Below are positions 1 through 10,992 of a stretch of DNA of 10,992 bases, one piece after another. Position numbers and translations under genes: made by a program. Positions within the stretch are counted from its first letter, which is position 1, and the number at the start of each line of letters is the position of its first letter. The notes beneath the pieces were generated by a model. That model worked only from the letters and a program-made list of their open reading frames with translations. It was not told the origin of the DNA and made no database searches. This stretch comes from a virus (taxonomy: Duplodnaviria > Heunggongvirae > Uroviricota > Caudoviricetes). The DNA is taken from IMG/VR virus record IMGVR_UViG_2684622669_000002, positions 1 to 10,992 of that record. One strand, written 5' to 3'.

Positions 1-12
1 CCGCAGATGGTT
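1..12. promoter_or_regulatory. Partial OL3-like cI operator, truncated by the window edge
   Basis: Window starts 'ccgcagatggtt', which matches the right-hand part of the lambda-type 17-bp operator TATCACCGCAGATGGTT as I recall it. Position left of the cI operon is as expected for OL. Confidence 0.45.
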
Positions 13-155
13 ATCTGTATGTTTTTTATATGAATTTATTTTTTGCAGGGGTGCATTGTTTGGTAGGTGAGAGATCTGAATTGCTATGTTTAGTGAGTTG
101 TATCTATTAATTTTCAAATAAATACAATTGGTTATGTGTTTTTTTGGGGGGGTTA

Positions 156-186
156 GGCAAAGAAAACCCGGCACTGAGGCCGGGTT
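156..186 (-). terminator. Rho-independent terminator ending the cI-cassette operon (tImm-like)
   Basis: On the minus strand, an 8-bp perfect stem (AACCCGGC / GCCGGGTT, + coords 165-172 and 179-186) with a 6-nt loop is followed by TTTTCTTTG. It begins 6 nt after the stop of the 192..563 ORF. Confidence 0.7.
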
Positions 187-191
187 GTGTG

Positions 192-563
192 TTACTTAAG
201 AACGAGTCCGTTTAAGGCATCAAGGATTTTGGAAACATAACTTCCAAAAATGTAGGCGCAAAATGCGAACACGAAACTGACAACGACCGCAGATGCCTTA
301 ATGGTGGTTTTTGCTGAGCTAATGCTTGTCTCAATACCTGACAGACGAGAATCAACAGATTTTATATCTGACTTTACCTCAGCGAGATCGCGCTTGATGT
401 ATTCAACATCAGACTCTAGCTTTGCAACTCTAGCCTCAAGCATGTTACCTCCGCCGTTTCCTCCACCATGCCGTGAGTATGCATCATCAGTGGAATAGTG
501 TCCAATTGGGCGAGATATGTTTTGATTTGGACGAAGCTGAGCAACCTTGTTATCTAAACTCAT
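192..563 (-). CDS. Hypothetical 123-aa tail-anchored coiled-coil membrane protein; distal gene of the rexAB-slot cassette, candidate membrane effector
   Basis: ORF with ATG at 563-561 and an AGGA about 10 nt upstream. Translation shows a polar N-terminus, a Gly-rich linker (GGGNGGGN), a heptad-like segment (LEARVAKLESDVEYIKRDLAEVKSDIKSVDSRL) and one C-terminal hydrophobic helix (AVVVSFVFAFCAYIFGSYV). No family recognised. Confidence 0.6.
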   Translation of the reverse strand: MSLDNKVAQLRPNQNISRPIGHYSTDDAYSRHGGGNGGGNMLEARVAKLESDVEYIKRDLAEVKSDIKSVDSRLSGIETSISSAKTTIKASAVVVSFVFAFCAYIFGSYVSKILDALNGLVLK

Positions 564-987
564 CGCGAACTGATCCTGTTATCTTCACGTCAAAAAACGA
601 ACTTTTTACATCAATTACTTCGCCTTTCTCAGGATTAACCAGTGATGCTCTAACTTCGAATATCCCAGGCTTGATAATTTTCACCCTTGGGAAGTTAATT
701 CTCATAGAAGTTGATACGATGGTTTCTCCATCGTTGGCTTCTGCTACCGTAAAAAACTTATGGTTGGAGTACAGTTTTGTGTCAATTGGTATCGGTATTT
801 CTTGAGCATTGAAAACCTCAATGCCTATGGAATATTTTTTTGTAGCCTTAAGGCAGATAAAAAAAGCGCCAAATGACAGATCCACTTCATGGGAGTCTTT
901 ATCCATTTCATAGATAAGAACTGGAGTTACGTGGTTGCCTTCATCCATCGCAATTGGAATGATATAAGAAATACGTTCTTTAATCAT
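550..987 (-). CDS. Hypothetical 145-aa protein; proximal gene of the rexAB-slot cassette
   Basis: ORF begins 7 nt after the cI stop codon and overlaps the next ORF by 14 nt. No hydrophobic helix and no catalytic motif I recognise. Alternating hydrophobic pattern suggests a beta-rich fold. Confidence 0.6.
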   Translation of the reverse strand: MIKERISYIIPIAMDEGNHVTPVLIYEMDKDSHEVDLSFGAFFICLKATKKYSIGIEVFNAQEIPIPIDTKLYSNHKFFTVAEANDGETIVSTSMRINFPRVKIIKPGIFEVRASLVNPEKGEVIDVKSSFFDVKITGSVRDEFR

Positions 988-994
988 TTACGTG

Positions 995-1711
<717 letters not shown>

Positions 1712-1718
1712 TTAAATC

Positions 1719-1784
1719 TATCACCGCAAGGGATAAACTTCTAACACCGTGCGTGTTGACTATTTTACCTCTAGCGGTGATAAT
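1719..1784. promoter_or_regulatory. OR3-OR2-OR1 operator cluster with divergent PRM/PR promoters
   Basis: OR3 tatcaccgcaagggata (1719-1735), OR2 taacaccgtgcgtgttg (1742-1758), OR1 tacctctagcggtgata (1766-1782). PR -35 ttgact (1756-1761) and -10 gataat (1779-1784) with 17-nt spacing. cro RBS aggagg at 1799-1804. Confidence 0.85.
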
Positions 1785-1808
1785 GATTGCCTGTACTAAG
1801 GAGGTTGT

Positions 1809-2009
1809 ATGGAACAACGCATAACCCTGAAAGATTATGCAATACGCTTTGGCCAAACCAAGACGGCTAAAGATCTCGGCGTATATCAAAGCGCGATTAA
1901 CAAGGCCATTCATGCAGGCCGAAAGATTTTTTTAACTATAAACGCTGATGGAAGCGTTTATGCGGAAGAAATAAAGCCCTTCCCAAGTAACAAAAAAACA
2001 ACTGCATAA
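1809..2009 (+). CDS. cro: Cro repressor
   Basis: 66-aa translation [64 protein letters not shown] matches lambda Cro apart from a couple of conservative substitutions. Strong RBS; sits immediately right of OR1/PR. Confidence 0.95.
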
Positions 2010-2016
2010 GTAACAC

Positions 2017-2062
2017 CGCTCTTTTCACAATGGACATTCGTCCTACGTCGCTGACAAAGCGA
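2017..2062 (+). promoter_or_regulatory. nutR-like N-utilisation site: boxA plus boxB hairpin
   Basis: boxA-like cgctctttt at 2017-2025, just after the cro stop. Perfect 5-bp stem with pentaloop at 2048-2062 (TCGCT-GACAA-AGCGA). The loop differs from lambda boxB (GAAAA) and resembles the P22-type loop as I recall it. Confidence 0.5.
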
Positions 2063-2146
2063 GCCCCAAGATATCTGACCAACTAAGGCCATATGCGTTT
2101 CAACGCATACCTTTCAACTAACTATTCACTATTGGAAAATTAACAA

Positions 2147-2446
2147 ATGACACAAGCAAGTTACAGCAAGCCAACACAGCGAGAAATTGATCGCGCAGAA
2201 ACAGATTTACTCATCAACCTGTCAACGCTTACCCAGCGCGGTCTGGCAAAGATGATTGGCTGTCATGAATCGAAGATAAGCAGAACGGACTGGAGATTTA
2301 TTGCTTCGGTCTTGTGTGCTTTTGGAATGGCATCAGACATCAGTCCGATTAGCAGGGCTTTTAAGTATGCGCTTGATGGACTCACCAATAAAAAACGCCC
2401 GGTGTGCAAGACCGAGCGTTCTGAACAAATACAAATGGAATTTTAA
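2147..2446 (+). CDS. cII: CII-like transcriptional activator
   Basis: 99-aa protein with a central HTH-like segment (QRGLAKMIGCHESKISR). C-terminus (LTNKKRP…TERSEQIQMEF) is almost identical to the lambda CII C-terminal region; N-terminal half differs. Position after cro/nutR fits. Confidence 0.8.
   Translation: MTQASYSKPTQREIDRAETDLLINLSTLTQRGLAKMIGCHESKISRTDWRFIASVLCAFGMASDISPISRAFKYALDGLTNKKRPVCKTERSEQIQMEF
2388..2418 (-). terminator. oop-like antisense terminator inside the 3' end of the cII-like gene
   Basis: On the minus strand, a 7-bp stem with one G-U pair (CGCUCGG…CCGGGCG), 9-nt loop, then UUUUUU. Same location and orientation as the lambda oop RNA terminator within cII. Confidence 0.45.
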
Positions 2447-2468
2447 TAACATCCAACGAGGTAATTAT

Positions 2469-2741
2469 ATGCGAAACAAAGGCTTTAATCCACCTGATAC
2501 ACACAAAGAAGCTAAGCGTTTGCGCTTCCTTCGTTCCATTGATGAAAGAACTCAAATCTCTTTTGTGAAAGTTGCCAGAACTGAGCTTCTGAAGGCTGAG
2601 GCGAGGGAGTTGCTCCCATCTCTACCAAAAGAGGAGGAATATACGTTCATTCCAAACGCATTTCTGGAAAAGCTGCTCAAAGAAGACATATCCGTAAGTC
2701 AGTTTAACGATGTTCTTAAGGTCTTTCGTCAAGGCAGGTAG
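2469..2741 (+). CDS. Hypothetical 90-aa protein between cII and the initiator gene
   Basis: ATG at 2469 is preceded by GAGG at 2458-2461 with 7-nt spacing. The track ORF 2301..2741 is the same frame extended upstream into cII and is unlikely to be the true start. Charged, probably helical protein; no family recognised. Confidence 0.5.
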   Translation: MRNKGFNPPDTHKEAKRLRFLRSIDERTQISFVKVARTELLKAEARELLPSLPKEEEYTFIPNAFLEKLLKEDISVSQFNDVLKVFRQGR

Positions 2742-2743
2742 TT

Positions 2744-3691
2744 ATGAGCAATACAGCAAAAATCTACGATTTCAGCGCCGCACACGAGCGCAGGAGCAAC
2801 AGGATGGAGAACCAGAAAACTGGTTACATTCCGTTGTACCGGAGCATTCTGAAACAGTCATGGGCGAAAGATGTTTATCTTCGCACCCTGTGGGAAAACC
2901 TTCTCCTGAATGCCGCCAGAAAGCCATACAAAGCGAATTTCAAAGGTCATGAATGGCATCTGCAACCCGGTCAACTGGTTGTGACAGCAGCTGATTTAGG
3001 TCTTCAGTTATGCGACAGGCATGGCAAGCCAGCAAGCCGCGATCAGGTTGAGCGGATGCTTCAGGTTTTTGTGAAAGAGGGGATGATCTCCATTGATGGA
3101 GAGAAGAAAAAAGGTCGTGTGATCACCATCACAAATTACCATGAATACGCTCAAAAAATGGACAATTTACCCGCACATGAAGCCGCACAAACAACCGCAC
3201 ATGATGCCGCACATGACGAAGCCAGTAACGGCGCGGCTTTCGGGGTACATGCCGCACATGAAAGCGCACATGAAGCCGCACAAACAACCGCACATCATGA
3301 ACAAGAAGGTATTAACAAGAATATAAATAATACCCCCCTACCCCCCAATGGGGGAGGCGATGGGCAGGTTAAACCTGAACGTCGCAAGGCAGAACGAATC
3401 GACTACGAATCCTTCCTGAACGCCTACAACACCGAAGTCGGTGACAGACTGCCACACGCTGTTGCGGTCAACGAGAAACGCAAACGCCGCCTGAAGAAAA
3501 TCATCCCGCAACTGAAAACGCCAAACGTGGACGGTTTCAGAGCGTATGTCAGGGCGTTTGTACATCAGGCCAAGCCGTTTTACTTCGGAGACAACGATAC
3601 TGGCTGGACGGCCGATTTTGATTACCTGCTGAGAGAAGATTCGTTAACGGGAGTTCGTGAAGGGAAGTTTGCAGACAGGGGGATTGCATGA
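2744..3691 (+). CDS. Replication initiator, O-like (N-terminal iteron-binding domain, repetitive linker, C-terminal domain)
   Basis: N-terminus [10 protein letters not shown]… resembles lambda O (MTNTAKILNF…). Iteron repeats lie inside the coding sequence, as in lambdoid O genes. Followed by a helicase gene with ATGA start/stop overlap. Confidence 0.85.
3169..3300. repeat. Origin iterons: about 8 copies of a CCGCACA(T/A)GA-type unit in two clusters, followed by an AT-rich segment
   Basis: Direct repeats visible at about 3170, 3182, 3195, 3206, 3250, 3263, 3275 and 3288. Followed by AT-rich 3301-3332 and a CCCCC-AAT-GGGGG hairpin at 3342-3354. Layout matches a lambdoid ori within the O gene. 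Confidence 0.7.
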
Positions 3692-5064
3692 AACAGGATA
3701 TCGAAGCGAGCGTTATCGGTGGCCTGCTGATTGGTGGATTAACACCAACTGCCAGTGACGTTCTGGCAACGCTGGAGCCGGAAGCGTTTTCAATTCCGCT
3801 CTACCGGAAAGCCTTCGAGGTTATCCGGAAGCAGGCGAGAAACAGAAACCTAATCGACGCGCTGATGGTTGCCGAGGCGTGCGGAGAGGAGCATTTCACG
3901 TCAATCCTGATGACCAGCAAAAACTGCCCGAGTGCCGCAAACCTGAAGGGATATGCCGGAATGGTCGCGGATAACTATCACCGCCGTCTGGTGCTGGAAA
4001 TCATGGATGAAATGCGTGAACCAATTCAGAGCGGAACCATCGACGCATCGAGTCAGGCGATGGACGAGCTTGTAAAGCGTCTTTCAGCCATCAGAAAGCC
4101 CCGTGACGAGGTTAAACCTGTACGGTTAGGGGAAATCATCACTGACTACACTGACACGCTTGACAGGCGTCTGAGGAACGGAGAAGAGTCAGATACCCTG
4201 AAGACCGGAATCGAAGAACTTGACGCCATCACCGGAGGGATGAACGCGGAAGACCTGGTGATTATCGCCGCTCGTCCTGGTATGGGGAAAACCGAACTGG
4301 CGCTGAAGATTGCCGAAGGCGTTGCAAGTCGTGTTATTCCTGGTTCTGACGTCCGGCGCGGGGTATTGATTTTCTCAATGGAAATGAGCGCATTGCAGAT
4401 TGCAGAGCGAAGCATTGCCAACGCCGGGAGGATGTCGGTTAGCGTACTGCGAAATCCTGCATCGATGGATGACGAGGGCTGGGCACGTGTTGCTAACGGC
4501 ATGAGTCAGCTTGCAGATTTGGATGTATGGGTAGTCGATGCTTCTCGGTTATCGGTCGAAGAAATACGCTCAATCGCAGAACGGCATAAGCAGGAAAATC
4601 CAAACCTGTCACTCATCATGGCGGATTATCTTGGCCTGATTGAGAAGCCGAAAGCAGACCGCAACGACCTCGCAATTGCTCACATCTCCGGAAGCCTGAA
4701 GGCGATGGCGAAAGACCTGAAAACGCCAGTTATCTCCCTGAGTCAGCTTTCGCGCGATGTTGAGAAGCGACCAAACAAACGCCCGACAAACGCAGATTTG
4801 CGTGATTCAGGAAGCATTGAGCAGGACGCAGACTCAATCATCATGCTCTATCGGGAAGCGGTATATGACGAGAACGGTAGCGCCGCGCCATTTGCTGAAA
4901 TCATCGTGACGAAAAACCGTTTTGGCTCGCTTGGTACGGTTTACCAGCGGTTCTGTAACGGACACTTTGTTGCATGTGACCAGGATGAAGCAAGACAGAT
5001 TTGCACAGCATCAAATGCACCTGCTGCGCGTGGCAGACGATATGCACAAGGGGCTGACGTATGA
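3688..5064 (+). CDS. DnaB-family replicative helicase (phage-encoded, P22 gp12-like)
   Basis: 458 aa. Walker A ARPGMGKT, DnaB-like motifs ([17 protein letters not shown]), N-terminal DnaB-type domain. Start overlaps the stop of the O-like gene. Confidence 0.9.
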
Positions 5065-5136
5065 CCATCTACATAACTGAGCTAATAACAGGCCTGCTGG
5101 TAATCGCAGGCCTTTTTATTTGGGGGAGAGGGAAGT

Positions 5137-5463
5137 GTGGCTGACTGGCAAATTCCAATCATCATTCTTGCCGGAGCTTCGCTGGTTGCTGGCTTTATCC
5201 TGCTGAAAAAGCATAAAGACCGTGATCAAAAAGTCGAAGTTCTATATGGGTATCCAGCGAACTGCACAACATGGCTGACCATTTACCACTACCGAAAATC
5301 AGGCCGCTGGGTATTCGAATGGGATGATCTGTTCGCTGAAAAGCGACCAAAGTCATGGGGAGACATCAGCGAATGCATGATGTTTGAAGAAAGAAAATCC
5401 GGCGCAACTCGAGAAGAGTTTAACGAAGCGTGGAGGCGATTAAGTGAGAGAGGGTATCAATGA
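5137..5463 (+). CDS. Hypothetical 108-aa protein with an N-terminal transmembrane helix (ren-position gene)
   Basis: GTG start at 5137 preceded by GGGGGAGAGGG. N-terminal hydrophobic helix IPIIILAGASLVAGFILL. Stop overlaps the start of the next ORF (ATGA). Confidence 0.45.
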   Translation: MADWQIPIIILAGASLVAGFILLKKHKDRDQKVEVLYGYPANCTTWLTIYHYRKSGRWVFEWDDLFAEKRPKSWGDISECMMFEERKSGATREEFNEAWRRLSERGYQ

Positions 5464-5696
5464 GCAGAATTAAATCTGGTTATCCAGGGAATGGGGAATA
5501 CCCGAAGCCATATTTACCTGTAACAGTGACCACTCAATCTAAGCATCCACATCATTTCAAGCATAGTGGTACAGCTTATTGGAGTGGAAAGCGGTGGATA
5601 GGTATTGATGGGTTCAAAATTGGGTATGCAAAGGTAATTAAATGGGAATTTAACATCGCACACTGGAGTTCATCCCATGAGGAAACTAACGTTTGA
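5460..5696 (+). CDS. Hypothetical 78-aa protein
   Basis: ORF translationally coupled to the preceding ORF (ATGA overlap); its 3' end overlaps the ninB start by 20 nt. No family recognised. Confidence 0.45.
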   Translation: MSRIKSGYPGNGEYPKPYLPVTVTTQSKHPHHFKHSGTAYWSGKRWIGIDGFKIGYAKVIKWEFNIAHWSSSHEETNV

Positions 5697-6117
5697 ACTA
5701 AGAAGCCCCATCCATCAGCAGAACGCCATTCAAGCCATCCAGCAAATCCTTCCAGACCCAACCAAACCAATCGTAGTAACCATTCAGGAGCGCAACCGCA
5801 GCTTAGACCAGAATCGAAAGCTTTGGGCTTGCCTTGGTGACGTCTCGCGTCAGGTTGAATGGCATGGTCGATGGCTGGATGCAGAAAGCTGGAAGTGTGT
5901 GTTTACCGCAGCATTAAAGCAGCAGGACGTTGTTCCTAACCTTGCCGGGAATGGCTTTGTGGTAATAGGCCAGTCAACCAGCAGGATGCGTGTAAGCGAA
6001 TTTGCGGAGCTATTAGAGCTTATACAGGCATTCGGTACAGAGCGTGGCGTTAAGTGGTCAGACGAAGCGAGACTGGCTCTGGAGTGGAAAGCGAGATGGG
6101 GAGATCGGGCTGCATGA
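5677..6117 (+). CDS. ninB: NinB recombination protein (Orf-family, ssDNA-binding)
   Basis: 146-aa translation is near-identical to lambda NinB as I recall it (…LTFE.RSP.HQQNAI…LPDPTKPIVVTIQERNRSLDQNRKLWACLGDVSRQVEWHGRWLDAESWKCVFTAALKQQDVVPNLAGNGFVVIGQSTSRMRV…). Confidence 0.9.
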   Translation: MRKLTFELRSPIHQQNAIQAIQQILPDPTKPIVVTIQERNRSLDQNRKLWACLGDVSRQVEWHGRWLDAESWKCVFTAALKQQDVVPNLAGNGFVVIGQSTSRMRVSEFAELLELIQAFGTERGVKWSDEARLALEWKARWGDRAA

Positions 6118-6641
6118 CTATCAAATCAAATACGCCAGCACACGACAAGGACTGCTGGCAAACGCCGCTCTGGCTTTTTGATGCGCTGGATATTGAGTTT
6201 GGGTTCTGGTTGGATTCGGCAGCGAGCGACAAAAATGCTCTGTGCGCTCACTGGTTAACTGAGGCCGACGACGCGCTAAATTCTGAGTGGGTAAGCCACG
6301 GTGCAATCTGGAATAACCCACCGTACAGCAATATCAGGCCGTGGGTGGAAAAAGCCGCTGAGCAGTGCATACAACAGCGACAGACGGTAGTTATGCTTGT
6401 GCCAGAGGATATGTCAGTCGGATGGTTCAGCAAGGCTCTGGAGAGTGTCGACGAAGTTCGCATTATCACTGATGGACGGATTAATTTTATCGAACCATCG
6501 ACGGGGCTGGAGAAGAAGGGAAACAGCAAAGGCTCCATGCTGCTGATTTGGCGACCGTTCATCAGTCCTCGACGGATGTTTACTACCGTATCCAAAGCGG
6601 CATTGATGGCGATCGGGCAGGGCGTCAGGAGGGCTGCATGA
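6114..6641 (+). CDS. Phage DNA N6-adenine methyltransferase (phage Dam family)
   Basis: Start ATG at 6114 overlaps the ninB stop. NPPY catalytic motif ([10 protein letters not shown]). Size and position are typical of nin-region phage Dam proteins. The track ORF from 6054 is an upstream in-frame extension. Confidence 0.85.
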
Positions 6642-6814
6642 GACGACAGCGACGAAGCATCACCGACATCATCTGTGAAAACTGCAAATACCTTCCAACG
6701 AAACGCTCCAGAAATAAACGCAAGCCAATCCCAAAAGAATCTGACGTAAAAACCTTCAACTACACGGCTCACCTGTGGGATATCCGGTGGCTAAGACATC
6801 GTGCGAGGAAATGA
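6638..6814 (+). CDS. ninE: NinE
   Basis: 58-aa product [55 protein letters not shown] matches lambda NinE as recalled. Start overlaps the Dam stop (ATGA). Confidence 0.8.
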
Positions 6815-6816
6815 CA

Positions 6817-7176
6817 ATGGATTATTCACAGTTAAGTGATTTTGAAATTAACGTGGCGGTATTCGAAGCCATTCATAACGGATCACCGGATTACAAAGAA
6901 GGTGAGAATGGCGATATGGTGTTTGTCTCATTTGAGGGAGACATTGTAAACGGAGACGCAGTTGAAGTAGAAGTTGAGCGCGGATCCTTTAACCCATGCG
7001 CAAACCCAGCAGACGCATGGCCGATTATTGAAAAATACAGGATTAGCATTATCAATCTCGATGAAGACGAGTGGGGTGCACGCGGTGTGGCCTACTGTAA
7101 ATCTAAGCGAGCTATACATGAAAATCCCCTCCGCGCCGCCATGATTGTCTTTCTCATGATGCAGAGAATCCAATAA
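6817..7176 (+). CDS. Hypothetical acidic nin-region protein (about 120 aa)
   Basis: ATG at 6817 preceded by GAGG at 6805-6808; ATG 6811 is an alternative start. Acidic N-terminal half. Ends TAATG, overlapping the ninF start. Confidence 0.55.
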   Translation: MDYSQLSDFEINVAVFEAIHNGSPDYKEGENGDMVFVSFEGDIVNGDAVEVEVERGSFNPCANPADAWPIIEKYRISIINLDEDEWGARGVAYCKSKRAIHENPLRAAMIVFLMMQRIQ

Positions 7177-7352
7177 TGCTTAGCCCATCCCAATCCCTTC
7201 AATACCAGAAAGAAAGCGTCGAGCGAGCTTTAACGTGCGCTAACTGCGGTCAGAAGCTGCATGTGCTGGAAGTTCACGTGTGTGAGCACTGCTGCGCAGA
7301 ACTGATGAGCGATCCGAATAGCTCAATGTACGAGGAAGAAGACGATGAATGA
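7176..7352 (+). CDS. ninF: NinF
   Basis: Not in the supplied ORF track (below size cutoff). Hand translation gives MLSPSQSLQYQKESVERALTCANCGQKLHVLEVHVCEHCCAELMSDPNSSMYEEEDDE, which matches lambda NinF as recalled, with Cys-rich motifs. Confidence 0.7.
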   Translation: MLSPSQSLQYQKESVERALTCANCGQKLHVLEVHVCEHCCAELMSDPNSSMYEEEDDE

Positions 7353-8070
7353 GTTAATAAATGGCAATGCCATCAAAATGACAAGCATTGAAATCGCTGA
7401 GTTGGTAGAAAGCCGCCATAGCAATGTAAAAGTATCCATAGATAGATTGGTGAAACGTGGCGTTATCAAGCCTCCTGCATTGCAGCACACTAACATAATC
7501 AATGATTTAGGTGTTATTACCGGGAAGCGTGATTTCTACGTCTTCGAGGGCGAACAAGGTAAGCGAGACAGCATTATTGTCGTCGCTCAGTTGTCGCCGG
7601 AATTCACCGCTCGTCTTGTTGACCGTTGGCGAGAGCTTGAAGAAGCTGCAGTTAATATCCCCAAAACGTTACCGGAAGCGTTGCGCCTTGCTGCTGATCT
7701 TGCTGAGCAGAAAATGCAACTGGAAAACCAGCTCGCAATTGCCGCACCTAAAGTTGAGTTTGCCGATCGAGTTGGCGAGGCCAGCGGAATTTTGATTGGA
7801 AACTATGCAAAGGTTGTTGGTATTGGTCCAAACAAACTGTTTGCATGGATGCGCGATCACAAAATCCTTATTGCTTCAGGTTCCCGGCGCAATGTGCCAA
7901 TGCAGGAATATATGGATCGCGGCTATTTCACAGTGAAAGAAACAGCGGTCAACACAAATCACGGAATACAGATATCGTTTACCACAAAAATCACCGGGCG
8001 CGGTCAACAGTGGCTGACCAGAAAGTTGCTCGATAACGGAATGCTGAAAGTAACAGGGGAGGCTGCTTAA
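7345..8070 (+). CDS. Phage antirepressor, KilAC (ANT) domain protein
   Basis: 241 aa. C-terminal segment (NYAKVVGIGPNKLFAWMRDHKILIASGSRRNVPMQEYMDRGYF) has the ANT/KilA-C pattern. N-terminal domain is of the AntA/Rha-like type. RBS GAGGAAG upstream. Confidence 0.8.
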   Translation: MNELINGNAIKMTSIEIAELVESRHSNVKVSIDRLVKRGVIKPPALQHTNIINDLGVITGKRDFYVFEGEQGKRDSIIVVAQLSPEFTARLVDRWRELEEAAVNIPKTLPEALRLAADLAEQKMQLENQLAIAAPKVEFADRVGEASGILIGNYAKVVGIGPNKLFAWMRDHKILIASGSRRNVPMQEYMDRGYFTVKETAVNTNHGIQISFTTKITGRGQQWLTRKLLDNGMLKVTGEAA

Positions 8071-8360
8071 TGGCTAACCTACGCAAAGAAGCACGCGGCA
8101 GAGAATGCCAGGTACGTATTTACGGCGTATGCAATGGCAATCCTGAAACTACAGTTCTGGCACATTACCGGATGGCTGGAATTTGCGGAACGGGAATGAA
8201 GCCTGACGACCTGATCGGTGCATGGGCTTGTAGTGCGTGTCACGATGAAATCGACCGACGCACCCATAATCTCGACAACAAAGACGCCAGACTTTACCAC
8301 CTCGAAGGCGTGATCAGAACGCAGGCGATACTGCTGAAGGAGGGGAAGATTAAGCCATGA
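8070..8360 (+). CDS. ybcO: YbcO-like protein (DUF1364, Cys/His-rich putative nuclease)
   Basis: 96-aa protein with CxxxxxC … CxxC-H motif. Resembles DLP12 prophage YbcO as recalled. Sits before rusA as in DLP12-type nin regions. Confidence 0.7.
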   Translation: MANLRKEARGRECQVRIYGVCNGNPETTVLAHYRMAGICGTGMKPDDLIGAWACSACHDEIDRRTHNLDNKDARLYHLEGVIRTQAILLKEGKIKP

Positions 8361-8881
8361 ACGGTAAAAGATATCCAACACAAAAAGAAATCAATGAATT
8401 GTATGAATATAATAGCGAAACAGGTTTGTTTATATACAAGAGAAGAGAAAGTGTAAGAGAGTGCTGGAATTCAACATATGCCGGTAAGATTGCTGGTTCT
8501 ATAGATGAAAAAGGATACGTTCGTATATCTGTAAATAAAAAAGTTTGTCGAGCTCATAGAATCGCATGGATATCCTTTTATGGAAGTGAACCTGATGGGG
8601 AAATTGACCACATAAATGGAATTAAAAGCGATAACAGAATATGCAATTTGCGCGTTGTAGATGATAAACAGAACTCAAGGAACAGAAAAAAGCCTATTAA
8701 TAATCGCTCTGGAGTAATTGGTGTTGCCTACTATAAGAAGAATAAAAAGTGGGGCGCATATATAAACAGTGATAATAAAAAGATATTTCTTGGATTATAC
8801 GATGACATATCTCTAGCCGTTAATGCCAGAAAATTGGCGGAATCACGATTGGGCTATCACCATAATCATGGGAGAGGATAA
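8357..8881 (+). CDS. HNH endonuclease with AP2-type DNA-binding domain (homing-endonuclease-like)
   Basis: HNH_3-type motif (EIDHINGIKSDNRICNLRVV) followed by an AP2-like segment (SGVIGVAYYKKNKKWGAYI). Codon usage is visibly AT-rich compared with flanking genes. Confidence 0.8.
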   Translation: MNGKRYPTQKEINELYEYNSETGLFIYKRRESVRECWNSTYAGKIAGSIDEKGYVRISVNKKVCRAHRIAWISFYGSEPDGEIDHINGIKSDNRICNLRVVDDKQNSRNRKKPINNRSGVIGVAYYKKNKKWGAYINSDNKKIFLGLYDDISLAVNARKLAESRLGYHHNHGRG

Positions 8882-9244
8882 ATGGCAGAATACAGATTCA
8901 CACTTCCGTACCCACCGTCGCTGAACACCTACTGGCGAAGACGGGGAAGCCAATACTACATCAGCGATAAAGGCCAGAAATACCGAAAAGACGTTCAGCA
9001 AATCATCCGCCAACTTAAGTTAGACATTTTCACCAAATCACGACTCCGCATCAAAGTCATCGCAGACGTTCCAGACTCCCGCCGCCGCGACCTCGACAAC
9101 ATCCTGAAAGGTTTACTCGACTCCCTTATCCACGCCGGATTTGCGGAAGACGACGAGCAATTCGATGACATTCGCGTAATTCGTGGCGTGAAAGTACCAG
9201 GCGGAAGGCTTGGAATAAAAATCACCGAACTGGAGAACGCATGA
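8882..9244 (+). CDS. rusA: RusA Holliday junction resolvase
   Basis: 120 aa with the conserved RusA pattern (…DVPDSRRRDLDNILKGLLDSL…GGRLGIKITE…), comparable to E. coli RusA. Confidence 0.9.
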   Translation: MAEYRFTLPYPPSLNTYWRRRGSQYYISDKGQKYRKDVQQIIRQLKLDIFTKSRLRIKVIADVPDSRRRDLDNILKGLLDSLIHAGFAEDDEQFDDIRVIRGVKVPGGRLGIKITELENA

Positions 9245-9429
9245 ACGCCACAATTCAAACGATACCAGAGCTTCTTATCCAGACACGAGGCAATCAGACC
9301 GAAGTGGCGAGGATGCTTTCCTGCGCAAGAGGAACAGTGCTCAAGTACAACCGAGACAGCAAAGGCGAGCGTCATGTAATAGTTAACGGCGTCCTGATGG
9401 TCAAACAGGGCAAGAGGGGAAGACGATGA
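9241..9429 (+). CDS. ninH: NinH-like small DNA-binding protein
   Basis: 62 aa. IPELLIQTRGNQTEVARMLSCARGTVLKY matches lambda NinH (IPDMLVEAYGNQTEVARRLKCSRGTVRKY as recalled). Confidence 0.75.
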   Translation: MNATIQTIPELLIQTRGNQTEVARMLSCARGTVLKYNRDSKGERHVIVNGVLMVKQGKRGRR

Positions 9430-9914
9430 GCATAAGAGAACTAAACCTCACCAAAGAACAGCACGATTGGCTGAATGGCTGGCTTGAACTGTGGGGCGCA
9501 TGGGTTTATTCAGGCCGCCTGGAAAAGCGCATGAGCAGCGTAATAGCGAAGTTCATGGAGAGCGTAGAGCCGGGAAGAGTTATGACAAGGCCAATGTGTA
9601 ATGATGATGATGGAATGTTGATTTCTCAGGTCGTCGATTCCGTCATGTACATTGACAAGAAAGCCTTTGGCATCCTCCTCAGCTACTACGCTCATGGATC
9701 TTCCAAGCATGCCATTGCATCTTACTATCATCGTGTCGCAAGACCTCGCAAGATGTTATGCCGGGGCGGCGGGCGCATTCAAAAACCATCGCTCGCAACC
9801 TGTCGACGGGAAGTTGACGAAATCCTTAATGCCTCGTTGTTTATGATTTACCCGGTTCTTGATAGTGCGTTTAAAAACCGGAAACGTGTAGAGAAAATTA
9901 AACATGTAGCATAG
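9426..9914 (+). CDS. Late-gene antiterminator Q-like protein (probably phage-21-type)
   Basis: Last gene of the nin operon, immediately upstream of a TTGACA promoter element and the lysis genes, and adjacent to a phage-21-type S/R cassette. Call rests on position and size; sequence not independently matched. Confidence 0.6.
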   Translation: MSIRELNLTKEQHDWLNGWLELWGAWVYSGRLEKRMSSVIAKFMESVEPGRVMTRPMCNDDDGMLISQVVDSVMYIDKKAFGILLSYYAHGSSKHAIASYYHRVARPRKMLCRGGGRIQKPSLATCRREVDEILNASLFMIYPVLDSAFKNRKRVEKIKHVA

Positions 9915-9920
9915 AACGTG

Positions 9921-9952
9921 TTGACATCATTGAGCAAATGAGCAACACTATT
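9921..9952 (+). promoter_or_regulatory. Candidate late promoter PR'
   Basis: Consensus -35 TTGACA at 9921-9926, 7 nt after the Q stop. A-T-rich candidate -10 (cactat/actatt) 19-20 nt downstream, so spacing is not ideal. Called mainly on position. Confidence 0.35.
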
Positions 9953-9963
9953 GGCATAAGCTG

Positions 9964-10004
9964 CCGTTAGTGACTCTTAAGTTGCAACGGTGGATTTTTT
10001 TATT
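9964..10004 (+). terminator. Terminator-like stem-loop plus T-tract shortly downstream of the candidate PR'
   Basis: CCGTT (9964-9968) pairs with AACGG (9986-9990) and can extend inward with a bulge; TTTTTTTATTT follows at 9995-10005. Could be a short-leader tR' or a pause/processing structure. Confidence 0.35.
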
Positions 10005-10005
10005 T

Positions 10006-10080
10006 GGGTCAGTCGTATAAAGGTCATTACGGAAGGCTGTTAACCTTCTTATCGTGGTTCGAGTCCACGCTGTCCCGCCA
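10006..10080 (+). tRNA. tRNA-like gene, anticodon GTT (Asn), CCA encoded
   Basis: Hand-folded cloverleaf. Acceptor gggtcag/ctgtccc with one T-T mismatch. Anticodon stem gaagg/ccttc with loop ctGTTaa. T-arm cgtgg-ttcgagt-ccacg. 3' gCCA. D-stem is only 3 bp. Confidence 0.5.
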
Positions 10081-10085
10081 AACAT

Positions 10086-10161
10086 GCTGGTTTAGCTCCA
10101 ATGGTAGAGCAGTCGCCTTGTAAGCGAATGGGTAGCGGTTCAAGTCCGTTAACCAGAACCA
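10086..10161 (+). tRNA. tRNA-like gene, anticodon TGT (Thr), CCA encoded
   Basis: Hand-folded cloverleaf. D-arm gctc-caatggta-gagc. Anticodon loop ctTGTaa. T-arm agcgg-ttcaagt-ccgtt. Acceptor gctggtt/aaccaga with a mismatch at the first pair. 3' aCCA. Confidence 0.55.
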
Positions 10162-10168
10162 TAACTGA

Positions 10169-10229
10169 GCCGTAGCCACTGGCTATCCTGAATTCATCAG
10201 TGATAGTTACGCTGCGGCCTTCTTTTTTC
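10169..10229 (+). terminator. Structured region with T-tract downstream of the tRNAs (candidate tR')
   Basis: Imperfect long hairpin (gccgtagc … gctgcggc with internal ctatc/gatag pairing) followed by ccttcttttttcc. Lies about 300 nt downstream of the candidate PR' and before the holin RBS. Confidence 0.35.
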
Positions 10230-10279
10230 CCCTTCCCAATATAAGAACTACGCAATCCGTTACTGGCGGAGGCGTTGCT

Positions 10280-10495
10280 ATGAAATCAATGGACAAAATC
10301 TCAACTGGCATTGCCTACGGAACATCTGCTGGTAGTGCGGGATACTGGTTTTTGCAGTGGTTGGATCAGGTCAGTCCGTCACAGTGGGCTGCGATTGGAG
10401 TGCTTGGAAGCCTTGTCTTGGGTTTTCTCACTTATCTGACAAATCTTTATTTCAAGATTAAAGAAGATAAGCGTAAGGCTGCGAGAGGTGAATAA
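10280..10495 (+). CDS. S: Phage-21-type pinholin S (dual-start MKSM motif)
   Basis: 71-aa translation [60 protein letters not shown]…KAARGE matches S21 as recalled. Two TM segments. GGAGG RBS 8 nt upstream. Confidence 0.95.
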
Positions 10496-10992
10496 TGTCG
10501 CCGTCATTACGCAAGGCTGTTGCAGCTGCTATTGGTGGTGGGGCTGTTGCCATAGCGTCTGTGCTCATCACTGGTCCAGGTGGTAACGATGGTCTGGAAG
10601 GTGTCAGCTACATACCATACAAAGATATCGTTGGCGTATGGACTGTATGTCACGGGCACACCGGAAAAGACATTATGCCCGGTAAAACGTATACCGAAGC
10701 AGAATGCAAAGCCCTCCTGAATAAAGACCTTGCCACGGTCGCCAGACAAATTAACCCGTACATCAAAGTCGATATACCGGAAACAACGCGCGGCGCTCTT
10801 TACTCGTTCGTTTACAACGTGGGCGCTGGTAATTTCAGAACATCGACGCTTCTTCGCAAAATAAACCAGGGTGATATCAAAGGCGCATGTGACCAGCTAC
10901 GTCGCTGGACATACGCTGGCGGTAAGCAATGGAAAGGGCTGATGACCCGTCGTGAGATTGAGCGTGAAGTCTGTTTGTGGGGGCAACAATGA
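10495..10992 (+). CDS. R: SAR endolysin R (phage-21-type lysozyme with N-terminal signal-anchor-release domain)
   Basis: 165 aa. N-terminal Gly/Ala-rich weakly hydrophobic SAR segment ([23 protein letters not shown]), then a T4-lysozyme-like catalytic domain. Start overlaps the holin stop (TAATG). Confidence 0.95.

Follow-up and report, generated by a model that had tools for sequence, protein, structure and literature searches.

A two-gene cassette between cI and a tImm-type terminator in a lambda-like phage genome: probable distal genes of the repressor operon and a possible lysogen-expressed anti-phage pair

We analyzed the immunity region of a viral DNA stretch of 10,992 nt (IMG/VR record IMGVR_UViG_2684622669_000002; hereafter the window). 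The cI repressor gene lies on the minus strand at 995..1708 (237 aa; HTH_3 and Peptidase_S24 domains; ~97% nucleotide identity to lambda cI), followed on the same strand by two genes from the ORF call, orfA (550..987; 145 aa, encoding a soluble all-beta sandwich) and orfB (192..563; 123 aa), and by a tImm-type intrinsic terminator (156..186, minus strand). According to the sequence and the ORF list, the cI stop codon (997..995) is separated from the orfA ATG (987..985) by a 7-nt spacer, CACGTAA (988..994, minus strand), which cannot accommodate a promoter or terminator, nor a strong Shine-Dalgarno (SD) sequence, while orfA and orfB overlap by 14 nt (550..563). From the orfB stop codon (194..192) it is 5 nt (CACAC) to the terminator stem and 7 nt to its G+C core. 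An earlier sequence-only reading had described the same junctions; its 7-nt spacing and 14-nt overlap agree with these coordinates, and its distance of 6 nt from the distal stop codon to the hairpin was off by one. The observation on the cassette junctions is thus confirmed. Since the GC content of the cassette (38-44%) is similar to, and not distinct from, that of cI, there is no compositional "moron" signal.

The terminator consists of a stem-loop at 186..165, AACCCGGC-CTCAGT-GCCGGGTT, followed by TTCTTTGCC, i.e., eight base pairs, six of them G-C, and a T-rich tail, with a stem energy of -14.3 kcal/mol (z = -2.97 against shuffled sequences). It differs from lambda tImm by one loop base, and its descending arm and T-run are common to all six lambda-immunity phages compared. 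The homologous element carries a Timm annotation in GenBank EF120455, EF120459 and EF120457, where it is given as the terminator of the pRM/pRE/pLit transcripts.

We then aligned the window with lambda, a check that the sequence-only reading had proposed. Homology to lambda covered positions 1-186 (93%) and 999-2023 (97%), breaking between 186 and 999, where nothing matched. As that reading had stated, cI ends in GGA-TAA in the window and in GGC-TGA in lambda. The sequences of the six lambda-immunity phages part precisely at the wobble base of the final cI codon, a Gly codon for which each phage has its own third base, followed by its own stop codon, and they come together again in the tImm hairpin; lambda, HK544, CL707, HK244 and HK97 all have the same slot boundaries. 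The cI 3' tip, ..CCAGTGGCCTGAAGAGACGTTTGGA-TAA (995..1022, minus strand), travels with the cassette, and the joint with lambda lies at or inside this tip. Both the six-phage divergence and the cI tips found behind foreign repressors (see below) uphold the earlier placement of a mosaic joint at or inside the cI end, and the lambda alignment and the six-phage comparison likewise bear out the description of the pair as taking exactly the place of rexAB, from the final cI codon to the tImm hairpin. The pair therefore belongs to the cI-tImm variable slot, being bounded by the last lambda-type cI codon and tImm, with lambda-like flanks on both sides. This layout is not new: it follows textbook lambda junction logic and adds another filler to a known hotspot, the slot concept and its co-transcription logic having already been published (Degnan 2007, as cited in PMC8585504; see also the Timm annotations above). 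Our literature search found no systematic screen of the slot.

We next considered which signals could drive and end transcription of the pair. The OR/PRM region (1719..1782, with PRM and PR) is lambda-like: OR3 (1719-1735) is an exact match, OR2 (1742-1758) was placed through the lambda alignment and the lambda annotation, OR1 (1766-1782) has two mismatches, and PR was recovered at 1756-1784 by promoter scan. PRM in this region, whose -35 region reads TAGAAG in the window versus TAGATA in lambda, would be the source of the lysogenic transcript. In addition, a TTGC-N6-TTGC repeat (2156..2169, minus strand) facing cI from the 5' end of a cII-like gene (2147-2446) is a candidate PRE-type cII site, at a position analogous to that of lambda PRE; because about 0.9 matches to this pattern are expected by chance per window, its placement, and not the match itself, is what counts. 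On the minus strand, the promoter scan gave no sigma-70-like site in the interval from cI to the orfB start codon, its sole match on that strand lying inside orfB (504..476), and no terminator was detected by scan between cI and orfA; the promoter scan is consensus-based and misses PRM itself in both the window and lambda. Plus-strand promoter-like matches inside orfA (809-838) were at chance level and were dropped. The search for a pLIT-like internal promoter, another check raised by the sequence-only reading, detected none in the window, and no sigma-70-like promoter ahead of orfB, using a scan that in the lambda positive control recovers PL, PR and the pLIT-like site in the 3' end of rexA.

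It would greatly surprise us if the cassette had its own promoter or were transcribed only during lytic growth, with its proximity to cI a by-product of recombination. Since weak promoters of the PRM type evade a consensus scan, an unconventional promoter inside cI is conceivable; however, the 7-nt gap, the absence of a detected terminator between cI and orfA, the conserved position of the cassette behind repressors of three different families, and the start of leftward lytic transcription at PL, which is located beyond the terminator and directed away from the cassette, all argue against this. Co-expression of orfA and orfB with cI in lysogens, in contrast, is very probable on the basis of the layout, because the pair is packed closely between cI and the terminator. 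Polymerase from PRM (in lysogens) or from the cII-dependent PRE (during establishment) would read through cI, orfA and orfB, and the transcript would end at the tImm hairpin with no intervening signal.

Translation of the three genes may be linked as well. The SD:anti-SD duplex is weak for orfA (-3.1 kcal/mol, GGA only) and orfB (-4.1 kcal/mol) when set against that of cro (-12.6 kcal/mol), consistent with the earlier remark that orfA has no strong SD. However, a weak SD alone is not diagnostic of coupling, since that of lambda rexA is equally weak (-3.1 kcal/mol) without coupling to cI. Coupling along cI-orfA-orfB is nevertheless probable, because orfA starts 7 nt past the cI stop codon with only a GGA as its SD and orfB starts 14 nt inside orfA; it would set a low, constant cI:orfA:orfB ratio. 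The HK97 gp49/gp48, HK544, HK244 and CL707 cassettes, which share identical boundaries and keep tImm, consist of unrelated genes and appear less tied to cI translation, given their wider gaps after cI (50-425 nt) and better SDs (-5.4 to -7.4 kcal/mol).

To place the pair in a wider context, we compared 56 loci carrying it. orfA preceded orfB in all 56, with the 14-nt overlap in 53, and both ORFs were intact in every locus, down to 33% identity. The pair followed at least 13 sequence-distinct HTH+S24 repressor types, counted as clusters at <85% identity, several of which share a lambda-like C-terminal domain. The repressor-orfA gap measured 7-72 nt in all loci except L055 (244-250 nt). Among 79 orfB-like loci, the upstream gene was of the HTH or HTH+S24 type in 58 and a Mnt-type repressor, confirmed by Pfam, in 12; the former calls came from a profile built from cassette-linked repressors that contains the HTH domain, so that some short upstream matches may be other HTH proteins. 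Several cassette copies behind foreign repressors retain a fossil cI 3' tip (the last ~25 nt). In L022, for example, precisely the 25-nt cI tip, with TAA and the spacer, comes after an unrelated repressor; L045 and L046 have a homologous 7-nt spacer, TATGCAA. By comparison of these loci, the cassette is seen to move between phages through recombination at two points, one in the repressor gene's 3' tip and the other in the tImm hairpin. As a separate observation, lambda rexAB itself carries a fossil repressor tip.

EPEC E2348/69 carries the cassette at NC_011601 2620339-2621134, and E. coli HB37 and 980-2 have a near-identical counterpart of the window. The cassette is rare, occurring in 16 of 5,426 complete E. 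coli genomes, and among GTDB species representatives it was found at one locus only, in Dryocola. This rarity, together with a degenerate terminator behind the copies of the epsilon34 group, would fit decaying passengers with no function. However, dN/dS values of 0.10-0.17, obtained at near-saturated dS, indicate purifying selection on orfA and make such a reading very unlikely; as the ORFs are also intact across the 56 loci and the AlphaFold2 (AF2) model of orfA is confident, we give decay next to no credence.

We then examined the two proteins. orfA matched PHROG 5893 (8.8e-64, positions 1-140 of 140) and orfB matched PHROG 6136 (phrog_6136; 2.9e-46, 1-120 of 120). Across Pfam, NCBIfam, PHROGs and PADLOC, the only matches were these PHROGs of unknown function and sub-threshold matches to coiled-coil or XhlA families. 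At E <= 1, Pfam returned only a sub-threshold DotH match for orfA, and neither protein matched the RexA or RexB family. No PADLOC-DB v2 model was matched by orfA, and orfB gave only weak coiled-coil matches (E >= 0.0046); a profile search with the orfA alignment yielded 19 matches, the long ones repeat adhesin-like, none of them informative. The confident AF2 model of orfA has a generic beta-sandwich fold. For orfB, residues 1-40 form a disordered head (pLDDT <50 for residues 1-28) with the motif LRPNQNISR...DDAYSRH, a GGGNGGG linker comes next, and the remainder was modeled as a single long helix (41-122) comprising a coiled coil and a C-terminal transmembrane segment, whose hydrophobicity is conserved. 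The protein is modular, in that the head stays with orfA while the tails swap; in phage ENT1, an orfB-type tail is paired with a Zn-ribbon partner. Co-variation of the head with orfA was not relied on as evidence of interaction, because their adjacency in the DNA explains it equally well. No paper mentioning the orfA or orfB protein accessions was found in the literature.

We compared the pair with known occupants of similar positions. RexB is a multi-pass membrane protein, and RexAB depolarises the membrane and thereby excludes T4 rII as well as other phages. The orfA-orfB pair shares with lambda rexA-rexB the slot, co-orientation with cI, the flanking cI tip and the tImm hairpin, the order of a soluble gene and then a membrane gene, and a weak SD on the first gene. 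In contrast, there is no sequence relationship, neither protein falling into the RexA or RexB family; orfB has one C-terminal transmembrane helix and a coiled coil, unlike RexB; the gap after cI is 112 nt in lambda versus 7 nt in the window; and the pLIT-like internal promoter that the scan finds in lambda has no counterpart in the window. Salmonella phage epsilon34 genes 45 and 44 (PHROG 5893 and 6136) are orthologues of orfA (72% identity) and orfB (61% in the head), have the same 14-nt overlap and immediately follow the prophage repressor gp46; full-length profile matches and the overlapping arrangement immediately behind a repressor place the window's pair in this family. The epsilon34 pair differs in that the repressor has another DNA-binding domain, the coiled-coil/transmembrane tail of the orfB orthologue is of another sequence type (103 aa), there is a further in-frame ATG upstream, overlapping the stop codon of the repressor gene, and the terminator hairpin is degenerate. 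In 2008, genes 44 and 45 of epsilon34 were proposed to lie in the repressor operon "like rexA and rexB" (PMC2629481).

BstA of Salmonella prophage BTP1, a proven abortive-infection protein with high lysogenic expression, also lies downstream of cI, presumably under the cI promoter (PMC8585504), and in some E. coli genomes it fills the cI-tImm slot behind a lambda-type cI. It is, however, one large protein that carries a KilA-N-type domain, has a DNA-based element for self-immunity and shows no homology to orfA or orfB. Phage 434 Hex is likewise translated from the PRM mRNA, its ORF abutting or overlapping the repressor gene (PMC3564112), but it is a single protein of unrelated sequence that acts on RecA-mediated repressor cleavage. 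Finally, XhlA of the Bacillus PBSX lysis cassette (PF10779) resembles orfB in architecture, with a C-terminal transmembrane helix after a short coiled coil, and many of the 76 clusters of orfB relatives are named "hemolysin XhlA" at NCBI. The score of orfB against PF10779 (21.6 bits) is nevertheless below the Pfam gathering cutoff (34.7), orfB has an additional disordered head and Gly linker, and it sits in the immunity operon, not in a lysis cassette.

Some of these similarities raise the alternative that orfA-orfB acts on the life cycle of the prophage itself, by tuning the lysis-lysogeny switch or induction or as an XhlA-type lysis accessory. RexA has been described as tilting the lambda switch towards the lytic state (bioRxiv 10.1101/2021.04.19.439022 and PMC11077077), 434 Hex as preventing RecA-mediated repressor cleavage (PMC3564112), and the sub-threshold resemblance of orfB to XhlA points in the same direction. 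We nonetheless consider such a role unlikely: domain searches found no DNA-binding or RecA-related domain in either protein, the pair sits in the immunity region and not beside the holin-like and endolysin-like ORFs (10280-10992 in the window), and the swappable partner and tail modules look more like arms-race diversification than a housekeeping regulator. In our literature search, no paper tied XhlA-like proteins to defence.

An addiction module of the toxin-antitoxin (TA) type, in which orfA would restrain a small membrane toxin, orfB, and the pair would stabilize the prophage instead of defending against phages, was also considered. Two small overlapping genes, soluble first and membrane second, with strict linkage in all 56 loci, are what such a module might look like; however, orfA lacks the DNA-binding domain usual for type II antitoxins and there is no dedicated promoter through which the pair could regulate itself, making this quite improbable. 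Since many TA-like pairs are also abortive-infection systems, this alternative overlaps the anti-phage model.

Together, these comparisons partly support the earlier interpretation of the locus. The best overall explanation, which we regard as probable, is that orfA and orfB are distal genes of the cI operon and form a lysogen-expressed anti-phage pair. The specific claim of a defence or exclusion role is plausible, at slightly less than even odds, superinfection exclusion having been deduced from position; RexAB and BstA, both proven abortive-infection systems, are among the other occupants of the cI-tImm slot (for BstA, PMC8585504). In the proposed model, orfB would be anchored in the inner membrane through its C-terminal helix, exposing the cytoplasmic coiled coil and flexible head, and orfA would serve as a soluble beta-sandwich binding module. 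Most likely, the variable orfA would sense or bind a phage component and orfB would act at the membrane, possibly depolarising it or causing abortive infection in the manner of RexAB, or else blocking DNA entry.

More tentatively, orfA-orfB may represent a single branch of a modular family, so far undescribed, of anti-phage systems that are expressed in lysogens and act at the membrane. Taken as a whole, this possibility, to which we give somewhat less than even weight, comprises a tail-anchored coiled-coil effector with at least five interchangeable tails and a partner-specific head; interchangeable soluble sensors, namely the beta-sandwich orfA, the Zn-ribbon protein and a 90-aa protein; and wiring of the unit to the repressor of the phage (cI/LexA-type, HTH-only or Mnt), with spread via the 3' tip and tImm.

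The useful result is the comparative picture, that is, placement behind lysogeny repressors of three unrelated families, fossil tips, and sensor/effector-like modularity. The fossil repressor tips are a record of cassette moves and give a concrete molecular account of cI-tImm cassette exchange. With strain EPEC E2348/69 and phage epsilon34 at hand, we nominate orfA-orfB as a cheap, well-defined candidate for a new prophage defence system.

The window is early-region DNA of a lambdoid phage or prophage that has lambda immunity. On its minus strand, the genes follow one another in the order cI (995..1708; 237 aa, with HTH_3 and Peptidase_S24 domains), orfA (550..987; 145 aa) and orfB (192..563; 123 aa). 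The sequence-only reading had placed the start of orfA 7 nt behind the cI stop, and this distance proved exact: the TAA lies at 997..995 and the ATG at 987..985, with the spacer CACGTAA (994..988) between them. Its 14-nt overlap of orfA and orfB (550..563) was equally correct. A terminator hairpin does adjoin the orfB stop codon (194..192), although 5 nt, not the 6 nt first given, separate the stop from the stem, whose G+C core is reached after 7 nt. Also as described there, orfA lacks a strong Shine–Dalgarno (SD) sequence, the SD:anti-SD duplex amounting to −3.1 kcal/mol, compared with −4.1 for orfB, about −9 for the replication genes and −12.6 kcal/mol for cro. However, the SD of lambda rexA is just as weak (−3.1 kcal/mol) despite lying 112 nt from cI, so a weak SD alone is no evidence of coupling; the relevant feature is the 7-nt distance between cI and orfA.

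When the window was aligned with lambda (NC_001416), positions 1–186 matched lambda 35640–35826 at 93%, a block covering OL3, the region to the right of OL3 and the tImm hairpin, while positions 999–2023 (cI, OR and cro) matched lambda from 37231 on at 97%. Between these breakpoints at 186 and 999 the alignment contained no lambda match; rexA and rexB are therefore absent, with orfA–orfB exactly in their place, which bears out the proposed in-slot replacement. We also set the coding strands of the window, lambda, HK544, CL707, HK244 and HK97, six lambda-immunity phages, side by side at the cI stop and at the terminator. All six were identical through the second base of the last cI glycine codon, and cI then ended in GGA-TAA in the window, GGC-TGA in lambda and HK544, GGG-TGA in CL707 and HK244, and GGT-TAA in HK97. 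All six sequences came together again in the descending hairpin arm (GCCGGGTTTTCTTTGCCT); the loop and the ascending arm were variable. This common cI end and common descending arm thus delimit a slot with two fixed punctuation marks, of which the window cassette is one more filler. The sequence-only reading had the cI ends of the window and lambda right, and the joint does fall at the 3′ end of cI or within it, as indicated both by the six-phage split at the last glycine codon and by a cI-type tip carried along in another locus (L022, described below). The first cassette gene starts 7 nt from the cI stop in the window, compared with 50 nt in HK244, 86 nt in CL707, 112 nt in lambda, 122 nt in HK544 and 425 nt in HK97; the tight junction to cI is the sole unusual feature of the window cassette.

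We infer from this layout that orfA and orfB are co-expressed with cI. By sequence and promoter scan, the cI–orfA gap offers neither space nor signal for a terminator or promoter. The alternative is that the pair is expressed independently of cI. In the window, a scan that missed PRM here and in lambda, and is thus blind to weak, activated promoters, revealed no sigma-70-like promoter on the minus strand upstream of orfB; the sole minus-strand site of this kind lies at 504..476, 60–87 nt inside orfB. A pLIT-like internal promoter, which the sequence-only reading had suggested looking for, was thus not detected in the window, whereas on lambda the same scan picked out PL and PR together with a site shortly before rexB, within the 3′ end of rexA, at the expected position of pLIT. 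As for the signals that would drive expression together with cI, OR3 was exact and OR1 had two mismatches to the search pattern; the −10 hexamer of PRM is conserved relative to lambda, and its −35 hexamer is TAGAAG instead of TAGATA because the OR3–OR2 spacer AACTTC replaces AATATC. OR1 (in the region 1742–1790) reads TACCTCTAGCGGTGATA, a G-to-A change from lambda. A TTGC-N6-TTGC repeat at 2156–2169 on the minus strand, 10–23 nt into the cII-like gene, occupies the position of the cII site in lambda PRE.

At the distal end, the tImm hairpin AACCCGGC-CTCAGT-GCCGGGTT (186..165, minus strand), followed by TTCTTTGCC, has a stem energy of −14.3 kcal/mol (z = −2.97 versus shuffles). For the Degnan phages, the GenBank entries (EF120455, EF120459 and EF120457) annotate the homologous hairpin as Timm, terminating the pRM, pRE and pLit transcripts. 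In nearly all loci outside the epsilon34 group, the motif CCCGGCC-loop-GCCGGG-TTTT occurs within 0–5 nt of the orfB stop. Within that group, named after a Salmonella phage (L033, L043 and relatives), the tImm-like hairpin 3′ of orfB is degenerate and has no T-run (CCCTGACACCGAGCTGGGGTTCACTGCC). A PRM/PRE transcript would be expected to run through cI, orfA and orfB to tImm, with translation probably coupled along the three genes. A passage in PMC3564112 provides a precedent in 434 Hex, whose ORF adjoins that of the repressor on the PRM mRNA.

Across the 56 orfA loci (53 from IMG/VR, plus epsilon34, EPEC E2348/69 and one Dryocola genome), orfB invariably follows orfA, with a 14-nt overlap in 53. 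Directly upstream of orfA stands an HTH-only protein or an HTH+S24 repressor. The HTH+S24 repressors form at least 13 clusters below 85% identity, taken as sequence-distinct types, several of which have a common lambda-like C-terminal domain; the gaps to orfA span 7–72 nt, except in L055 (244–250 nt). Ten upstream representatives analysed with Pfam comprised eight S24 repressors, one HTH-only protein and one 131-aa ORF. The latter, from Dryocola sp. BD626 (L004, 3576–3971), is an additional membrane ORF, unmatched in Pfam and with a hydrophobic segment at its N-terminus, inserted between an S24 repressor (2868–3551) and orfA. Relatives of orfB are encoded on 157 IMG/VR stretches. Among 79 orfB-like loci, an HTH or HTH+S24-type gene lies upstream in 58, a class called by a profile from the orfA-upstream repressors that includes the HTH domain, so that some short matches are perhaps not lysogeny repressors, and a Mnt-type repressor in 12; these upstream repressors are co-oriented, with only the partner gene between. 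In Salmonella phage UPF_BP1 (NC_047875, L139; 2296–3268, minus strand), for instance, the immI maintenance repressor Mnt (Pfam Arc + Repressor_Mnt) is followed by a 94-aa protein and a 149-aa orfB-like protein, in a unit divergent from arc-ant. The linked repressors are of cI, HTH-only and Mnt type, and what they share is production in the lysogen; the constant place of the module behind them is best explained by reliance on the repressor promoter.

Several loci retain fossil repressor tips. L022 has an unrelated S24 repressor whose C-terminus is ...RVFWSSHSW. Its TAA stop precedes CCAGTGGCCTGAAGAGACGTTTGGATAACACGTAA-ATG, in which the final 25 nt and the stop codon of a lambda-type cI lead, by way of the 7-nt spacer, into the orfA start. 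In four Salmonella P22-like loci from IMG/VR (L034, L056, L031 and L044), a further four unrelated repressors precede an epsilon34-type fossil (CAGTGGCCTGATGAGATATTYGGGTGA, encoding ..WPDEIFG and a stop) and then an older one (..MFG and a stop, GGATGTTTGGGTGATATACAA-ATG), the nested pair lying ~64 nt upstream of orfA; L045 and L046 have a live junction (GAGATGTTTGGGTGATATGCAA-ATG) homologous to the older fossil. We read these nested fossils as a record of successive recombination events. Together with the L022 tip, they support a joint at the cI end and suggest that the cI tip is bound to travel with the cassette, because the translation-initiation region of orfA would sit inside it. Members of the epsilon34 group have an in-frame ATG sharing bases with the repressor stop (TGATG), which gives a stop–start overlap of the classical kind and an annotated form of 156–157 aa. 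In lambda, 35 nt directly 3′ of the cI stop (L001 1853–1887, lambda 37192–37226) encode GKVFWSAHS and two stops, and match the repressor-gene 3′ ends of VT1-Sakai, phiSTEC801-Stx1a and mEpX1 at 97–100%; the same fossil is present in HK544. Since lambda itself carries a fossil tip, rexAB may once have been joined to another repressor.

The orfA product is a member of PHROG 5893, a family without an assigned function. A word-indexed search returned 20 clusters, from Enterobacterales, and an exhaustive profile search 19 matches; its AF2 model is confident (pLDDT 86.6) and has eight strands. Decay of the pair is a very unlikely reading: dN/dS of orfA against its Salmonella and Dryocola orthologues is 0.10–0.17, and purifying selection acts on the gene. 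The orfB product (PHROG 6136; relatives in 76 clusters) has a disordered head (residues 1–40), a GGGNGGG linker and a single helix (41–122) whose last third is hydrophobic. The head motif LRPNQ[DN][IV]SR...DDAYS.H is kept wherever the partner is orfA, down to 33% orfA identity, and the coiled-coil plus TM tail comes in no fewer than five sequence types that are unrelated to one another; orfB is thus modular. In Enterobacter phage ENT1 (PV358077, L058; 2527–3972, minus strand), a 232-aa repressor is followed by a 127-aa protein with two CxxC pairs and a weak Zn-ribbon match, and by a 109-aa orfB-like protein with the tail type of the window and another head, so that this membrane module has another partner there.

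By its position and its sensor/effector-like modularity, the pair may have an anti-superinfection role. The orfB product would be anchored in the inner membrane by its tail and bind orfA through its cytoplasmic head; the two would act at the membrane against superinfecting phages, through abortive infection of the RexAB type or a block of DNA entry. BstA and RexAB, proven abortive-infection systems (PMC8585504), fill the same cI–tImm slot; neither orfA nor orfB matched RexA or RexB, and no PADLOC model matched. Less likely, the pair could serve the switch or the lysis of its own phage; orfB scored 21.6 bits on XhlA, below the cutoff of 34.7. The pair could also be a TA-like addiction module, and our literature search found no paper on its function.

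Elsewhere in the window, tRNA-Asn(GTT) and tRNA-Thr(TGT) genes (10006–10161, plus strand) sit between an ORF at 9426–9914, by its position a putative antiterminator Q gene, and a holin-like ORF at 10280. In the nin-like region, a 174-aa ORF (8357–8881, plus strand) is, by eye, a candidate HNH/AP2-type homing endonuclease (..HRIAWISFYG..IDHINGIKSDNRICNLRVV..).

The cI–N interval is a mosaic hotspot, credited to Degnan et al. 2007 in a passage of PMC8585504, and the window locus is an ordinary case of this known kind, in which the filler behind lambda cI is new. In E. coli the cassette is rare, occurring in 16 of 5,426 complete genomes, 1,262 of which have a lambda-like cI region. Its layout and joint hold, co-transcription with cI is likely, and exclusion is its putative function. 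By comparison, orfA–orfB emerges as a widespread, modular, repressor-linked pair that is easily testable.

Follow-up and report, generated by a model that had tools for sequence, protein, structure and literature searches.

Between the cI repressor gene of a lambda-immunity phage and the terminator that closes its operon, we found two small genes, A and B, that probably form a lysogen-expressed moron, in which a recognition subunit and a membrane-anchored stalk or effector would act together in phage exclusion. Two-gene prophage accessory units of this kind, pairing a soluble with a membrane protein in the repressor operon, are already known. What is new is that the protein families are uncharacterised and that the modular architecture of the family was not found in the literature searched.

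Results

A two-gene cassette exactly replaces rexAB downstream of cI

The window, by which we mean the whole 10,992-nucleotide stretch of DNA that was analysed, carries the pair between flanks that closely match lambda. Around the replaced segment, blastn against lambda gave homology blocks 1-186 and 999-2023 only. The first corresponds to lambda 35640-35826 at 93% identity and ends at the rexB stop codon, the second corresponds to lambda 37231-38255 at 96.9%, and the encoded cI protein is identical to lambda cI at 233 of 237 residues (98%). The interval between these blocks stands in place of a 1404-bp rexB-rexA segment in lambda, and the swap is exact. Both the lambda-like flanks and the presence of two ORFs of 145 and 123 aa in the rexA-rexB slot, as claimed in the original prediction, were thus borne out. 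The features of the locus are as follows.

156..186 (hairpin 186..165), minus strand: intrinsic terminator with an 8-bp stem (6 GC pairs) and a T-rich tail, 5 nt past the B stop codon
187..998, no strand: replaced segment of 812 bp, dissimilar to lambda
192..563, minus strand: gene B, a 123-aa ORF with an ATG start
550..987, minus strand: gene A, a 145-aa ORF with an ATG start
995..1708, minus strand: cI repressor of lambda immunity, 237 aa (Pfam S24, E 7e-29; HTH_3, E 3e-11)
1709..1808, no strand: OR/PRM/PR region, inside the 96.9% match to lambda 37231-38255

The operon that contains A and B opens with cI. Only 7 nt separate the cI stop codon from the A start codon, and the ATG of B falls within the final 14 nt of A, a 14-nt overlap of the two ORFs that indicates translational coupling of B to A. 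Sequence scans revealed no minus-strand promoter-like site between cI and A or within A, and no terminator-like site separating cI, A and B, which together with the short gap supports the proposed co-transcription with cI. The sole minus-strand terminator-like hairpin found in a terminator scan, at 186..165, follows B inside the lambda-homologous block and is therefore the equivalent of lambda tImm. At the other end of the operon, a PR-like site (TTGACT-17-GATAAT) occupies 1756-1784 on the plus strand, and PRM is, by homology to lambda, the presumed lysogenic promoter of cI-A-B. A and B depend on the repressor promoters, as rexA does, and judging from operon structure alone they would be expressed in lysogens. 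Lambda has an internal promoter, pLIT, upstream of rexB; the cassette differs in its overlapping genes and in having no internal promoter comparable to pLIT.

Base composition also sets the cassette apart, with a GC content of 37% for A and 43% for B compared to 45% for cI and 48% for the remaining window. A survey of the cI-tImm interval elsewhere, a check named in the original prediction, returned unrelated inserts: lambda, HK544 and the window share the same flanks around three different inserts, and HK544, itself a lambda-immunity phage, carries an unrelated pair of 93 and 183 aa in the slot. The cassette resembles a moron in being absent between the same flanks in relatives, in having its own terminator and in its deviant base composition. 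A promoter of its own, a further moron feature, is lacking, with A starting immediately past cI and no promoter-like site upstream. A paper on Tai tail-assembly interference, reached through HK544, was set aside as a lead, HK544 being only the challenge phage there.

The cassette shares with lambda rexAB the position between the cI stop codon and tImm, transcription with cI, and the order of a soluble protein followed by a membrane protein, and both pairs are accessory and replaceable. RexA is a DNA-binding dimer and RexB is a four-TM protein. As expected from the original prediction, the proteins themselves do not resemble each other: BLASTP of A against lambda RexA gave E 9 and no meaningful alignment, and B aligned with RexB over a low-complexity 13/49 match only (E 0.004, single comparison). 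The two systems also differ in build, with RexA at 279 aa compared to the 145-aa beta-sandwich of A, and with a coiled coil followed by a single C-terminal TM helix in B. The parallel to Rex that had been drawn therefore holds for position and for the pairing of a soluble with a small membrane protein, but not for B itself, a one-TM tail-anchored coiled coil by prediction rather than a four-TM protein like RexB.

The slot is a classic site for exclusion and abortive-infection genes, as had been stated, since it houses lambda rexAB and bstA of phage BTP1, and the wider cI-N interval is a mosaic hotspot for both (PMC8585504). Like A-B, bstA lies directly downstream of the prophage repressor, presumably sharing its promoter, with synteny conserved across diverse prophages (PMC8585504). 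BstA differs in being a single protein that localises to phage DNA replication sites and has a cognate self-immunity element (PMC8585504), and it has no homology to A or B.

A is an orphan beta-sandwich and B a predicted tail-anchored coiled coil

Both proteins gave full-length matches to phage protein families annotated as 'unknown function', A to PHROG 5893 (E 8.8e-64, 1-140/140) and B to PHROG 6136 (E 2.9e-46, 1-120/120). These matches, the many conserved homologues and the conservation of the pair across genera indicate that A and B are real genes and not chance ORFs. The earlier statement that neither protein belongs to a nameable family stands for curated functional families, whereas both do fall into PHROGs, and B carries the NCBI label 'hemolysin XhlA', which goes back to a match below threshold. 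Clear homology of both proteins to characterised proteins was looked for in Pfam, NCBIfam, PADLOC and the PDB and was not found.

A is a soluble all-beta protein, an eight-stranded beta-sandwich without an enzyme signature. It had no match in Pfam, NCBIfam or PADLOC, a sequence-profile search of the PDB returned nothing, and no DNA-binding domain was found in it. Fold searches recovered only generic Ig-like or CBM-like sandwiches from the PDB and only uncharacterised phage proteins from BFVD. The A family is tiny and orphan: a search of 5.8 billion proteins gave 20 clusters of relatives (Salmonella, Escherichia, Edwardsiella, Dryocola), and when 1.84 billion cluster representatives were searched exhaustively with a profile, 19 matched at E <= 1e-3. 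Among close relatives the mean column identity is 75%, a high conservation suggesting that A, unlike many sensors, is not obviously diversifying.

B is built from three segments, all on the minus strand.

444..563, minus strand: N-tail, residues 1-40, variable and disordered (pLDDT ~50), ending in a Gly-rich hinge, GGGNGGG
294..443, minus strand: coiled coil, residues 41-90, seven uninterrupted heptads starting with the core motif (ML)EARVAKLESDVEYIKRD
195..293, minus strand: TM type T1, residues 91-123, a single TM helix (~91-111) and a conserved 12-aa tail, KILDALNGLVLK

The a and d positions of the heptads are 100% hydrophobic (a = VVLILII, d = LLIVVIA) and largely beta-branched. Across 35 sequences, L49 and E50 of the core are invariant and R45, V46, A47, D52, Y55, I56, R58 and D59 are nearly so, and the core motif is kept from Vibrio to Alphaproteobacteria. 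The Kyte-Doolittle maximum over 19 residues is 2.11, at residues 92-110, and within a given TM type both this helix and the C-tail show strong conservation. An AF2 model, read for secondary structure only given its low confidence (pLDDT 68, pTM 0.30), has residues 1-39 disordered and residues 40-121 as one long helix. Since B has no signal sequence, we predict that it is tail-anchored with a cytoplasmic stalk, which leaves a periplasmic portion of about 12 residues at most. The expected combination of a soluble and a small membrane protein is thus what the two sequences encode.

Nothing significant was found for B in Pfam or NCBIfam, and the same was true of five TM-type variants of B and of the alternative partners described below. 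A PDB sequence-profile search returned generic coiled coils only, and matches of B to XhlA, FlaC, Lpp and CorA-like proteins were discarded as coiled-coil noise below cut-offs. The XhlA match behind the NCBI label scores 21.6 bits against Pfam PF10779, compared to a gathering cut-off of 34.7, covers residues 42-95, the coiled coil only, and is absent from other B variants.

The XhlA of Xenorhabdus, which is large and secreted, has no relation to the small XhlA of the Bacillus subtilis element PBSX. The latter does resemble B in being small, with a coiled coil at its N-terminus and a single TM helix at its C-terminus. PBSX encodes this membrane protein in a lysis cassette, and lysis needs XhlA together with the holin XhlB and the endolysin XlyA; B differs in its place in the repressor operon, its Gly-rich N-tail and its obligate upstream partner. 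This phage also has a separate and complete lysis cassette about 9 kb from B on the opposite strand, with an S21-type holin at 10280-10495 and a lysozyme at 10495-10992, which argues that B is not its holin partner, and a lysis role for B was rejected. The label has also given rise to the idea of a virulence factor acquired by lysogenic conversion, with B as a cell-associated haemolysin. A Mannheimia phage paper speculated in this sense, from the name alone, about a one-TM 'XhlA' gene next to cI, taking its haemolysin description from Xenorhabdus XhlA (Cowles et al.), and the cassette is indeed present in the pathogen EPEC E2348/69. Because the Xenorhabdus protein is unrelated to the small PBSX XhlA, the name looks like annotation carry-over. 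With a Pfam score well short of its cut-off and confined to the coiled coil, nothing in NCBIfam, no signal peptide and the bulk of B predicted to be cytoplasmic, we regard a haemolysin function as very improbable.

A-type and unrelated partners pair with B across prophages

Of 5426 complete E. coli genomes, about 16 carry the A-B pair, EPEC E2348/69 among them, and it also occurs in Salmonella phages epsilon34 (gp45/gp44) and g341c (gp40/gp39), directly downstream of a different prophage repressor. These phage proteins are true homologues of A and B at the same site behind the repressor; epsilon34 differs in its repressor, gp46, and its immunity type, and the C-terminal end of gp44 is different beyond about residue 65. 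In Enterobacter and other prophages, the contig order is repressor, an unannotated protein of 141-148 aa, then a B homologue. The description of the cassette as possibly undescribed needs qualifying here: no characterised homologue was found, but the epsilon34 genes were pointed out in 2008 as genes in the rexAB position without known function. In the literature searched, neither family was the subject of a functional study, no paper gave accession numbers of A or B, and none linked XhlA-like proteins to phage defence.

We collected 128 loci with B relatives and analysed plus-strand ORFs in 137 sequences, comprising 136 fetched loci and the window. An iterated A profile matched 84 of 3733 ORFs, and all but two of the matches (82/84) are found immediately upstream of a B gene, in most cases with an overlap or a gap of no more than 6 nt. 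Remote partners of 140-170 aa proved to be A homologues (hhalign probability 97.2%, E 2.8e-11 over 133 columns). An A partner was found for 82 of 134 B-type ORFs, and most of the remainder have one of two unrelated partners, from a four-cysteine zinc-ribbon family or a family of about 90 aa. The zinc-ribbon proteins are 100-130 aa long with four invariant cysteines (CxxC...CxxC) and are unrelated to A (0.2% probability). Searches of PADLOC-DB v2.0.0, which covers defence systems to 2023, gave no match for A, the remote A-type, the zinc-ribbon or the 90-aa partners, and B variants gave only coiled-coil noise (E 0.004 or worse).

B is assembled from exchangeable ends joined at a conserved core

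All B relatives have in common the Gly hinge and a near-invariant core, (ML)EA-RVA[KR]LE[SA]DV-x-[YH]I[KR], on either side of which the proteins diverge. The N-tail differs from group to group. Stalk length varies between about 40 and over 200 residues, in some cases through tandem repeats reaching 295 aa, and the C-terminal membrane end comes in at least five interchangeable sequence types. Partner identity correlated with the identity of the B N-tail (Spearman 0.38) but not with that of the core (0.02) or the TM end (0.07). Where partners were at least 40% identical (114 comparisons), the N-tail was shared in 105 and the TM type in only 45, and several TM types were seen with each partner family.

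Comparison with epsilon34 shows where such a joint may lie. DNA similarity between the window and epsilon34 is confined to window positions 439-989, at 77.5% identity, and covers A and the first ~41 codons of B. The similarity breaks at 439, which is about residue 42 of B and the start of the invariant core. This break and the co-variation indicate that partner and N-tail are inherited as one unit, which has been recombined at the core with alternative ends made up of stalk and TM helix. The co-variation is also suggestive of physical binding between partner and N-tail, although the adjacency of the two coding stretches could produce it by itself, so that it is no proof of binding.

Two small, translationally coupled genes, the soluble one first, with cognate partner and N-tail inherited together, could also make up a toxin-antitoxin-like stabiliser that serves prophage retention, with B as a membrane toxin and A, or the zinc-ribbon or 90-aa partner, as its neutraliser. 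Five of the 83 non-redundant contexts have an Arc/Mnt-type ribbon-helix-helix gene upstream, which in four of the five overlaps the partner gene by 4 nt, an arrangement also seen in type II toxin-antitoxin operons. A, however, looks like a stable beta-sandwich with neither DNA-binding nor protease-labile antitoxin features. Comparison of A and B with toxin-antitoxin families gave no match and no antitoxin with a DNA-binding domain. We therefore think a stabiliser quite improbable, with the caveat that a pair behaving like a toxin-antitoxin system could also bring about abortive infection.

The pair lies behind unrelated repressors and in tail operons

A gene for an HTH/S24 repressor-like protein lies directly upstream of the pair in 45 of the 83 contexts. 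Pfam searches with 70 distinct upstream proteins recovered HTH_3 (31), Peptidase_S24 (21), Phage_CI_repr (12) and Arc (5). Because most contexts would place the module on one transcript with the repressor, it might serve the prophage's own cycle, tuning the lysogeny-lysis switch, induction or the timing of lysis, for example by tethering a regulator or a protease adaptor at the membrane. RexA and RexB offer a precedent, in that a preprint reports that they aid the transition from lysogeny to lytic growth. Against this, the same pair is found behind S24, HTH-only and Arc/Mnt repressors as well as in tail operons, and so many unrelated repressors argue against a switch-specific partner. The pair is also rare and dispensable, as its frequency in E. 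coli shows, and lambda-immunity phages carry other cassettes in its place, while the sub-threshold XhlA match and the distant lysis cassette speak against a part in lysis. An own-cycle role seems unlikely to us.

A minority of pairs, at least 6 of the loci examined, lie inside tail operons. Photorhabdus, Xenorhabdus and Morganella genomes and one IMG/VR viral contig carry the pair co-directionally within Mu-like tail or baseplate operons, after a tape-measure-like or baseplate-hub gene, and in one further case two short ORFs separate the pair from a portal gene upstream of it. The view of the cassette as an element of the cI slot thus describes the majority of contexts but not all of them, and strict confinement of the pair to that slot was rejected. 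In both tail-embedded loci scanned (L025 and L026), a strong hairpin with a T-run directly follows the 3′ end of B, and the upstream neighbour in such loci is typically a small signal-peptide protein, secreted or lipoprotein-like. With a terminator of their own, these small secreted neighbours and a predicted cytoplasmic, membrane-anchored topology of B, the copies in tail operons were judged unlikely to have a structural tail role, and the first two features fit a moron island.

These copies bear on whether the B complex, anchored in the membrane, could block DNA injection or inner-membrane transit without killing the cell, in the manner of the superinfection exclusion proteins HK97 gp15, P22 SieA and T4 Imm. 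HK97 gp15, an entry-blocking moron, likewise lies in a tail gene region, and an entry block would suit a predicted inner-membrane protein that is expressed from prophage positions, that has small secreted or lipoprotein-like neighbours in some operons, and whose TM helix and C-tail are strongly conserved within type. Yet only some 12 residues of B can face the periplasm, with stalk, N-tail and partner all predicted to be cytoplasmic, and known entry blockers each consist of one protein that is exposed at the outer face. It is also difficult on these terms to account for an obligatory cytoplasmic partner that comes in three alternative folds, and we consider exclusion at the entry step an unlikely function.

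Discussion

Several lines of evidence favour reading A-B as an exclusion module. The cassette replaces rexAB exactly, has low GC, and recurs in other genera, where the repressors ahead of it are unrelated. A-type proteins occur almost only with B-type genes, and a variable sensor combined with a shuffled effector is a pattern typical of defence systems. Exclusion genes are documented in this slot, as lambda rexAB and BstA illustrate, and the copies in tail operons are themselves moron-like in their own terminators and small secreted neighbours. On the other side, searches of PADLOC v2 tied none of the components to a known defence protein or system, and the hotspot position is only circumstantial evidence, because RexA and RexB reportedly also modulate the lysogeny-lysis switch.

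We propose that cI, A and B would be transcribed together in lysogens from PRM or PRE, ending at the tImm-like terminator. The C-terminal TM helix of B would sit in the inner membrane, with the seven-heptad coiled coil forming a parallel oligomeric stalk in the cytoplasm, and the flexible, Gly-hinged N-tail would recruit its cognate soluble A. A, as a non-enzymatic beta-sandwich, would be the recognition subunit for a component of the superinfecting phage in the cytoplasm. By the likelier of two routes, recognition may switch the bundled TM helices to a membrane-permeabilising state, leading to Rex-like abortive infection; by the other, the target may be sequestered at the membrane. The highly variable length of the stalk, with tandem repeats reaching 295 aa, is easier to reconcile with a tether or spacer than with a pore and favours the sequestering variant. 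We infer the binding of A through the N-tail, the oligomerisation of B, expression in lysogens and anti-phage activity, and to the model as a whole, in which A-B co-transcribed with cI recognises a component of a superinfecting phage and stops the infection, we give an even chance of being right.

A broader proposal is more tentative. It is possible, if on balance doubtful, that the B family is the shared membrane-anchored chassis of an unrecognised and widespread class of prophage defence, consisting of the RVAxLESDV... coiled-coil core, an exchangeable TM effector and an N-tail that docks unrelated subunits (beta-sandwich A, four-cysteine zinc ribbon or 90-aa protein). Temperate phages would then mix sensors and effectors by recombination at the core, from Enterobacteriaceae to Vibrio and beyond, and the cassette studied here would be a functional replacement of RexAB.

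A comparable arrangement may exist in the mycobacteriophage Butters, whose gp30 is presumably cytoplasmic and whose gp31 is presumably membrane-bound, an architecture that we take to be analogous to that of A-B. Prophage-expressed Butters proteins are reported to defend the host against heterotypic phage attack. Butters differs in the phylum of its host, and gp30/gp31 have no known homology to A-B.

The slot downstream of the repressor is where phage exclusion was first discovered, as Rex, and the mechanism of Rex is still not understood. A-B offers a structurally simpler and unrelated comparison that is tractable: a soluble binder and a one-TM coiled-coil partner, with natural chimeras of the TM end and three alternative partners. 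Many candidate defence loci exist, and A-B is one that is well defined and experimentally accessible. Its description would correct the misleading 'hemolysin XhlA' annotation, already a source of virulence speculation, and its presence in pathogens, including EPEC E2348/69 and many Salmonella, could affect host range in phage therapy. If A-B does exclude phages, it would add a new family of systems and would also demonstrate the shuffling of modules at a conserved joint within a gene.

Gene content of the window

Features of the window (coordinates in nt)
2744-3691: O-like replication gene
3171-3216 and 3252-3295: arrays of a 12-bp repeat
5137-5463 and 5460-5696: two orphan ORFs
5677-6117: ninB
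6054-6641: Dam-type N6-adenine methyltransferase gene
7345-8070: antirepressor gene of the ANT/Rha type, with a KilAC domain (E 2e-32)
8070-8360: YbcO-like nuclease gene
8357-8881: HNH endonuclease gene (HNH_3, E 1e-16)
8882-9244: rusA
10280-10992: lysis cassette (P21 S-type holin and phage lysozyme)

Within the O-like gene, the 12-bp unit CCGCACATGAAG/A is repeated in two arrays of ~3.7 copies each, which are probably origin iterons, as in lambda ori. Because the arrays are coding, the O-like protein carries His/Ala-rich repeats.

The two orphan ORFs, neither of which matched Pfam, are flanked by a DnaB-type helicase gene and ninB, whose end is in turn overlapped by the methyltransferase gene. 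Further along, the nin region of this phage, which has a lambda cI/Cro switch, houses the antirepressor gene, and the HNH endonuclease gene is inserted between the YbcO-like nuclease gene and rusA. The holin of the lysis cassette is 71 aa long, and the lysozyme gene directly downstream continues past the window end.

Slot contents, partners and stalks of B-type genes

Features of other loci (coordinates within each locus)
L007:1695-2534: HK544 pair in the cI-tImm slot
L080:3509-3889, L097:3559-3915 and 13 others: 4-Cys partner genes (alignment A5)
L092:3585-3854, L129:3564-3839, L130:3572-3856: ~90-aa partner genes
L021:3890-4777: B-type protein, 295 aa
L031:3872-4504: B-type protein, 210 aa

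In the lambda-immunity phages HK544 and CL707, the cI-tImm slot is filled by a different, unrelated pair of 93 aa and 183 aa that resembles Sakai ECs2991/ECs2992. Relatives of B, the 123-aa coiled-coil/TM protein, in turn occur with partners other than the 145-aa beta-sandwich protein A. The place of A directly upstream can be taken by proteins of 100-130 aa that are unrelated to it and have four invariant cysteines in a zinc-ribbon-like pattern (CxxC...CxxC); this family matched none of the curated families. A third partner family, of ~90 aa, bears the motif DAYSDSFGYSSFG. Where a ribbon-helix-helix gene precedes the pair (five non-redundant Arc/Mnt contexts), the partner is of the 90-aa type in three and A-type in two, and in four of the five (L090, L092, L129 and L103) the ribbon-helix-helix gene overlaps the partner by 4 nt, making up a three-gene unit.

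Partner and B-type pairs also lie within Mu-like tail/baseplate operons at five loci (L020, L025, L026, L052 and L096; ~2800-4500 in each), typically with a gene for a small signal-peptide protein upstream. Both loci scanned (L025 and L026) have a terminator-like hairpin after B, still within the tail operon.

The coiled-coil stalks of the L021 and L031 proteins are lengthened by tandem peptide repeats of ~22 aa ('ARLTKSENRFDSKLTEVESKFD') and ~11 aa ('SNKIQSVESSL'), and stalk length is therefore highly variable across the B family.

What the first reader, a model, noticed from the sequence alone, without database searches (positions are those of the whole stretch)
192..563. Distal cassette protein looks like a tail-anchored coiled-coil membrane effector
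The translation shows a polar N-terminus, a flexible Gly/Asn linker (GGGNGGGN), about 40 residues of heptad-like repeat, then one hydrophobic helix near the C-terminus with a short tail (SKILDALNGLVLK). Coiled-coil plus C-terminal TM anchor is shared by small membrane-disrupting proteins such as the XhlA-type prophage lysis proteins. If correct, this is the execution module (membrane permeabilisation or depolarisation) of the cassette. An internal Met at the start of the coiled-coil (MLEARVAKL…) could give a shorter isoform.
Basis: inference. Interest (0 to 1): 0.7.

Follow-up and report, generated by a model that had tools for sequence, protein, structure and literature searches.

The report
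Repressor-linked coiled-coil membrane protein cassette
This prophage gene encodes a small tail-anchored coiled-coil membrane protein that sits with a partner gene right behind the phage repressor, where lambda keeps its Rex exclusion genes. It belongs to a large unstudied family built from swappable modules, probably makes two protein isoforms, and is a good but untested candidate for an anti-phage membrane effector.

Summary
ORF 192..563 (-) encodes 123 aa: a disordered N-terminus, a Gly/Asn linker, a 49-residue heptad helix (13/14 a/d positions hydrophobic; 0/20,000 shuffles match), one TM helix and a near-invariant 13-residue tail.

It is the distal gene of an overlapping two-gene cassette (partner 550..987) lying 7 nt after a lambda-type cI and ending at the tIMM-like terminator. 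That is the slot of lambda rexAB.

The XhlA reading is only partly right. The architecture matches and NCBI uses that name, but the Pfam score is below cutoff (21.6 vs 34.7 bits; 0/103 relatives reach it). Genuine XhlA genes sit in lysis cassettes, whereas this prophage's own holin and lysozyme are about 10 kb away.

New points:
- The family is large (1436 representatives).
- It sits behind many different repressors.
- It is paired with at least three unrelated partner classes. Here the partner is a confident Ig-like beta-sandwich.
- Recombination junctions fall at the linker.
- A GGAGG precedes the internal ATG in 34/42 distinct sequences (13.6 expected), which supports an 83-aa short isoform.

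Best reading: a Rex-like prophage exclusion or abortive-infection module with a membrane effector. The function is inferred, not shown.

The parts
192..563 (-). Long-isoform CDS of the coiled-coil/TM protein (123 aa plus stop). Its start overlaps the partner's 3' end by 14 nt.
   Evidence: PHROG 6136 at 2.9e-46; exact protein on 454 contigs
468..563 (-). Variable N-terminal extension (residues 1-32), predicted disordered. It is always inherited together with the partner gene.
   Evidence: AF2 pLDDT 45-52. N-extension identity never separates from partner identity in 630 comparisons. eps34 DNA homology covers the partner plus this region only.
444..467 (-). Gly/Asn linker (residues 33-40, GGGNGGGN). 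Its codons carry the internal Shine-Dalgarno-like GGAGG (452..448, 4 nt before the ATG) and a second GGAGG at 464..460.
   Evidence: GGAGG lies 3-11 nt before the internal ATG in 34/42 distinct junctions against 13.6 expected. Linker Gly codons are 33% GGA against 15% background.
192..443 (-). Putative short isoform (Met41-Lys123, 83 aa, plus stop): coiled coil plus TM plus tail. This is also the unit that is exchanged independently by recombination.
   Evidence: the Enterobacter loci share DNA only from the linker to the terminator
297..443 (-). Heptad coiled-coil helix (residues 41-89), including the superfamily signature MLEARVAKLESDVEYIKRD.
   Evidence: shuffle test; helix; motif conserved across 93/104 representatives
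234..296 (-). Single transmembrane helix (residues 90-110, ASAVVVSFVFAFCAYIFGSYV), with invariant F106, G107 and Y109 and near-invariant F99, C102 and Y104.
195..233 (-). Conserved amphipathic C-terminal tail SKILDALNGLVLK (residues 111-123). I113, N118 and L122 are invariant.
   Evidence: hydrophobic moment 0.43
550..987 (-). Partner gene (145 aa): a cytoplasmic Ig-like beta-sandwich protein with no TM segment and no known family.
995..1708 (-). Lambda-type cI repressor (HTH_3 plus Peptidase_S24). Its stop lies 7 nt before the partner's start, so the three genes form one operon.
165..186 (-). Intrinsic terminator hairpin with a T-tract, 5 nt after the stop codon. It is the equivalent of lambda tIMM and closes the cI-partner-effector operon.
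   Evidence: homology of window 1-186 to lambda 35640-35826 and to the annotated Timm of HK544

Best explanation
The ORF encodes a tail-anchored inner-membrane protein. Its order is a disordered N-terminal extension, a Gly linker, a cytoplasmic coiled coil, one TM helix and a short conserved tail. It is the last gene of a cI-partner-effector operon that ends at the tIMM-like terminator, so it is made in the lysogen together with the repressor, as lambda rexA-rexB are. The gene is a fusion of two exchangeable modules. The first is the partner gene plus the N-terminal extension. The second is a self-contained unit with its own Shine-Dalgarno sequence and ATG that encodes the coiled coil and TM. 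Two proteins are therefore probably made: a 123-aa long form that carries the partner-linked extension and an 83-aa short form. The proposed mechanism is inferred. The beta-sandwich partner binds the extension of the long form and acts as sensor or regulator. The coiled coils drive mixed oligomers of long and short forms in the membrane. On infection by another phage the assembly is released or activated and compromises the inner membrane (depolarisation or a holin-like lesion), which aborts the infection. This would be a Rex-like exclusion or abortive-infection module with an effector that is XhlA-like in architecture. Shown: architecture, operon position, family breadth, modular exchange and codon-level selection for the internal ribosome-binding site. 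Inferred: partner/N-extension binding, N-in/C-out topology, membrane damage and anti-phage function.
For: Architecture. Operon: a 7-nt gap after cI, a 14-nt overlap between the two genes, and a terminator 5 nt after the stop. Window 1-186 matches the DNA just downstream of lambda rexB. Conserved placement behind diverse repressors: every context and eps34. Among 48 distinct upstream genes, 30 have HTH_3, 23 have Peptidase_S24 and 14 have Phage_CI_repr. This slot holds known abortive-infection systems (rexAB, bstA) and is a recognised mosaic hotspot (PMC8585504). Conserved membrane module with variable partners: 259 of 630 comparisons have the C-module >60% identical with partners <35% identical. 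In 11, the same partner carries a swapped C-module. Unrelated partner classes exist (beta-sandwich, CxxC..CxxC Zn-ribbon-like, and a ~90-aa class). DNA homology breakpoints fall at the linker or within the first ~17 codons after the internal ATG. Internal start: an ATG lies just before the coiled coil in 42 of 50 distinct junction sequences. GGAGG lies 3-11 nt upstream in 34 of those 42, against 13.6 expected under synonymous resampling, and 0 of 20,000 simulations reached 34. HK544c103 shows the same feature. The TM helix and tail are far more conserved than a passive anchor needs. The partner is a confident non-enzymatic binding-type fold. The XhlA-type relatives that share the architecture act on the membrane together with holins (PMC6316719).
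Against: There is no phenotype, expression or localisation data for this family. No paper was found. Neither protein, nor any alternative partner, matches any PADLOC v2 defence model. XhlA-type proteins are reported as harmless on their own, and no two-TM holin is encoded in the cassette. The N-extension/partner linkage could reflect physical adjacency rather than binding. Charges flanking the TM are balanced (+1/+1), so topology is not settled by the positive-inside rule. The SD-like motif could also act as a translational pause site rather than a start site. In the window itself the spacing is short (4 nt, against 7 nt in most relatives). The loci compared are not phylogenetically independent.
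Confidence: 0.5

Rival explanations
1. It is a true XhlA-type holin accessory protein that serves the prophage's own lysis. It would cooperate with the prophage's S21-type holin to time or complete host lysis after induction.
For: Sub-threshold Pfam XhlA similarity in the window protein and in 24 of 39 relatives. BLASTP against SPP1 gp24.1 gives E = 1e-5 over the coiled coil and TM. The architecture is the same, and the short isoform has the same size (83 aa) as SPP1 gp24.1. NCBI names it XhlA.
Against: It is below the Pfam cutoff here, and 0 of 103 representatives reach it. hhalign aligns only 27 coiled-coil columns. The residues invariant in the six genuine XhlA proteins (NTTWI.R before the TM) were not aligned. 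All six genuine XhlA genes examined lie beside a holin and an endolysin. This gene lies in the repressor operon, about 10 kb from the prophage's holin and lysozyme, and in that position behind many repressor types. A transcript from the repressor promoter is a lysogenic one, not a late lytic one.
Confidence: 0.12
2. It is a non-lethal superinfection-exclusion protein. A membrane protein made in the lysogen would block DNA entry of incoming phages, as P22 SieA or HK97 gp15 do, without killing the cell.
For: It is a prophage-expressed inner-membrane protein in a known exclusion slot. It has a strongly conserved TM helix and outward-facing tail that could contact a conserved host or phage component. 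[quoted passage not shown]
Against: Most of the protein, and the whole partner, are predicted to be cytoplasmic. A variable cytoplasmic partner plus a conserved membrane module is more typical of sensor-effector systems. There is no sequence similarity to known Sie proteins in PHROGs or PADLOC.
Confidence: 0.15
3. It is a toxin-antitoxin-like or addiction module, or a modulator of the lysis-lysogeny switch. The partner would neutralise a small membrane toxin, stabilising the prophage or biasing the switch, with no role against other phages.
For: The pair is tightly coupled, with the soluble protein first and the small membrane protein second. RexA and RexB themselves influence the lambda switch (bioRxiv 10.1101/2021.04.19.439022, abstract). 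An excess of RexB suppresses Rex, which shows that stoichiometry matters for such modules.
Against: The partner has no DNA-binding or protease features. At least three unrelated partner classes with one conserved membrane module are hard to explain as antitoxins. There is no direct evidence either way.
Confidence: 0.13
4. It is a passive membrane tether. The coiled-coil/TM protein would only anchor the variable partner at the inner membrane, and the activity would reside in the partner.
For: The N-extension always travels with the partner, and the coiled coil could act as a spacer.
Against: The TM helix and tail are the most conserved parts of the protein, with many invariant residues. So is the start of the coiled coil. 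The partners are small and lack catalytic features. A separate short isoform without the extension would make little sense for a tether.
Confidence: 0.1

Closest known systems
XhlA of B. subtilis PBSX / SPP1 gp24.1 (Pfam PF10779 'Haemolysin XhlA')
   Same: A small protein with an N-terminal coiled coil and a single C-terminal TM helix. The short isoform (83 aa) is the same size as gp24.1. There is weak sequence similarity (Pfam E = 2.4e-4; BLASTP E = 1e-5, 23% identity).
   Different: It scores below the Pfam cutoff, and the profile-profile match is limited to 27 coiled-coil columns. It has a 40-residue N-extension, a Gly linker and a conserved tail that XhlA lacks. It is encoded in the repressor operon with a beta-sandwich partner, not beside a holin and an endolysin. 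The hosts are Gram-negative.
Lambda RexA/RexB exclusion system
   Same: The same slot: after cI and before tIMM, co-transcribed with the repressor. Gene order is a soluble protein first and a membrane protein last. The literature describes RexB as a membrane ion channel activated by the cytoplasmic sensor RexA (PMC8585504).
   Different: No sequence similarity was detected to any PADLOC defence model. From general knowledge, RexB is a polytopic membrane protein, whereas this protein has a single TM helix and a coiled coil. The partner is 145 aa and all-beta. No exclusion phenotype is known.
BstA (prophage BTP1)
   Same: A prophage abortive-infection gene located immediately downstream of the repressor, presumably sharing its promoter, with that architecture conserved across hosts (PMC8585504).
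   Different: The paper describes BstA as a single protein acting at sites of phage DNA replication, with a DNA-based self-immunity element. There is no membrane effector and no homology.
In-frame internal-start pairs: P22 SieB/Esc and lambda holin/antiholin S105/S107 (recalled from the literature, not verified here)
   Same: One ORF gives two proteins from two in-frame starts. The shorter or longer form modulates the other in a membrane or abortive-infection function. Here a conserved SD plus ATG inside the ORF predicts the same arrangement.
   Different: The two forms would differ by 40 residues that track a separate partner protein. There is no sequence relationship. Translation from the internal start has not been demonstrated.
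HK544 c104/c103 (= E. coli O157 Sakai ECs2991/ECs2992) cassette
   Same: A two-gene cassette in the same cI-tIMM slot of a lambda-immunity phage. c103 hits the effector HMM (E = 1.7e-7). It has the same plan: an N-domain, a DDGGDD linker, a Met preceded by GGAGG, a coiled coil and a C-terminal TM helix.
   Different: It has a different N-terminal domain (~70 aa), a different upstream partner (93 aa), and a longer coiled coil with a different TM module. It is also uncharacterised.

Membership tests
Pfam PF10779 XhlA | Score at or above the curated gathering cutoff (34.7 bits) | tested here: not met
   21.6 bits, E = 2.4e-4. The best of 39 relatives is E = 8.3e-6. 0 of 103 superfamily representatives reach E <= 3e-8, which approximates the cutoff. 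The genuine member SPP1 gp24.1 scores 53 bits.
Pfam PF10779 XhlA | Small protein with a coiled coil followed by a single C-terminal TM helix | tested here: met
   the short isoform is 83 aa, as is gp24.1
Pfam PF10779 XhlA | Conserved pre-TM motif of genuine members (N-T-T-W-I-x-R, invariant in six Bacillus phage XhlA proteins) | tested here: not met
   Invariant columns in A5. The window has S-A-K-T-T-I-K-A-S at the equivalent place, and hhalign did not extend the alignment beyond the coiled coil.
Pfam PF10779 XhlA | Encoded in a lysis cassette next to a holin (XhlB type) and an endolysin | tested here: not met
   All six genuine XhlA loci lie beside a holin and an endolysin. The window gene is in the cI operon. 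The prophage's P21-type holin and lysozyme are at 10280-10992.
Pfam PF10779 XhlA | Lethal or lytic only together with the partner holin | not testable with these tools
   Property reported in PMC6316719; it requires expression experiments
Lambda RexAB-type exclusion system | Sequence homology to RexA/RexB | tested here: not met
   No significant PADLOC hit for either protein. DNA homology to lambda is confined to window 1-186 (downstream of rexB) and to cI.
Lambda RexAB-type exclusion system | Two genes between cI and tIMM, expressed with the repressor: a soluble component plus a membrane component | tested here: met
Lambda RexAB-type exclusion system | Excludes superinfecting phages through loss of membrane potential | not testable with these tools
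   No phenotype data found
Known anti-phage defence systems (PADLOC-DB v2.0.0) | Match to any model of a known or candidate defence protein | tested here: not met
   Effector best hit E = 0.0046 (CorA-like; coiled-coil noise). The partner has none. Six alternative partner or effector variants have none.
Dual-start (internal in-frame initiation) membrane proteins | Conserved ribosome-binding site and start codon inside the ORF | tested here: met
   34 of 42 distinct junctions have GGAGG 3-11 nt before the internal ATG against 13.6 expected, and 0 of 20,000 simulations reached 34. Actual initiation there has not been shown.
New superfamily defined here (Gly linker - Met - EARVAKLESDVEYIKRD coiled coil - C-terminal TM) | Signature motif plus C-terminal TM helix plus a tightly coupled upstream partner gene | tested here: met
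   The window protein is the query. Of 104 small representatives, 93 have the motif and 94 have a C-terminal TM helix. A coupled upstream ORF is present in nearly all 121 loci.

The most novel reading that the evidence does not exclude
The window shows one member of a widespread, undescribed family of plug-and-play prophage immune modules. A conserved membrane effector unit has its own ribosome-binding site and start codon, and consists of a coiled coil plus a TM helix. Recombination at a Gly-linker junction fuses it in frame behind interchangeable sensor units: a partner gene plus a matching N-terminal docking peptide. The partner types include beta-sandwich, zinc-ribbon-like and others. The resulting long and short isoforms would form a built-in regulator/effector pair, like antiholin and holin, that triggers membrane failure when a foreign phage is sensed.
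Probability: 0.3. Interest if true: 0.8.

Novelty: new variant of a known kind. Interest (0 to 1): 0.6.

Why it matters
The interval next to the prophage repressor is where lambda carries rexAB and BTP1 carries bstA. After more than 60 years the mechanism of Rex is still poorly understood. This cassette offers a much simpler two-protein system in the same slot: 145 aa plus 123 aa, with a single TM helix. It is common in E. coli and Salmonella prophages, including the prophage of the EPEC reference strain E2348/69. It comes with natural domain-swap variants and a directly testable isoform prediction. If it is a defence system, it would add a large family (over a thousand 50%-identity clusters across Proteobacteria and beyond) that current defence catalogues miss. 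It would also show how sensors and membrane effectors are recombined at a defined junction. The work also flags that the database name 'hemolysin XhlA' is not supported by the curated model and is misleading for these proteins.

Tried and rejected
- NCBIfam scan: only noise-level coiled-coil hits, so it does not explain NCBI's XhlA name.
- PADLOC for the pair and for six variant proteins: nothing usable.
- PDB sequence search with the partner profile: nothing.
- The search for related loci with the diverse partner alignment A3 failed because it had no conserved stretch. The effector alignment A4 was used instead.
- The afdb50 fold library was unavailable.
- The weak T4BSS_DotH_IcmK hit of the partner (E = 0.009) was dismissed as chance.
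- Spearman correlations between partner, N-extension and C-module identities were weak (0.17-0.29) and are not independent observations. Only the count-based pattern is used.
- A promoter-like site inside the ORF (504..476, minus strand, 9/12) was considered as a lambda pLit analogue. It was rejected as evidence because the number of such sites equals the shuffle expectation.
- The positive-inside rule does not resolve topology (+1/+1).
- Literature searches by XhlA plus anti-phage, rex-slot hotspot, tail-anchored defence and protein accession numbers found no study of this pair.
- The DefensePredictor preprint mentions TM and coiled-coil systems, but I could not link any of them to these sequences.
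- The SieB/Esc precedent could not be verified in the held papers and is marked as recalled.

Full report
**1. What the window is**

The window is the early region of a lambdoid prophage. Its features are as follows.
- A lambda-type cI repressor at 995..1708 (-), with HTH_3 plus Peptidase_S24.
- A small divergent ORF at 1809..2009 (+) in the position where HK544 has cro. I did not scan it.
- A cII gene (2147..2446), a replication O gene (2744..3691) and a Dam methylase (6054..6641), all with Pfam support. A 458-aa ORF at 3688..5064 was not scanned; the matching E2348/69 gene is annotated as a replicative DNA helicase.
- An HNH endonuclease (8357..8881) and a Q antiterminator (9426..9914).
- Two tRNA genes.
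- A P21-type holin (10280..10495) and a phage lysozyme (10495..10992).

Window 1-186 is 93% identical to lambda 35640-35826, which is the DNA just downstream of rexB. The finding's ORF is therefore the distal gene of a two-gene insert that occupies exactly the position of rexA-rexB.

**2. Observation check**

- Residues 41-89 show a very clean heptad. 13 of 14 a/d positions are L/I/V/M/F, against 1 of 35 other positions. None of 20,000 shuffles reached this.
- There is one hydrophobic helix, residues ~90-110, with a Kyte-Doolittle mean of 2.1. It is followed by the tail SKILDALNGLVLK.
- AlphaFold2 predicts residues 1-39 without structure and a single helix over 40-121.

**3. Operon structure**

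The cI stop lies 7 nt before the partner's ATG (987). The partner (550..987) overlaps the effector's start by 14 nt. An intrinsic terminator (186..165, minus strand) follows the effector's stop by 5 nt. There is no room for internal signals, and the promoter scan found nothing above chance. The three genes should therefore be transcribed together with the repressor. This follows directly from the sequence; expression itself was not measured.

**4. Is it XhlA?**

NCBI calls close relatives 'hemolysin XhlA (family protein)'. The evidence on that label is as follows.
- The Pfam XhlA model hits at E = 2.4e-4 and 21.6 bits, below the 34.7-bit cutoff.
- 24 of 39 relatives hit at E < 0.01, with a best E of 8.3e-6.
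- None of 103 superfamily representatives reaches E <= 3e-8, which approximates the cutoff.
- NCBIfam has no model for the protein.
- I took SPP1 gp24.1, described as an XhlA homologue in PMC6316719, and confirmed it is a genuine Pfam member at 53 bits. I then collected five more Bacillus phage XhlA proteins.
- Pairwise BLASTP against gp24.1 gives 23% identity and E = 1e-5 over the coiled coil and TM.
- The profile-profile comparison gives only 84% probability over 27 coiled-coil columns.
- The motif invariant in the genuine set (NTTWI.R) is not matched.
- All six genuine genes lie beside a holin and an endolysin.

So the protein looks like XhlA in architecture and size, but family membership fails the curated score, the motif test and the context test. 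According to PMC6316719, XhlA and gp24.1 are not harmful alone and kill only together with the second holin. That limits how much the analogy says about a self-sufficient membrane-disrupting role.

**5. The partner**

The 145-aa upstream protein has no TM segment and no significant Pfam, NCBIfam or PADLOC match. It belongs to PHROG 5893, of unknown function.
- A profile search found 87 clusters. All are unnamed, and those that name an organism are Enterobacterales.
- These include subfamilies only 20-30% identical to the window protein, and those also sit upstream of effector homologues.
- AlphaFold2 gives a confident all-beta model (pLDDT 91.8, pTM 0.86).
- BFVD matches are uncharacterised phage proteins of similar size.

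This is a binding-type fold with no sign of catalysis.

**6. Context across genomes**

I collected 121 loci with an effector-like ORF. Nearly all have a tightly coupled upstream ORF, with a gap of about -56 to +8 nt.
- In all precomputed contexts, the order is repressor, then a 141-156 aa protein with no Pfam family, then the effector. The repressors are either S24-type or HTH-only. eps34 gp46-gp45-gp44 has the same order.
- Of 48 distinct proteins encoded just upstream of the partner, 30 have HTH_3, 23 have Peptidase_S24 and 14 have the phage CI repressor HTH.

The cassette therefore rides behind many different repressor alleles. PMC8585504 notes that this cI-N interval is a mosaic hotspot. 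It holds the abortive-infection systems rexAB (lambda) and bstA (BTP1), which presumably share the repressor promoter.

**7. Modularity**

An iterated profile search assigns 36 distinct upstream ORFs to the beta-sandwich family. The remaining 33 candidate upstream ORFs did not match; a few are probably spurious overlapping ORFs. The clear non-sandwich classes are as follows.
- A CxxC...CxxC zinc-ribbon-like class of ~100-130 aa, found in Shewanella, Vibrio, Pseudoalteromonas, Desulfarculaceae and others.
- A class of about 90 aa.
- A few helical proteins.

None of these has a Pfam or PADLOC match.

Among the 36 beta-sandwich pairs there are 630 pairwise comparisons.
- In 259, the effector's C-terminal module is >60% identical while the partners are <35% identical.
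- In 11, the same partner (>60% identical) carries a different coiled-coil/TM module.
- The N-terminal extension never separates from its partner (0 cases either way).

The DNA shows the same pattern, using coding-strand coordinates in which the internal ATG is at 558.
- eps34 is homologous over 12-554 only: the partner plus the N-extension, ending 4 nt before the internal ATG.
- A Salmonella locus is homologous over 12-607.
- Two Enterobacter loci are homologous only from 518 or 532 to the terminator.
- HK544 shares only the terminator.

Most junctions fall in the Gly linker; the Salmonella one extends about 17 codons past the internal ATG. Physical adjacency alone could explain why the N-extension follows the partner, so binding between them is an inference.

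**8. Internal start**

In 42 of 50 distinct junction sequences, an ATG lies within 8 codons before the RVAKLE motif. In 34 of those 42, a full GGAGG lies 3-11 nt upstream, most often 7 nt.
- Resampling synonymous codons with each locus's own codon usage predicts 13.6 such cases. None of 20,000 simulations reached 34; the maximum was 25.
- At the level of distinct 7-residue contexts, the count is 21 of 29 against 8.8 expected.
- GGA makes up 33% of linker Gly codons, against 15% in long ORFs of the same loci.
- HK544c103 has a different N-domain and a different TM module, yet it also has GGAGG 7 nt before its post-linker ATG.
- The N-extension reading frame is open all the way back to the partner's stop in essentially every locus, so the long form is also real.

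Both a 123-aa and an 83-aa product are therefore likely. The caveats are these. The sequences are related to one another. SD-like motifs can also cause translational pausing. The spacing in the window itself is only 4 nt.

**9. Family breadth**

An exhaustive profile search of 1.84 billion cluster representatives found 1436 proteins at E <= 1e-3, 108 at <= 1e-10 and 14 at <= 1e-30. Of the 104 small proteins among the top 150:
- 94 have a C-terminal TM helix;
- 93 have the RVAKLE-type motif;
- 72 have the pattern of a Gly run, then Met, then RV.

The consensus is GGGGGG-x-x-MEARVAKLESDVEYIKRDI-x-EIK. This is a coherent, unnamed superfamily; PHROGs 6136, 3556 and 6324 are all of unknown function. 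Within the window's subfamily, the TM helix and tail are almost invariant: F106, G107, Y109, I113, N118 and L122 are invariant, and F99, C102, Y104 and D115 nearly so. That is more conservation than a passive anchor needs.

**10. Interpretation**

What is shown:
- a tail-anchored coiled-coil membrane protein;
- the last gene of the repressor operon, in the rex slot;
- two recombining modules;
- an internal ribosome-binding site under selection;
- a non-enzymatic beta-sandwich partner;
- a large family that always has a coupled upstream partner of variable type.

What is inferred:
- The partner, through the N-extension, senses or regulates.
- The coiled coil drives oligomers of long and short forms.
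- Activation damages the inner membrane and aborts infection by another phage, as proposed for RexA-RexB.

The isoform pair recalls holin/antiholin and P22 SieB/Esc; I recall both from the literature and did not verify them here. I put this reading at about 0.5. The rivals are a true lysis accessory role (0.12), non-lethal blocking of DNA entry (0.15), a toxin-antitoxin or switch-modulating role (0.13) and a passive tether (0.10).

**11. Novelty**

No paper in the held library links this family or these accession numbers to any function, and PADLOC v2 does not contain it.
- The kind of thing (a prophage-encoded, repressor-linked module with a membrane component) is known.
- The family itself is new. 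So are its modular junction, the predicted dual start, and the finding that the database label 'hemolysin XhlA' is unsupported.
- The full cassette occurs in 14 of 5426 complete E. coli genomes, including EPEC E2348/69.
- The exact protein is on hundreds of assembled contigs, so strains for testing are easy to obtain.

Noticed in passing
L002 1182..2021 (phage HK544 c103/c104; = E. coli O157 Sakai ECs2992/ECs2991 per the record's note): A different two-gene cassette sits in the same cI-tIMM slot of a lambda-immunity phage. Its distal protein (183 aa) has the same plan as the window's effector: an N-domain, a DDGGDD linker, a Met preceded by GGAGG, a coiled coil and a C-terminal TM helix. It hits the effector HMM at E = 1.7e-7. 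Its TM module resembles the 'swapped' module in P0064 and P0067.
   Followed up: partly
L005, L006, L008, L009, L012, L015, L018, L019, L023, L024, L068, L094-L098, L108, L112 (ORF immediately upstream of the effector homologue): A second, unrelated partner class of ~100-130 aa has two CxxC pairs and looks like a zinc ribbon. It is paired with effector homologues in Shewanella, Vibrio, Pseudoalteromonas, Cellvibrionaceae, Desulfarculaceae, Deferribacteraceae and enterobacterial prophages. It has only sub-threshold Zn-ribbon Pfam hits and no PADLOC hit.
   Followed up: partly
L089, L100, L113, L115, L116, L120 (upstream ORFs of ~90-113 aa): A third partner class (motif CVDAYADAFGYSSFGE...ISFFQHVTEW...IATIRMPE) is paired with longer effector variants. 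It has no family match.
   Followed up: partly
P0196, P0201, P0205, P0206, P0212 and about 30 others: Long proteins (450-2365 aa) match the effector profile in 5-14 separate stretches each. They appear to carry tandem copies of a similar coiled-coil unit. I did not examine their nature (structural phage proteins, or coiled-coil noise).
   Followed up: no
one of the 103 representatives in alignment A7: A single superfamily member matches Pfam CCDC90-like (PF07798) at E = 7.9e-11. From general knowledge that family also combines a coiled coil with a C-terminal TM helix. A possible distant link was not explored.
   Followed up: no
window 10006-10161 (+): Two tRNA genes (Asn-GTT and Thr-TGT) lie between the Q antiterminator gene and the holin gene. 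Several listed minus-strand ORFs there (9948-10255) are therefore probably spurious.
   Followed up: yes
window 8357-8881 (+): A free-standing HNH_3 endonuclease gene (E = 1e-16) is inserted in the Nin region just upstream of the 120-aa ORF at 8882..9244. It may be a homing endonuclease.
   Followed up: partly
window 3129-3330, inside the replication O gene (2744..3691): The O protein contains a His/Ala-rich repeated segment (…[16 protein letters not shown]…[14 protein letters not shown]…), and long ORFs are open in several frames on both strands. This suggests repeated DNA, possibly origin iterons. It was not analysed.
   Followed up: no
window 476-504 (-): A weak sigma-70-like site (TGGACA-17-CATACT, 9/12) lies inside the N-extension coding region, upstream of the internal start. 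It recalls lambda's internal pLit promoter for rexB. The number of such sites in the region equals the shuffle expectation, so it is not evidence.
   Followed up: partly
partner protein C-terminus (window 550-575) and alignment A3: The partner's last residues keep a conserved acidic-aromatic-basic ending (DEFR, EWK or EWR) across subfamilies that are only ~20-25% identical. This holds even where the genes do not overlap. The tail has low model confidence (pLDDT ~60) and might be a functional motif.
   Followed up: no

What the first reader, a model, noticed from the sequence alone, without database searches (positions are those of the whole stretch)
550..987. Proximal cassette protein (145 aa) with no recognisable motif: possible sensor or regulator
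It lacks hydrophobic helices, nucleotide-binding motifs or nuclease/protease signatures that I can see. Its alternating hydrophobic pattern suggests a compact beta-rich domain. Being first in the pair and translationally coupled to the membrane protein, it could be the trigger or sensor, or an antitoxin-like restraint, for the membrane protein.
Basis: inference. Interest (0 to 1): 0.55.

Follow-up and report, generated by a model that had tools for sequence, protein, structure and literature searches.

The report
Prophage beta-sandwich partner of membrane protein
The 145-aa gene is real and encodes a small cytoplasmic beta-sandwich protein that always travels with a tail-anchored membrane protein in the slot where phage lambda keeps its rexAB exclusion genes, so the pair is a good but untested candidate for a new prophage-encoded anti-phage system.

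Summary
Window 550..987 (-) is a conserved 145-aa gene under purifying selection (dN/dS 0.11-0.23). It starts 7 nt after the lambda-type cI stop and overlaps the next gene (192..563) by 14 nt. AlphaFold gives a confident all-beta sandwich with no TM segment. Window 187..998, which holds the two genes, replaces lambda rexA-rexB between cI and the timm terminator.

The protein (S) is in PHROG 5893 (unknown function) and matches no Pfam, NCBIfam or PADLOC model directly. A broad profile links it to Pfam DUF6941 (hhalign 93.8%).

In every locus found from the S side, S is followed by a tail-anchored coiled-coil membrane protein (M). In the 54 loci of the close family the pair also sits downstream of prophage repressors of many immunity types.

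S identity tracks the disordered N-terminal peptide of M (Spearman 0.79). It does not track M's coiled-coil/TM part (-0.02), which is swapped at a Gly-rich linker. Other prophages carry a zinc-ribbon protein in place of S. Bacillota phages A403 and StB12 have a DUF6941-type protein plus a tail-anchored protein.

Best reading (inferred, about 0.45): S docks on M's N-terminal peptide and gates a membrane-damaging effector in a RexAB-like exclusion module. Sensor versus antitoxin-like restraint is unresolved. No phenotype is known.

The parts
995..1708 (-). Lambda-type cI repressor (HTH_3 + Peptidase_S24), the first gene of the operon that carries the cassette.
   Evidence: Pfam S24 E 7e-29 and HTH_3 E 2.6e-11. 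Window 999-2023 is 96.9% identical to lambda cI-cro.
550..987 (-). S, the finding itself: a 145-aa cytoplasmic beta-sandwich protein, PHROG 5893, a remote DUF6941 relative. Its ATG lies 7 nt after the cI stop.
550..563 (-). 14-nt overlap between the end of S (..DEFR*) and the start of M (MSLDN..). It is the site of translational coupling. The dual coding may also explain the conserved C-terminal tail of S.
   Evidence: An overlap or near-abutment is kept in all homologous loci.
192..563 (-). M: a 123-aa tail-anchored membrane protein, PHROG 6136, with sub-threshold XhlA-like similarity.
468..563 (-). M residues 1-32: the N-terminal peptide (MSLDNKVAQLRPNQNISRPIGHYSTDDAYSRH). It is predicted disordered and co-varies with S, so it is the proposed docking site for S.
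   Evidence: pLDDT below 50 over much of residues 1-24, with block means of 46-51 for residues 1-40. Spearman 0.79 with S identity, Mantel p <= 5e-4.
447..467 (-). M residues 33-39, GGGNGGG: a Gly-rich linker that serves as the recombination joint between the S/N-peptide unit and the effector unit.
   Evidence: Alignment A2. Unique pairs are listed.
297..443 (-). M residues 41-89: a heptad-rich helix (coiled coil) that carries the sub-threshold XhlA match.
   Evidence: Pfam XhlA E 2.4e-4, 21.6 bits against GA 34.7, residues 42-95. Helix 41-122 in the AF2 model.
234..296 (-). M residues 90-110: the single C-terminal transmembrane segment, followed by a 13-aa tail (SKILDALNGLVLK) encoded at 195-233.
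   Evidence: KD19 maximum 2.1 at residue 92. Highly conserved in A2.
165..186 (-). Intrinsic terminator directly after M. It lies in the flank that is homologous to lambda up to the rexB stop, and I identify it as timm from my own knowledge.
   Evidence: 8-bp stem, 6 GC, T-run. Window 1-186 is 93% identical to lambda 35640-35826.
1..186 (.). Lambda-homologous left flank, from OL3 to the rexB stop. It marks the left boundary of the cassette swap: window 187-998 replaces lambda rexB-rexA.

Best explanation
Window 550..987 encodes S, the soluble cytoplasmic subunit of a conserved two-gene module expressed from the prophage.

Shown:
- S is a roughly 16-kDa beta-sandwich, remotely related to DUF6941.
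- It is co-transcribed and translationally coupled with cI upstream and with M downstream.
- M is a tail-anchored protein built of a disordered N-terminal peptide, a Gly-rich linker, a coiled coil and one C-terminal TM segment.
- The pair replaces rexA-rexB.

Inferred:
- S binds the N-terminal peptide of M and so controls whether M's coiled-coil/TM part assembles into a membrane-damaging, holin- or XhlA-like form.
- In a lysogen the complex is silent. Infection by another phage changes the S-M interaction, because a phage product either titrates or modifies S or is bound by it. M then permeabilises or depolarises the inner membrane and the infection aborts.
- This is the logic proposed for RexA/RexB, carried out by unrelated proteins.
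- The gene order (soluble partner first, overlapping the membrane gene) and the tight S/N-peptide co-variation make me lean slightly towards S being a restraint that also serves as the sensor, rather than a pure activator.
For: Position. Window 1-186 and 999-2023 match lambda on either side of rexB-rexA, so window 187-998 fills that slot between cI and the terminator. The epsilon34 genome paper drew the same positional analogy for gp45/gp44 (PMC2629481). The cI-N interval is a recognised mosaic hotspot that holds the abortive-infection systems RexAB and BstA (PMC8585504).

Obligate pairing. In all 54 loci found with S as query, an M homologue starts at or inside the end of S, and the pair follows HTH+S24 repressors of many different sequences. 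Two remote S subfamilies searched from the S side gave 12 loci, most on contigs already retrieved through M, and all 12 have M downstream.

Modularity. Across 32 unique pairs, S identity correlates with identity of M's N-terminal 30 aa (Spearman 0.79, Mantel p <= 5e-4). It does not correlate with M's coiled-coil/TM part (-0.02). There are 14 comparisons with the same S but a different effector, 59 with the same effector but a different S, and no exception to the S/N-peptide linkage.

Variable soluble part, conserved effector. The XhlA-like effector is also found behind diverged S homologues (hmmsearch E from 1e-15 to 5e-4; hhalign 94%) or behind an unrelated 2xCxxC zinc-ribbon protein.

Deep conservation of the architecture. 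In Anoxybacillus phage A403, a bona fide DUF6941 protein is followed at a 1-nt overlap by a coiled-coil tail-anchored protein, in the lysogeny module. Staphylococcus phage StB12 gp73/gp74 have the same arrangement.

Structure. S is a confident all-beta model with no catalytic-family match, which fits a binding module. M residues 1-40 are predicted disordered and residues 41-122 helical.
Against: No phenotype exists. No paper in the searchable library mentions these proteins, DUF6941, or an XhlA-like protein acting in defence.

Neither protein matches any of the 5027 PADLOC models. That argues against a known system and gives no support for defence.

The S/N-peptide co-variation could come from physical adjacency plus recombination at the conserved Gly-linker DNA, without any protein-protein contact.

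The XhlA similarity is below Pfam's threshold and may only reflect coiled-coil composition. M's membrane toxicity is assumed, not shown.

The remote S homologues were mostly found through M, so pairing at that depth is partly by construction. The exact cassette is rare: 16 of 5426 complete E. coli genomes hold most of it.
Confidence: 0.45

Rival explanations
1. Toxin-antitoxin-like addiction or stabilisation module. M is a membrane toxin and S is its protein antitoxin. The pair stabilises the prophage or its repressor operon and does not sense incoming phages.
For: The soluble gene comes first and overlaps the membrane gene, which is the classic order for a type II antitoxin and toxin. S co-varies with a peptide of M, as cognate antitoxin-toxin interfaces do. 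Pairing is strict.
Against: S has no DNA-binding domain and the operon is driven by the repressor's own promoter, so the usual autoregulation is missing. S is a well-folded beta-sandwich, not the labile, partly disordered type of antitoxin. The pattern of variable soluble partners (beta-sandwich or zinc ribbon) on one conserved effector resembles sensor diversification more than addiction. Many toxin-antitoxin modules also act in defence, so this rival overlaps the best explanation.
Confidence: 0.15
2. Superinfection exclusion at the envelope. M sits in the inner membrane and blocks DNA entry by incoming phages, as SieA, Sie2009, T4 Imm or HK97 gp15 do. S acts as its cytoplasmic chaperone or insertion factor.
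For: The pair is expressed from the prophage and lies next to the repressor. In phage A403 it lies between the repressor and the integrase. My own knowledge is that lactococcal Sie2009-type injection blockers occupy such a slot. M is a small membrane protein.
Against: Nearly all of M (about 90 of 123 residues) is cytoplasmic and only about 13 residues follow the TM segment, which leaves little surface for meeting an injection apparatus. The known injection blockers I am aware of work as single membrane proteins. A hypervariable cytoplasmic partner is not expected for that role.
Confidence: 0.12
3. Regulator of the prophage's own development. The XhlA-like M acts with the phage holin to time or assist lysis after induction, or the pair biases the switch between lysogeny and lytic growth as proposed for RexA/RexB. 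S is its inhibitor during lysogeny.
For: M is annotated as XhlA-like. From my own knowledge, Pfam XhlA derives from a lysis-cassette protein of B. subtilis prophage PBSX. In StB12 the pair lies just after the holin and endolysin genes. RexA/RexB have a documented role in the lysogenic-to-lytic transition (abstracts of bioRxiv 10.1101/2021.04.19.439022 and PMC11077077).
Against: In this window and in the 54 close-family loci the pair sits directly downstream of the repressor gene. In lambda that operon is expressed in lysogens from PRM and shut off on induction, the opposite of a lysis gene. The window has its own holin and lysozyme genes far away, at 10280-10992. The XhlA match is below threshold.
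Confidence: 0.12
4. Lysogenic-conversion factor that acts on host physiology, for example a membrane stress, stationary-phase or virulence function, and has nothing to do with phages.
For: Morons at this kind of site can encode host-fitness factors. The cassette occurs in pathogenic strains such as EPEC E2348/69. From my own knowledge, tail-anchored coiled-coil inner-membrane proteins such as ElaB and YqjD act in stationary-phase physiology.
Against: The module occurs in phages of very different hosts (Enterobacterales, Anoxybacillus, Staphylococcus), which argues for a phage-centred function rather than a host-niche one. Sequence turnover of the soluble partner is high.
Confidence: 0.08

Closest known systems
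Phage lambda RexA/RexB exclusion system
   Same: Same genomic slot: between the cI stop and the terminator that precedes OL, in the repressor operon. Same two-gene logic, with a soluble protein encoded first and a small inner-membrane protein second. The proposed working is also the same: a cytoplasmic component controls a membrane effector.
   Different: There is no sequence relationship: hhalign probability is 0.1% against RexA and 0.4% against RexB, and PADLOC gives no hit. S is a 145-aa beta-sandwich, whereas RexA is a 279-aa DNA-binding protein (PMC11077077 abstract). M has one C-terminal TM segment plus a coiled coil, whereas RexB (144 aa) is, from my own knowledge, a four-TM protein. 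The genes overlap here and abut cI, whereas in lambda they are spaced. The T4 rII exclusion phenotype was not tested.
Salmonella phage epsilon34 gp45/gp44 (also g341c and NM-3); PHROG 5893 and PHROG 6136
   Same: True homologues. gp45 is 72% identical to S over 145 aa, and gp44 is 42% identical to M with a conserved N-terminal peptide. The position downstream of the prophage repressor is the same.
   Different: The repressor is of a different immunity type, and the coiled-coil/TM part of the membrane protein is a different variant. Neither protein has been characterised. The 2008 genome paper noted only the rexAB-like position.
Pfam DUF6941 (PF22091), e.g. Anoxybacillus phage A403 AVO22623 and Staphylococcus phage StB12 gp73
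   Same: Similar size (about 130-145 aa) and an all-beta fold (Foldseek E 9e-9, TM 0.65-0.69). The broad S-family profile aligns to the A403 protein over 106 columns starting at the shared N-terminal 'I-S/A-Y/F-h-h-P' strand (hhalign 93.8%, E 1.8e-7). The same kind of downstream partner follows, a coiled-coil tail-anchored protein, at a moron or lysogeny site of a temperate phage.
   Different: S itself does not hit the DUF6941 model, and the narrow S profile does not align to the A403 protein. The hosts are Bacillota. The downstream proteins share architecture with M but have no detectable sequence similarity to it. DUF6941 has no known function.
XhlA family (PF10779)
   Same: M has the same architecture, an N-terminal coiled coil plus one C-terminal TM segment. 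Thirteen of 15 M homologues hit the model at E < 0.01, and NCBI names them 'hemolysin XhlA (family)'.
   Different: All hits are below the gathering score: 21.6 bits against 34.7 for the window protein. M carries an extra disordered N-terminal peptide and a Gly linker. It is encoded in the repressor operon rather than in a lysis cassette.
Mycobacteriophage two-gene prophage defences next to the immunity repressor (Butters gp30/gp31, Sbash gp30/gp31)
   Same: Prophage-expressed gene pairs that defend against heterotypic phages (PMC7542560 and PMC6426596, abstracts). From my own knowledge they lie near the repressor and combine a cytoplasmic protein with a membrane protein.
   Different: I compared no sequences directly. 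They differ in host phylum and, from my own knowledge, in membrane-protein topology. PADLOC gave no hit.

Membership tests
Lambda RexAB | The soluble component is homologous to RexA. | tested here: not met
   hhalign of the broad S profile A4 against lambda RexA gives probability 0.1%. No PADLOC hit.
Lambda RexAB | The membrane component is homologous to RexB (a polytopic membrane protein). | tested here: not met
   hhalign of A2 against lambda RexB gives probability 0.4%. M has a single C-terminal TM segment.
Lambda RexAB | Location in the cI operon, between cI and the terminator upstream of OL. | tested here: met
   blastn against lambda: both flanks are homologous, and window 187-998 replaces lambda 35826-37230. 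Terminator at 165-186.
Lambda RexAB | Exclusion of T4 rII and other phages through membrane depolarisation. | not testable with these tools
   Needs infection assays.
PHROG 5893 | Full-length match to the family HMM. | tested here: met
   E 8.8e-64, residues 1-140 against profile positions 1-140 of 140.
Pfam DUF6941 (PF22091) | Score at or above the gathering threshold (27 bits). | tested here: not met
   No hit for S or any of the 21 A1 members at E <= 1. One remote S homologue scores 15 bits, E 0.031.
Pfam DUF6941 (PF22091) | Remote homology and shared fold with a bona fide member. | tested here: inconclusive
   The A403 protein is a member at 29.3 bits. The broad profile A4 aligns to it at 93.8%, E 1.8e-7, and Foldseek gives E 9e-9 with TM 0.65-0.69. 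The narrow profile A1 gives nothing.
Pfam XhlA (PF10779), for the partner M | Score at or above the gathering threshold (34.7 bits). | tested here: not met
   21.6 bits, E 2.4e-4. Thirteen of 15 homologues match only below threshold, best E 8.3e-6.
Type II toxin-antitoxin | The antitoxin gene comes first and overlaps the toxin gene. | tested here: met
   S is upstream with a 14-nt overlap.
Type II toxin-antitoxin | The antitoxin has a DNA-binding domain and autoregulates its own promoter. | tested here: not met
   S is an all-beta sandwich with no HTH, RHH or AbrB match. It starts 7 nt after the cI stop, and no promoter-like site was found in between.
Type II toxin-antitoxin | The toxin is toxic alone and is neutralised by the cognate antitoxin. 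| not testable with these tools
   Needs expression experiments.
Known and candidate anti-phage systems (PADLOC-DB v2.0.0) | A match to any of the 5027 models. | tested here: not met
   S has no hit at E <= 10. M's best hit is E 0.0046 to a CorA-like model. Remote S homologues, zinc-ribbon partners and a remote M have no hit better than E 0.076. Databases newer than 2023, and Brenes & Laub 2025, could not be consulted.

The most novel reading that the evidence does not exclude
S and M may be founding members of an unrecognised, modular family of prophage-encoded abortive-infection systems found in both Proteobacteria and Bacillota phages. In this reading, a small swappable cytoplasmic sensor (a DUF6941-type beta-sandwich, or alternatively a zinc-ribbon protein) clamps the disordered N-terminal peptide of a tail-anchored coiled-coil pore-former. 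New specificities would arise by recombination at the Gly-rich linker that joins the sensor-docking peptide to the effector.
Probability: 0.35. Interest if true: 0.75.

Novelty: new variant of a known kind. Interest (0 to 1): 0.6.

Why it matters
If the module is a defence system, it would do three things.

- It would give a first function to DUF6941-like proteins and to the many 'hemolysin XhlA family' genes annotated in enterobacterial prophages.
- It would add a system that is genetically very compact (about 0.8 kb) and naturally modular to the set of repressor-linked prophage defences, alongside RexAB and BstA.
- It would offer a tractable model of how a soluble sensor gates a membrane effector, a question still open for RexAB after more than 60 years (PMC8585504).

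The natural chimeras make specificity-swap experiments straightforward: the same sensor occurs with different effectors, and the same effector with different sensors. If the module is not defensive, it is still a conserved, lysogen-expressed membrane module of unknown role, present in pathogens such as EPEC E2348/69.

Tried and rejected
- **Direct family assignment of S.** Pfam, NCBIfam, PADLOC and PDB-sequence searches gave nothing significant. The weak DotH/IcmK and NUP210 Ig hits are below threshold and were rejected as generic beta-sandwich noise.
- **Exhaustive phmmer over 1.84 billion representatives.** Only 5 hits, so S alone looked like a tiny family. The wider family emerged only through the partner gene and profile-profile comparison.
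- **Complex prediction.** M alone gave a low-confidence model, pLDDT 61.9.
- **afdb50 fold library.** Not available.
- **Literature.** Accession numbers, XhlA with anti-phage terms, and DUF6941 all found nothing relevant. The most relevant screen, Brenes & Laub 2025 in Cell Host Microbe, is not held.
- **Species-representative genome scan.** Only one locus, in Dryocola.
- **Wider DUF6941 context.** Pattern-based scans from A403/StB12 returned only the same phages. The broad alignment A4 was too divergent to seed a scan.
- **Homology to RexA or RexB.** Rejected.
- **A known RNA element overlapping the gene.** None; Rfam finds only two tRNAs elsewhere in the window.
- **The antisense 110-aa ORF at 473..805 (+).** I regard it as a by-product of the real genes on the other strand. 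This rests on the conservation and purifying selection of the minus-strand genes and was not tested directly.
Full report
**1. What is in the window**

The window is the immunity and early-right region of a lambdoid prophage.
- ORF 995..1708 (-) is a lambda-type CI repressor: Peptidase_S24 E 7e-29 and HTH_3 E 2.6e-11, with about 97% nucleotide identity to lambda cI.
- It is followed rightwards by cro and cII.
- Further right come an O-like replication protein, a DnaB-type helicase, NinB, Dam, NinX, a KilAC antirepressor, YbcO, an HNH endonuclease, RusA and Q.
- Then come two tRNAs and the start of the lysis genes.

**2. The observation**

The finding's ORF is at exactly 550..987 (-), 145 aa.
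- Its ATG lies 7 nt after the cI stop codon (TAA-CACGTAA-ATG).
- Its last 14 nt overlap the start of the 123-aa ORF at 192..563 (-), and an AGGA lies 10 nt upstream of that ATG.
- A terminator hairpin at 165-186 follows the second gene.

blastn against lambda shows that window 1-186 equals lambda 35640-35826, from OL3 to the rexB stop, at 93% identity. Window 999-2023 equals lambda cI-cro at 97%. Window 187-998, which holds the two genes, therefore replaces rexB-rexA.

The ORF is a real gene.
- It matches PHROG 5893 over its full length (E 8.8e-64).
- It has 20 homologous protein clusters at 44-97% identity.
- It is under purifying selection, with dN/dS of 0.11-0.23.
- It has no hydrophobic segment (maximum KD19 0.93) and no hit to a catalytic or nucleotide-binding family.
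- AlphaFold2 with the family alignment gives a confident all-beta model: pLDDT 86.6, pTM 0.81, eight strands.

**3. What the protein (S) is**

An exhaustive phmmer search of 1.84 billion representatives found only five relatives, so the close family is narrow. It is confined to Enterobacterales prophages and to Salmonella phages epsilon34, g341c and NM-3. Most of the exact cassette is present in 16 of 5426 complete E. coli genomes, including EPEC E2348/69.

The best viral structural matches were uncharacterised phage proteins. One is Anoxybacillus phage A403 AVO22623, which is a bona fide member of Pfam DUF6941 (29.3 bits against a gathering score of 27).
- The narrow S profile does not align to it.
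- A broad profile built from S and its remote relatives does: hhalign 93.8%, E 1.8e-7, 106 columns in register from the shared N-terminal strand motif.

S is therefore best described as a remote relative of DUF6941. That family has no known function and no literature.

**4. The partner (M)**

The 123-aa protein has four parts:
- a hydrophilic N-terminal peptide, residues 1-32;
- a GGGNGGG linker, residues 33-39;
- a heptad-rich helix, residues 41-89;
- one TM segment, residues 90-110, followed by a 13-aa tail.

AF2 predicts residues 1-40 as disordered and residues 41-122 as a single helix, at low overall confidence. M matches PHROG 6136. It hits Pfam XhlA only below threshold, at 21.6 bits against 34.7. 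Thirteen of 15 homologues do likewise, and NCBI labels them 'hemolysin XhlA (family)'.

**5. Comparative genomics: the main new evidence**

(a) Pairing. In all 54 loci retrieved with S as query, an M homologue starts at or inside the end of S. The loci are one Dryocola genome, 53 viral contigs, plus the epsilon34 and E2348/69 records. In every one that I inspected, the pair lies directly downstream of an HTH+S24 repressor. These repressors have at least eight clearly different sequences, so the module moves between immunity types.

(b) Wider family found through M. Searching with M found many more 'XhlA-like' proteins. Their coiled-coil/TM part is highly conserved and their N-terminal roughly 35 residues are hypervariable. 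Their upstream neighbour falls into one of two classes.
- Class A is a diverged S homologue. hmmsearch gives E from 1e-15 to 5e-4, and the Enterobacter Rac-like example aligns at hhalign 94%.
- Class B is an unrelated protein of about 105-130 aa with two CxxC motifs, a zinc-ribbon type.

(c) Co-variation. Across 32 unique pairs (496 comparisons):
- S identity against identity of M's N-terminal 30 residues gives Spearman 0.79, Mantel p <= 5e-4;
- S identity against M's C-terminal part gives -0.02, p 0.59;
- 14 comparisons have at least 90% identical S but less than 40% identical effector;
- 59 comparisons have less than 35% identical S but at least 70% identical effector;
- none breaks the S/N-peptide linkage.

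The joint is the Gly-rich linker. A further locus found from the S side (L138) repeats the pattern.

(d) Bacillota phages. In phage A403 the DUF6941 protein is followed, at a 1-nt overlap, by a 184-aa protein with a coiled coil and a C-terminal TM segment. The pair lies in the lysogeny module, between the repressor region and the integrase. In Staphylococcus phage StB12, gp73 is 35% identical to the N-terminal half of the A403 protein. It is followed 2 nt later by gp74, which has the same architecture. The pairing of a beta-sandwich with a tail-anchored coiled-coil protein thus recurs in phages of distant hosts. The Bacillota membrane proteins show no sequence similarity to M.

**6. How it most likely works**

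Shown:
- S and M form an obligate, translationally coupled pair in the repressor operon.
- S is a soluble binding-type fold.
- M is a tail-anchored coiled-coil protein.
- The unit of inheritance is S plus M's N-peptide, separate from the effector.

Inferred:
- S binds M's N-terminal peptide and controls assembly of the coiled-coil/TM part into a membrane-damaging form.
- The module protects lysogens from other phages by abortive infection, which is the logic proposed for RexA/RexB.

Variable soluble partners on one conserved effector fit what I know of sensor diversification in defence systems. I put about 0.45 on this overall, made up roughly as follows: pairing and shared function about 0.95, direct S/N-peptide binding about 0.65, and an anti-phage role about 0.5.

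Whether S is a restraint, a trigger or both is open. The gene order and overlap make me lean slightly towards a restraint that also serves as the sensor.

Main caveats:
- The co-variation could reflect adjacency plus recombination at the conserved linker DNA.
- No complex prediction could be run.
- There is no phenotype.
- The XhlA link is below threshold.
- Pairing among the remote homologues is partly by construction, because most were found through M.

**7. Rivals**

| Rival | Confidence |
|---|---|
| Pure toxin-antitoxin or addiction module | 0.15 |
| Envelope-level superinfection exclusion | 0.12 |
| Regulator of the prophage's own lysis or switch | 0.12 |
| Host-physiology conversion factor | 0.08 |

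Each has its evidence and refutation test in the Rival explanations section.

**8. Comparison with what is known**

The module works like RexAB in position and in two-component logic, but it is not a member. hhalign gives 0.1% against RexA and 0.4% against RexB, and the membrane topology differs. It is homologous to epsilon34 gp45/gp44. The 2008 genome paper noted that those genes sit like rexA/rexB and had no database matches (PMC2629481). The cI-N interval is a recognised mosaic hotspot that also carries BstA (PMC8585504).

The module matches no PADLOC v2 model. I could not consult defence catalogues newer than 2023 or the Brenes & Laub 2025 prophage screen, so prior naming cannot be fully excluded.

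**9. Verdict**

The link to the membrane protein is strongly supported and now has a specific proposed interface. The sensor or antitoxin role and the exclusion phenotype remain inferences.
- Novelty: a new variant of a known kind, that is, a repressor-linked two-component exclusion-type cassette built from unrelated proteins.
- Interest: 0.6. It is a well-defined, compact and naturally modular candidate system with clear experiments, but its function is unproven.

Noticed in passing
L083, L105, L106, L108, L109, L112, L113, L115, L116, L118-L121, L129 (gene immediately upstream of the XhlA-like gene): In many prophages the XhlA-like tail-anchored protein is preceded not by a beta-sandwich protein but by an unrelated protein of about 105-130 aa with two CxxC motifs (zinc-ribbon type). 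It has only sub-threshold Pfam zinc-ribbon hits and no significant PADLOC hit (best E 0.076). It looks like an alternative 'sensor' module for the same effector.
   Followed up: partly
L132 (Anoxybacillus phage A403, MG969427) 35864-36822; L133 (Staphylococcus phage StB12) 3495-4303: Temperate phages of Bacillota carry a DUF6941-type protein directly followed by a coiled-coil tail-anchored membrane protein, at lysogeny or moron sites. The architecture matches the window's pair.
   Followed up: partly
L005 vs L006, L031 vs L056, L137 vs L138: These are natural chimeras. S and M's N-terminal peptide are nearly identical, but the coiled-coil/TM halves of M are entirely different, with the switch at the GGGNGGG linker. 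At least five effector variants exist, and all keep the plan of a coiled coil plus one C-terminal TM segment.
   Followed up: yes
L004 (Dryocola sp. BD626) 3576-3971: An extra 131-aa ORF with an N-terminal hydrophobic segment sits between the repressor and the S homologue. It is absent from the other loci.
   Followed up: no
L127/L128 (Providencia) 3523-4369: Here the pair of an S-like protein (161 aa) and an XhlA-like protein is not next to a CI-type repressor. It lies in the tail or baseplate region of a myovirus-like prophage, beside a divergently oriented Arc-family gene.
   Followed up: no
window 138-145 and 934-987: The conserved C-terminal tail of S (G-x-x-R-D/N-E-F-R, residues 138-145; mean pLDDT 57 over residues 141-145) coincides with the 14-nt overlap that encodes the start of M. 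Its conservation may come from dual coding rather than from a function in S.
   Followed up: no
window 10006-10161 (+): tRNA-Asn(GTT) and tRNA-Thr(TGT) lie between the Q antiterminator gene and the holin gene.
   Followed up: partly
window 3171-3295 (+): Two arrays of a 12-nt repeat (CCGCACATGAAG/A) lie inside the O-like replication gene and encode a His/Ala-rich stretch. This is probably the iteron-type origin, as in lambda O.
   Followed up: partly
window 8357-8881 (+): An HNH_3 endonuclease ORF lies in a low-GC patch (0.38, against about 0.47 on either side) between the YbcO-like and RusA genes. It looks like an inserted homing-endonuclease-type moron.
   Followed up: partly
window 152-194 vs E. 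coli genomes (hits H52-H60): Thirty-nine E. coli genomes match in the 90-95% identity band. The nine listed match only the terminator and the last codons of M, under genes annotated 'hypothetical protein' or 'CCDC90 family protein'. Other cassettes may use the same terminator-proximal end in this slot.
   Followed up: no

Follow-up and report, generated by a model that had tools for sequence, protein, structure and literature searches.

A probable free-standing HNN-AP2 homing endonuclease gene at the start of rusA in a lambdoid prophage

The window, i.e. the whole stretch of 10,992 nucleotides analysed here, carries a promoter-less cassette in the nin operon of a lambdoid prophage. The cassette is a clean insertion of 525 bp that sits two codons inside rusA, encodes a predicted HNN-AP2 endonuclease, and leaves both neighbouring genes intact (Table 1). 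A preliminary description of this DNA, made from the sequence by itself, had named the neighbours as ybcO-like and rusA, and the Pfam matches bear this out. It had also observed that the start and stop of the gene touch the neighbours. Indeed, the ybcO stop codon TGA (8358-8360) overlaps the endonuclease ATG (8357-8359) as ATGA, and the endonuclease TAA (8879-8881) is directly 5' of the rusA ATG at 8882. The placement of the gene between ybcO and rusA was right as to the junction but not as to the insertion point, which is two codons inside rusA, so that the start codon of rusA has been captured by the endonuclease ORF.

Table 1. Positions of the genes, domains and junction features in the window.
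Feature	Position	Strand	Details
ybcO (DUF1364), upstream neighbour	8070..8360	+	Pfam YbcO PF07102, E=1.8e-44; intact
HNN-AP2 endonuclease ORF (predicted), free-standing	8357..8881	+	174 aa, ATG start, TAA stop; intact
Captured start ATGAAC	8357..8362	+	former rusA start codon and codon 2, now opening the endonuclease ORF
525-bp insertion relative to empty sites	8363..8887	+	boundary ambiguous by 1 nt (G)
HNH_3 (His-Me finger) catalytic core (predicted)	8549..8680	+	aa 65-108; Pfam HNH_3 PF13392
AP2/ERF-type DNA-binding domain (predicted)	8708..8851	+	aa 118-165; three antiparallel strands and a helix
rusA (Holliday-junction resolvase), downstream neighbour, presumed target	8882..9244	+	intact; RusA PF05866, E=2.4e-16; PHROG_34, E=7.5e-53
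Recoded patch, 5' end of rusA	8888..8914	+	27 nt; GAATACAGATTCACACTTCCGTACCCA vs GAATATCAGTTTGTGCTTCCATAYCCR in empty sites

The insertion site is defined by comparison with prophages lacking the gene, as had been proposed, namely HK97, HK022, HK620 and those of about 920 E. coli genomes. A 1501-bp query spans 976 bp in HK97, HK022, HK620, mEpX1 and others. In the alignment with the empty site of HK97, the left junction falls between ...AAGCCATGAAC and GAATATCAG..., and it is the same in all filled loci. The insert comprises endonuclease codons 3-174 and the TAA; it also brings the Shine-Dalgarno-like GGGAGAGGA (8870-8878) and, at 8882-8887, ATGGCA as a new start for rusA. Since rusA is thereby supplied with a new Shine-Dalgarno sequence and start, both ybcO and rusA are kept intact: YbcO has 96 and RusA 120 residues in all ten filled loci compared, and at the RusA N-terminus MNEYQFVLPYPP is replaced by MAEYRFTLPYPP.

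Neither a promoter nor a terminator was found on the + strand inside the 525-bp insert. Its ends at 8363 and 8887 show no terminal inverted repeats and no target-site duplication, and we rejected a transposon or IS origin on this ground. The insertion site lies between the two copies of an imperfect direct repeat of 20 nt (8329-8348 and 8930-8949); because empty sites have it too, it was not created by the insertion. A search of the window against Rfam returned two tRNAs only, with no intron or other RNA family in the insert. An intron or ribozyme was likewise rejected, since no Rfam intron family is present and rusA reads through without splicing.

The composition of the endonuclease ORF is foreign to the window. 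Its GC content of 0.349 is the lowest of any 525-bp stretch, compared with a mean of 0.476 (sd 0.037, minimum 0.379) for the non-overlapping stretches of that length, and its GC3 is 0.286 vs 0.526 for ybcO and 0.570 for rusA. The AT-richness relative to the neighbours that had been noted by eye, together with the windowed calculation suggested as its check, is thus confirmed.

The preliminary description had further recognised an HNH motif and an AP2 segment in the one ORF, and both domains are recovered by our searches. The nuclease part matches Pfam HNH_3 well above threshold (E=1e-16, 60.7 bits vs a cutoff of 24.8), and the ORF matches PHROG_99, 'HNH endonuclease', with E=7e-63. The AlphaFold model of the whole ORF has two domains and a pLDDT of 94.9. 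It places a beta-beta-alpha element at aa 82-108 (E82-85, E98-101 and H103-108, pLDDT >90). The predicted active-site residues D84, H85, N97 and N106 align with D74, H75, N87 and N96 of I-HmuI, and are invariant or nearly so across 77 homologues. Compared with I-HmuI (1u3e), the family profile yields E=4e-7 with the DH...N...N pattern in register, covering the nuclease core only; Foldseek likewise returns I-HmuI as the top match of the model, yet the whole-chain TM is just 0.42. As modelled, the predicted nuclease has a beta-beta-alpha-metal fold with a putative general-base His and putative metal-binding Asp and Asn residues. A search with PADLOC found no defence system and gave just a weak match to the generic model 'HEase, homing endonuclease' (E=1.8e-5). 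The neighbours are ordinary nin-region genes, and an anti-phage defence component was rejected.

The AP2 domain is less evident from the single sequence, for which Pfam AP2 PF00847 remains below threshold (E=0.038, 14.7 bits vs a cutoff of 33.3, aa 118-142). The same family is, however, precomputed for many homologues of the endonuclease. A family profile built from 77 sequences matches the solved plant AP2/ERF domains of WRI1 (7wq5, E=7.6e-10), TEM1 (7et4, E=9e-6) and ERF1 (1gcc, E=6e-3). The corresponding part of the AlphaFold model (E123-126, E131-138, E141-148 and H151-165) superposes on AtERF1 1gcc with an rmsd of 1.2 A over 48 columns (TM 0.65 of target), and on TEM1 7et5 with an rmsd of 2.7 A over 55 columns; it superposes on 7et4 too. 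Despite the weak Pfam score, the family profile and the model together indicate that the AP2 domain is real. It resembles the plant domains (AtERF1 1GCC, TEM1 7ET4/7ET5 and WRI1 7WQ5) in the three-stranded sheet packed on a helix and in the core motifs G-V, KW-A-I, LG-F/Y and A--A, but differs in being joined to a nuclease. The DNA-facing sheet residues also differ from those of plant ERFs, implying that the target sequence of the latter is not transferable.

The gene is rare. None of the 260 phage records that match the same region has it, and in 50,697 phage records the ORF has no DNA-level relative besides a chance-sized match of 50 nt. It is present in 33 of 5,426 complete E. coli genomes, always next to DUF1364/ybcO. 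The ybcO-rusA junction itself occurs in about 920 E. coli genomes, and approximately 97% of equivalent junctions lack the gene, implying that it is dispensable. These counts contradict the possibility, raised at the outset as a refutation, that related phages universally carry the gene. Outside E. coli, the relatives found have 48% identity or less, and a search of one genome per species (185,579 species) revealed no close relative, the best being a Kiritimatiellae MAG with 41% identity. One copy in H74 has a different 5' end and was considered as a second insertion context; this was rejected because it is the same site truncated by IS1.

The sequence variation of the insert is distinct from that of its surroundings. 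By megablast of the E. coli genomes, all 33 copies are at least 98.9% identical, and the flanks mostly 95-99%. Calculated without the truncated copy L002, the nucleotide diversity of the insert is 0.007, vs 0.038 and 0.028 for the flanks of filled loci, which are the same as in empty loci; this makes the flanks 4-5 times as diverse as the insert. In the subset of ten filled loci fetched by exact protein identity the insert diversity looks lower, as this sampling is not independent. None of the 31 full-length copies is disrupted, and together they show 16 synonymous vs 6 non-synonymous changes (pN/pS about 0.09). Filled loci carry 26-27 distinct ybcO alleles and at least four different genes upstream of ybcO, and the identical protein is found in prophages differing in repressors, replication modules, Q types, lysis cassettes and terminases. 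Flanks of filled and empty loci show an Fst of about 0.056, which is small but significantly above zero (p<0.01), making it likely that founder events were limited in number. The very low diversity of the insert implies recent spread. Taken with the intact copies and the shared flank polymorphism, it points to a free-standing homing endonuclease gene that is under selection and has been mobile recently, and that appears to have entered a few percent of related E. coli prophages, always precisely at the start of rusA.

To the right of the insert, the first codons of rusA are altered along with it. Fixed differences between filled and empty sites are confined to rusA positions +6, 7, 8, 9, 12, 13, 14 and 21, with +15 and +27 nearly fixed, and the corresponding stretch is almost invariant in 42 empty sites. 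Compared with HK97, the patch has 10 differences in 27 nt, vs 19 in 623 nt for the rest of ybcO and rusA (Fisher p=3e-8). Patch and endonuclease gene occur together at all assessable loci (17/17 complete viral, 5/5 metagenome and 10/10 genome loci), and no patch without the gene was found in viral contigs and metagenomes. On the other side, the last 300 nt of ybcO hold no fixed differences between filled and empty sites. Linkage to the insert therefore extends 0 nt leftward, both alleles being present at -8 among filled sites, and at most 27 nt rightward.

The patch may be an altered, immune form of the homing site, a co-converted donor flank, or both. The population data show a difference between carriers and non-carriers close to the putative target, and indirectly suggest co-conversion of the flank. 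A patch-like but non-identical rusA 5' end (ATGAATGAGTACAGATTCACG...) is found in five loci that join roi directly to rusA with neither ybcO nor the endonuclease gene, suggesting that the patch may have existed before as a natural allele and need not have evolved for immunity.

We conclude that the ORF is probably a free-standing HNN-AP2 homing endonuclease gene, mobile through its predicted nuclease at the start of rusA. The gene is present or absent at one site, its neighbours are intact in both states, and no intron, intein or transposon ends are found. The earlier reading of a selfish-element insertion into the nin operon is supported by the precise 525 bp, the linked patch, and the many flank haplotypes and phage backgrounds. 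In the putative mechanism, translation of the early-right (nin) transcript would yield the protein when the phage grows lytically or is induced, in a cell shared with a related phage or prophage that has an uninterrupted ybcO-rusA junction. The AP2 domain would bind the conserved 5' end of rusA (ATGAAC GAATATCAGTTTGTGCTTCCATA...) and the HNH domain would nick or cut nearby. Repair of the cut genome by recombination with the carrier would then install a copy of the cassette, along with approximately 27 nt of recoded rusA sequence. The carrier genome would presumably be protected because its own site is split by the insert and altered by 8-10 substitutions.

The HNH and AP2 combination is already known, and the gene adds a clear example to the HNN-AP2 class without founding a new type. 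Phages are known to carry scattered HNN-AP2 genes as free-standing endonuclease genes (PMC2248197; PMC10448857). Those of the Xanthomonas phages Xp10, OP1 and Xop411 likewise have an N-terminal HNN-type His-Me finger without Cys dyads and a C-terminal AP2 domain (PMC2248197). The conserved boxes AHR..W, WP/P, IDH, DNR, NLR and xN of the HNN-AP2 genes (PMC2248197) are shared as well, as are a length of about 160-180 aa, the free-standing position at gene junctions, the low GC and the sporadic occurrence. The 'IPA-HNH' genes of ICP1 belong to the same group (PMC10448857), and the HNH-AP2 family of Magnani et al. 2004 seems, as it is cited in PMC2248197 and PMC10448857, to be the same class. For the Xanthomonas genes, in contrast, no conserved flanks were found, and a sequence-independent transfer has been proposed (PMC2248197), whereas the prophage gene has one exact site, a population of empty sites and a linked recoded patch.

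The nearest solved nuclease domain, with the same D-H...N...N pattern, is that of I-HmuI from phage SPO1 (PDB 1U3E), a group that includes I-HmuII, I-BasI and I-PfoP3I. Enzymes of this type nick DNA at most a few nt away from the insertion site (PMC3428280), in keeping with a target adjoining the insert in the prophage. I-HmuI also cuts intron-containing DNA (PMC3428280), implying that a carrier of such an enzyme is not necessarily immune. Unlike the free-standing prophage gene, the gene for I-HmuI lies within a group I intron that interrupts a DNA polymerase gene, and the C-terminal DNA-binding part of I-HmuI is not AP2. The ORF itself was not classed as an I-HmuI-type intron-encoded nickase, as it has no intron, a match confined to the core (TM 0.42) and an AP2 C-terminus.

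Free-standing endonuclease genes of T4 are typically promoter-less cassettes on host transcripts that move with co-conversion of their flanks (PMC2988022). The seg and mob genes of this 'intronless homing' (PMC2988022; MobE, PMC2790892) resemble the prophage gene in being promoter-less, placed between conserved genes on a host operon transcript and sporadic among related phages, and the putative mobility of the prophage gene by break repair with co-conversion of flanking markers would be as in T4. The T4 enzymes, however, usually cut at a distance of hundreds to thousands of bp from the genes that encode them (PMC2988022), whereas the only element-linked change in the prophage is at most 27 nt from the insert. 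Mob proteins combine HNH with a zinc-finger-type C-terminus instead of AP2 (PMC10448857), and the host of the prophage gene differs as well, being a temperate lambdoid prophage.

Lambdoid phages are highly mosaic. The gene might accordingly be a passive moron, i.e. a single low-GC acquisition shuffled by homologous recombination in the ybcO and rusA flanks, whose protein serves the phage in some other way, for example against competitors or in DNA processing. The differences in many modules among filled loci, the ample homology offered by flanks of 95-99% identity, and the flank Fst, which fits few founder haplotypes, are all in line with such an origin. Ordinary recombination during co-infection might likewise carry a cassette of 525 bp from one lambdoid phage to another, and a role in the competition of co-infecting phages has been demonstrated for an intron endonuclease (PMC11620839). 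We nevertheless consider the passive origin unlikely. Crossovers in flanks of approximately 290 and 360 nt should leave longer hitch-hiking blocks than the observed 0 nt on the left and 27 nt on the right. A recoded patch right at the edge of the element in the downstream gene, in a design repeated at a second junction, is what a site-specific nuclease needs and not what cargo needs; nor does strong purifying selection on a nuclease with an intact active site, encoded by a gene that most equivalent junctions do without, agree with passive carriage.

It is much less probable still that the gene is an inactive relic, a homing gene that lost its activity and persists by linkage. Degeneration after invasion has been proposed as the usual fate of HNN-AP2 genes (PMC2248197), one copy is truncated by IS1, and the Pfam AP2 score is sub-threshold. 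The 31 intact full-length copies and their pN/pS, the conserved D84, H85, N97 and N106, the confidently modelled two domains, and a nucleotide diversity so low as to indicate recent spread all speak against decay, and equally against a degenerate HNH motif, which the preliminary description had allowed for. HK97 gp74 is an HNH nuclease described as assisting terminase in cos cleavage in HK97-type phages, and an HNH nuclease in a lambdoid, HK97-like context might by analogy be associated with packaging. This reading, to which we give almost no weight, is effectively refuted by the position and distribution of the gene. It belongs to the early nin region, the lysis genes being more than 2 kb further downstream, and has no adjoining terminase, it co-occurs with two unrelated terminases (Terminase_3 and Terminase_6N), and it is absent from HK97 itself as well as from most related junctions; it also carries a sequence-specific AP2 domain.

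Returning to the homing endonuclease, the insertion design is found at two independent junctions, rusA in the window and dam in locus L064. L064 holds a 32%-identical paralogue at the ninB-dam junction, which captures the first 26 nt of dam and brings a recoded dam 5' end; positions 6090-6170 of the window are a natural empty site for it. We tentatively suppose, at somewhat less than even confidence, that lambdoid E. coli prophages harbour a guild of HNN-AP2 genes that share one insertion design and cut no further than approximately 30 bp from their insertion. Each member would then interrupt a nin-region gene a few codons after its start, capturing the start codon and the translational coupling to the upstream gene, and the recoded 5' end at the 3' edge of the element would restore the gene and destroy the recognition site. 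Such enzymes would cut like the intron-encoded ones and unlike the free-standing ones of T4, and once induced they could attack sibling prophages in the same chromosome.

Taken alone, the endonuclease gene is an ordinary selfish gene, and its value is that of a clean natural experiment, with one exact site, about a thousand empty and dozens of filled sites in public genomes, and a defined 27-nt candidate target. To our knowledge, few HNN-AP2 enzymes have a known target, and most knowledge of homing so far comes from lytic T4-like phages. Since the well-studied HK97, HK022 and HK620 carry the empty site, both the target and the immune variant are testable in E. coli, and the system could illuminate the role of homing genes in the mosaicism of temperate phages.

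As to annotation, NCBIfam holds no named family for the endonuclease ORF. The RefSeq label of the gene is merely 'HNH endonuclease signature motif containing protein', and the neighbouring ybcO is called 'HNH endonuclease' in several phage records, so that there is a risk of confusing the two genes.

A lambdoid prophage is represented in the window by its early-right region (see table). As the preliminary description had claimed, the HNH-AP2 ORF abuts or overlaps its neighbours: its ATG shares bases with the ybcO stop (ATGA), and the rusA ATG comes directly after its TAA. The claimed AT-rich composition was confirmed by a windowed GC run, in which the ORF (GC 0.349) is the minimum among all 525-bp stretches of the window (others: mean 0.476, sd 0.037, minimum 0.379); its GC3 is 0.29, compared with 0.53 and 0.57 in the neighbours.

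Features of the window around the endonuclease gene
Feature	Position	Remark
CI-like repressor	995-1708	minus strand; cro and cII also present
ninB	5677-6117	after the replication genes
Dam-like methylase	starts 6114	after ninB
ninX, ninF		between the Dam-like methylase and roi/ant
roi/ant	7345-8070	
ybcO	8070-8360	directly 5' of the ORF
HNH-AP2 ORF	8357-8881	plus strand; 174 aa
Insert	8363-8887	525 bp
rusA	8882-9244	directly 3' of the ORF
Patch	8888-8914	recoded rusA 5' end
ninH		3' of rusA
Q antiterminator	9426-9914	after ninH
tRNA-Asn(GTT)	10006-10080	between Q and the holin gene
tRNA-Thr(TGT)	10086-10161	between Q and the holin gene
holin, lysozyme		after the tRNAs

The annotation of a related prophage, in NZ_CP147050.1, lists the same tRNA-Asn/tRNA-Thr pair. 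Both RefSeq phage records and PHROG_131 give the name 'HNH endonuclease' to the ybcO/DUF1364 gene as well (in HK97, NC_002167.1, at 1671-1961 of locus L001), and Pfam calls its product 'putative nuclease YbcO'. The HNH label therefore falls on two adjoining genes, of which only the ORF is the mobile insert.

The ORF is missing in all 260 phage records matching its flanks. A 1501-bp query corresponds to 976 bp in HK97, HK022, HK620, mEpX1 and others, a difference of exactly 525 bp, and no DNA similar to the ORF was found among the phage records searched. With a slash marking the edges of the insert, the empty site of HK97 reads ...GATTAAGCC ATGAAC/GAATATCAGTTTGTGCTTCCATACCCG..., where the ATG is the rusA start, and the filled site of the window reads ...GATTAAGCC ATGAAC/GGTAAA...GGGAGAGGATAA ATGGCA/GAATACAGATTCACACTTCCGTACCCA.... 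This alignment implies that the endonuclease ORF captured the start codon of rusA, together with the overlap between that codon and the ybcO stop. In turn, rusA receives from the element ATGGCA as its new start, preceded by a Shine-Dalgarno-like GGGAGAGGA, and the change in the RusA protein is limited to MNEYQFVLPYPP -> MAEYRFTLPYPP. Since neither terminal repeats nor a target duplication were found at the insert, and no plus-strand promoter, terminator or intron inside it, it is a cassette lacking a promoter of its own and carried on the nin transcript. An imperfect 20-nt direct repeat (8329-8348, TACTGCTGAAGGAGGGGAAG; 8930-8949, TACTGGCGAAGACGGGGAAG; 80% identical) flanks the insertion site. 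It also occurs at empty sites, e.g. in HK97 with the copies 76 nt apart; it was not made by the insertion, and is probably due to chance.

At the protein level, both the HNH motif and the AP2-type segment noticed at first hold. Pfam finds HNH_3 with E=1e-16, and PHROG_99 'HNH endonuclease' is matched at 7e-63. AP2 is sub-threshold on the single sequence (Pfam, E=0.038), PF00847 is called in many homologues, and the consensus of 77 homologues contains the AP2 signature SGxxGVxWxxxxxKWxAxIxxxxKxxxLGxF. The family profile matches the solved AP2 domains of WRI1 (7.6e-10), TEM1 (9e-6) and ERF1 (6e-3), and, through its N-terminal half, I-HmuI, a homing endonuclease (4e-7). An AlphaFold model (pLDDT 94.9) comprises a beta-beta-alpha core (aa 82-108) and a three-strand-plus-helix domain (aa 123-165); Foldseek places I-HmuI at the top and AP2 domains next, and superposition on 1gcc gives an rmsd of 1.2 A over 48 columns. 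Judging from profile and predicted fold, the AP2 assignment is correct despite the Pfam score. The HNH motif is not degenerate, because D84, H85, N97 and N106 are invariant or nearly so in the family. They align with I-HmuI D74, H75, N87 and N96, which in the I-HmuI structure paper are reportedly the general base and metal ligands.

The absence of Cys dyads from the protein indicates the 'HNN' subtype, as for phage HNN-AP2 genes (PMC2248197). The endonuclease gene belongs to the HNN-AP2 class, which is recognised among phage endonuclease genes (PMC2248197; PMC10448857, citing Magnani et al. 2004). The nearest match for its nuclease domain, I-HmuI, is a nickase cutting 3 nt from its own intron insertion site (PMC3428280); orthology to I-HmuI was ruled out, as the ORF lacks an intron and its C-terminal domain differs. 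A packaging HNH is excluded by gene position and distribution, and a defence-system component was rejected because PADLOC gave no system match.

Among 5,426 complete E. coli genomes, megablast detected the gene in 33, each with a single copy, at least 98.9% identical and always with ybcO as neighbour. Since about 920 of those genomes contain the junction, roughly 3-4% of sites are filled, which together with its absence from the phage records agrees with the proposed selfish-type insertion lacking in relatives. One of the 33 copies, in NZ_CP147050.1 (locus L002, 3248-4438), is 5'-truncated by IS1A, whose insertion also deleted ybcO and upstream nin genes; the 92-codon remnant is named 'HNH endonuclease' by RefSeq. 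In the index of a large assembly collection, 974 blocks list the identical protein. All ten loci read from it retain the order ybcO-HNH-rusA-ninH, with varied repressors, replication modules of lambda O/P, DnaB-type, primase-helicase or IstB-like kinds, two Q families, three holin types and two terminase types.

Filled and empty sites from viral contigs were compared on both sides of the insertion. On the right, counting from the insertion point, fixed differences occur solely at +6, 7, 8, 9, 12, 13, 14 and 21, with +15 and +27 nearly fixed, and past +27 filled and empty sites have all polymorphism in common. The left flank, in ybcO, has zero fixed differences between filled and empty viral-contig sites, and several haplotypes of filled sites, including both -8 alleles, are also present at empty sites. 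The 27-nt patch differs from HK97 at 10 positions, and the remaining 623 nt of ybcO and rusA at 19 (p=3e-8). The patch was never seen without the gene: the two occur together at all 17 complete loci of the viral contigs (a further locus is cut off by the contig end), at 5/5 in metagenomes and at 10/10 in genomes. The matching 27 nt are nearly invariant across empty sites, and we infer from these sequences that the enzyme's recognition site is this segment or overlaps it; in that case the patch would be an immune version, moved as a short co-conversion tract. In five viral-contig loci (L013, L078-L081), roi directly adjoins rusA, with neither ybcO nor HNH, and rusA begins ATGAATGAGTACAGATTCACG..., sharing all but one of the 8 fixed changes of the patch. 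The patch may therefore have descended from a natural rusA allele where the element first resided; the roi-rusA allele could be that ancestor, or a naturally resistant allele.

All 31 full-length copies are intact, and the changes segregating among them are synonymous in 16 cases and non-synonymous in 6 (pN/pS 0.09). Diversity in the same loci is 0.038 for ybcO and 0.028 for rusA, with 26-27 distinct alleles each, and 0.007 for the insert, a value biased downward by the retrieval of 10 of the 31 loci through exact protein identity but matched by the unbiased megablast (all copies at least 98.9%) and by viral-contig copies (2-5 differences per 525 nt). Flank diversity is the same in filled and empty loci, with a small but significant Fst of ~0.056. 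Had one insertion been inherited vertically, diversity in the flanks would not exceed that in the insert; the reverse was found. Thus, the cassette entered many pre-existing backgrounds, with exchange endpoints 0-27 nt from its edges. The main rival is that passive recombination moved it between these backgrounds; nuclease-initiated gene conversion seems to account best for the movement.

The original reading as a homing-endonuclease insertion is supported by the exact 525-bp insertion, sporadic presence, linked patch and diverse flanks, making this case unusually well defined. The lifestyle resembles the 'intronless homing' of T4, in which many free-standing endonuclease genes are promoter-less cassettes (PMC2988022), although here the sole element-linked change adjoins the insert rather than lying hundreds of bp off.

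At additional junctions, related prophages contain HNH_3 or HNH_3+AP2 genes that are likewise low in GC and share 32-43% identity with the ORF. In the compared locus L064, a paralogous HNN-AP2 gene (32% identical) occupies the ninB-dam junction (3226-3753; 3750-4280). The opening 26 nt of dam (MTIKSNTPA) form the start of this gene and match window 6114-6139 exactly, and the dam that follows is recoded at its 5' end, MIKHKSETPKEVR replacing 12 residues before identity resumes from DCWQTP. The ninB-dam junction of the window (6114-6150) thus corresponds to the empty site of a second element. Its design is the same as at the rusA junction, and start-codon capture with a recoded 5' end at two junctions merits a systematic look.

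Further low-GC free-standing HNH_3, HNH_3+AP2 or NUMOD4+HNH_3 genes lie on the ninF side, between cII and O, after Q, and between O and primase in related prophages (L063 4949-5455; L064 98-526; L067 7783-8295 and 1746-4652; L070 7965-8456; L072 913-1380). The data suggest that E. coli lambdoid prophages hold a whole population of homing-type elements. A LAGLIDADG_3 (intein-like) match was also observed in one primase gene of the related prophages.

What the first reader, a model, noticed from the sequence alone, without database searches (positions are those of the whole stretch)
10006..10161. Two tRNA-like genes (Asn-GTT and Thr-TGT anticodons) between Q and the holin, both with acceptor-stem mismatches
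Both sequences fold into cloverleaves by hand, with good T-arms and encoded CCA. Each has a mismatch in the acceptor stem and the first has a weak D-stem. They may be functional phage tRNAs supporting late-gene translation, or decaying copies. tRNA clusters at this position are known in Stx-type and other lambdoid prophages.
Basis: seen in the sequence. Interest (0 to 1): 0.4.

Follow-up and report, generated by a model that had tools for sequence, protein, structure and literature searches.

The report
Known phage 21 late-leader tRNA pair
These are two real tRNA genes (Asn and Thr) that many lambda-like phages carry just ahead of their lysis genes; the Thr one has already been shown by others to replace a host tRNA that anti-phage nucleases destroy, so the finding is correct but already known.

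Summary
ARAGORN and Rfam both call tRNA-Asn(GUU) at 10006-10080 and tRNA-Thr(UGU) at 10086-10161, at 55.3 and 52.2 bits against a gathering score of 29.

The region is 98.7% identical to phage 21. There, pR', the Q-binding element, tR', both tRNAs, the S21 pinholin and the SAR endolysin are already annotated. The same pair occurs in Sf6, SfI, BTP1 and HK446, and in 369 of 5,426 complete E. coli genomes.

The two acceptor-stem mismatches differ in kind:
- **Asn U4·U69** is fixed across the family. It persists in a divergent copy with eight compensatory stem changes.
- **Thr G1·A72** is a private C-to-A change at 10157. I found it in no other copy. It breaks a ThrRS identity pair and costs 9 bits.

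Published experiments show that the phage 21 and HK446 tRNA-Thr resist the P2 OLD nuclease and rescue cells or phages from it. Resistance is attributed to a shortened anticodon stem and an altered CNG motif, and this window has both.

The Asn gene also lacks the OLD and PARIS target motifs, but nobody has tested it. Codon usage gives only weak support for simple codon supplementation.

Verdict: already known, low interest.

The parts
9426..9914 (+). Q21-type late antiterminator gene (context)
   Evidence: 162-aa ORF. It aligns to the phage 21 antiterminator CDS with 12 substitutions in 489 nt.
9921..9956 (+). pR' late promoter: -35 TTGACA at 9921-9926, Q-binding element ATTGAGCAAATGAGCA at 9929-9944, -10 at 9944-9949, transcription start at 9956
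   Evidence: Coordinates transferred from the phage 21 record OL657228.1 (window = locus + 8399). The sequence was read directly. The simple sigma-70 scan did not flag it.
9958..10005 (+). tR' leader terminator: hairpin 9961-9993 followed by a U-run at 9995-10005. A9994 is a private C-to-A change at the base of the stem.
   Evidence: Annotated as a terminator in phage 21. Fold -15.1 kcal/mol, z -3.05. C9994 is present in phage 21 and in the consensus.
10006..10080 (+). tRNA-Asn(GUU), CCA encoded. It has G73, G34 U35 U36 A37, a U4.U69 mismatch and a U13.U22 mismatch. The anticodon stem is GAAGG/CCUUC.
   Evidence: ARAGORN. Rfam 55.3 bits. Identical to phage 21 and Sf6. Pair table.
10081..10085 (+). 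5-nt spacer AACAU between the CCA of Asn and G1 of Thr
   Evidence: Sequence. It is the most polymorphic site of the block: C10083T in 28 of 65 copies. P7 has the same tandem layout with a 2-nt spacer after the encoded CCA.
10086..10161 (+). tRNA-Thr(UGU), CCA encoded. It has G1.A72 (private C72A at 10157), C2-G71, G4-C69, G5-C68, C14, a G27.A43 mismatch and U28/A42.
   Evidence: ARAGORN. Rfam 52.2 bits versus 61.5 for the phage 21 copy with C72. It is the only copy with A72.
10169..10228 (+). Conserved long hairpin (10169-10218) followed by CUUCUUUUUU. It looks like a terminator and is a leader/boundary element shared with lambda-type leaders that lack tRNAs.
   Evidence: Fold -27.7 kcal/mol, z -6.81, 0 of 200 shuffles as good. 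The 24-nt core was found in at least 120 IMG/VR contigs, 56 of them with no tRNA upstream. A terminator is annotated at the equivalent place in phage L.
10280..10495 (+). S21 pinholin / antiholin (dual start at 10280 and 10289)
   Evidence: ORF. Matches the phage 21 S21-71 / S21-68 annotation.
10495..10992 (+). R21-type SAR endolysin
   Evidence: ORF. Phage 21 annotation.

Best explanation
This is the phage-21-type late-leader tRNA cassette, a mobile module of about 230 bp. [quoted passage not shown]

**Expression (inferred from the layout and from established knowledge of E. coli tRNA maturation).** Transcription starts at pR' (9956). Without Q it stops at tR'. Q21-modified RNA polymerase reads through, so the tRNAs are the first things made on the late transcript. 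Host RNase P would cut the 5' ends. Endonuclease and exonuclease trimming would expose the encoded CCA ends.

**Function (shown by others for the identical anticodon arm).** The Thr tRNA is a nuclease-resistant substitute for the single-copy host tRNA-Thr(UGU), which ATPase-Toprim defence nucleases destroy (P2 OLD; PARIS AriB targets the same host species). Resistance is attributed to the G27.A43 mismatch, which shortens the anticodon stem, and to U28/A42, which remove the CNG cleavage motif.

**The Asn tRNA (inferred).** It probably plays the same role. Host tRNA-Asn(GUU) is a secondary target of both nucleases. The phage copy lacks CNG on both strands and lacks the UAAU motif.

**Secondary benefit.** A boost in decoding ACA/ACG is plausible.

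**This particular copy.** The Thr gene carries a private C72A change that breaks the G1-C72 ThrRS identity pair. It is either a recent slightly damaging mutation in a resident prophage or a sequence error.
For: **Real tRNAs.**

**Same module as phage 21, with annotated pR', QBE and tR'.**. Also annotated in Sf6.

**Spread.** 93 phage records; 369 of 5,426 complete E. coli genomes; also Shimwellia and Atlantibacter.

**Modularity.** The same tRNA block follows either a phage-21-type or a lambda-type tR'.

**Selection for structure.**
- Thr G5-C68 to U5-A68 in 5 copies, and U3-A70 to C3-G70 in a fruit-bat faecal ('Flyfo') siphovirus, OL617042.1.
- The Atlantibacter Asn has 8 changes on both sides across three stems, all still Watson-Crick.
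- Against phage 21, there is 1 substitution in 151 nt of tRNA, versus 12 in 489 nt of Q and 43 in 713 nt of S+R.

**Identity sets** (Giege & Eriani, PMC9976931).
- Asn: G73, G34 U35 U36 and A37 are all present.
- Thr: C2-G71, G4-C69, G5-C68, G35 and U36 are present.

**Published function.**
- Phage 21 tRNA-Thr protects against P2 OLD toxicity and resists cleavage in vitro. The paper notes its shorter anticodon stem and altered base pairs; it tested the C28U/G42A pair in host tRNA, where alone it did not protect (PMC12445682).
[quoted passage not shown] It restores plating of HK97, HK542 and Bas34 on OLD+ cells (bioRxiv 10.64898/2026.07.10.737580).
- AriB cleaves host Lys(UUU), Thr(UGU) and Asn(GUU) (PMC12409363).
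- P2 OLD also cleaves tRNA-Asn(GUU).

**Motif table.** Host thrU and asnT have paired CNG motifs and UAAUC. Both window tRNAs lack them.

**Expression.** The authors set the two BTP1 tRNA genes apart when listing the prophage genes with TPM above 100, which I read as the tRNAs being highly expressed too (PMC7067206).
Against: - Nothing was measured on this window's copy. Its A72 variant lowers the model score by 9.3 bits. Its predicted minimum-energy fold pulls the CCA end into an alternative register.
- The published rescues used plasmid-expressed tRNA, not the native Q-dependent context. Late expression may come too late for a defence triggered early.
- In the 2026 preprint, a single viral Thr tRNA did not rescue lambda or OLD toxicity in recB-deficient cells. 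HK446 escapes OLD mainly through the protein Oad2, and the authors suggest its tRNA may have another purpose.
- The main AriB target is Lys(UUU), which the cassette lacks.
- P7's tRNA-Thr keeps both CNG motifs, and P7's tRNA-Asn keeps UAAUCA.
- 56 of 120 relatives with the same downstream leader element have no tRNAs, so the cassette is dispensable.
Confidence: 0.75

Rival explanations
1. Plain codon supplementation. The tRNAs exist only to raise the supply of decoders for codons that the late genes use more than the host does (ACA for Thr, AAC/AAU for Asn). They have no role in defence evasion.
For: - In phage 21 late structural genes ACA is 12.4 per 1000 and ACG 26.6 per 1000. Host values are about 7 and 14 (the ACA host value of 7.1 is quoted in PMC3636060; the rest is from my memory of the Kazusa table).
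- The SfI paper reports the same ACA bias.
- The phage L paper notes that 24 of 25 Asn codons in its capsid gene are AAC.
- The tRNAs sit at the head of the late operon.
Against: - Asn codons are not enriched: 37.6 per 1000 in phage 21 late genes, versus about 39 in the host from memory. The SfI authors also found no bias and called the role of Asn unclear.
- The phage 21 major capsid gene has a single ACA.
- Relatives sharing the leader element, with or without the tRNAs, have the same ACA, Thr and Asn usage. Downstream ACA is 12.3 vs 13.9 per 1000, p = 0.12; Asn p = 0.40.
- This model does not explain why the anticodon stems avoid the nuclease motifs, or why expressing extra E. coli Thr(UGU) had no effect on OLD defence while the viral Thr(UGU) tRNAs rescued plating.
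Confidence: 0.2
2. Decay. In this window the tRNA-Thr gene is an inactivated or crippled copy in a resident prophage, and the cassette is on its way to being lost.
For: - C72A at 10157 is private to this window. It is absent from phage 21, Sf6, HK446, 64 IMG/VR copies and 4 species-representative genomes (GTDB). IMG/VR has no exact match. The best match in the E. coli complete genomes and in the phage collection is 99.4%.
- It breaks G1-C72, a bacterial ThrRS identity pair, and costs 9.3 bits.
- A second private C-to-A change lies at the base of tR' (9994).
- Decay of the second tRNA does happen elsewhere. The second tRNA of phage L / ST64T scores 42.1 bits and ARAGORN does not call it.
- Many relatives have lost or never had the tRNAs.
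Against: - It is one substitution only. All other identity elements and the whole resistant anticodon arm are intact.
- 52.2 bits is still well above the gathering score and close to bona fide host tyrU at 53.4.
- Host thrU itself carries an A52.C62 mismatch.
- Asn is identical to the family consensus.
- Two C-to-A singletons could equally be sequencing or assembly artefacts.
Confidence: 0.15
3. RNA-processing or recombination element. The cloverleaves serve mainly as RNase P punctuation that separates the leader from the lysis mRNA, or as conserved linker sequence for exchange of mosaic modules. Decoding would be incidental.
For: - The block sits exactly between two structured elements and between exchangeable modules: Q/leader types upstream and lysis cassettes downstream.
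- tRNA-less leaders of one class carry a small tRNA-like acceptor/T-arm element at the same place.
Against: - Anticodons and identity elements are strictly conserved.
- The function of phage tRNA-Thr in rescue requires the UGU anticodon.
- The flanking hairpin is present with or without tRNAs, so it does not depend on them.
Confidence: 0.05

Closest known systems
Phage 21 tRNA-Asn / tRNA-Thr genes (GenBank OL657228.1, CPT_21_64 and CPT_21_65; 'tRNAThr21' of Govande et al. 2025)
   Same: - Same order, spacing and position: pR', QBE, tR', Asn, Thr, S21, R21.
- Asn is identical.
- Thr is identical except for one base.
- 98.7% identity over 391 nt.
   Different: - C72A in Thr (10157) and C9994A in the tR' stem.
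- The surrounding Q and S/R genes differ by 2.5% and 6%.
- The rest of the window is mosaic, HK97- and CUS-3-like. This is a relative of phage 21, not phage 21 itself.
Late-leader tRNA pair of P22-like and other lambdoid phages (Sf6, SfI, BTP1, Kapi1, CUS-3, HK446, mEp506)
   Same: The same two tRNAs at 97-99% identity directly downstream of the late terminator.
   Different: - Upstream Q/qut modules differ. HK446 has a lambda-type tR'.
- Downstream lysis cassettes differ (lambda S-type versus S21).
- Phage L / ST64T has a divergent second tRNA with a UAA anticodon.
P1/P7 tRNA-Asn / tRNA-Thr tandem in the C1-controlled ban operon region
   Same: - Same two anticodons in the same order, with a short spacer: 2 nt after the encoded CCA in P7, 5 nt here.
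- Thr is about 80% identical, with the same T-arm and a near-identical acceptor stem.
   Different: - Different genomic context and regulation.
- The P7 Asn is a different tRNA body.
- Both P7 tRNAs score about 75 bits with canonical A14.
- P7 Thr keeps both CNG motifs and a full 5-bp anticodon stem.
T5 / T4-type virulent-phage tRNA arrays that counter PARIS and OLD
   Same: - They supply Thr(UGU) and Asn(GUU) variants with substitutions around positions 39-41.
- G39 is shared by T5 Thr, P7 Thr and the window Thr.
   Different: - T5 carries about 24 tRNAs, including the key Lys(UUU).
- They are expressed from their own early promoters, not from a Q-dependent leader.
ileZ-argN-argO tRNA cluster between Q and stx in Stx phages
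   Same: Same genomic niche (downstream of Q/pR', upstream of late genes) and the same idea of phage-borne tRNAs in the late leader (reference; otherwise from my own knowledge).
   Different: Different tRNA species, which are rare-codon decoders for AUA, AGA/AGG and CGA. Not compared by sequence here.

Membership tests
tRNA (Rfam RF00005) | Full-length covariance-model match above the gathering score | tested here: met
   55.3 and 52.2 bits against 29, model positions 1-71 of 71.
tRNA (Rfam RF00005) | Independent cloverleaf finder calls a gene with a 7-nt anticodon loop | tested here: met
   ARAGORN: Asn gtt and Thr tgt, anticodon at position 34.
tRNA (Rfam RF00005) | Stems maintained by compensatory change in relatives | tested here: met
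   Thr 5-68 G-C to U-A (5 copies) and 3-70 U-A to C-G. Asn has 8 changes on both sides in the D, anticodon and T stems of the Atlantibacter copy.
tRNA (Rfam RF00005) | Canonical tertiary core (U8-A14, G18 G19, T-loop TTCRAnY) | tested here: inconclusive
   Asn meets all of these. Thr has C14 instead of A14; this is the consensus of the 65 copies, with one variant (T). G18 G19 and the T-loop are present.
Bacterial tRNA-Asn identity set (AsnRS) | G73 discriminator plus G34, U35, U36 and A37 | tested here: met
   The sequence reads ...CUGUUAA... and ...CCC-G-CCA. Identity set from PMC9976931.
Bacterial tRNA-Thr identity set (ThrRS) | G1-C72 | tested here: not met
   The window has G1.A72 (10086/10157). 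Of the other copies, all have G1-C72 except one IMG/VR copy with A1.C72. Identity set.
Bacterial tRNA-Thr identity set (ThrRS) | C2-G71, G4-C69, G5-C68, G35, U36 | tested here: met
   Pair table. Identity set.
Phage-21-type late-leader tRNA cassette | Located between the pR'/tR' leader terminator and the lysis genes, on the late strand | tested here: met
   tR' at 9958-10005, tRNAs at 10006-10161, S21 at 10280.
Phage-21-type late-leader tRNA cassette | Near-identity to the annotated phage 21 / Sf6 genes | tested here: met
   155 of 156 nt identical to phage 21 and Sf6.
Phage-21-type late-leader tRNA cassette | Q-dependent expression and processing to mature tRNA | not testable with these tools
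   Inferred from the layout. The only indirect support is that the BTP1 RNA-seq paper sets the two tRNA genes apart when listing genes with TPM above 100.
OLD-resistant phage tRNA-Thr(UGU) (Govande et al. 2025) | UGU anticodon with a shortened anticodon stem | tested here: met
   G27.A43 mismatch leaves 4 pairs. The paper describes this for tRNAThr21.
OLD-resistant phage tRNA-Thr(UGU) (Govande et al. 2025) | Paired CNG motif at 28-30 and 40-42 is altered | tested here: met
   UCG / CGA in place of the host CUG / CAG. This matches the C28U/G42A substitution pair the paper tested in host tRNA.
OLD-resistant phage tRNA-Thr(UGU) (Govande et al. 2025) | Resists cleavage and rescues OLD toxicity | not testable with these tools
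   Published for the C72 form. The A72 form in this window is untested.
PARIS AriB-resistant tRNAs (Belukhina et al. 2025) | Loss of the U36-A-A-U39-C40 site (U39 essential, position 41 and U16 contribute) | tested here: met
   Thr reads UAAGCG and Asn reads UAACCU. Position 16 is A in both. Actual resistance was not tested.

The most novel reading that the evidence does not exclude
The cassette is a two-tRNA anti-Toprim-nuclease unit, not a lone resistant Thr.
- The Asn tRNA is also OLD- and AriB-proof. It has no CNG on either strand and no U39.
- Its family-wide oddities are evasion or tuning features rather than defects. These are U4.U69, kept even when every other stem is rewritten, and C14 in Thr.
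- Because pR' is constitutive and the tRNAs lie between tR' and a second terminator-like hairpin, leak-through could supply them early and in lysogens without opening the lysis genes.
Probability: 0.3. Interest if true: 0.45.

Novelty: already known. Interest (0 to 1): 0.2.

Why it matters
The genes themselves add nothing new. They are annotated in GenBank for phage 21, Sf6, SfI and BTP1, and the Thr gene has been tested functionally.

Three things may be useful for follow-up:
1. This copy is a natural C72A variant at a ThrRS identity pair, in an otherwise intact nuclease-resistant tRNA.
2. The untested Asn partner lacks the same nuclease motifs, and host tRNA-Asn is a secondary target of both OLD and PARIS. 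That gives a direct, cheap experiment to settle a role the literature calls unclear.
3. The native expression logic (Q-dependent, bracketed by two terminator-like hairpins) has not been connected to the counter-defence role.

Tried and rejected
- **Independent promoter for the tRNAs.** The sigma-70 scan of 9300-10500 found only one weak site at 9582-9611 and nothing between tR' and the tRNAs. It also missed the documented pR', so it is not informative.
- **Codon usage as a discriminator.** I compared relatives with and without the tRNAs that share the leader element. ACA, Thr and Asn usage did not differ; only ACG differed nominally, at p = 0.025 uncorrected. The samples are small and not phylogenetically independent.
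- **Searching for the A72 variant elsewhere.** IMG/VR gave 0 exact matches. The species-representative genomes (GTDB) gave 4 hits, all with C72. No E. coli complete genome or phage record is 100% identical. The source genome was not identified.
- **PARIS as the explanation.** The coincidence of targets is attractive, but the cassette lacks Lys(UUU), the main AriB target, and nothing links lambdoid tRNAs to PARIS experimentally. I kept it only as part of the wider Toprim-nuclease reading.
- **HepS (Gifsy-1).** It cleaves Thr tRNAs, mainly GGU. No link to phage tRNAs is reported.
- **Papers not held.** Guo, Kainz & Roberts 1991 (PMC207295) and Sargen & Helaine 2024 (PMC11840918) could not be read.
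- **Minus-strand ORFs over the tRNAs** (10027-10179 and 10049-10255). I judged these incidental.
- **Poor literature searches.** Two searches returned mostly mitochondrial-genome papers.

Full report

Yes. ARAGORN finds exactly two tRNA genes in the 10,992-nt window: tRNA-Asn (gtt) at 10006-10080 and tRNA-Thr (tgt) at 10086-10161, both on the + strand. Rfam's tRNA model matches both from end to end at 55.3 and 52.2 bits, with E-values of 5.8e-10 and 4.3e-9 and a gathering score of 29.

For scale, E. coli K-12 thrU, asnT, glyT and tyrU score 73.8, 72.6, 64.9 and 53.4 bits in the same search. The window scores are low for elongator tRNAs but within the range of real host genes.

Both genes encode CCA and have good T-arms. 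Asn has U4·U69 and an A/U-rich D-stem ending in U13·U22. Thr has G1·A72.

**2. What the locus is**

Window 9900-10290 is 98.7% identical to phage 21 (OL657228.1). That record annotates, in order:
- the Q antiterminator
- the pR' -35 and -10 elements
- the Q-binding element
- the late transcription start
- the sigma-dependent pause element
- the tR' terminator
- tRNA-Asn and tRNA-Thr
- the S21 antiholin/pinholin
- the SAR endolysin

Transferred to the window, these are: pR' -35 at 9921-9926, QBE at 9929-9944, start at 9956, tR' at 9958-10005, S21 at 10280-10495 and R21 at 10495-10992.

The tR' hairpin (9961-9993, -15.1 kcal/mol, z -3.05) ends in a U-run that abuts G1 of tRNA-Asn.

Sf6's record annotates the same two tRNAs as 'similar to phage 21'. 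The SfI and phage L papers discuss them.

The window is not phage 21 itself. Q differs at 12 of 489 nt and S+R at 43 of 713 nt, and the left part of the window is HK97- and CUS-3-like.

**3. Distribution and module boundaries**

The 391-nt region hits 93 phage records from Escherichia, Shigella, Salmonella and Klebsiella. The 156-nt tRNA block occurs in 369 of 5,426 complete E. coli genomes, nearly always annotated as tRNA-Asn and tRNA-Thr. Among species-representative genomes it also turns up in Shimwellia and Atlantibacter.

I fetched 120 IMG/VR contigs by a 24-nt word from the downstream flank, so the tRNAs themselves did not bias retrieval.
- 64 contigs carry Asn followed by Thr; 56 carry no tRNA.
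- Among the carriers, sequence upstream of about 9996 falls into unrelated classes. These include the lambda-type tR', as in HK446.
- The tRNA block is nearly invariant.

The cassette is therefore a discrete mosaic module. It runs from the terminator U-run to the end of a conserved hairpin at 10223.

P1/P7 carries an Asn-Thr tandem with the same order and a short spacer. Its Thr is about 80% identical.

**4. Functional gene or decaying copy?**

At family level the evidence points to function.
- Polymorphism within the block is sparse. The one recurrent paired change is compensatory: Thr G5-C68 to U5-A68 in 5 copies.
- A fruit-bat faecal ('Flyfo') siphovirus has U3-A70 to C3-G70.
- The Atlantibacter tRNA-Asn keeps the acceptor stem exactly, including U4·U69. 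Its D, anticodon and T stems are rewritten with eight changes on both sides, all still Watson-Crick.
- Against phage 21, the tRNA genes have 1 difference in 151 nt, while the flanking coding genes diverge by 2.5-6%.
- The bacterial identity sets in Giege & Eriani are met, with one exception. Asn needs G73, G34, U35, U36 and A37. Thr needs G1-C72, C2-G71, G4-C69, G5-C68, G35 and U36.

A72 (window 10157) is C in phage 21, Sf6, HK446, all 64 IMG/VR copies and all four species-representative genomes. An exact search for the A variant in IMG/VR returns nothing. The best E. coli genome or phage record is 99.4% identical.

The C72 form scores 61.5 bits against 52.2 here. The predicted minimum-energy fold of the A72 form slides the 3' end into a register that pairs the CCA. 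This is a prediction only.

A second private C-to-A change (9994) removes a G-C pair at the base of tR'.

So 'decay' is a live option for this single copy of Thr, not for the family. Two C-to-A singletons could also be sequence errors.

Real decay does occur elsewhere. The second tRNA of phage L / ST64T has a UAA anticodon, scores 42.1 bits, and ARAGORN does not call it.

**5. What it does**

The layout means that transcripts from pR' stop at tR' unless Q21 has modified the polymerase. The two tRNAs are then the first products of the late transcript. They must be excised by host RNase P and 3' trimming. This step is inferred from the annotated elements and from general knowledge of E. coli tRNA maturation; I did not measure it.

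The authors of the BTP1 transcriptome paper set the two tRNA genes apart when listing the prophage genes above 100 TPM. I read that as the tRNAs being highly expressed too.

*Codon supplementation, the classical explanation, is weakly supported.*
- Phage 21 late genes use ACA at 12.4 per 1000 and ACG at 26.6 per 1000. Host values are about 7 and 14 (ACA 7.1 is quoted; the rest is from memory).
- Asn codons are not enriched, at 37.6 per 1000.
- The capsid gene has one ACA.
- Relatives with and without the cassette do not differ in ACA, Thr or Asn usage.
- The SfI authors already called the role of tRNA-Asn unclear.

*A counter-defence role has experimental backing from others.*
- Govande et al. 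[quoted passage not shown]
- They showed that phage tRNA-Thr(UGU) genes rescue, and specifically that 'phage 21 ... tRNAThr21 ... also protected against P2-OLD'.
- Its transcript resists cleavage. [quoted passage not shown]
- A 2026 preprint found that HK446 Thr(UGU) restores plating of HK97, HK542 and Bas34 on OLD+ cells. The HK446 gene is identical to the phage 21 gene.
- Belukhina et al. (2025) showed that PARIS AriB cleaves host Lys(UUU), Thr(UGU) and, more weakly, Asn(GUU) at U36-A-A-U-C|N41. U39 is essential, and position 41 and U16 contribute.
- PARIS restricts lambda.

Reading the window against these rules:
- Host thrU is ACUGA/UCAGU (CUG, CAG, UAAUCA).
- The window Thr is GUCGC/GCGAA. 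It has G27·A43, UCG/CGA instead of the CNG motifs, and UAAGCG.
- Host asnT is GCGGA/UCCGU (CGG, CCG, UAAUCC).
- The window Asn is GAAGG/CCUUC. It has no CNG on either strand, and reads UAACCU.

The G27·A43 'defect' is thus part of the published resistance determinant. The Asn gene shows the same avoidance, although nobody has tested it.

*Caveats.*
- All rescues used plasmid expression.
- One viral Thr tRNA did not rescue lambda or recB-deficient toxicity.
- HK446 relies mainly on the protein Oad2, and its authors doubt that the tRNA's native role is anti-OLD.
- The cassette lacks Lys(UUU).
- P7 Thr keeps the CNG motifs, and P7 Asn keeps the AriB UAAUCA site.
- Nearly half of related leaders do without tRNAs.

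**6. Comparison with known systems, and novelty**

This is the phage-21-type late-leader tRNA cassette, already annotated and partly characterised. It works like the resistant tRNAs of T5 and T4, but with only two species and under Q control.

It shares a genomic niche with the ileZ-argN-argO cluster of Stx phages, which I did not compare by sequence.

New here, in a modest way:
- the split between a fixed mismatch (Asn U4·U69) and a private one (Thr G1·A72)
- the fixed C14 in Thr
- the motif-level prediction that the Asn partner is also nuclease-resistant

**7. Verdict**

The feature is already known and of low interest (0.2).

The most novel reading still open is that this is a two-tRNA anti-Toprim-nuclease unit whose oddities are adaptive and which is expressed at a low level between two terminators. 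I put its probability at about 0.3.

Noticed in passing
window 10169-10228: A very stable long hairpin (-27.7 kcal/mol, z -6.8) followed by CUUCUUUUUU sits just after tRNA-Thr. Its core is conserved in lambda-type late leaders that have no tRNAs (56 of 120 IMG/VR contigs). Homology to those leaders ends at 10223, where the S21 cassette begins. It may be a second leader terminator, a processing site or a module-boundary sequence. From memory, tandem t'R terminators were described for lambda.
   Followed up: partly
window 9994: A private C-to-A change removes the G-C pair at the base of the tR' hairpin. Phage 21 and the consensus have C. It is the second C-to-A singleton within 170 nt, which raises the question of a sequencing artefact versus real mutations.
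   Followed up: partly
window 10099 (tRNA-Thr position 14): The phage-21-type tRNA-Thr has C14 where nearly all tRNAs have A14, the partner of U8. It is C in all but one of the 64 IMG/VR copies (one has T). P7 and host thrU have A14.
   Followed up: partly
window 10086-10161: With A72, the predicted minimum-energy fold pairs U3-U8 with G71-A76, burying the CCA end. The C72 form of phage 21 folds as a normal acceptor stem. This is a prediction only.
   Followed up: no
L125 481-552 (phage L / ST64T): The second leader tRNA is a divergent homologue of tRNA-Thr. It keeps the Thr-type acceptor stem but has a rebuilt anticodon arm reading UAA (annotated as Leu). It scores 42.1 bits and ARAGORN does not call it. 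It could be a decayed copy or a re-purposed tRNA.
   Followed up: partly
L133 (Atlantibacter subterraneus), about 150 nt upstream of the match: A divergent tRNA-Asn is paired with a near-identical tRNA-Thr. Its acceptor stem is identical to the window's, including U4.U69. The D, anticodon and T stems are all different and fully paired, and the anticodon stem UUCGG/CCGAA carries the same UCG/CGA triplets as the phage tRNA-Thr.
   Followed up: partly
L127 1425-1575 (phage P7, same in P1): An Asn(GUU)-Thr(UGU) tandem with the same order lies in the C1-controlled ban region; its spacer after the encoded CCA is 2 nt, against 5 nt in the window. The same pair therefore recurs in an unrelated temperate coliphage.
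   Followed up: partly
L126 601-838 (Flyfo siphovirus Tbat2_3): The cassette has a tRNA-Phe(GAA) inserted between Asn and Thr, showing that the module can gain members.
   Followed up: no
L014 5876-5934 (13 IMG/VR contigs of this class): Leaders without tRNAs carry a small tRNA-like acceptor/T-arm element (GCCGGTTCGATTCCGGC...CCACAACC) at the place where tRNA-Thr ends in the window. It gives a sub-threshold match to the tRNA-like domain of tmRNA: 20.2 bits against a gathering score of 47, E 3.4e-6.
   Followed up: partly
window 10150-10175 versus lambda-type leaders (e.g. L009, L011): The 3' end of tRNA-Thr plus its flank (CCAGCACCATAACTGAGCC) resembles the lambda-type leader at the same point (CAGCACAACCCAAACTGAGCC). 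This may be a remnant of a tRNA 3' end or the recombination joint of the cassette.
   Followed up: no
L003 189-264 (E. coli thrU): The host's own single-copy tRNA-Thr(UGU) has an A52.C62 mismatch in its T-stem. A lone stem mismatch is therefore no sign of a pseudogene.
   Followed up: no
window 1-9430: The rest of the window is a mosaic. The best matches are HK97 (immunity/replication, 96%), CUS-3, JEP4 and Kapi1, and Stx2 phages match for the nin region. No single phage record covers more than 56% of it.
   Followed up: no
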